Positions 1 to 64,000 of a DNA stretch of 64,000 nucleotides are shown piece after piece. A model generated the notes under the pieces. That model searched no databases. It saw only the letters and a program-made list of their open reading frames with translations, and was not told the DNA's origin. The position numbers and the translations under genes are program-made. Origin of the DNA: Eledone cirrhosa (Eukaryota); assembly GCA_964016885.1 (NCBI GenBank), contig OZ024741.1, positions 45,074,001 through 45,138,000 of the forward strand, in the 5' to 3' direction. Within the stretch, counting starts at the first letter, position 1. Every line of letters begins with the position of its first letter.

Positions 1-16
1 ACATCTCTTTATGATA

Positions 17-131
17 TGAGTTCAAATCCCGCCGAGTTTAACTTTGCCTTTCATCCTTACTGGGTTGATAAAATAAAGTACCAGCAATGCACTGATATAA
101 TTGCTGGCCTTGTGCCAAAAATAGAAACAAT
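17..131 (+). mobile_element. tRNA-derived SINE, 5'-truncated
   Basis: B-box GAGTTCAAATCC followed by the same body and 3' end (ggccttgtgccaaaaatagaaacaat) as about 9 other copies in the window. Confidence 0.8.
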
Positions 132-329
132 TTTTAAGAGCAAATGTGCTCCCACGCGCTGGTTTTGTATACGTTACTACATTTTCCTATTATCTTTCCT
201 GTTGTTCCCAAATATCTGACAGACTATTTCTTCATTCCATGCCCAAAGAATGTTGCTTGTTTTGTCTTATGTAGAAGGGGAAATGATATGTATGTGTAAA
301 GATTATTCGGTAGGGAATCCCTATTTTAG

Positions 330-593
330 GAAAGAATCGCTGGACAGATTTTACGGGCAAAACCAGACGGCAGGAGACCCAGTTGTAGACCCCGAGCTAG
401 CTGGTTGTACAACATTCAGGATCTTGGCTGGTTTCGCATGAGATTCCACCCGGATCAGGTGAAGATGGTTGCTTCTGACAGGACCTGTTGGAAGGAGTGT
501 TTGAGGACTCTGTTCCCACGACCCTCTCAGGAATAAGTCGGAGAAGAAGAAGAAGAAGAAGAAGAAGAAGAAGAAGAAGAAGAAGAAGAAGAA
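330..593 (+). mobile_element. RTE-clade LINE 3' fragment with (AGA)n tail
   Basis: 330-536 translates ERIAGQILRAKPDGRRPSCRPRASWLYNIQDLGW...DRTCWKECLRTLFPRPSQE*, resembling the RTE/Expander C-terminus (GRRPxGRPRxxW); (AGA)n at 541-593. Confidence 0.75.
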
Positions 594-1544
594 AACCCCT
601 ATTCTCGGTGTAAATATAACAGTTTTTGCTTCGCCAATTCAAGAATGTACTGTACTATGATATATTAGTATATATTGGTGTCTAAGCCTTTCACTGGGAT
701 ATTCGTCGGTCAGTATCTGAATATTTTGTTTGGCACTGATCATTGCAATAAATGCCAGTCAAGTATTGGTATCAATTTAAAATATTACCAATTTATTAAT
801 TTTCTGTCGCTCTACTTTGACCATGATGGTGAAAAGAATTCAAGTGCTTAGTTGATTTCACTGATTCTATTTGTGTCATTGATTGGCATGTATTTTATGA
901 CCCAAGAAGAGTAAAATGAAATGTATACTTTGAAGGGATTGGAAAGCAGAATGCTGTGAACGTCCTCTTCAAGACATAGCTAGTCTTATTTCTATTTAAG
1001 ACTCCCTAAAAATATTGCAGCTAAATAGACAAACGTTTTGCAATTATGTACATGACAGTTCGAAGGATATACATGTTATATTGCTATGTTTGTTATTCTT
1101 ATGTTTAAACCCATGTATTTCTTGATCAAACAGACCTATAATCGAAAGCATTCCACTCATGAATATCCCACCTTGTTAATTGAATATAAGTAATCCATTA
1201 TGAAATGTGCGCTTTCCTTATTGTGCGTAATATAAGTTAGATTTAGCCGCTATATCTAGCAAATCAAGTGACTACATAGAAGATCCTTCATAGTTTACAA
1301 TTAACGAAAATGTATATATTTGATTACCCTCTGACATGGAAATGTACAGGGATTATAGCCTTACGATAACTTTCTTTAAAGAATCCATGAAATATAGATA
1401 CATCACCGCTTTTTTCTTATCCAAATATAATTATGAATGCATACTTACATTTTGTTAGGCTATTTAATTCACAATCAAATGTTTCTAGGAGGCATCAGAT
1501 ATAAGTATAAACATTGACGTATTCATATTATTATAGTTGAGAAT

Positions 1545-1732
1545 GGGGCGGTCGATTGGCAGTATCGGTAGAGCATCGGACGCCATGCTTTGACGCATAG
1601 AGTTACGGCCCTTGCCATTCTGAGTTCAAATCCCGCCGAGGTTAACTTTTCCATTCATCCTTACGGGTTCGATAAAATAAAATACCAGTAATGTACTGGG
1701 TGATTGCTGGCCTTGTGTCAAAAATAGAAACA
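1545..1732 (+). mobile_element. tRNA-derived SINE, full length, 18-bp TSD
   Basis: A-box-like TGGCAGTATCGG and B-box GAGTTCAAATCC; TSD attattatagttgagaat at 1527-1544 and 1733-1750. Confidence 0.9.
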
Positions 1733-2776
1733 ATTATTATAGTTGAGAATATTTCTGACTTAAATAAATATTTCTAGTAAATTATTAAATATTTTGGTAA
1801 AACGGATATGATCCGAGTGGGGATGAAACCAAGGGTGCCTGAAAATTAGTTTTCTACTTGTATTGTATAGAGATATGGAGCCACTCATCTACACAGGAGA
1901 TTATTAACCTATCGAAAATGGTACGTGCTGTGTGTGTTGCACACATCACCAATTCGTCCATTTCTTACGTTATGAGATAATTTACTTCAGGCAGATCTGG
2001 TTGCTGTTTCTAGCAGTTCAGGTGAGTACGTAGAAGCTCCCCTAATAACCTCTTCGCGATGTGAGGGTTTTTATAAGATTACCACCAGACATTGAAACTT
2101 CCAAGCAAGAATAGCCTCACGGGAATTTGCTCTCACTCACCTATCTAATATTTTATTTACTGTAGCACCACACACACTCACTCACTCACACACATACATA
2201 CATACACAACACATACACAGACACAAACACACATCTCTCATACACACAGACATACACAAAATAAAACAATATTCCTAAAGTATAGAGAAATATAAGAATT
2301 GTATGTATTAATTGTACACATCACCTATGCTCTGACAATAGTTTAACATCAGATCATGTATTGACTGCATGTTCAACAAATGATGTTAATACAAACAGTT
2401 TCCTTTCTGACTTCTCTCATATCAGAACAATATTTGTGTTGGTGTGAGATAAGATTTCTTTGTTGTATCTGGTTCCTTGTCCTTCGGCTTTTTACAAATC
2501 AAATAATAACTATAACTGAAACTTCAGTTCTTCCCCAAATTTCAAGGAATAAAGCGGAAACGTACGTATATTTTAGCCTCAGGAATAATAAGATAAAGAA
2601 AAGGAATCGAATTCATTCTTGGTGTTTTGTCATAAAAGATCCACACGCCATACACCATGAATATGTGTAAAGTATTATAAGGAATGTTTATGGAGACATA
2701 CGTACATACATAATACGTACATAATACATACATAGGTACATACATACCTACATAATACTTACATACATATATACAT

Positions 2777-2813
<37 letters not shown>

Positions 2814-2900
2814 ACGTTAAGACCCTCTTCCTGCCATATATAGTGTTAACCTAATATATCCATAATATATATGATTGTGTTGTTATCTCTGTTTACCTTT

Positions 2901-2969
<69 letters not shown>

Positions 2970-2978
2970 ATATATATA

Positions 2979-3028
<50 letters not shown>

Positions 3029-4477
3029 TGAATATATTAATTTATCTCTCTCTCTTTATAAACCTATATAGACACACACACACACATATATATATAAATA
3101 TATATAATTCTGAAGTGATTGTAAGTTTTACAATAACATTGCTTTCACAGTTATCTTCGGAAACGGAGATATTCTAAAATCAGTGAACGCAGGTATAAAA
3201 ATGTCAAATATTGCAAAGAAATGTTATATTCAGAATTCAGGACGACACAATGTATGCACGAAAGGACATGCAATAAAATTTCAGTTTCAAGCATACGGAT
3301 AACACATGATCCATATCAGCTCCAATAATGCTCAGAGGTCTAATTCACTACTCCACTGCTCATTCATTCACATCACATGGCGTTTCATGAATGTCACTCG
3401 TGTGCCACGCGTAATAAGCGGAAGAAGGTAGACAATGTTTCAGCTATGACTTTTTTCCAAATTCAATGAGATGCCCGTCCGAATGTCAAACCTGTAGTGC
3501 TGCGTTCTTTCTTATATATTTTTTTTTTCACCCATAAACGAAACAAGAAAATCCGGGGACTCGTTATAATTCTAGACCGGCTGCGATCAACTCGAGCGAA
3601 TTGTAACAGAAAAATTCCGCTTTAAGCAGTCACGGACAATGAACATCAGATTTCCGAAAGCTACATGGACTGTCACAGGTGAAGCACTAGCATTACTAAT
3701 CTATTAGACGCTTAAGTCTAACAGTCCGCACTACAGGAATTGTATGACTTGATTCGGAACTCGCGCATTTGGGATCAAGGAGGGTAGGAAGTGAACAATT
3801 TAGGATCTTACAAAGTTCGTCCTCTGCAAAAAACGCTTAAAGACAAAACTTGATCTCTTCAAATGGTGTATACATGTAATTGCTATTTACTTGGGAAAAG
3901 TCACTGGTTTTCCCGTCATCAGATTTCCACCCACCTTGACTTTGATAGTTTCCCTTTCCACAAAACATTTTCTACTTTATACTCACACAATACCGAACTC
4001 ACTGACACACAGGCATACACATTTCAAATACGTTTTCTACTTGAGTTATTACCTTCAGTAAATCACGACGTAGATATATCAACTACCAAACCTTATGTAA
4101 TCTAAAGGTATTTTAAAACTCCTACTTGCTCTTGATAATAGAAGACACTATCCCGATTGTTCCTCCACGCATACCGAACCACATTGAAACTTAAGATAAT
4201 ACTTTGATTTTTCTGTATATGAACATAAATAAATAATATATATTAATGACTTTAAGTTAAAGTTAGAAGCTTCAAGTGACGTTTTAGACTATGAAATATA
4301 ATCCAACAAGCTGGGCGTATAAGCCCCTGGAGAGTGAAAATACTGGAGAGGATACAAACTGAACTTGGTAGATTATTTTTCATAGTCAAAAACATACATT
4401 GAATCTAACGTTAATTTAAATTCAATAAAAATCATATCCCCTCAAAGGGACTAAAATATAGATCAGTTATATATATA

Positions 4478-4659
<182 letters not shown>

Positions 4660-5193
4660 TGTCTGTCCGTCGGTCTGTGTCAGTGTATGTTTCTGTGTGC
4701 ATGTGTGTATAACACATTTCCTATCTGAAATATGTGTTCGGCCAATAATTTGGGGAGCGCTTCAAGTCAAAAACAACTTAATAAACATATATTTGACTGT
4801 TATAACTGAAAATATAATAAATATGACATGTTAAGGTGTATTGTGTTAAATATTAAATATGCCAGAAGCATTGATTCCATTTCTTTAAAAAGAAATGCTC
4901 TGAATATTATTTCTACCTTATATTCAAATCACAATTTTCATATAAAATGTATATTAGAAATGTTGCGTGGTTCAAATCAGAGTTATTACATTACATCCAT
5001 TCATTCCTTCATTCAAGAACTTTTACCTCAAGATGGAATGCCGTTGTAACCTGGGAAGTGTCTTGATCATTTTAATTCGACGGATCCACAAGCTTCTCCA
5101 GTCCAAATGATGTCGCGACGAGGTCTCCCAGAGATAGAGAGATAAAGAGGGAAAAAGAGAGAGAGAAATAAATAAATAATTAAATATATGTTA

Positions 5194-5285
<92 letters not shown>

Positions 5286-5288
<3 letters not shown>

Positions 5289-5540
5289 TATAAGCTTTCA
5301 CCGTATTTTTGACTAAAGAAATCTTAGCCTGATAGTGGGGTTTGGAACCCTCAGAGAATTTGAATGGAAGGATATGGGTGATGTGTTGGTGTAATGGTAG
5401 CACAGTGGTCTGGATAACCAAAGATGTGGGTTCGACTCCCATGTACGTCAATACTCATTTTTTCCATTTCTCTGAGGGTTCTAAACCCCATTATCAGGCT
5501 AACATTTCTTTAGTCGAAAATACGGTGAAAGCTTATATTT
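5286..5540. repeat. Inverted repeat (~73-bp arms) enclosing a tRNA-like sequence
   Basis: 5286-5358 is the near-perfect reverse complement of 5468-5540. Confidence 0.85.
5380..5450 (+). pseudogene. tRNA-like cloverleaf (GGA in anticodon position, short variable loop); pseudo-tRNA or SINE head
   Basis: GATGTGT/GTACGTC acceptor, GTGT/GCAC D-stem, TGGT/ACCA anticodon stem, GTGGG-TTCGACT-CCCAT T-arm; T-run at 5458-5463. Confidence 0.6.
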
Positions 5541-5759
5541 CTAATTTTCAACCTCGCTCACTGTTTTCAAAACACACTTAACTTGATATATATATATATA
5601 TATAATGAAAAAAGATGAAATTGAAAATGCAACTTGAGTCTTCTTTTTTTTAAATATATTTATTTGGTTTCTTTACCGGTTTCGCAGTTCTTGTGCGTTT
5701 CAAAAGTAGAATTGAGATGGAGGAAGAAAAACCACAAACCCTCCATCTCAATTCTGCAT

Positions 5760-5831
5760 CGCCTGGTTCAGGAATCGAACTCACAACCTCACAATTGTGA
5801 ATCCAATACTCTAACCACTCAGCCACACGCC
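5760..5831 (-). mobile_element. tRNA-derived SINE-like head followed by a 16-bp hairpin
   Basis: Minus strand GGCGTGTGGCTGAGTGGTTAGAG...GAGTTCGATTCC (A and B boxes); perfect stem 5708-5723/5740-5755. Confidence 0.65.
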
Positions 5832-5844
5832 TATATATATGGAA

Positions 5845-6276
5845 AAAATGAAATTTCATTTCTCACTCTGTGTACGGCTGATACTTAAATATAAGTATGT
5901 ATATGTACATACATATATGTATACAGACGTACGCTAGTATGTATATACATACATACATGCACACACATATATATATGTACGTATGGGTTTACCGAACATT
6001 TATTATAATGCTCGATTTGTTTGTAAACAAACAGCCCGAATTAGTAGCCGTACAGTGTTCGGCAACCATCGTTTAACAAAAGGGCAACGATGGTGCCGAA
6101 CACTGTACTGCTACTAATTCGGGCTGTTTGTTTACAATCAAACCGAGCATTATAATAAATGTTCGGTAAACCCATACGTACATATATATATATATATATA
6201 TGTGTGTGCATGTATGTATGTATGTATATACATACTAGCGTACGTCTGTATACACATATGTATGTACGTATACATA

Positions 6277-6285
<9 letters not shown>
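5845..6285. repeat. Fold-back copy of HHR family B (this copy lacks the ribozyme segment)
   Basis: Palindrome centred near 6080; arms match 32107-32400 and 50880-51680. Confidence 0.75.
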
Positions 6286-6342
<57 letters not shown>

Positions 6343-6346
<4 letters not shown>

Positions 6347-6960
6347 GCCTGAAACGTCGTACCCCACCAACACCCCACTCTCAAGAGCGTGAAATTAATA
6401 AACATTCGTTGTACTGCCTCTCTGTTTTGTCCCTGTTCAAATTTTTACATTATATATAATACACGCTCACACCGCTTCCATTCCTTGGAACATAACTTAA
6501 CTACCGGCTCAACCCCAATCTAATCCGCCGTGACCTTTCTCCGAACTTTACACACCTTCCCACACTTGGTCTTTCCTTCCACGCATTACCTCTCTTTGAT
6601 TTTGTTACTGTACTTGTTTTTTTCCGTATAAGATTCTTTGCCTGTGTTCTTACAATTGTATTTCTATGATTTTTTGTTCACGGTTGCCTGTGTTTCATTC
6701 CTTGTATTTTGATCATGCTTTATTTTTATTTTTATCTTTATTTTTTATTTTTTCATTCGCACCGTTTCCTTTCGCTATATGTCTCTCCACCACTCCCCTA
6801 CACACCCTTTGAACTCTGTTCCCACACACTTCCCACCTGAGGAAGGGCTTATGCCCGAAACGTCGTCCCCCACCGACACCCCACTCTCCAGAGCGTGAAA
6901 TTAATAAACATTCGTTGTACTGCCTCTCTGTTTTGTCCCTGTTCAAATTTTTCCATTATA
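6343..6960 (+). mobile_element. Non-coding PLE-like element with ~110-bp terminal direct repeats, in (TA)n
   Basis: 6344-6455 repeated at 6850-6960; HHR motif at the start of the second repeat. Confidence 0.7.
6835..6866 (+). ncRNA. Minimal type I hammerhead motif
   Basis: ac CTGAGGA a GGGC ttat GCCC GAAA cGTC gt; stem I very short. Confidence 0.6.
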
Positions 6961-6964
6961 TATA

Positions 6965-7077
<113 letters not shown>

Positions 7078-7157
7078 GTGAGAGAGAGAAATACATAGAT
7101 AGAAATAAATAGAAAGAGTTAGAGTAAAAGTGGGAGTACGAGAAAGGGTGGAATAGA

Positions 7158-7690
7158 GAAAAAACTCCTTACATCCGTTTTCAAACTCATCCATATCGTT
7201 GAAACACCGCCCGCGCAGGAATTGAGCCATGGCTAAAAAATTTAGTAATTTAATTATACAAATCTGGACTGTTGGCATGGTAAAGCAGCACTTTCAGCCT
7301 CTCAAATATGAGCTTAGTCATAATGAGCCTAGTCATGTGTCAGTTCATGAAGAACTTCTTGACAGCGTATATTCACTCGGCTGCTTAGCTTATGGCGCTG
7401 ACAATTGATGGTGCTGTGAGAAAGACGATGTTCTGCCGACAATTTACGAGTGGTTGCACTTGGCTGTTGATCAACCTTTTCAAGCAATTCTCCGTCATTC
7501 ACAACAGAAGGTTTCCGGGCCTGGTGTCACCTTCATTGAAACGTCTAAGCTATTTTTATGCTATACCTTTGTTGGCACTTCCTGGGACTTCCACATCATC
7601 AACTTATATTTCTCGTTGCACTTACACTCAGTTCTTTGTTTTACATGTAGCGTGAAATAGAAATTCTTTCACCACTCATTATCGAAGCCG
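7158..7690 (-). pseudogene. Degenerate, internally deleted mariner-type transposase
   Basis: Minus-strand peptides AMAQFLRGRCFNDMDEFENGCKEFF (mariner C-terminus-like) and RRFNEGDT (N-terminal HTH region-like); many stops. Confidence 0.55.
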
Positions 7691-7924
7691 TACAATAAAG
7701 AATAAACAATCAATGTTTACATTATATATGTTTATATCTATGTATGTCACCAAAATGTGCCAAAACGGTGCATCCTAGAGAAACACACAAGTAATTTTCG
7801 AAATCTGTGTCCCAAGGCGAAGGTTTTTGTTCACAGGGAGTTACTTAATTCCGAAGAGATTAAAAGAAAAATAACACATAGTACTATTATCTATGCCAAT
7901 TAAAACGTAGTCTATGATAAATAT

Positions 7925-7953
7925 TGCCCGGCAACGACGAGCTATTCTGCTAG
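7925..7953 (+). mobile_element. Helitron-like 3' terminus
   Basis: Imperfect hairpin gcccggcaacgacgagc followed by tattctgCTAG then T. Confidence 0.45.
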
Positions 7954-8151
7954 TATGAAAATAAAAAATAAATAATTTAGCAAAGATTGGGTAAAATGTA
8001 TCAAATTAATGATATAACATGGAGATACATGTTGCCAAAAATCATCAGTGCCTACTTGAAAAAAAAAACACATATGACTCAACTTGCTATATCCACACAT
8101 ACATATGTACATCACTCAGAAGCATTTGTATATGCATATATATATATATAT

Positions 8152-9105
8152 AATATATAAGATCAAAAGATGGTTAAAGGAGTTCCATGTATTTTATTAT
8201 GCGCATTTCAAAAACAAACATCATCATGCAATAATATGTGTGTTCATCAGATAAAACAGGAGAACATGATGTGAAGGCTAAAAAACACTTGTGGATAGTG
8301 CAGTTTTAAATCAACATATGAAAAGTAGTTTTAGATTGATGTGTGATATTGGGAAAAATATTTTATTTAGAGAGGGGGGGGGGGGATGAAAAAAGGGGAG
8401 GAGATGAGAGTGAATTATTATTTTTTCTCTCTATCTTCAAACTTTTTAATCTCAATACATATCAACTCCCTCTCTTTCCCTTCGTTAATTTTCAAATTCT
8501 TTTAATTTATACATTATCTTCCAACGGTTCTCAACCTCTCTATGTAAAACAATATATCTTTTCTCAGTTATAAAAACTATCTCTTTCTCTCTATCACCCA
8601 TCTCTCCCTCTCCACCTTCACTCTCATCTCCTCCCTTTTTTTCATCCTTTCCACCCCCCTCTCTAAATAAAATATTTTTTCCTCGTACATATTTTTCCCT
8701 TCGTTAATTTTCAAATTCTTTTAATTTATACATTATCTTCCAACGGTTTTCAACCTCTCTATGTAAAACAATATATCTTCTCTCAGTTATAAAAACTATC
8801 TCTTTCTCTCTATCACCCATCTCTCCCTCTCCACCTTCACTCTCATCTCCTCCCCTTTTTTTATCCTTTCCACCCTCCCCCTCTCTAAATAAAATATTTT
8901 TCCCAATATCACATATCAATCTAAAACTACTTTTCATATGTTGATTTAAAACTGCACTATCCACAAGTGTTTTTTAGCCTTCATATCATGTTCTCCTGTT
9001 TTATCTGATGAAAACACAAATATTATTGCATGATGATGTTTGTTTTTGAAATGCGCATAATAAAATACATGGAACTCCTTTAACCATCTTTTGATCTTAT
9101 ATATT
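8152..9105. mobile_element. Fold-back non-coding element with two opposed HHR copies
   Basis: 8152-8413 is the reverse complement of ~8836-9105; internal direct duplication ~8476-8690/8695-8900; HHR copies at 8192-8256(-) and 8999-9065(+). Confidence 0.8.
8999..9065 (+). ncRNA. Type I hammerhead ribozyme
   Basis: ttttat CTGATGA aaac...gttttt GAAA tgcgca TA ataaaa; palindromic stem III ATGCGCAT. Confidence 0.75.
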
Positions 9106-9193
9106 ATGTATACTCCAGTCCTACAAACTGTAGAGTGCTTCTTATCCGATATCTGCATTGCTTTATTGTACTACAATAAAACTCACCTCCTAC

Positions 9194-9250
<57 letters not shown>

Positions 9251-9253
9251 TAC

Positions 9254-9310
<57 letters not shown>

Positions 9311-9340
9311 AAAGAATAGAGGTGTAACACACAAGTTATT

Positions 9341-9525
9341 ATATATTGGTAAACGGAATAGAAAATGCTGACAAATTGTTCACAGTTGAAAAATGACACA
9401 CGTAAACACACATGCTCCATGGTGCAATACAAATATATTTTTTTGTATTGCACCATGGAGCATGTGTGTTTACGTGTGTCATTTTTCAACTGTGAACAAT
9501 TTGTCAGCATTTTCTATTCCGTTTA

Positions 9526-9534
<9 letters not shown>
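9341..9534. repeat. Perfect palindrome with ~92-bp arms
   Basis: Arms are exact reverse complements around a short AT spacer near 9437. Confidence 0.9.
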
Positions 9535-9584
<50 letters not shown>

Positions 9585-9671
9585 GTAAAAGGTAAACAGA
9601 AATAACAACACAATCAGTACAGTATATGGAAGGGATATATTAGGTTAACGCTTTATATAGCAGGAAGAGGG

Positions 9672-9707
9672 TCTTAACGTTTCGGATGCTAGTCCTTCAT
9701 CAGAAGA
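9672..9707 (-). ncRNA. Minimal type I hammerhead ribozyme
   Basis: Minus strand tctt CTGATGA a GGA ctagca TCC GAAA cGTT aaga; downstream tail also present at 2813-2860. Confidence 0.75.
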
Positions 9708-10319
9708 AAGAATGAGAAATAAGATAGATTGAGGGGACGGGCGGGATGGAATTAGAAAAAATGTCTTTAGATAAAAATAACAGGTCCATTCATGTTGACA
9801 TATCTTGCAAATATGTGTGAGCGTGTGTGTGTATGTGTAGTAATAGTATATACAAACACCAAAATCCAAAGAGGACTTGATATATAATATATAGGTGTAT
9901 ATATATAAATCCGTAGAGTAAATATTTATTAATAGTACAGATGAAAAGTTTAAGCACAGAACGTCTGCTTTCACCCAAAGCGGAATCATCTGAAACTGAG
10001 AAAAATCAATCTGTAGTCGCAAATTAAATATCCCAAATGTTTGTACGTGTGTGTCTGTTTGTACCTGTGTTGACGTTTGTGTATTTGTCAGTGTGAAAGT
10101 CCCGTGACTAACAAAAGGTACCAGGCTTGACAAAATAATTACTCGGGTCTACAAGCCTTTTACTGCCTGAGGGTCAGGCTATCCCATTTATCGAACTACT
10201 GGAAAGTTTATGATCGAAAAGATTAACCGTACATTTCATTCGAACTATGTTTCCAGAGAGTGAACTGGGCATTTGCTGATAAGCGTAGAGGTTGATGTAC
10301 ATGTCATACGCTAGTAAGA

Positions 10320-10503
10320 GCTCTTCGGACACCATGATTCACAGCATAGAATTACGTTCCTTTACGTTCTGGGTTCAAATTCCGCCGGGCTTAGCTTTGT
10401 CTTTCATCCTTACGAGTTCGATACATTAAAGCACTAGTAACGCACTGGGGTCGATTCAATCAATTTTCCCTCTCCCCAAATTGTGCCTGTAGTAGAAATC
10501 ATT
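10320..10503 (+). mobile_element. Diverged tRNA-derived SINE
   Basis: GGGTTCAAATTCCGCC...ctttcatccttacg body matches the family. Confidence 0.65.
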
Positions 10504-11504
10504 ACGAAAATCATCTGAAAGATTCATAGGCTGAAACGTTCATAGCCTGGCAAAGATACGTTCATCTCATAACCAAATGAGGTTTATTCTTCAACATAGT
10601 TTCTGGAAACAAACAATGCAGTTATTAGTAAGAAGAGTTGAAATAAGTGTATGCAAGATTTCACAGCCCTATCATCAATCCTTCATAATCAGCATATGAA
10701 CATTTCAGCCTACACTTGTATGTGCACGACAAGTTGAATAAATTCACATTTCACTCTATATATGACCAGGTATGTAAATGTTAGTTAGCAAATGATATAG
10801 AATATCACACGTTGTTTTTAAACTTTAACTATAAAGAACATTTGTCCTTTTATAGCATTTAAAGAATGGTGTTCTTCTGTTTAAATACTTTGACTGTGAT
10901 TCAATATGTTCATTTTTCACATTTGTGTAGCATTAAAAGATGCTATATTCTATAGCATATGAAATGTGTATGTAAATGAAGGTTAAATGTGACGTTATTA
11001 TATTATTTTTATACTCCACTGATACCACCATACTGTCAGACAATCTACCACTGAGCTTTCAGCATGAATTATTTGTTATGCTCATTTGTAGCAATTCATT
11101 GATATACTTAATATCTGGCGAAAGTTAAGAACCATACAATTTCAATCTCTATGTGATCGCCGTCTGTAAGCTAGTTATATTCATTGATGGAATCATATGT
11201 GTATAAAATGACCGGCAATTTTCTTTATCTCGCGTGTGTGAGAAATATATATTATTGTCTATTTATTTTATTTGTTCTAATATTGTGCAACCAAGAATAG
11301 CATTATTTCTGCATTGGAGCGAAATACAGAATTAATTATAATCCGACTAATGTATGCAAATATATATTTTCACACACCACGCAATGGTACTTGAATTTCG
11401 GTTATCAACGAATGTCTGCTTCTTATAGAAATATCTGTCACCCATACGCTAATGGAAGATGTGTATTTACAGAGACAAATATACGCCAGACACACAGATA
11501 CGAG

Positions 11505-11517
11505 CACACACACACAC

Positions 11518-11595
<78 letters not shown>

Positions 11596-11600
11596 ACTCA
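11505..11600. repeat. (CA)n microsatellite
   Basis: Direct reading. Confidence 0.95.
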
Positions 11601-12119
11601 CTTAAAGTCTGTGAATCCACTTGCAGTTTCAATTACATCATATTTGTATTTAGCGGATACAACTATATAAGCCACTTAAATATCTATTTTGTGTACTTCC
11701 TAACATTTATTTTTTAAAGGTACTCCGTCGATTCCTACGACGAGTGTTTCCAATTGATACGATGAAGTGACACTCCGAATTACAAAACTGACACCCCGAA
11801 ATATAGGTACAATTCATTTTTGCTAGCTGCATTGACTCGAGAAATTTAACCTCGAACAAATGAAAATCATTACCAATATTGGTAGGAGATAAATTTATAA
11901 GAGCTAACTTAAATAAAGGAGGAAGCTGCTCGAAGACAGTCGCCCTGTAGGAATTTGAAGACAAATATCTTGTAAGCTACATTCTACGGCCTTCATAGGG
12001 AGTACATATCAGTAGAGAGGATGACATGGTGGGAAATTTGGTTATGTAAATATACGTTAGTTTTTGAAGTGACGTCCAAAGGAGTATTTTCCACCACCAA
12101 ATAACTTGTCCTCCACCAC

Positions 12120-12298
12120 TGGGTCCCTGCCGACAGGATGTAGAATGCATTGCTCCGGAGGACGTTGAAAGAAACGCGCTGAAACAGCCACTCCATCCCG
12201 AGGAGCGAGCACTCACGGGCGGCCAACTCCGCCTCGATAGCAGTGAGTAGGGATGTGGTCTGGGGACCAAGAACGCCGAAAGTCTCCACTGCTACTGG
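12120..12298 (-). pseudogene. C-terminal fragment of a CRE-like (RLE) non-LTR retrotransposon ORF
   Basis: PVAVETFGVLGP...WLFQRVSFNVLRSNAFYILS resembles the PxAxETxGxxG...QRxSxxxQRGNA tail of CRE-type elements; GC-rich island. Confidence 0.65.
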
Positions 12299-12479
12299 CT
12301 CATTTTGCTAGATAAACTGTAAAGTTTTAAATTCATAAACAAAAAGAATAATGAGGTGGATTCATATCATGATTGGGTAATAGACGTAATCTCTCTTTAG
12401 TGAAACCTATTCTCTTACAACAATCCGAACATATTCTCATTTCTTGATACATTTACCACATCCCGGACAAAACATTAAA

Positions 12480-12670
12480 TAATTGTTTGTACTTTTGGCA
12501 CAAGGCCAGGAAATTACCCAGTACATTACTGGTACTTTATTTTATCGACCCCGTAAGGATGATAGGCAAAGTTACCCTCGATGGGATTTGAACTTATACC
12601 GTAGAGGGACGTAACTATGCTGGAGAGCATGGCGTCCAACCCTCTACATATACTGCCAATTCACCGCTCT
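12480..12670 (-). mobile_element. tRNA-derived SINE
   Basis: Reverse complement of the 1545-1732 family; imperfect TSD cattaa(a)ataat. Confidence 0.8.
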
Positions 12671-12693
12671 TCATTAAAATAATATGCATACAT

Positions 12694-12860
12694 TGGTGTT
12701 AGGAAGGGCATCCTGCCTTAGAAGCCTCTCCAAAATCAGTTCTGTATAAGCAAGACATGGTCATCTGACCTGGCTTGTTTCACAATTGGACAACTCGTCT
12801 AACACATGCTAGTGTGCAAAATTGGATGTTAAATAGTGGTGAAGATTATGATGATGATGT
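12694..12860 (+). mobile_element. 3' part of a second SINE family (Meta-domain-like) with (GAT)n tail
   Basis: ttggtgttaggaagggcatcc...ggatgttaaa...gatgatgatg. Confidence 0.5.
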
Positions 12861-13060
12861 TGATCTGTGCTATCCATGAGTGAGATATCGAAGTCAATTT
12901 GGATCGTCCATAACAGGAAAATCTGTAATAAATACAATAGTATATACGCAAATATATATGCGTGACACATTTGGGAAAAATTAACGAATAAAGAAAGAGT
13001 AGGAAAAAAACAGAAGGGAGCTCATCAGACTAATGAAATAAGGTTTGTCCTACTAATAAT

Positions 13061-13452
13061 TGTTTCTACCTCTGGCACAAGGCCAGCAATTAACCAGTGC
13101 ATTACTTGTACTTTATTTTATCGACCCCGTAAGGATGAAAGGCAAAGTTAACCTCGACGGGATTTGAACTCAGAATGGCAAGGGCTGTAACACTATGCGT
13201 CAAAGCATGGCGTCCGACCTTCTACCGATACTGCCAATTCACCGCCCCTTGTCTTACTAATAATTGCTTCTACTTTTGGCACAAGGCCAGCAATTATCTC
13301 CGTGCATTACTGGTACTTTATTTTATCGACCCCGTGAAGATGAAAGGCAAAGTTAAACTTGGTGGGATTTGAACTCAGACCGTAAAGGTGCGTAACTCTA
13401 TGCTGGAAAGTATGGCATCCAACCCTCTACCGATACTACCAATCCACTGCCG
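13061..13452 (-). mobile_element. Two head-to-tail SINE copies with three TSD copies
   Basis: ttgtc(c/t)tactaataat at 13045, 13249 and 13453 (204-bp period). Confidence 0.85.
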
Positions 13453-28415: not shown

Positions 28416-28684
28416 TGAGAGAGAGAGAGATAGAGAGAGAGAAAGATAGAGAGGGGAAATGGATATTTATATATATATATATATATAAAGGAAGTAATTC
28501 CGTCGGAAAGGTCCAGGCAAAAAGAGTGCTCTACGTAGGTTACAGAGCTTATTAGTTATGTAATAAAGAACATAAGATAATTATTTCTAAATAATTATCT
28601 TATGCTGTTTATTGCATAACTATATATATATATATATCTCACAAAAAGAAAGAGAATCAGTGTTGCGATGAATGGAATTTATTG

Positions 28685-28779
28685 GACGTATTACAATTGT
28701 TTCTCTGGCGACCAGCTCGAGGCACGATCGATGTGATGATCGAACCTGACGCTGAAATCGCAAGATCCTCAGATACGTC
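28685..28779 (-). ncRNA. Type I hammerhead with extended stem II
   Basis: gacgtat CTGAGGA tcttgcga...tcgccaga GAAA caattG TA atacgtc; 7-bp stem I. Confidence 0.8.
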
Positions 28780-30815
28780 TTGATTCTACGAAGCAGATTT
28801 TCCAAATTTCCTTTTACATCGATATCCTTCGCCTGTCGACTTAGATCCTGTTGTTGTCATTCCATGAGTGGTCAAGAATTGTACACGTCATCGGTATTTC
28901 TAGCCACTCATGGTTGTCCACTATTTGCTTCTTTTCATTCTCCACCTGTCATCAAAGTTGTTTCTTAGATCAGAATTACTACTGTAGTGGGTAAGGGGTT
29001 GTATGCTTGAACTGCTGGCGGCCTTTCGGCATATTCTCTGTCTGTAGGCGCCCTGGCTAGAAATACCGATGACGTGTATATATGTGTGTGTGTGTGTCTG
29101 TGTCTGTGTCTGTGTCTGTCTGTGTCTGTGTCTGTGTTTGTGCGTCCACATATATAATGCATTAGAACCATATACGTAATACGTAATAGCATTTATATAT
29201 ATATATATAGTTTTTATATATGTGTGTGTGTATATATATATATATATATAGATATATATAGTTTTTATAAGGTCTCATGGTCGATTTCTATACAATCAAA
29301 CTCTACCTTTATTTTCGTATAGTTAATCTCCCCAAACACAGTGTTACTCCCCCTTTGATATGCTTCTCATTTCCTATTAAACCGGTTTGCTCAAATCTGT
29401 TATGTATAATGACTGCTGTTTTTGTCGGATTTGTATTAGATATTACAAATTTGGCTGTAGTTACATATATTTTATTTTATGATATGAAGCTTTCACTGTG
29501 ATGGAGAAATATATTTGATAAACAATGGCAAACTATCGATTGACTTAAAGCAAGATGAAATGTTTCACAATATTTATAATGTATAGCCATGTTAATAATC
29601 TTCTGCAAATTTAATTGTATAAAACTGCACTTTTCAGGATATTATACAATCCTGTTTTTTTACACAATATTCTTTTTATGTTTTATTTTATAGTGATCTT
29701 TGCATAGAATTACGGTTGATTCGCCTGTAACCGTGCTTTGTTCTGCGATATGAAATTAGATTTTAAAGTATTATAATCATTTCAAAACAATTTCCATCAT
29801 AATTTTATGTAAGAAATGTGTGAAGGTATGCTCCAAAACCCCGTATTAATAATGGAAAAGTTAATTATATTAATTAAATTCCTTCGAATATCTGCTGAAT
29901 TGCACAAGAGTTTGAAAATTACAGTCAATGTCATTCATTAGGGATAGAGCAACGATTGGGTTAAATGAATTCTAGTCGTGAATCAGTTTTATAGAAGTTT
30001 CAGAAGGTACCTTCTTTCATCCTTATGGCTTATATGTGAACAGTGTCCATAATTGATTTAGTTATTGAGTTTGTATTATAATTCTATCATTATGATTCCT
30101 AAATATATAATAAGTTTCATGGATGTGACATCAAATTAAATTTCAAAGTTATTGAAATTGTAAACTTATGGAACTGAGAAAATATCCACCTATTTTTATA
30201 TCCACATATTTTACTGGTAGATTGGTAAAAACCATAGAGCGTCGGGCAAAATGTTATGAAGGAGCATAGACAAAACTCTTCAAGATAGAAAAACATTAGT
30301 GGATATCATATTGATACTGTACACAATTCCACTGATAAATTAGATGAATAGTGATTTCATTTATTGGCCATAAGGGCCGACATAAATTAGATGAATAATG
30401 AGAGAAAAAATGCTCATAGTTCTACATAATCATACAAATACACCATTGGAAATATATATTGGGCACAAATATAATTAATATCCCGGAGCAATGATTAACA
30501 GGGAAATCTCCACCAGATTGCCTTTCAATATTCTTTTCATTTTCATAAAATTAGATTAGGAAACTTACGATGCATTTTCGTGAATATGGTTATTCCATAT
30601 ATAAGTGTTGCATTTCATAAATAGTATGCTTAGTATCCTGCATGGACACAGATTCACACCCAGGCGCTTTGATTTGCCAACGTATTAAAGCCGGCGATAT
30701 TCCATAATTAATAATATTTTAGTAGGTGAGACACGGCGTTTTCCTTTATACAACACACACAATATCCTACATTCAAGTCTCTCATAACGTCCAACATTAT
30801 CATCTTTTCATCATA

Positions 30816-31000
30816 TGGATTGGTAGTATCGGTAGAGGGTCGGACGCCATGCTCTCCAGCATAGAGTTACGTCCCTTTAAGGTCTGACTTCAAATCCCAT
30901 CGAACTTATCTTTGCCTTTCCTCCTTACGGGGTCAATAAAATAAAGTACCGGTAATGCACTGGAATAATTGCTGGCCTTGTGCCAAAAATAGAAACAATT
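30816..31000 (+). mobile_element. tRNA-derived SINE
   Basis: Matches the 1545-1732 family. Confidence 0.8.
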
Positions 31001-31345
31001 ACTCATATTATTTCACTATTTGTGATTTTGTGATTTATAGTAACAAAAGAATTATTGTTAGAGATACGTAATTAATAATAATTATTTTTATTATAAACAC
31101 GGTTATTATCTTAATTTATATCGAATTACTTCCTGAGAATATTATCATAATTGTTTCATATTACTACGGTTACCATAGTTTTCAATACTTTTATTGTGGG
31201 GCAGTTACCGTTCCGGCCATTATTATCATTACTGCTACTGCGGCCATCATACCACTGTAGCTACAAAAAAAGGTCAAAATATTTTAAATTGCTATAAATT
31301 ACTATAAATTACAGAAATTTAACAGAAATCAACCACCCATCACAT

Positions 31346-31421
<76 letters not shown>

Positions 31422-31512
31422 GTGTGTTTAATGGTAGCTATGGTGCTTCCAAAGGCGGCATGCCAGTTGAGCACTCAATGTTCTTACAGAGCAGAGTGTG
31501 AATAATATAAAA

Positions 31513-32091
31513 AAACGAAAAATCAGTGATGCATCAAGACTCAGTTTATTGCGTGTTACAATTGTTTCGCCACCAGATAGCTCGAGACATGATCATTGTA
31601 TGGATCTGTCTGATTCTACAACTGCAGGTTCTTCGGACACATGCAATGCTTTCGGAGCAAATTTTCTCAATGGGGTGTTAGCTTAAAAAAACACCTTAAA
31701 AAATCATCTTCCACTCTTGTCTTCTGTGGGTATATACTCGCGAGTGTGAGCGGACGTGTGAGATACCAAACCCAGCATTACTCCATTGAAGTGTGTCGGA
31801 CGGAGAGTAGCTGATGACTAGTGTAGAAGCAAATAGTGACCAGAATTTATGATGACGTAGAAAAACAACAGCCAATGGCAAGACAAGAGTGGAAGATGTT
31901 TTTTTTAAGGTGATTTTTGAAGCTAACACCCCAGTGAGAAAATTTGCTCCGAAAGCATTGCATGTGTCAGAAGAACCTGCAGTTGTAGAATCAGGCAGAT
32001 CCAAACAATGATCATGTCTCGAGCTATCTGGCGGCGAAACAATTGTAACACGCAATAAACAGAGTCTAGATGCATCACTGATTTTTCGTTT
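31513..32091. mobile_element. Fold-back element (~210-bp arms) with two variant HHRs
   Basis: 31513-31723 versus 31880-32091; motifs gtgt C(C/A)GAAGA...GAAA caattG TA acac at 31553-31640(-) and 31964-32051(+); related to 28640-28790. Confidence 0.75.
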
Positions 32092-32106
32092 ATATATATA
32101 TATATA

Positions 32107-32900
<794 letters not shown>

Positions 32901-32999
32901 TATATATATATATATATACAGACGTACAATAGTATGTATATACATACATGCACACATTCATTTTTTCCATTTATATATATATATAAGGAAAAAAAGATG

Positions 33000-33430
33000 A
33001 AGTTCTTTGGCTGGAATTCTTTAAGCAGTGAAAGTGCCATTGATCTAGTATTTCTAACATTTTCTAAGACCCCATTTTGACGAGAACTCTCAATTAAATT
33101 TACCCAGAAACACTCCCATTGGTAGTTGAGAATCATCCATACGTATTACGTGTTCGGTCGAGCAGAGGATGAGTGTCATGGTCCATACTTCAAATTTGAT
33201 ATATTGCACTCACCTGAAAATTTGCGCGGGAGGAATTTGACATTTCTTTGACATTTCAAATAATTCCAAGAATACGGGAGGCTTCCACTATCCTCAGGGT
33301 GTTGAATAGAGTGCCCGCGTTTCCCACTCATACCACAGAATCAGAGTACTGACAGTTCGGTAAATATTGACTTGCATATATTTATACGTGAATTGGGTTT
33401 TCTTGGTGCCACACCTTAAAAATGTTGTGC
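33000..33430 (-). pseudogene. Decayed RTE-clade LINE ORF C-terminal fragment
   Basis: IYRTVSTLILWYEWETRALYS and IRMDDSQLP resemble RTE motifs YxxxVxxxLxYGxETW and IRMxDxRLP; stops and frameshifts. Confidence 0.55.
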
Positions 33431-33582
33431 ATATTCTGGAACAAATGATGTTAACTTTCATTATATTGAGTGGCATTTGATTGACTCAAACAAATCAAAT
33501 AGTAATTACTGTGTGAAATACTCAAATTTTGATTTTTACCTATTATATATATATATATAAATATATATATATAAATATATAT

Positions 33583-34550
33583 AATATGTTGAAAAGGTAA
33601 CACACCAGATATAAAGGTGCGTTATCAATAAAACGGAAAAAACCACCAGTGTATGGAAATTATACCTATGAAAGGCAGACTATAGACACGATAATTAAAA
33701 ATATAAATTAAAGCGTAAATAAATACCTCTATAAATATATAACACACGTACAAATCCAAAGACACTAATCCAAAGATGTTTAACCAGTAATTTGTTGAAA
33801 GAAATGGGTTAGCCTCGGTTCATCAGCGTGTGTAAGGCTATACATTTCAGACAACACTAAGAGAATTTTAAAATTGACTGTCCAGCTACACGTGGGAGAG
33901 AGAAGTCACAGTGTGTATAAGGGCAGTGAACCAGTGGCCTCTGACGGACGAACTGCTAGAAAGGGCAGCCCAAAGCCACTCAGAGAAGTGTGCTCAACCA
34001 AACAGAGATAGGAAAGACTGTTATTAGGAGCGAAATATCACGATAAATTAACGGAGGCATAGGTCCTCGCTATTCCCTGTAAATAATGTGCTCAAAGGAG
34101 AAGAAATCCTGAGCTCTTTAAAATAAAATATGTTGAAAAGGTAACACACCAGAGAGAGATATACAGTGCGTTATCAATAAAACAGGGAAATGTATAGCCT
34201 TACACACGCTGATGAACCGAGGCTAACCCATTTCTTTCAACAAATTACTGGTGAAACATCTTTGGATTAGTGTCTTTGGATTTGTACGTGTGTTATATAG
34301 CTATAGAGGTATTTATTTACGCTTTAATTTATATTTTTAATTATCGTGTCTAGAGTCTGCCTTTCATAGGTTATAGATTCTATACACTGGTGGGTTTTTT
34401 CCCAGTTTTATTGATAACCCACTGTATATCTAGCTCTGGTGTGTTACCTTTTCAACATATTGTAATTTAAAGAGCTCAGGATTTCTTCTCCTATGAGCAC
34501 ATTATTTACAGGGAATAGCGAGGGCCTATGCCTCCGTAAATTTATCGTGG
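33583..34550. mobile_element. Non-coding HHR element: ~545-bp unit, partial direct repeat and inverted copy
   Basis: Start repeated at ~34127; 34186-34550 is an inverted copy; HHR at 34202-34293(+) and a G12-mutated copy at 33742-33833(-). Confidence 0.75.
34202..34293 (+). ncRNA. Type I hammerhead with enlarged stems II and III
   Basis: acacacg CTGATGA acc...ggt GAAA ca...tG TA cgtgtgt. Confidence 0.7.
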
Positions 34551-34569
34551 TATAAATATATTTATATGA

Positions 34570-34832
<263 letters not shown>

Positions 34833-34833
34833 A

Positions 34834-34864
<31 letters not shown>

Positions 34865-34895
34865 AATATATATATATAAATATAAATATATATAA

Positions 34896-34926
<31 letters not shown>

Positions 34927-34961
34927 TAAATATATATATAAATATATATATATATATAAAT

Positions 34962-34992
<31 letters not shown>

Positions 34993-35252
34993 AAATATAT
35001 ATATATATAAATATGTATATATATATAAATATATATATAAATATATATATATATATAAATATATATATATGTATATAAATATATATATATATAAAAATAT
35101 ATATATATATTGTTATACTTTGGGAGGGTCATGTTGCCAATAAGAAACACACGCACCAGTTGCTTTCACTTCAATTTATTATATATTTATAAATTTACAA
35201 ATCTATAAACTTATAAATTTCTGGTTGGTTGGTTGGTTCCACAACCAGATAG

Positions 35253-36743
35253 TTGTTTATATATATATATACAAGACCAGCAAGAGGCAGACCACCTACC
35301 ATTACCTCAATGGCCAAGAAAACCCACACAGATAGATGGAACGGGTGGACCAGAGCCATACGGACACCCGAAAACCACGATGAACTGAAGAAAATGATTG
35401 CACATGCGGTAGGGGCCAGCATAAAATTAACCCTTAAGGAACATATGTTCAAATTTAATGGTAAAACATATGCCCAAGAGGAAGGAGCAGCCATTGGTGT
35501 TAGCATTGCAGGCGACATAGCTAACTTATTCATGGTATGGTGGGACAGTAGACTTAAACAAAAACTTAATGAACAATTAGAAGACAGCTTAACCCTGATA
35601 ATGTACTCCCGCTACGTAGATGATATAAACATCGTAGTTAAGACACCCCCACTAAAGAACAGTCAGGAACGAGAGAAAAACACAATGGAAAGCATCCAGC
35701 AAATAGCAAACTCCATCCACCAGAGCATTAGAGTTACTATAGACTACCCAAGTAGACACCCCAACCATCGATTACCTGTACTAGACACAGAGCTCTGGTT
35801 AGATACCATTAACAACCAAAAACAAATCCTCCATTCCCATTATGCCAAACCCATGACTTCCAAACATCTGATCCACCGAAACTCGGCCATTTCGGACCAT
35901 ACCAAAATCAACATACTGATTGCGGTTTTGGTACGGGTGATGAGAAATGTGTCCCGCATGTGCAACCCCGAAGAACTAGAGAGACACATACAACACTTCA
36001 TCCACCGTATGCAGTTCTCTGGCTACAATCAGAGAGATAGAATCAGAGTGTATAAAGGAGCCAGAACCAAATGGGAAAAAATGGTAAATAATGACATAAA
36101 TGGGACCTACCCCTTGTACAGGGGCAAATTTTGGAATAGAATAGAAAGAACTAGGAACAAGGCCAATAGAATAAACTCATGGTATGATAGCAATAAATAC
36201 CAGAGTGTAATGTTCATCAATACAACCCCTAGAGGCGAACTAGCCTACAAATTTAGAAGGGCCCTAAATAAACATAATCTCAATATTAAGATAGTAGAAA
36301 AACCTGGTACCTCCGTAAAAACACTTATTAGCAAGACATACCCGTTCCAAAGACCCTCATGTATAGATAAGAAATGTATAACCTGTAAAATAAGCCCCCA
36401 TATTAACTGTAAAACTAGAAATGTAGTGTATAGCATAAGATGTACTGAAGGACAATGTAGAAACAAAAACATAGTGTACATAGGTGAGACAGCTCGTAGT
36501 ATAGGGGAACGAATAAATGAACACTGGCGAGACCTCCAAGATAATAAAGAATCATCTGTGCTCTACCAACATGCTAAGATAGAACACAGGGGTAGATTAG
36601 AGAGCATAGAAATAAAAATAGAATCCACGCACAGAAAAGACGCAATGTTTAGGCAAATTACAGAGGCAGTAAGCATAAAAGAATTAAAACCAAAATTAAA
36701 TAGAAAATATGAGTGGAACAGCAACATCACAACTTACAATTAA
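35253..36743 (+). CDS. PLE reverse transcriptase + GIY-YIG endonuclease (N-terminally truncated but uninterrupted)
   Basis: QEEGAAIG, RYVDD, LPVLD, CxxxxCxxC linker, NVVYSIRC...YIGETARS, RQITEAVSI, LNRK; real homology starts ~35272. Confidence 0.9.
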   Translation: MFIYIYTRPARGRPPTITSMAKKTHTDRWNGWTRAIRTPENHDELKKMIAHAVGASIKLTLKEHMFKFNGKTYAQEEGAAIGVSIAGDIANLFMVWWDSRLKQKLNEQLEDSLTLIMYSRYVDDINIVVKTPPLKNSQEREKNTMESIQQIANSIHQSIRVTIDYPSRHPNHRLPVLDTELWLDTINNQKQILHSHYAKPMTSKHLIHRNSAISDHTKINILIAVLVRVMRNVSRMCNPEELERHIQHFIHRMQFSGYNQRDRIRVYKGARTKWEKMVNNDINGTYPLYRGKFWNRIERTRNKANRINSWYDSNKYQSVMFINTTPRGELAYKFRRALNKHNLNIKIVEKPGTSVKTLISKTYPFQRPSCIDKKCITCKISPHINCKTRNVVYSIRCTEGQCRNKNIVYIGETARSIGERINEHWRDLQDNKESSVLYQHAKIEHRGRLESIEIKIESTHRKDAMFRQITEAVSIKELKPKLNRKYEWNSNITTYN

Positions 36744-37028
36744 GGACAAAATGAAAACACACACACACATAGAACAAACAACTTACAATTGAAAACACAC
36801 ACAAAATGAAAACACACACAGGACAAAATGAAAACACACACACACATAGAACAAACAACCAACCAACAATAAATAAATAAATAAATAAACAAATAGAAAA
36901 ATGAACACAAACACACACAGACACCCGGATGTGGCGCATGCGCAATCTGAGCACACAACACACACACAGAAACAAAATGGCGTAGGATAGAAGAAAGAAA
37001 AGGCACAGAAACGAAGAAAGGAATCCAC

Positions 37029-37073
37029 AGTCACTGAAGAGGTCACAGAGTGTGTGACGAAAGGACTATGACT
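37029..37073 (+). ncRNA. Minimal type I hammerhead in PLE 3' terminal repeat
   Basis: agtca CTGAAGA g GTCAC agagtgt GTGAC GAAA ggaC TA tgact. Confidence 0.75.
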
Positions 37074-37319
37074 ATATATATAAACAACTATCTGGTTGTG
37101 GAACCAACCAACCAACCAGAAATTTATAAGTTTGTAGATTTGTAAATTTATAAATATATAATAAATTGAAGTGAAAGCAACTGGTGCGTGTGTTTCTTAT
37201 TGGCAACATGACCCTCCCAAAGTATAACAATATCAGTTTCAACACACGATTTCAGATAAAGAATCTTGCTAAACAAATTCAGAAACGAAATATATATATA
37301 TATGAATATATATATATAA

Positions 37320-39845
37320 ATATTGTTATACTTGGGGAGGGTCATATTTGTGTAGTATTGCCAGAATTAATAAGACAACACACTCACTGTTTCGTTGGTT
37401 TTCGCTTTTCGCTTCTGTGTCTTTTATATCGTTAATCTAATTTATTCGGTCCTCAATGTTGCCATTGACTGACCGGCGGTCAAAAATAATACAGATACAA
37501 TATAGACACAAACACATATATATAGTTTATCAGAGTTCTCTCGTTGCACATCTGCAACATCGTCAGTGGTGCTATTGTTTCCTCCCGTTGCATTGTATGT
37601 CTACGCCATTTTTATTTAGTCTGTCTATATATTTATTTATTTATTTGTTTGTTCGTTCATTTTATTTTGTCTTCTTTGCGCATGCGTTTGCGTGTTTGAA
37701 TAGTGTTTTGTTTGATGTGTGTTCGTGATTGGATTACTAGTGTGTGTTTATATGTGTTTGTTGTTATTGTGCTTGTGTACGTATTTATTTATTTATTTAT
37801 CTATTTATTTATTTATTTATACTTCTCTTGGGTCAGTGTTGTTTGTTTGGGTGTTGTTGTTATTCCATTCATTCTTTCTGTTTAGTCTTGGCCTTCTAAG
37901 TTCTATTTCACTGGCCTCTCTGATTTGCCTATCTGCTGGGTCATTTCTATGTTTAGATATTATTCTAATTTCTATGTTGTCTATGTTACGGTCGTGTTGT
38001 TGTCTGGCATGTTCGTATAGTACTGACCCGTTTTTTCGTCCTTTTAGTTCCACCCAGTGTTGGTCTATACTTTCACCTATGCTACGAGCTGTCTCGCCTA
38101 TGTATGTTGTTGTCATGTTTCTGCAAGTACCCTCTGTCCATCTTATGCTATAGACTACGTTTCTAGTTTTACAGTTTGTCCGGGGATTTGCCTTACATAT
38201 GATACATTTCCTATTAGTACAGTGGGTTTTCTTAAAAGGGTAGGTTTTGCTGATCAGGCATTTTATGGTGGTTCCTGGCTTTTCTACCACCTTAATTTTT
38301 AAGTGGGTCTTTCTCAGGGCCTTTCTACACTGGTTAGTTAATTTCCCTCCAGGGGTAACGTCCACAAACATGACACTCTGGTATCTCTGGTTGTCGTACC
38401 ATGAGGTGGCTTTCCCTATCTTATGTCTAGCCCTATCTAAGCTATTACATGATTTGCTCCTGTATAATGTGCAATTCCGTTCATGTCCAGTTCTATGAGG
38501 GTCTTATACTTCCCCATGGCTCCTTCGTATACTCTGACTCTGTCTCTTTGGTAGTAGCCAGAGAACTGCATGCGGTTGATGAAGTGTTGGATGTGTCTTT
38601 CCATTTCTGTTGGGTCGCACATACGGGACACATTCTTCATCACTCGTACCAAATCTGCGATCAGAATATTAAACTTAGCACTACTGGACATTGCTGAGTT
38701 TTTGAGTATCAGGTATTTGGAGGCCATGGGTTTAGCATAGTGTGAGTGGAGAATTTGGGCTCTCTCGTTTATAGTGTTAATCCAGAGTTCCGTGTCTAAT
38801 ACAGGTAGTCTATTGTTAGGGTGTTTGGAAGGGAAGTCGATAGTTACAGTTATACTCTGGTGTATGGAATTAGCTATCTGCTGGATGCTTTCCATTGTGC
38901 TACGTTCTAAATCAAACTTGTTAGTGCTCTCTAGTGGGGATGTTCTTATAACTATATTGATATCGTCTACGTAACGAGAGTACATGATGAGGTCTATGGA
39001 GCTCTCATTAAGGAGATCTTTAAGTCTCCTTTCCCACCATACCATGAAAAGGTTGGCAACATCACCAGCTATGCTGACGCCAATGGCTGCTCCCTCATTT
39101 TGGGTGTAGATCTTCTCGTTGAATTTGAATATGTGGCCCTTTAGGGTAGTTTTGATACTAGCCCCTATTTCATGTGCGACCATTTTTCTTATCTGATCAT
39201 TGTTTTGGGGGTCCGTATAGCTTTGGTCCACCCAATCCACCTTCCCATGGGAGTCTTTTTTGCCATAGAGGGTATGGTGGGGGGTCTACATTTTATGGGT
39301 CTACTAGAGCAGAAACGTCTAAGGTCATGGCTGTCTAGGTAGTCAGAGTCGTAGGTAAGTCTAAGTAGAAAGCCCAGTTCGTCTGTGTCGACGTCGCAGA
39401 ACTCCACCTCACTCTCAATGATCAACTCCACACATTTTTCCACAGCAAAATCAATGTTAATGGATGGGTACAGTGATACCACATCCATGCTGCCTATTAT
39501 GCAGTTGGATAGGTTCCTATTTTTGTTGCACTCACCGTTTCTGCTGAGGAGGTCCTCTGTACTGTCACATACATCTGGGGACATCTTGATTATGGGGCGT
39601 ATAACCATTGAGAGGAAGTAGGAGATCCTGTAGTTGCTAGCTATATTAGCTCCGCATACGGGTCTTGTTGGTAGTCATGTTGTCGGGTCGTCTACTGTCG
39701 TGTGGTCTTTGCGGAGCCCATACAAGGGTAGTATGCCATTGTTAGACGGCTGGAAGTTGTTGGCAGTGCGTCTGCTTGGCTTTGGGATGTCAGTCCACAT
39801 CATCATATGAGCGTTGAGGGTTTTCTCTCTCCCATCATGTATTTG
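37320..39845 (-). pseudogene. Second, related Penelope-like element, frameshifted
   Basis: ORF pieces 39675-39830, 39189-39608 (SMDVVSLYPSI), 38437-39240 (RYVDD), 37817-38371 (NVVY...YIGET); decayed HHR CTGACGA...GAGA at 37529-37571. Confidence 0.9.
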
Positions 39846-39855
39846 CTGTGCAATT

Positions 39856-40628
<773 letters not shown>

Positions 40629-41250
40629 TATATATATATAAAAATATATATATATATATAAATATATATATATATAAATATATATATAAATATTTATATA
40701 CACACACGCACGCACATCCCTGGCAGGGATGTGCGTGTGTTTTTTGTGTTGTCTGTGTTTATACAACAATATATGTGCATATATATACATATATGTGTGT
40801 GCGTATACGTATATACATAGTATCTGTCAGACCAGAGAGTCTAGCTATGTATCTATGTAAGGACCTTACATCCACCACACCACCACAAACGCCGCTACCG
40901 TAGACAACGGCACCACTACCACACACCCACCACACACCAACCCGTCTACTGACAATCCACTAACCTCACACCACAGCCCATCCCACTAAATAACCATAAC
41001 CACCACCATATCATCACATCCACCCCCACATACTCTACACGCCAAGGCCAACCCGCCACCACCACACCACAGCCCACCTCATCCACCGACCGTCACCAAC
41101 ATCTCACCATCACACCCACCCCCATATACACTAGAGGCCAGTACATCGCCTTGATCCTTCCCACCAATCAAAACAACTCATTTTGTCAAACTCTTGAAAC
41201 TCTGACTTTACCACATAGCATGTATTTCATTTTCTTATAGCATTTTAAGA

Positions 41251-41337
41251 GGGTCTGTCGAGCTGCCAATTATTGAGTCGGGTATGATCGATATAGATCG
41301 AACCTTGAGTTGATCAGTGGCGAAACGCGCGTCACCT
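41251..41337 (+). ncRNA. Hammerhead variant with core mutation (CTGTCGA)
   Basis: ggt CTGTCGA..gcca...tggc GAAA cgcgcG TC acc, followed by AATAAA and (TA)n. Confidence 0.55.
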
Positions 41338-41479
41338 ATCAATAAATGCAATGAAGGAATAATCAATCGTCCTTTTTATCCTTTCTATATATCAATATGA
41401 AATATATATATATATAAATATATATATATATAAATATATATATATATAAATATAAATATATATATATATAAATATATAT

Positions 41480-41510
<31 letters not shown>

Positions 41511-41552
41511 AATATATATTTATATATAAATATATATATATATATATAAATA

Positions 41553-41584
<32 letters not shown>

Positions 41585-41623
41585 AATAAATATATATATA
41601 AATATATATATATATATAAATAA

Positions 41624-41673
<50 letters not shown>

Positions 41674-41690
41674 TTATATATATATATATA

Positions 41691-42578
41691 TGGGAAGAGA
41701 TATATTAGTTATATCTCATTTGAAATAATACAGCCAATTTTCCACGCGATACATTTAGTTAGCACCCCGAAGACATAATTGGGAATATAATCACTTAGTT
41801 CCTAATGTTTGTTGAGTGACTTGGAATCTGGCCGGAGTATCGCTAAAAAGCTTTCTCTGATATTGTGTTTATTTACTTACTCTTGGCGCAGCAGATTTGA
41901 AAAAAATTCCCGGTATAAGGTTAGCATTTCTTTGTTTATTTTTTATATATGAATATTGATTGTTCCTTATATCTCATTCTGTTATTTTGCCCGAGAAAAT
42001 ATCTGTGTGCGTCATCAAATGTTGTTCACACATAGATATTTTTTCAATTTCCAATTGAGTTCTTAGCACGTGGCCTGAATTCTTTTCAGAGTTCATTGTC
42101 ACGCGCATGTATTGTTTTTTTTGGCGGTAATTCACTTCCTCATTTTTTGAATCAGTTCGAGCACTTCTTTCAGAACTGCTGGACTGGCAACCTGACAGAT
42201 ACCTCAGGCACAGAAAGTGATTATCGCTAAATGCTGATGTTGGTTAGATTATCAATATTAGTATTATTAAGGCACCCACTGATGAATTATAGGAGCCCAC
42301 TTGAATATATATCTATTGATGGTATACAAGATCCTACATAAATTGGTATAATTTCACCCAAATTGTAGGAACCCTATAATGAAACGAGACGTACGTCTGG
42401 GAAGGGATATATTAGATATATCTCAATTGAAATAATACAGCCAATTTTCCACGCAATACTTTTAGTTACCACCCCGAACACATAATTGGGAATATAATCA
42501 CTTATTTCCTAATGTTTGTTGAGTGAGTTGGAATTTGGCCGGAGTATCGCTAAAAGGATTTCTCCGATATTGTGTTTA
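41691..42578 (+). mobile_element. Non-coding HHR element: 707-nt unit plus ~180-nt terminal repeat
   Basis: 41691-41870 repeated at 42398-42578; both ends abut (TA)n. Confidence 0.85.
42275..42401 (+). ncRNA. Type I hammerhead with long stem II
   Basis: ccca CTGATGA attatagg...cctataat GAAA cg...cG TC tggg. Confidence 0.85.
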
Positions 42579-42803
42579 TATAAATATATATATATATATA
42601 TAAATATATATATATATAAATGTATATATATAAATATATATATAAAAATATATATATATATAAATATATATTTAAAAAATATATATATATAAATATATAT
42701 ATATAAATATATATATATAAATATATATATATAAATATATATAAATATATATATATAAATATATATATATAAATATATATATATAAATATATATATATAA
42801 ATT

Positions 42804-42906
<103 letters not shown>

Positions 42907-43391
42907 TATATATATAGAGATAAATATATATATATAAATATATAAATATAAATATATATATATATAAATATATATATATAAATATAAATATATATAAATA
43001 TATATATATATAAATATAAGTATATATATATATATATATATAAATATATATATATAAATATAAATATATAAATATATATTTTTATAAATATATATATATA
43101 AATATATATATATAAACATATATATATAAATATAAATGAAGTAATTCCGTCGGAAAAGTCCAGGAAAAAAAGTGTTCTATGTAATAACTATATAAATATA
43201 TATATATAAATATATATAAATATATATATATAAATATATATATATAAATATATATATATAAATATATATATATAAATATATATATATAAATATATATATA
43301 TACAAATATATATATATAAATATATATATATAAATATATATATATAAATATATATGTATAAATATATATATATAAATATATATAAATATAT

Positions 43392-44370
43392 ATACAAGTT
43401 AATATAAATTAATATATGATAAACACATAAGTGTTTGTATTGTAAATGACCAAGTTAGCTAGAATGAAATATACTAATTAAAATAAATATAGTTTGCCTG
43501 TCTCGATTTAAAATAATAAATCAATAAAAACAAACCCATTTTGGCAATAACCGTGATACCTAGACAAATTTAAATTTCAAAATCCAAACCTGTTCCGCAG
43601 ACAAATTTAAATTTCAAAATCCAAATAGGTTTCTGAACGATAGTATAAAAATTGAAAGATTCCATTTTCTGTATTCATCAACAGGTATCCAGAAAATTAA
43701 GATGTTTCACCTCGAACTATTTTTGTAGGTCTGGTGTACAAGCGCTAACGCACGTGGTTTTCCAGCTCCCTAGCTATCCCCATACTCATGCTGCTAGAAA
43801 TAACAGCCGTTTATATGGGATTAAAATTTAGCTCAACAAAAGGAGCCGTAATATTATATTATATTTAGAGTTATAAACTCAAACAGTACTTTACAATTAA
43901 TTAGCTCAAAGAAAGAAGCATTTCTGAGCCGTGAAATACAAGTTAATATAAATTAATATATGATAAACACATAAGTGTTTGTATTGTAAATGACCAAGTT
44001 AGCTAGAATGAAATATACTAATTAAAATAAATATAGTTTACCTGTCTCGATTTAAAATAATAAATCAATAAAAACAAACCCATATTGGCAATAACCGTGA
44101 TACCTGGACAAATTTAAATTTCAAAATCCAAATCTGTTCCGCAGACAAATTTAAATTTCAAAATCCAAATAAGTTTCGCAACGATATTATAACAAAGTGA
44201 AAGATTCCATTTTCTGTGTTCATCAACAGGTATCCAGAAAATTAGGATGTTTCAACGAAATATTTTTGGAGGCCTGGTGTACAAGCGCTAACGCACGTGG
44301 TTTTCCAGCTCACTAGCTATCCCAATACTCATGGTGCTAGAAATAACAGCCGTTTATATGGGATTAAAAT
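43392..44370. repeat. Tandem duplication, 544-bp period
   Basis: atacaagttaatataaattaat at 43392 and 43936; related sequence at ~26000-26700, partly inverted. Confidence 0.85.
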
Positions 44371-44373
44371 TAA

Positions 44374-45330
44374 AATTGATTTTTTATATGGTTAATTATG
44401 CTGATGGTATATATTTTATCTCATAATGCTAAATACAAGATTTATGATATATTGCTCTGATTGATTAATTCTTCATAGAGCCACAAAGTGACCGGTTGCA
44501 ATATCTATAACTTTATGTATATGTAAACCTTTATATTTCATAATCTCCCGTTAGGTTGAGATACAATTTGGCGATATTTGGCTGCGCTTTCTAGCAACAA
44601 GCCTACCCGCCGTAAGCAACCAATCACATTCTTTCTTACTTGACCACTGCCACATTGCGGTTCTTAGCCATTTTGAATCTAATTTTGGCGCGATCACTTT
44701 GGAAAACTAAGTGTCTAATTTTGAGTTTGTCTCCTGATGAATCCGAACTCTGGGCATTTCCTATTAATTGGATGTCTAAAAATACGGATGAAACCATGGT
44801 AGAGATATAATTACGGTATGTACACATTTCTTCTAAGTCTGAATTTACAGCTAATTGTGTATGGTTGATGGTATATTTAGTCAATTTCTACATGCTGTCG
44901 AAATGTTGGATAAATATTCTATTGGGGCCACCGCGAAGAGGCTACTTTCGGTTATTTGTCGGAAATTTCTTCATAAGAACCTTTATTCTTATAGCTTGGT
45001 CTAATTGATTTTTTTATATGGTTAATTATGCTGATTGGGAGAGGAAATAGTATATATTTTATCTAATAATTCTAAAGACATGATTTATGATATATTGCTC
45101 TGATTATTTAATTTATTAATTCTTCATAGAGCCACAAAGTGACCGGTTGCAACATATATATCTATAACTTTATGTATATGTAAACCTTTATAGTTAATAA
45201 TCTCCCGTTAGGTTGAGATACACTTTGGCGATATTTGGCTGCGTTTTCTAGCAACAAGCCTACCCGCCGTAAGCAACCAATCACATTCTTTCTAACTTGA
45301 CCACTGCCACATTGCCGTTCTTAGCCATTT
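44374..45330. repeat. ~300-bp direct repeats around a 330-bp spacer
   Basis: 44374-44673 versus 45003-45330. Confidence 0.8.
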
Positions 45331-45616
45331 TCTTCGTGGTTATAGGAGGCTTAGCTCTGTTTCTCGACCGTTATATCGCGTGAATATCTCCCCCTCCGCC
45401 TTTTGGGATTCTTTCTCACGTCGTGTAGACGCGTTCTTGAGACTAGTAAAATGAGGTATCCTCTCGATAAGTCGGCAGACCTCGCAAGGACTCTATATCT
45501 TTGATATATTGTTTTTGTTTATGCCACGAAACTACGTAGTCGAGGAATTTAGGAACAGTTTAGGTATGATACATTTTATTACTAATTATATCTAAATGTT
45601 TCTTCTCTCTTCATAA

Positions 45617-45649
<33 letters not shown>

Positions 45650-45652
45650 GTG

Positions 45653-45685
<33 letters not shown>

Positions 45686-45740
45686 GTCTATATATATATA
45701 TATGTATATATATACATATTTGTATATATATACATATATG

Positions 45741-45876
<136 letters not shown>

Positions 45877-45885
45877 CATATATAT

Positions 45886-47067
45886 ATTACAGGGAAAATT
45901 GCGGGCGCATGTAAAGAAATATTCTTAAATTAATAAACCTAGAAAAGTAAAGGACAAGTTATTACAACTGGAAAATTAATTAACAAGATAACTTCTTCTT
46001 AAAACTTCTTAAAATATTGCAGCTATAGTAAAAATTTGAATAATAAAAAATATTTGATTTAAATATTCATAAAAAGTCATAAATTCTAATAATACAGTTG
46101 ACTCTCTAATTAATAATAATACTAATTTATGATCATTTATTTAATTTTGTGATCCTAATTTACACCATACTGGTTGGGTCATTAAATAAATATACTTTAT
46201 TTTACTTTACTAAATGGGACTGAAAAAATGATTGACAATTATAAAACATCAAATAAATCAAAATTTTGGCGTGTAAATGACACTACCAATTAATTAATAA
46301 TTAATTAGGGAGCCAACTGTAATGATAAATAATAACAAATTATAATTGTTTAATAATGAAATTTAAGACCTGTCAGATTTCAAAATAACCAATCTACATT
46401 TTTAGGTAGAGTAAAATTAGTCTACAATTAAAAATTAAACATTGTCTAATTCGACAGTTCATCTAATGAATTGATGAATTCACTATAATTGATTGATTCA
46501 CTATAAATGAATAATTGATGAATTGACTTTTACCTAATTTTGCCCCTTGAGATGTTGAATTTTACTATATTATAAAAAAAATCTGTAATACTCATAAAAA
46601 GTGCAATTATATGATGCATTGTTTTTGATTTATTTTACTGCATTATTTTATAACTAAATTTTTAAAAATATAATTTGATTAAGAGTGAACATTTTTAAAT
46701 ATCTTATAACATAAATTAATAAATTGTACATATTAATTATTATTATTATTATTTAATTATTGTACAAATTATTGTACAAATTTTATTTTAAAAAGATTAA
46801 TTTGTATACACCAAGAAAAAAATTAAGTATACAGTAGTCAACTCTCGCTATAAGACAGTCATTTTTCCAGTCCTTTAAAGTGATATTTTTTTAACAATTA
46901 ACTTATAATTATTTATTTTTAGTTTTATAATCTAAATATTTTTTTTCAAATTTAGGCTTTAGCTGCAATATTTTAAGAAGTTTTAAGAAGTTTTCTTGTC
47001 CTTTACTTTTCTAGGTTTATTAATTTAAGAATATTTCTTTACATGCGCCCGCATTTTTCCCTGTAAT
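45886..47067. mobile_element. Non-autonomous element with long terminal inverted repeats
   Basis: attacagggaaaattgcgggcgcatgtaaag...ggacaag (45886-45958) inverted at ~46995-47067; homology extends further inward. Confidence 0.75.
46095..46319. mobile_element. Nested Tc1/pogo-type MITE
   Basis: TA|cagttgactctctaattaat ... attaattagggagccaactg|TA; 18/20 TIR match. Confidence 0.7.
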
Positions 47068-47175
47068 CCACTTTTTGTCCAGGCAATGCAAGGATATTAT
47101 ATTAATATTAATAAAAATATTTATCAACAAATAAGTTAAATAATAAATAATAGGAAGAAGTGCAGATAGGAAAAG

Positions 47176-47248
47176 TAATCATGGTGGGAATCGAACCCAC
47201 GACCTTCGGATTGCCGGTCCGTTGCTCTACAGACTGAGCTACCTGACC
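47176..47248 (-). pseudogene. tRNA-like gene (GGC in anticodon position), probably pseudo-tRNA or repeat-borne
   Basis: GGTCAGG TA GCTC agtctgta GAGC a aCGGA ccGGCaa TCCGa aggtc GTGGG TTCGATT CCCAC CATGATT A then CTTTT; mismatches in acceptor stem, C at position 33. Confidence 0.6.
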
Positions 47249-47567
47249 ACAATTCACTAATCCACAATCTATCACTATTTTAATGTATTAGAAATTAGAA
47301 ACAAACTAAGCGTTACTTATGTATATAGTTCCTTACACTCTTTTGGTCCTCACTTATTTTTATGTAACTTCTTTTTCTACTGAACCAAATTTCAATATCT
47401 TTATGTCAAAAAGTAGCTTATCTGTGGTCCTATGAAGTGCAAGAAACCGAATCCAATTCTATCAAAAATTGAATTAGTGACAAAGCTTTGAATGTGTCGC
47501 GAGTGACCGAAATGGAACCTTAAGAATATTATACACCTACTACCGTAGGTGTATGATATATATATAG

Positions 47568-47620
<53 letters not shown>

Positions 47621-47621
47621 G

Positions 47622-47652
<31 letters not shown>

Positions 47653-47775
47653 CATATATATATTTTAATTTATATATATATATTTGTATATATTTGTATA
47701 TATACATGTATGTATATATATATATACATATGTATATATATACATATATGTATATATATACATATATGTATATAG

Positions 47776-47847
<72 letters not shown>

Positions 47848-47866
47848 GTATATATATAAATATATG

Positions 47867-47900
<34 letters not shown>

Positions 47901-48952
47901 CATATGTAAATATATATATATGTATATATATACATATATGTATATATACTTAGGTTAATAGGAGTTAGGTATTGTATACCCGTGTCCCATTAAGGTATTG
48001 GCAGCATAATACAACCACTGATACTGTTACGAAGACCAGAAAACCATACTCCATAATATTGAACCAAGTGATTGATTTGTGCGACCAAAATAACACCACA
48101 CACATATTGAACTAGGAATATTGGATCCTCCGTCAATGTCCGGGTGAGCAAAAATAGATTTCTATCTGCATTGGAATTTACGAACTTGTGCATCTGCTGT
48201 TGTGTCAAAAACAAACGCGCACGACCACACAGATAAACAATGGACCACGCCACGTGGCTTGAACCCTTAAGTGAATTGAAGGTTCTGCAACTCTGATACA
48301 CAGATTATTTATTATTAAGATGTATTAACTCGACATAACTATTATCATCTTATATTCTCTTAACTAATCACACTTGATCATATTTCTCTATCCCGTTTTC
48401 TCCTCCCATAATTATTATATTTTTATTATTATTTGAAAAAATCGTTTTTTTTTACATTGTGTTTTCCCCTCCAAATATTCGCTTATATTTCTTTATATAT
48501 TCTCTATATATTTTTTTCTCTTTATTATTTCCACTTTTATCTTCCTTTATATTTTACCTTATTCTTACTTTTATACCTTATTATAGTGTAATCTTCCCCA
48601 TGCCTTATTATACACTATTAATTATAGATTATTATTATTACTCTTTCTCCATTTCTAATTACCTCATGTACTTTCTCCTCCGCTATATATATATATTGTA
48701 TGCCTTTTGTGTTTGTGTAGCCTCTGCGCACCCTCTGCACCATACTATCGACGCCACCCCATCTATGGTTCAGCTAACCACCCGACTCCCGGGAATGAAT
48801 ATGACCGCGGCTAGTAAACAAGAACCCACACCCCACCCACCCGCACCAAAATTAGACTTATCGTCCCATACTTTTGCTCTTTATTCTCTTTACTCTTTGT
48901 TCTTGAATGTTTGGTTGGTAGAGTCCATAATACCAATCAAACCCCTTTTATA

Positions 48953-48998
48953 GCTCTGACGAATCCTACGGTTACGTAAGGAAGAAACATTGTAAGAC
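48953..48998 (+). ncRNA. Type I hammerhead motif, weak stem I
   Basis: ct CTGACGA a TCCTACG gtta CGTAAGGA a GAAA cattG TA ag. Confidence 0.6.
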
Positions 48999-49140
48999 AT
49001 TAAAAATCCTTTGATGTTGTAGACGCTCTTGTGTTCTTTTTCATATATGTATATATATATACATATATATAAGTATGTATGTATACGTACATACATATAT
49101 GTATACAGACGTACAGTAGCATGCATATATATATATATAT

Positions 49141-50821
49141 ATATGAATATAGACATAGAATATTCGAAAATATTCTGTATGTTTATAATAAACATTTTGA
49201 AGACCTAATCGCTATAGAATAGAATACGTCACGTATTACAATTAGATTCTCGATAAAAGCAAGGGAAGTAATCTACGCGTTTCATTCTTGTTAGAAATCA
49301 TCAGGACTACATATCCAGTGCTTTTATCGAGAATGACACAGCTAGAGACTTATAGAATACTTAGCTGTGTACAGGAACTGGTTTGAAAGAGCGGTTGCCG
49401 GTCCGGCAGAAATTAGAAATTGGAATAAATGCTCTTATCGAGAATATAATTGTAATACGTGACGTATTCTATTCTATAGCGATTAGGTCTTCAAAATGTT
49501 TATTATAAACATACAGAATATTTTCGAATATTCTATGTCTATATTCACATATATATCGCTATTTCAGAGCATTTATTCCAATTTCTAATTTCTGCCGGAC
49601 CGGCAACCGCTCTTTCAAACCAGTTCCTGTACACAGCTAAGTATTCTATAAGTCTCTAGCTGTGTCATTCTCGATAAAAGCACTGGATATGTAGTCCTGA
49701 TGATTTCTAACAAGAATGAAACGCGTAGATTACTTCCCTTGCTTTTATCGAGAATCTAATTGTAATACGTGACGTATTCTATTCTATAGCGATTAGGTCT
49801 TCAAAATGTTTATTATAAACATACAGAATATTTTCGAATATTCTATGTCTATATTCACATATATATCGCTATTTCAGAGCATTTATTCCAATTTCTAATT
49901 TCTGCCGGACCGGCAACCGCTCTTTCAAACCAGTTCCTGTACACAGCTAAGTATTCTATAAGTCTCTAGCTGTGTCATTCTCGATAAAAGCACTGGATAT
50001 GTAGTCCTGATGATTTCTAACAAGAATGAAACGCGTAGATTACTTCCCTTGCTTTTATCGAGAATCTAATTGTAATACGTGACGTATTCTATTCTATAGC
50101 GATTAGGTCTTCAAAATGTTTATTATAAACATACAGAATATTTTCGAATATTCTATGTCTATATTCACATATATATCGCTATTTCAGAGCATTTATTCCA
50201 ATTTCTAATTTCTGCCGGACCGGCAACCGCTCTTTCAAACCAGTTCCTGTACACAGCTAAGTATTCTATAAGTCTCTAGCTGTGTCATTCTCGATAAAAG
50301 CACTGGATATGTAGTCCTGATGATTTCTAACAAGAATGAAACGCGTAGATTACTTCCCTTGCTTTTATCGAGAATCTAATTGTAATACGTGACGTATTCT
50401 ATTCTATAGCGATTAGGTCTTCAAAATGTTTATTATAAACATACAGAATATTTTCGAATATTCTATGTCTATATTCACATATATATCGCTATTTCAGAGC
50501 ATTTATTCCAATTTCTAATTTCTGCCGGACCGGCAACCGCTCTTTCAAACCAGTTCCTGTACACAGCTAAGTATTCTATAAGTCTCTAGCTGTGTCATTC
50601 TCGATAAAAGCACTGGATATGTAGTCCTGATGATTTCTAACAAGAATGAAACGCGTAGATTACTTCCCTTGCTTTTATCGAGAATCTAATTGTAATACGT
50701 GACGTATTCTATTCTATAGCGATTAGGTCTTCAAAATGTTTATTATAAACATACAGAATATTTTCGAATATTCTATGTCTATATTCACATATATATCGCT
50801 ATTTCAGAGCATTTATTCCAA
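49141..50821 (+). repeat. Tandem array C: ~4.5 apparently identical 310-bp HHR units preceded by one inverted near-complete unit
   Basis: HHR at 49691, 50001, 50311, 50621 (+) and 49268-49310 (-); inversion junction near 49433. Confidence 0.95.
49691..49733 (+). ncRNA. Type I hammerhead (array C representative)
   Basis: gtagtc CTGATGA t TTC taacaa GAA t GAAA cgcG TA gattac. Confidence 0.85.
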
Positions 50822-50831
50822 TATATATATA

Positions 50832-50879
<48 letters not shown>

Positions 50880-50999
50880 CATACAGGTACACATACATAT
50901 ATGTACGCATCAGTTTAGCGGACGCTTATTATAGCGCCCGCTTTGTTCGTTTGTAAACTGATGCGTACATATATGTATGTGTACCTGTATGTATAAATG

Positions 51000-51081
<82 letters not shown>

Positions 51082-51236
51082 TGCTACTGTACGTCTGTAT
51101 ACATATATGTATGTACGTATACATACATACTTACATTTAAGTAAGTGCCGTACTAAGAGTGAGAAATGAAATTTCGTTTTCATTTTTTTTACAACTCATC
51201 GTTTTCGGTGCGCCTGACCGATTTAACTCACTCGAC

Positions 51237-51284
51237 ATGCAAATTAGGCTGCTCAGCCGTTAATTTTCATAAGGAAAGTATATA
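51237..51284 (+). promoter_or_regulatory. Candidate octamer / PSE-like / TATA block upstream of the HHR
   Basis: ATGCAAATtag.ctgc...taattttcata.gaaag.atata, conserved with similar spacing in array A (e.g. 23112-23158). Confidence 0.4.
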
Positions 51285-51318
51285 CCTTCGAACGTTCAAC
51301 GATCTGGCAGATGGGTAT

Positions 51319-51361
51319 ACGGTGCTGATGATAGCTAACAAGCTTGAAACTAGTACATCGT
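51319..51361 (+). ncRNA. Type I hammerhead ribozyme (family B)
   Basis: acggtg CTGATGA t AGC taacaa GCT t GAAA ctaG TA catcgt. Confidence 0.85.
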
Positions 51362-51512
51362 TCCTGTGCCAGTGTTGAACAAAAAGGTGACATGGTTGCG
51401 TTAACACCGTGCGGCATAAATTCAGGCTGTTCAGTTTATTTACAAACGAACAAAGCGGGCGCAATAATAAGCGTCCGCTAAACTGATGCGTACATATATG
51501 TATGTGTACCTG

Positions 51513-51572
<60 letters not shown>

Positions 51573-51940
51573 TGCTACTGTACGTCTGTATTCATATATG
51601 TATGTACGTATACATACATACTTACATTTAAGTAAGTGCCGTACTAAGAGTGAGAAATGAAATTTCGTTTTCATTTTTTTTACATATATATATATATACA
51701 TATATGTATATATATACATATATACACATATATATACATATATGTATATATATACATATATATATATATATACATATATGTATATATATACATATATATA
51801 TATATATACATATATGTATATATATACACATATATATATATATATATACATATATGTATATATATATATATATATATATACATATATATATACATATATG
51901 TATATATATACATGTATATAAATATATATATATGTATATA

Positions 51941-52664
51941 TTATGAAAATAAATCAAAGAAGCCTTCAATACATCAAAAGTCTTTATTAGCCAACAATGT
52001 TTCGTCCTATTAACGACTCATCAGGGCAATTAAAGCTATTTATATTGAAATTTTATATCATTCCACTCTTTGTAAACATACTACTGATCATTATTATTTA
52101 CGAATTATTATATGTACCCTTATGTTATGTTAAATTCTGTAAACCCTGTAATATGTTGACAATTTTATAATTCATGTAATGTTTGGATAATATTTATTTA
52201 TTTACACCAAATGTATAGAAATTTGATCTATTTTCTTGCAATGGTTTTGATATATTTCCAACATAATTTTTCCAATATAATTTAGTTCTGTACAATATTT
52301 TTCTCACCCTGACTGTAAATCGATATGATTTATTAAGTTATATGCCATTATATTATAATATTGTGATTTTAGTTGTTATCGTAAAATTTATATTGTTTGT
52401 GCAAATTAACCGGAGATTATCTATTATATTATTATATAATTATATAGTTTATTATATATTTTATGCTTACTTTTAATCATTCATTTTATACTGTAAATAT
52501 TATATGCATCATATTTTAATTTTATTTTCATTTGTATTTTTCATTTGTATTTTTATTTTTATTTTTATTATTATTATTCTTATTTATATTTAAACTCTTG
52601 ATAAGGGTTAGTTTGTGCTTCTATTGATGGAAATGTGTATAGATATATATGTATATGTGTATAC

Positions 52665-52704
<40 letters not shown>

Positions 52705-53227
52705 TGGGCCTTTTAACATTATTATTATTATCATTATTAATTATATTATATTATATTATATTATATTATATTATATTATATTATATTATATTATATTATG
52801 TATAGTACAATAATTCCCGCTCTATATCCCCACCTCTGTTTTAGCTCTAGTTTTTGCATTGGACTATATATGTAATATGGTTCAAAATGTTACTTACTTC
52901 CTTAGCAATTAGCACTCGATAATTTTTTACTTGATGATTTTTACCCGATTATTTTCCTATGATTTAATCTATGTACACTCCATATTCTTCTGAGTTTTCG
53001 GCTTGTATTGGCTGATAGTGCTTCTTATAGCTTTAATTGCCCTGATGAGTCCTTAATAGGACGAAACATTGTTGGCTAATAAAGACTTTTGAAGTATTGA
53101 AGGCTTCTTTGATTTATTTTCATAATTCTTCGGCTCTGTTTAATTACATTGAGCTATACCTTTACTGTCATTTCTATAATACGAAGAGGGTGTTTAACTC
53201 CAACATACTCTAGTATTTCAATTCTTA

Positions 53228-53230
<3 letters not shown>
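51941..53230 (+). mobile_element. Non-coding AT-rich element bracketed by inverted ~100-bp HHR repeats
   Basis: 51941-52039 is the reverse complement of 53027-53125; HHRs at 51990-52027(-) and 53039-53076(+). Confidence 0.8.
53039..53076 (+). ncRNA. Canonical type I hammerhead ribozyme
   Basis: gcc CTGATGA GTCC ttaata GGAC GAAA cattG TT ggc. Confidence 0.9.
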
Positions 53231-53288
<58 letters not shown>

Positions 53289-53410
53289 ATATATATATAT
53301 GTAGGTATTCAAGTTTCCGTTGAAAACAGAAAAAAGTCATAGGAGTGAAGAGTGCTCTATGTAAGTACCAGAGTAAAATTTAATGTATAAAAAACAATAC
53401 AATATAATTA

Positions 53411-53480
53411 CCTCATTACCAGAGGTTTCCCGAATAAGGCGAATAAGAAAGAAACGTCTTCATTCGTTCGTCGGACGAGG
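53411..53480 (-). ncRNA. Hammerhead (U4-to-C variant) in the Naiad-like 3' terminal repeat
   Basis: cctcgt CCGACGA a cgaat...attcg g GAAA cctctgG TA atgagg. Confidence 0.65.
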
Positions 53481-54678
53481 CAATATAAAACATAGCTAAA
53501 TATTTGGAAAGTCTCCTCAAGAAATGCAAAAAAAATTATATAAATATAGATAAAGGTAATACAATAGACATATAAAATATATTAAAAAATGTTAAGAAAT
53601 ATAATTAGGTGTGCGTATATGTATGTATATACACTCACAGATGTACATATGTATGTATGTACAAATGTGTGTGTATAGTAAAAATGTGTGCGTAAATATA
53701 TGTATGAGGGCAAGTATATCTGTGTAACTGTAACTACAGACACAGACATGATATGAGTGTCCGGTTGACAGGTATACAGAAAAACAGGGTATTAGATACA
53801 TTATAAGAATATGAAGGCACGCGTATAAACACACACACACGCGCGTACTCTTATATGCGGAAGAAAAAGGGGTAAGGGAGTGTAATAGTAAAAAGAAAGT
53901 ATCATTCTCGATATATTTATAAAAATGGAACAATAATTTAGAAAGAAAAAATTGCAAAGTAAAGAAAAGAAAACAAACAAAGTACAGGCGTACATACACA
54001 CATACATCTATAAGAAACGTATATCTATAAAAAAATATATATATACACGCAAAACGTGCAGACAAAAGCGTATGCAAGTATACATACACACACAGGATGC
54101 CATATATATATACATACACCTCGCCCCATGTATATCTAATCACGCGCACGTACGCGACTGTATACACACACAGACATACACACACATAAATATATACATA
54201 CATATATACATACGCACACTTACACATCCATACATTCAGTACGTACACACACACACACACAATACATACACTCACGCACGTTGACTCGCTGACATGCACA
54301 CACACATAAAAATGAGAATGTAAAAAAACATAGATGTAAAAACACGGATATAAAGACACACATACATACACATATATATATATATACGCACGCGCGCGCA
54401 CATACGGGGGCGTTCGTGTACATATACAGAAAGTATACACACATAAAGACGCTCAGACCCATAGATACAGGGTGTAAAAACAGCCTTGTGAATAAGTGAG
54501 TACAAATATAGAAATATAAAATTGGCTGCGAAATAACAGAAAATATGTGGAGTGGAAAACGCAAGTGAACTGTTTAATCAGGTAGTGAAGAAAATAGGGA
54601 AGTAAAAAGTGGAAAGTGAAGATATTAGGTAAGTGAATCGGAGAATAAAGGTGGGAGGGGGTAGTGGTGGATGTGAAG

Positions 54679-54876
54679 TAAAAATAAAAATAAAAATAAA
54701 AATAAAAATAAAAATAAAAATAAAAATAAAAATAAAAATAAAAATAAAAATAAAAATAAAAATAAAAATAAAAATAAAAATAAAAATAAAAATAAAAATA
54801 AAAATAAAAATAAAAATAAAAATAAAAATAAAAATAAAAATAAAAATAAAAATAAAAATAAAAATAAAAATAAAAA
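54679..54876. repeat. (TAAAAA)n hexanucleotide repeat inside the PLE 3' UTR
   Basis: Direct reading, ~33 perfect units. Confidence 0.95.
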
Positions 54877-57147
54877 TGAAATTAATAAGGTTAAAAATGA
54901 AAGTAAATCAGAAAAGGTAGTCGTAAAGAGAATAATAAGAGCTTATGGAGGATAAGTATCTGAAAGTGTGTTAAGTTTATATGAGGTGGAAAGCAGGTGT
55001 GATTTCATGTGTGGGCAACTGGTGAAAATTTCTGTCTTTGTGTTTAGGCAGGTCTTTGGTGATTTAAGGTTTTGCAAAATCCAATATTTTTTCATTTATA
55101 CAGAGCGTGCATTTTTTTGTTCCTCTTGCATATTCTTTAGATTGGTTCAAAATTGACCAATCCAATTTATATTGGATACCTTGGTCTTTCAAATCCCATA
55201 TTCTGCTAGCCAGAGCTGTTGTAAATCTTTTTTCTGGATGTCGAAAGGATGCGACATGTGAGTAATAACGCGATTTGAATTTGTCTTGCGTCATACCCAC
55301 ATATCGTTCACTGGTGACTGGTTGGTTGTTGCTGAAGGTTGTCACTTTAGCCGCATATACAATGGCTTTGGTGTTGCATTTACCTTGTAATGGGCATTCA
55401 CTTTTGATTCTACAGGAACAATTTTGATGTTCTCTAGGTGATTTTTTGTTGATGATATAGGATTTAATAGGGGAACCGCAGGAGTAGCTAATTTTGACAC
55501 AGTTTCTATTAAAGATCTTATAGTATCTATGTGTTCTAGGGAAATGTTTATCTAAGAGCTCTAGGAATTTTTTGCCTACATTAGTTTTAACTGCTAGAGA
55601 GTAGGGGGGTGTGAACCAGATTTTTTTCTTTTCCTGTTTTTATGTTTAATAGAGTTAGTATAGTTGGGTATGTATTTAATCGGTTCGCTAAAACCGCTAT
55701 TTTGGAAGGCTTTATTATAGTAGGGGGATGCCTTATTGAAAATAGCTTCTGAGGAAGAGAGGGTGGAGATCCTACGGCTAATATTAGGGATAAGGTTTTT
55801 AAAAACTATAGGAGGATGGCAATAGCCTTTATATATATATTTTAAGTTTTCATTAGGTTTATGGTATGGTTTATAAGAAGCAGTAGGCAAATCTAGGTTT
55901 ATATCTAGGAAATTTACATTGGAAAGGTTAGTGTCAATAGTAATTTTAAGATTAAAACTAGCAAAGGTTTTTATTAAGTCTTTCCTTAATCTATCTAAGT
56001 TATGGCCTATGGTGGTATGGGAAACTATTCGACCATCGTCGCGATAAAGCCCCAAAATATGGTTAGGGAATTTTTATTTAAGTGTGTGTAGGAGGAATAG
56101 GCCGACTAAATCACAAACATCATCACTGTCATAAGAGCCCATTGAGACATCGAATGGGCTCTCTTGGTTAGATATTTTTACCCAAGTGTCATTATCAGTA
56201 AAGAGTAGAGTGTTTCTAGCGTGCAAGATGACATTCTCTTCAATATCAGAGATATTGGTAAACTTTCTAGCGAAATTTAAAGCTTTCGCTAAAAGAGTCT
56301 AAGTGATAGATGGGTAGAAATCTACAATGTCAAATTGGGTGAATCTAGAACTATTTTTGTTTTTAATTTTATTAAACCAATGTACTACGGAAGAGCTATT
56401 TATCCATTGGAGTAATTTAGACTTACTTCTAATGTGTGTATTTATATTATTTAAAATTTTTTTGCTGGCAAGACCTATAGCAGTCTTAGCAGGGTTGATT
56501 AATCTACAACTAGGACGATTAATAAAGTCGGGTTTGTGATCTTTAAGGGTGATATATACATTACGTTTAGCAAGTTTTTCTGTCCTATTATCTATTTTTA
56601 AAGAAACAGCTAATTCTTTAGCTTCCTTATTTATATTATGATACGTGTTTATATTAGCTATTTGGTATTTAGAGGTGATATTATCTATTAATAGTTGGTC
56701 GTGTAAATTATTGTTAACTTCATATAGGTTTTTAGTTTTGTCGGAGAAGATGAACTTATTATTAGAAGATTTGAATGTTGAAATATCATTAGATAATTTA
56801 GATTGAAAAGGGTTAGAGTACTTACGAAAATTGATATTGTTGATTAGGTTAACTAGGTCTAGTTCAAAAGCGGTCATATCTTTTACTCTTTGCGGATATT
56901 TATGAGTTTTGATGTCAAAATATTCCGTAGAATCTGTGTTAAAGTGTCCATCGAGAATCAAAGCTTTCCATCTCATTCTTTTAACAACCTTCTCTACTTT
57001 GTCTATCAGCATTTTCGTGTAGAGAGTGTTAGAAGGTGTTGGGATATTCTTGATAGAGTAATCCAAAGGGTATTTATCCATGTTCAGTATTGGTTTAAAA
57101 TCCTATTGACTGAAGAGTGCTCGACTTTAAAAGGGCTGATATATATG

Positions 57148-57187
<40 letters not shown>

Positions 57188-60100
57188 AGGACATTTAAAA
57201 TAAATCTAAGGTAAAAGACGAATTGTCAACAATATCTTTTGCAATTGCATTCTTTTTTCTATGTCCATACCTGCATTGTTTTGGCTTTATTATACATATT
57301 CAAACGTTTATACCTCATTACACAATGCTTCAAGTGAACTATAACCTCCTCCTTTCCTTACGCCTGAGCCAGGCCCAGTTCACAACTGTAAAGAAACTCT
57401 TCCAGCTATCTGAAAAGCGCGCATAAGCCGGCTGCCAAATAAACTTGCTAAAACGATGCCTGAATAACAACATCATCCCCAAAACTATCAAAAATTTGCA
57501 CCTACCAACATGCTTCAAATCACCAGGCCTCAAACGATCACTTAGTTACATACAAAAATTCTGCCTAAGAAAACTCATACAACACCTACACCGCACGCTA
57601 CAACATCACATACGGACTATTTCCAGCCTTGTACCACAACTCGCTGAAACCCCAGAACCTCTGTCCAGAGTCATCTCCGCCACTATAGACAGGTCATACC
57701 ACCATCGCCGAGACTTCGAGAACAAGACGGTACCAACACCGAACCTAGCGGCGCCCCGACCAACAAAACACCTGACGCAAAACACCTCGTCACAGACTTG
57801 ACAGGATCCCTCTCCCGAGAGGAATTAGACCTCCTCAGCCTGGGACCCAAGTTCATATTGAAACAGAGACTGGACGACAAATTATGGCTCGACATAGAAA
57901 CGAATTTCTGTCGGGCTGCCTACCAACTAAAATGGATATCGACTCTCGACAACAACACCATCTATCAAACCCAGATTCCCGATATACCAACTTTATCGCC
58001 CACTCTGTCCACCGCCTGCCAACCGCGAGCTTGAAGAAAAACTCTCGAGACTAAAACATTCCGTATTTAACATCTTACAGAAATAGAAGAAGATAGCACC
58101 AAACCTCTCCAGGACACAACAACTCGCCCTGAAGAACCTACGGAATAGGGAACTTATATACTTACCATCCGACAAAGGTAAAGAGTTTTGCGTCATCTCT
58201 CAAGCCACATACAATAACCTAGCCTTTGAACACCTAAGCGACAATGAATTATACACAGAGATCCCGGACATGACTGCAGCCCAGATCGAAAAACAGACCA
58301 ACTCCATTTGGTTCGATATCTGTAGGAGAAGACAACTCCCAAATAAAGTTAAGCTCAATTACACCACTAGAAATAGCAGACTGCCCAATTTCTACCACCT
58401 CATCAGGACCCACAAGAATAGCACTAAGACGCAAAGAAGACCCATCGTCTCTAGCATAGAAGGACCCCTATACAAAATTTCCTGGCTCCTCTCCCAGGTC
58501 CTCAAGCCTCTACTCTGCACCTTTCCCGGGCATGTCAGTAGCTCCGTCGAAGTTATACGTAGACTACACCAACGCCAGCCAGAACAACTTAAACTAAATA
58601 AATACGCTTTTAGCCTCGACGTTGTCTCCCTCTACACTACAGTCCCCGCTCATCCAGCTGTCGATTTATTGACGGACTGCGTGGTCGCAGAGGATATCCA
58701 CTGCTACGGCCTCCACCCAACGGACATACACCAGGTTTTTGTCCTTCACAGTAGACAACACGTACTTCACCATCCACCACCACACATACAGACAGACAAC
58801 AGAATTACCCATGGGATCCAGCCTATCGGGCCTGCTGGCCATCACCTACATGAACCAGCTAGAATGTCGAGCCCTCAACACCTGCCATTCCCATGCCTTC
58901 TTCACCCGATATGTAGATGACATACTCATCCTCACATCATCCCGTGAGGAGGCAGATAAAATATACACAACATTCTCCAGCATGGACGCCAGTATAAAGT
59001 TCAGCATGGAACACCCCGATTACCGCGGATCCCTATCCCTACTGGACTTCCAACTCAGGGTAACAGAGGAAGGCAACATCCACAACTGCTTCTATAAAAA
59101 AGCCGCCAGCAGGGACCTGTTCGTACATTTCAGATTGGCCCTCCCACTCGGTGCCAAGTTCGGATACATAAGGAACGAACTGGCACGTATCCGAAACAAA
59201 TGCACCGACGCTAGAGACCGAGACACACACACCACACATTTCCTGGAAGTACTCAAACTGAACGGATACACGACATCCACCACAAACTTTGCCAGAAAGA
59301 ACAGAGGACACCACACCCGAGGCACTAACACTTGCTTCCTGAAGCTCCCACACTTCAGTGAAGAAACAACAACAGCCATCCGCAGAGCCATCAGACGAGA
59401 AGGACTAGATATCCAACTGGCCCACTCAGGTCCTTCTCTGCGCGGACAGCTAGCCAAAAGGCACTCCACGAGACATGACAACTGCTGCAGACTAGCCAAC
59501 TGTCCCATCAACGACACAGACCTATGCGACCAGGCTTACGTCGTATACAGACTAGAGTGTGAAATGCAACAACTTCTACGTAGGTAGCACCACCAGACCA
59601 CTCCACATAAGAATAAAAGAACACCTCAATACTAACGCTTCCTCATTTAAGAAACACCTAGTTAAATGCAAAAACATCGACAAAACCATAACAGTTAGCA
59701 TAGAAACAAAGGAAAGAAACCTCGGCAATCTTAGAATTATGGAAGCACTAATTATAGATAAAACACAACCACCAATCAATAATAGAACTAGAACTCAACA
59801 CACAATTTATAACCTGATAGGGCTTCTAGCCCCATATTTACACACCCCACACACACGCACGCACAATCACACACGCTTACACCTCCACTTATTCTCTCTC
59901 ACACATACACACACAAAACCAGTTCTAACACCAGATAACACATATCCCCCACATTTACGAATAGACTTATCTTCTCACACTCACACACACTCACATACTT
60001 ACGCCTTCATACATTCTCCCACACACTTAAACAGGCATGTATATAACAAAAAACCTAAACAAACCCCTTTTAAAGGGAGACAACTCTTCATCCACCTAAT

Positions 60101-60354
60101 TTTAACTCTTTGACATTAGAGATAGAACAGATACTCTATACTATTTCCTGTCAGCATGGCTTGGCAAGATATTTAGAACGCTGGTTTGAGACCTTTATTT
60201 CCCTCTGAAGAGGAGATATTATCTCGAAAATTAAGGACATTTAAAATAAATCTAAGGTAAAAGACGAATTGTCAACAATATCTTTTGCAATTGCATTCTT
60301 TTTTCTATGTCCATACCTGCATTGTTTTGGCTTTATTATACATATTCAAACGTT

Positions 60355-60357
<3 letters not shown>
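57188..60357 (+). mobile_element. Full-length Penelope-like element with direct terminal repeats; ORF (~57325-59800) disrupted
   Basis: 57188-57312 repeated at 60234-60357; LLSLGPKF, PSDKG, RPIVS, SLDVVSLYTTVP, PMGS, RYVDD, VVY...C..C...YVGST, RIKEH. Confidence 0.92.
60202..60236 (+). ncRNA. Minimal type I hammerhead in PLE 3' terminal repeat
   Basis: cct CTGAAGA g GAGAT att ATCTC GAAA aT TA agg; palindromic AATT stem III. Confidence 0.8.
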
Positions 60358-63795
<3,438 letters not shown>

Positions 63796-63934
63796 TAGTA
63801 TACTAGGGAGAGGATCAGGGGTGTATAACACTCCACTTATCCAGCAGGCAGTATAAGGTTAGCTCAATGTCTGAGGACAGAGCCGTGATATAATAAATAA
63901 CAAAGAACGCCTATAGCATATGCATATCTTTACT

Positions 63935-63980
63935 TGCTAACATTGTTTCATCCGCACTATAAGTGGGACTCATCAGAGCA
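63935..63980 (-). ncRNA. Type I hammerhead ribozyme
   Basis: tgct CTGATGA GTCCcac ttata gtgcGGAT GAAA caatG TT agca; element runs off the window end. Confidence 0.8.
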
Positions 63981-64000
63981 TAAAGGTTAATTACATACCA

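Follow-up and report, generated by a model that had tools for sequence, protein, structure and literature searches.

A putative retrozyme array of Eledone cirrhosa with two divergent arms and Penelope-type ends

How does an array of almost identical 310-bp units, each carrying a hammerhead ribozyme motif, come to lie in a (TA)n run together with a copy of the unit that points the other way? The question is raised by one locus in a window of 64,000 nucleotides of the Eledone cirrhosa genome (assembly GCA_964016885.1, contig OZ024741.1, positions 45,074,001 to 45,138,000). The window, on contig C2 of a 3.0-Gb assembly, has a high AT content and is crowded with (TA)n runs, fragments of Penelope-like elements (PLEs) and hammerhead motifs; one of its (TA)n runs extends over 3.4 kb (60355-63802). 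An initial annotation of the array described a very recent insertion of a multimeric cDNA by PLE machinery, with a PLE-style 5' inversion.

The locus and its ribozyme motif

Tandem Repeats Finder gave a period of 310 and 4.5 copies for positions 49430-50822, matching the copy number first proposed, and the forward arm equals the unit at every position but 49434 and 49446 (Table 1; phase 1 is the first base past the predicted cut, window 49728). Base 49434 is inverted-arm sequence, and the one true forward-arm substitution is at 49446, so the earlier statement that the forward units show no differences holds except at this base. The inverted unit, described as near-complete, measures 0.97 unit (49135-49435) and has a single difference from the unit, at 49143, adjoining the TA run. 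The join between the arms had been placed near 49433 at a TGCT microhomology; TGCT at 49430-49433 is compatible with both arms, but 49434 is compatible with the inverted arm alone, which moves the arm switch to 49435 and means that the overlap is not a clean one of 4 nt.

The unit has a GC content of 34% and, when circularised, a longest ATG frame of 30 aa. It thus has no coding capacity, encodes neither a reverse transcriptase nor a GIY-YIG endonuclease (no frame exceeds 30 aa), and is non-autonomous. Loci of this kind are made solely of unit repeats, with the LTR-internal layout absent, and judged by its sequence the element appears to be a member of a young family of non-LTR retrozymes, within which this locus alone is ordinary.

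Table 1. Features of the array, its host element and the nearby autonomous PLE copy, in window coordinates
Feature	Position	Strand	Remarks
Arm A, inverted, 0.97 unit (301 nt)	49135..49435	-	outer end at phase 139, within the unit's own (TA)4
Arm B, ~4.5 head-to-tail 310-bp units	49435..50822	+	outer end at phase 165
Inner junction of arms A and B	49430..49435	.	5-of-6 overlap
Tail, 26 nt (phases 140-165)	50797..50822	+	at outer end of arm B only
(TA)n target, left part	49125..49134	.	border with arm A ambiguous
(TA)n target, right part	50823..50880	.	
Hammerhead motif, inverted arm	49246..49334	-	predicted cut after 49274, minus strand
Type I hammerhead motif, first forward unit	49667..49755	+	core 49697, predicted cut after 49727
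Hammerhead motif, second forward unit	49977..50065	+	predicted cut after 50037
Hammerhead motif, third forward unit	50287..50375	+	predicted cut after 50347
Hammerhead motif, fourth forward unit	50597..50685	+	predicted cut after 50657
Host element, left piece of interrupted inverted arm	49070..49124	-	exact reverse complement of 51079-51133
Host element, right piece of inverted arm	50881..50957	-	1 mismatch vs reverse complement of 51439-51515
Host element, forward arm	50954..51684	+	hammerhead core at 51325
Young autonomous PLE, 5'-truncated copy	35253..36743	+	same two-end rule; candidate enzyme donor

The array is itself inserted in another hammerhead element, which has a ~491-bp unit and two divergent arms; the insertion point is the (TA)n inside its inverted arm, a sequence that would mask any target-site duplication. 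The outer ends of this host element differ by ~60 nt, and another copy of it lies at 32091-32841. The inverted repeat around the array was considered as a rearrangement and rejected, being the interrupted host element.

Each motif of the 310-bp unit consists of a 6-bp stem I, the core, a 4-bp stem II with a U.U pair at its base, and a 2-bp palindromic stem III. The perfect outer helix of 16 bp that had been noticed from the start is an exact reverse complement in 4/4 forward motifs and in the inverted one and forms in the predicted fold (z = -5.6). The monomer as a whole is predicted to be highly paired (z = -4.4), and the motif scan put the cut at the position predicted before, after 49727. 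Two motifs are predicted to co-fold as a dimer through a 6-bp intermolecular stem III, and the dimer form is described for metazoan type I hammerheads in the accessible text of PMC4209133. Since Rfam at its gathering threshold detected no hammerhead within the 64-kb window, the ribozyme call rests on the motif, the helices and the variant pattern described below. Rfam found nothing in the window besides two tRNA-like matches above threshold (5380-5450 and 47176-47248), which are possibly tRNA-derived repeats. The same helical architecture had also been claimed for a 468-bp hammerhead array of 6.8 units at 22691-25880, with its outer end at (TA)n; that array does have a long outer helix in its predicted fold, but the helix is bulged and the array has a single arm. 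The ribozyme of one of its units, near 24150, was missed by the motif scan.

Ends, arms and variants across the family

An internal 44-nt word of the unit has 14,690 exact occurrences in the genome (~4.6 Mb), and a 43-nt ribozyme word of this haplotype has 4,177 as an exact pattern. Because two-arm loci hold a mean of 9 units, the first count suggests ~1,600 loci genome-wide. The family is dispersed over many loci, with more than 1,100 junctions of each of two end types (1,106 A ends and 1,165 B ends by exact pattern, genome-wide).

Loci were collected in two ways. The first 12 loci listed for the ribozyme word served as a core-picked sample, in which ends were not used for selection, and comprised 9 complete two-arm loci, 1 single-armed locus, 1 cut by a gap and 1 extending beyond the fetched span. 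Exact unit-to-TA junction patterns gave 197 ends among those listed in the first 245 Mb of C1, with 61 divergent pairs. Fifty-nine of the 61 pairs were fetched, two being too long, and yielded 58 simple two-arm loci and one locus in four pieces (L103), which was dropped. The 75 unpaired ends were divided into 40 that were fetched, 10 already in the core-picked sample and 25 left out; the 40 long fetches contained 32 complete two-arm loci, each with a second end that had escaped the exact pattern, 1 incompletely fetched two-arm locus and 7 single-armed loci. The scored set was 91 two-arm loci, window locus included, and since each was found via one end, the test bears on the other.

Among the 91 loci, 45 were of type AB and 46 of type BA, with 0 AA and 0 BB; all were divergent, and both outer ends never lay at the same site. 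The 61 divergent pairs among the C1 ends listed were likewise all mixed, with no AA or BB, and in the core-picked sample 9/9 complete two-arm loci were A+B and divergent, their A ends lying at phase 139 and their B ends at 165-167. Across the scored set, the A end lies near phase 139 and B ends at 165-172, mostly at AT/TA dinucleotides, and a tail of 26-36 nt is present on one end only in 91/91. These asymmetric ends are the PLE ‘tail’. Outer ends adjoin TA-type runs in 178/182 cases, a proportion to be read with the fact that ends were partly found by TA-containing patterns. At A ends, phase 131 is T, like the target, and not C, like the unit, in 56/91 loci, so the target run appears to overwrite this position, placing the start of copying at 129-139.

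Median arm length is 981 nt for A and 1,349 nt for B, with a maximum of 7,109 nt, and both arms exceed one unit in 76/91 loci. The lengths of the two arms are weakly correlated (rho 0.24, p = 0.02), and the inverted second arm is the longer one in 41/91. Inner ends are scattered over the unit, with 3/182 falling within 5 nt of the cut site compared with 5.9 expected. A linear monomer was therefore ruled out as template, since the arms do not stop at the predicted cut site but read through it. Where the inner junction is free of inserts, microhomology of at least 2 nt was found in 39/66 cases, vs 18.7% simulated; another 25 junctions have small inserts, several of them copied from nearby unit sequence. 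An unrelated GC-rich sequence of 272 nt was captured at the inner junction of one locus (L036:2299-2570), and the four-piece locus has a repeated junction segment (L103:2331-2508), which suggests that the template was switched twice where the arms meet.

The consensuses of the two arms were identical in 80/87 loci with enough overlap, compared with 1,021 of 7,729 between-locus pairs (13%). The 91 loci fall into 35 haplotypes, mosaics of which were seen just twice, and 17 of the 18 locus-private variants covered by both arms were present in every unit, as in L137, where a private variant occupies 24/24 units. Variants confined to a single unit numbered 130 in 247,986 nt (0.052%), and 5 loci had any variant shared between units; the window locus has 1 single-unit variant in 1,640 aligned bases. 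Because neighbouring units almost never share variants, the array appears to have been amplified in one step. The best reading of the pattern is that both arms were copied from one shared template, mostly via a monomer stage.

Variants lying in register in both arms, yet not in all units, were detected in three events (L121, L169 and L201), compared with ~42 expected had all templates been linear multimers carrying an equal load of variants, an expectation that presumes that source arrays varied at today's rate and that falls if most variants arose later or are assembly errors. In these three loci a single heterogeneous template served both arms, which begin in one and the same of its units. 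This speaks for double priming on one molecule, and since a single monomer circle cannot give partial variants in register, some templates were multimers. In another locus (L189) the outer ends of the two arms differ in haplotype, and one arm passes from one haplotype to another along its length, as a template switch or subsequent conversion could produce.

Inherited (locus-fixed) variants and single-unit variants differ in their effect on the ribozyme. Pairing is kept by 7/7 inherited helix substitutions vs 2/14 single-unit ones (Fisher p = 3e-4), and the core or stem III is affected by 0/34 inherited variants vs 7 single-unit variants. This sparing of the ribozyme implies that templates pass a filter for an intact ribozyme, and the ribozyme would then be under selection, as expected if cutting and circularisation come before copying. 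The commonest inherited variants, at phases 284, 287, 294 and 295, all lie at tolerated ribozyme positions (range 284-295); one of them, 287 T>A, which has become fixed in 15 loci, replaces the U.U pair beneath stem II with A-U.

A candidate Penelope-like partner and a proposed mechanism of insertion

The same window holds a copy of a young autonomous PLE (Table 1; further material of this family lies at window 35253-37290 and in loci L294-L312). The family shows 98-100% identity among 150 matches scored and open frames of up to 1,281 aa, and its 4,276-bp unit carries a hammerhead motif, ends in (TA)n and has a 60-nt tail, compared with 26-36 nt in the retrozyme. Nineteen regions were fetched, and 16 divergent two-arm copies were chosen by strand pattern, not by their ends. 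In 15 of the 16, one end lay at 180-182 and one at 242 (the end of L304 was read from its flank); the exception, L301, is a perfect palindrome with two tailed 242 ends. In L294, full-length units are repeated in tandem with 99.7% identity, and L309 has an arm longer than one unit, so a circle or a read-through multimer may serve as template for this PLE too. Pfam gave weak or partial matches to RVT_1 and GIY-YIG on 4/10 window frames and no match on the 1,281-aa frame, and we take the YVDD and YIGET motifs, together with the weak Pfam matches, as the basis of PLE identity. No homology was detected between the unit and the terminal repeats of two PLE families (30 + 30 loci), and a 15-nt unit/PLE match (E = 0.22) was treated as chance.

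These results bear on the remaining claims of the initial annotation. Its ‘very recent’ date agrees with the single variant at this locus and the 0.05% family-wide, and its multimeric cDNA with the near absence of variants shared by neighbouring units. The attribution to PLE machinery gains from an autonomous PLE of the same genome that obeys the same two-end rule and is a candidate donor of the enzyme. The inversion is indeed of PLE type, but the inverted piece is no flipped 5' portion of the forward arm; it ranks as a second arm in its own right, which starts at a separate fixed site.

Two non-coding sister families share parts of this pattern. A 316-nt retrozyme family, 64% identical to the unit and with 6,001 motif matches, has ends at 140 and 166-171 in the six places with both mapped. 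This family is older (L202-L231), and ~5 of its arms stop near the predicted cut site, which suggests linear cleaved monomers as templates in those places. A third family (L050:2100-2345; L313-L342) is also older, with 91-93% identity among copies, and keeps the tail motif at approximately phases 140-165; its L050 member was considered as a PLE terminal repeat, which was rejected in favour of another non-coding sister family. No relation to a PLE terminal repeat was found beside 60 loci of the older sister families. PLE-type terminal repeats with hammerhead motifs lie near the array at 48900-49030 (core ~48955) and at 51946-53226 (core ~53043), the latter an inverted pair with ends differing by ~100 nt, and three further broken PLE copies of different types occur within 25 kb (37817-39674, 55064-57102 and 57427-60113).

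The two-arm, two-end pattern is likely to record the simultaneous copying of a single small RNA circle by a PLE enzyme from the two cut DNA strands. We consider it probable that a PLE-type enzyme nicked both strands of the (TA)n run and used each of them as a primer on the same RNA, in most cases the predicted 310-nt circle. By analogy with known retrozymes, read-through transcripts of an array would cleave themselves via dimeric hammerheads and be ligated into circles. The internal (UA)4 at phases 129-139 would pair with one DNA end, and copying from the other end would start at 165-172, in keeping with the end positions observed. Both cDNAs would then pass the cut site repeatedly, as arms of up to 7.1 kb suggest, and their 3' ends would join through the short microhomologies or small templated inserts seen at the junctions. 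A minority of insertions likely had uncut multimeric RNA as template. Whether the reaction is obligately paired, with a dimeric enzyme holding one RNA, each half using one start site and one strand in a double rolling circle, we regard as evenly balanced.

An alternative keeps the double priming but makes the uncut linear multimer, transcribed from an existing array, the usual template, with circles minor. The in-register variants in both arms at three loci favour it, as do a purified PLE protein that used unprocessed RNA in vitro and a 2-bp stem III, which predicts weak monomer cleavage (accessible text of PMC11167929 and PMC4209133, respectively). We nevertheless hold it unlikely, because three in-register events fall far below the ~42 expected, because 35 haplotypes with 2 mosaics and private variants in all units need a monomer stage, because the ribozyme is kept intact in inherited variants, and because an array cannot be lengthened by linear copying. 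A further alternative is single priming followed by fold-back, in which the enzyme switches to its own cDNA to form the inverted arm and an endonuclease resolves the far end, leaving the tail on one side. Resolution of this kind is suggested in PMC8557442 and self-priming is held responsible for palindromic junctions in PMC3846280, as far as their accessible text goes; such junctions occur in two autonomous PLE copies (L301 and L311), and end A lies in (TA)4, itself a possible cut site. However, neither arm can be contained in the other at 14/91 loci, compared with 8.3 expected from shuffled lengths, inner phases lie within 15 nt of each other in 8 loci vs 9.1 expected and so are not close, either arm may be the longer, and 84 variants of the overlap zone are confined to one arm. 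Fold-back is on this evidence quite improbable.

Homogeneous arrays can also arise by concerted evolution, and monomers or short copies might have been inserted first and have grown later by unequal crossing-over or DNA-level amplification. Growth after insertion has been proposed for vertebrate families (10.64898/2026.07.22.740005). Stepwise growth, however, leaves variants shared between neighbours, where 130 single-unit variants were found against 5 loci with shared ones, and both arms are multi-unit in most loci and hold the same private variants, making this explanation very improbable. An artefact of assembly or consensus, in which repeats collapsed and the inversion is chimeric, has in its favour near-identical units set in TA runs and a junction at this locus known from the assembly alone; the junction at 49430-49435 is bridged in none of the contigs listed from sequencing runs. 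An artefact is scarcely credible in view of fixed complementary ends in 91 loci, haplotypes common to both arms, single-unit variants, the same end rule in unrelated families, and contigs of two sequencing runs (X1 and X2) that contain unit-to-TA loose ends and inversion-type joints.

Relation to known systems and matches in sequencing runs

The family resembles metazoan non-LTR retrozymes, as described in the accessible text of PMC7229834, PMC7761336 and 10.64898/2026.07.22.740005, in its noncoding tandem units of ~300 bp with low GC (the class spans 150-450 bp), in one type I hammerhead per unit, in a highly paired predicted monomer and in the presence of PLEs within the same genome, and a model leading from a circle to multimeric cDNA has already been proposed there. 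The arrays described in those texts run head to tail and have no motif pointing to a mobilising element, whereas most loci here consist of two divergent arms with fixed complementary ends; the word ‘inverted’ is absent (0 occurrences) from the main text of PMC7229834 as accessible. Expression and circles were demonstrated for the published retrozymes, while this family is known from genomic sequence. The preprint (10.64898/2026.07.22.740005) prefers local amplification once the element has inserted, with which the variant pattern of the present family does not agree.

Endonuclease-bearing PLEs, in the accessible text of PMC8557442 and PMC3846280, share with it the inverted upstream arm, the tail on one end, the microsatellite target, the hammerhead motif and the microhomology junction, and have an inverted 5' copy with a tail of 30-40 bp. 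The present element differs in encoding no protein, in the multimeric arms of a short unit and in a tail of 26-36 nt, and the one-end tail, worded there as ‘often’ or ‘optionally’, is strict here (91/91). PAc (a Poseidon element from Anolis), the one purified PLE in the accessible text of PMC11167929, is alike in that AT-rich DNA is cut and extended on both of its strands, in that two internal start sites bracket a tail and in that the protein is predicted to be a dimer. Its main substrate was uncut RNA; the study found the strands alike in start site, detected no homology at that site and had no need of the ribozyme (PMC11167929). In the family studied here, by contrast, there is always one site for each end, the target shares TA homology with site A, and selection apparently acts on the ribozyme.

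In LINE-1 twin priming, two target ends prime on one RNA and produce an inverted arm with a microhomology join, as is also seen here. The second priming site of LINE-1 is variable, and its arms copy different parts of a linear RNA, whereas the present loci have two fixed sites, separated by 26-36 nt, and arms that each repeat a single sequence, common to both, many times over. Our searches, made mostly outside subscription journals, found no published pairing of retrozymes with twin priming.

The element class, the one-end tail, two start sites, extension of both strands and the idea of a circle giving a multimer are all published, at least in the accessible texts cited above. Literature searches, screened by title and the opening of the abstract, listed no account of retrozyme insertions with two arms, and they returned no PLE signature on retrozyme arrays, no strict end pairing and no support from variants for a monomer template common to both arms. 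The identity of the enzyme that mobilises animal retrozymes is stated as open in PMC7761336 and PMC7229834, and how PLEs form tandem and inverted structures and the tail in PMC8557442, again as far as their accessible text goes. A large, young and nearly undamaged set of insertions now ties retrozyme arrays to the PLE signature and makes this mechanism testable through insertion anatomy, with probable constraints on the reaction: one end per type, one template, mostly a monomer stage and a required ribozyme. A 310-nt substrate with two mapped start sites would suit the existing in vitro PLE assay. If true, the double rolling circle would offer one mechanism for animal retrozyme arrays and for the tandem and inverted structures of PLEs, and a natural route from a small RNA circle to multi-kilobase tandem DNA.

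The unit was also met in sequencing runs of other organisms. Between 0.69 and 0.94 of its words (49430-50060) were present in 20 runs of 17 coded organisms and 16 studies (runs X1-X24), and a metagenome scan gave 0 matches to the unit. A set of Hi-C reads with the same organism label as X12 (1.94 Gb) had 0 reads with the unit, and another sample of organism H had next to none of its words. The unit in the runs from organisms other than A is likely to be carry-over; horizontal transfer was considered and not accepted, carry-over being likelier, and a mobile RNA circle is barely tenable as their source. Unit depth in organism A reached several hundred thousand. In four runs outside organism A (X3, X5, X8 and X12) the unit appeared as a single contig of 340 nt with 0-1 differences and a depth of 10-365, and 340 nt is the length expected of a closed 310-nt loop.
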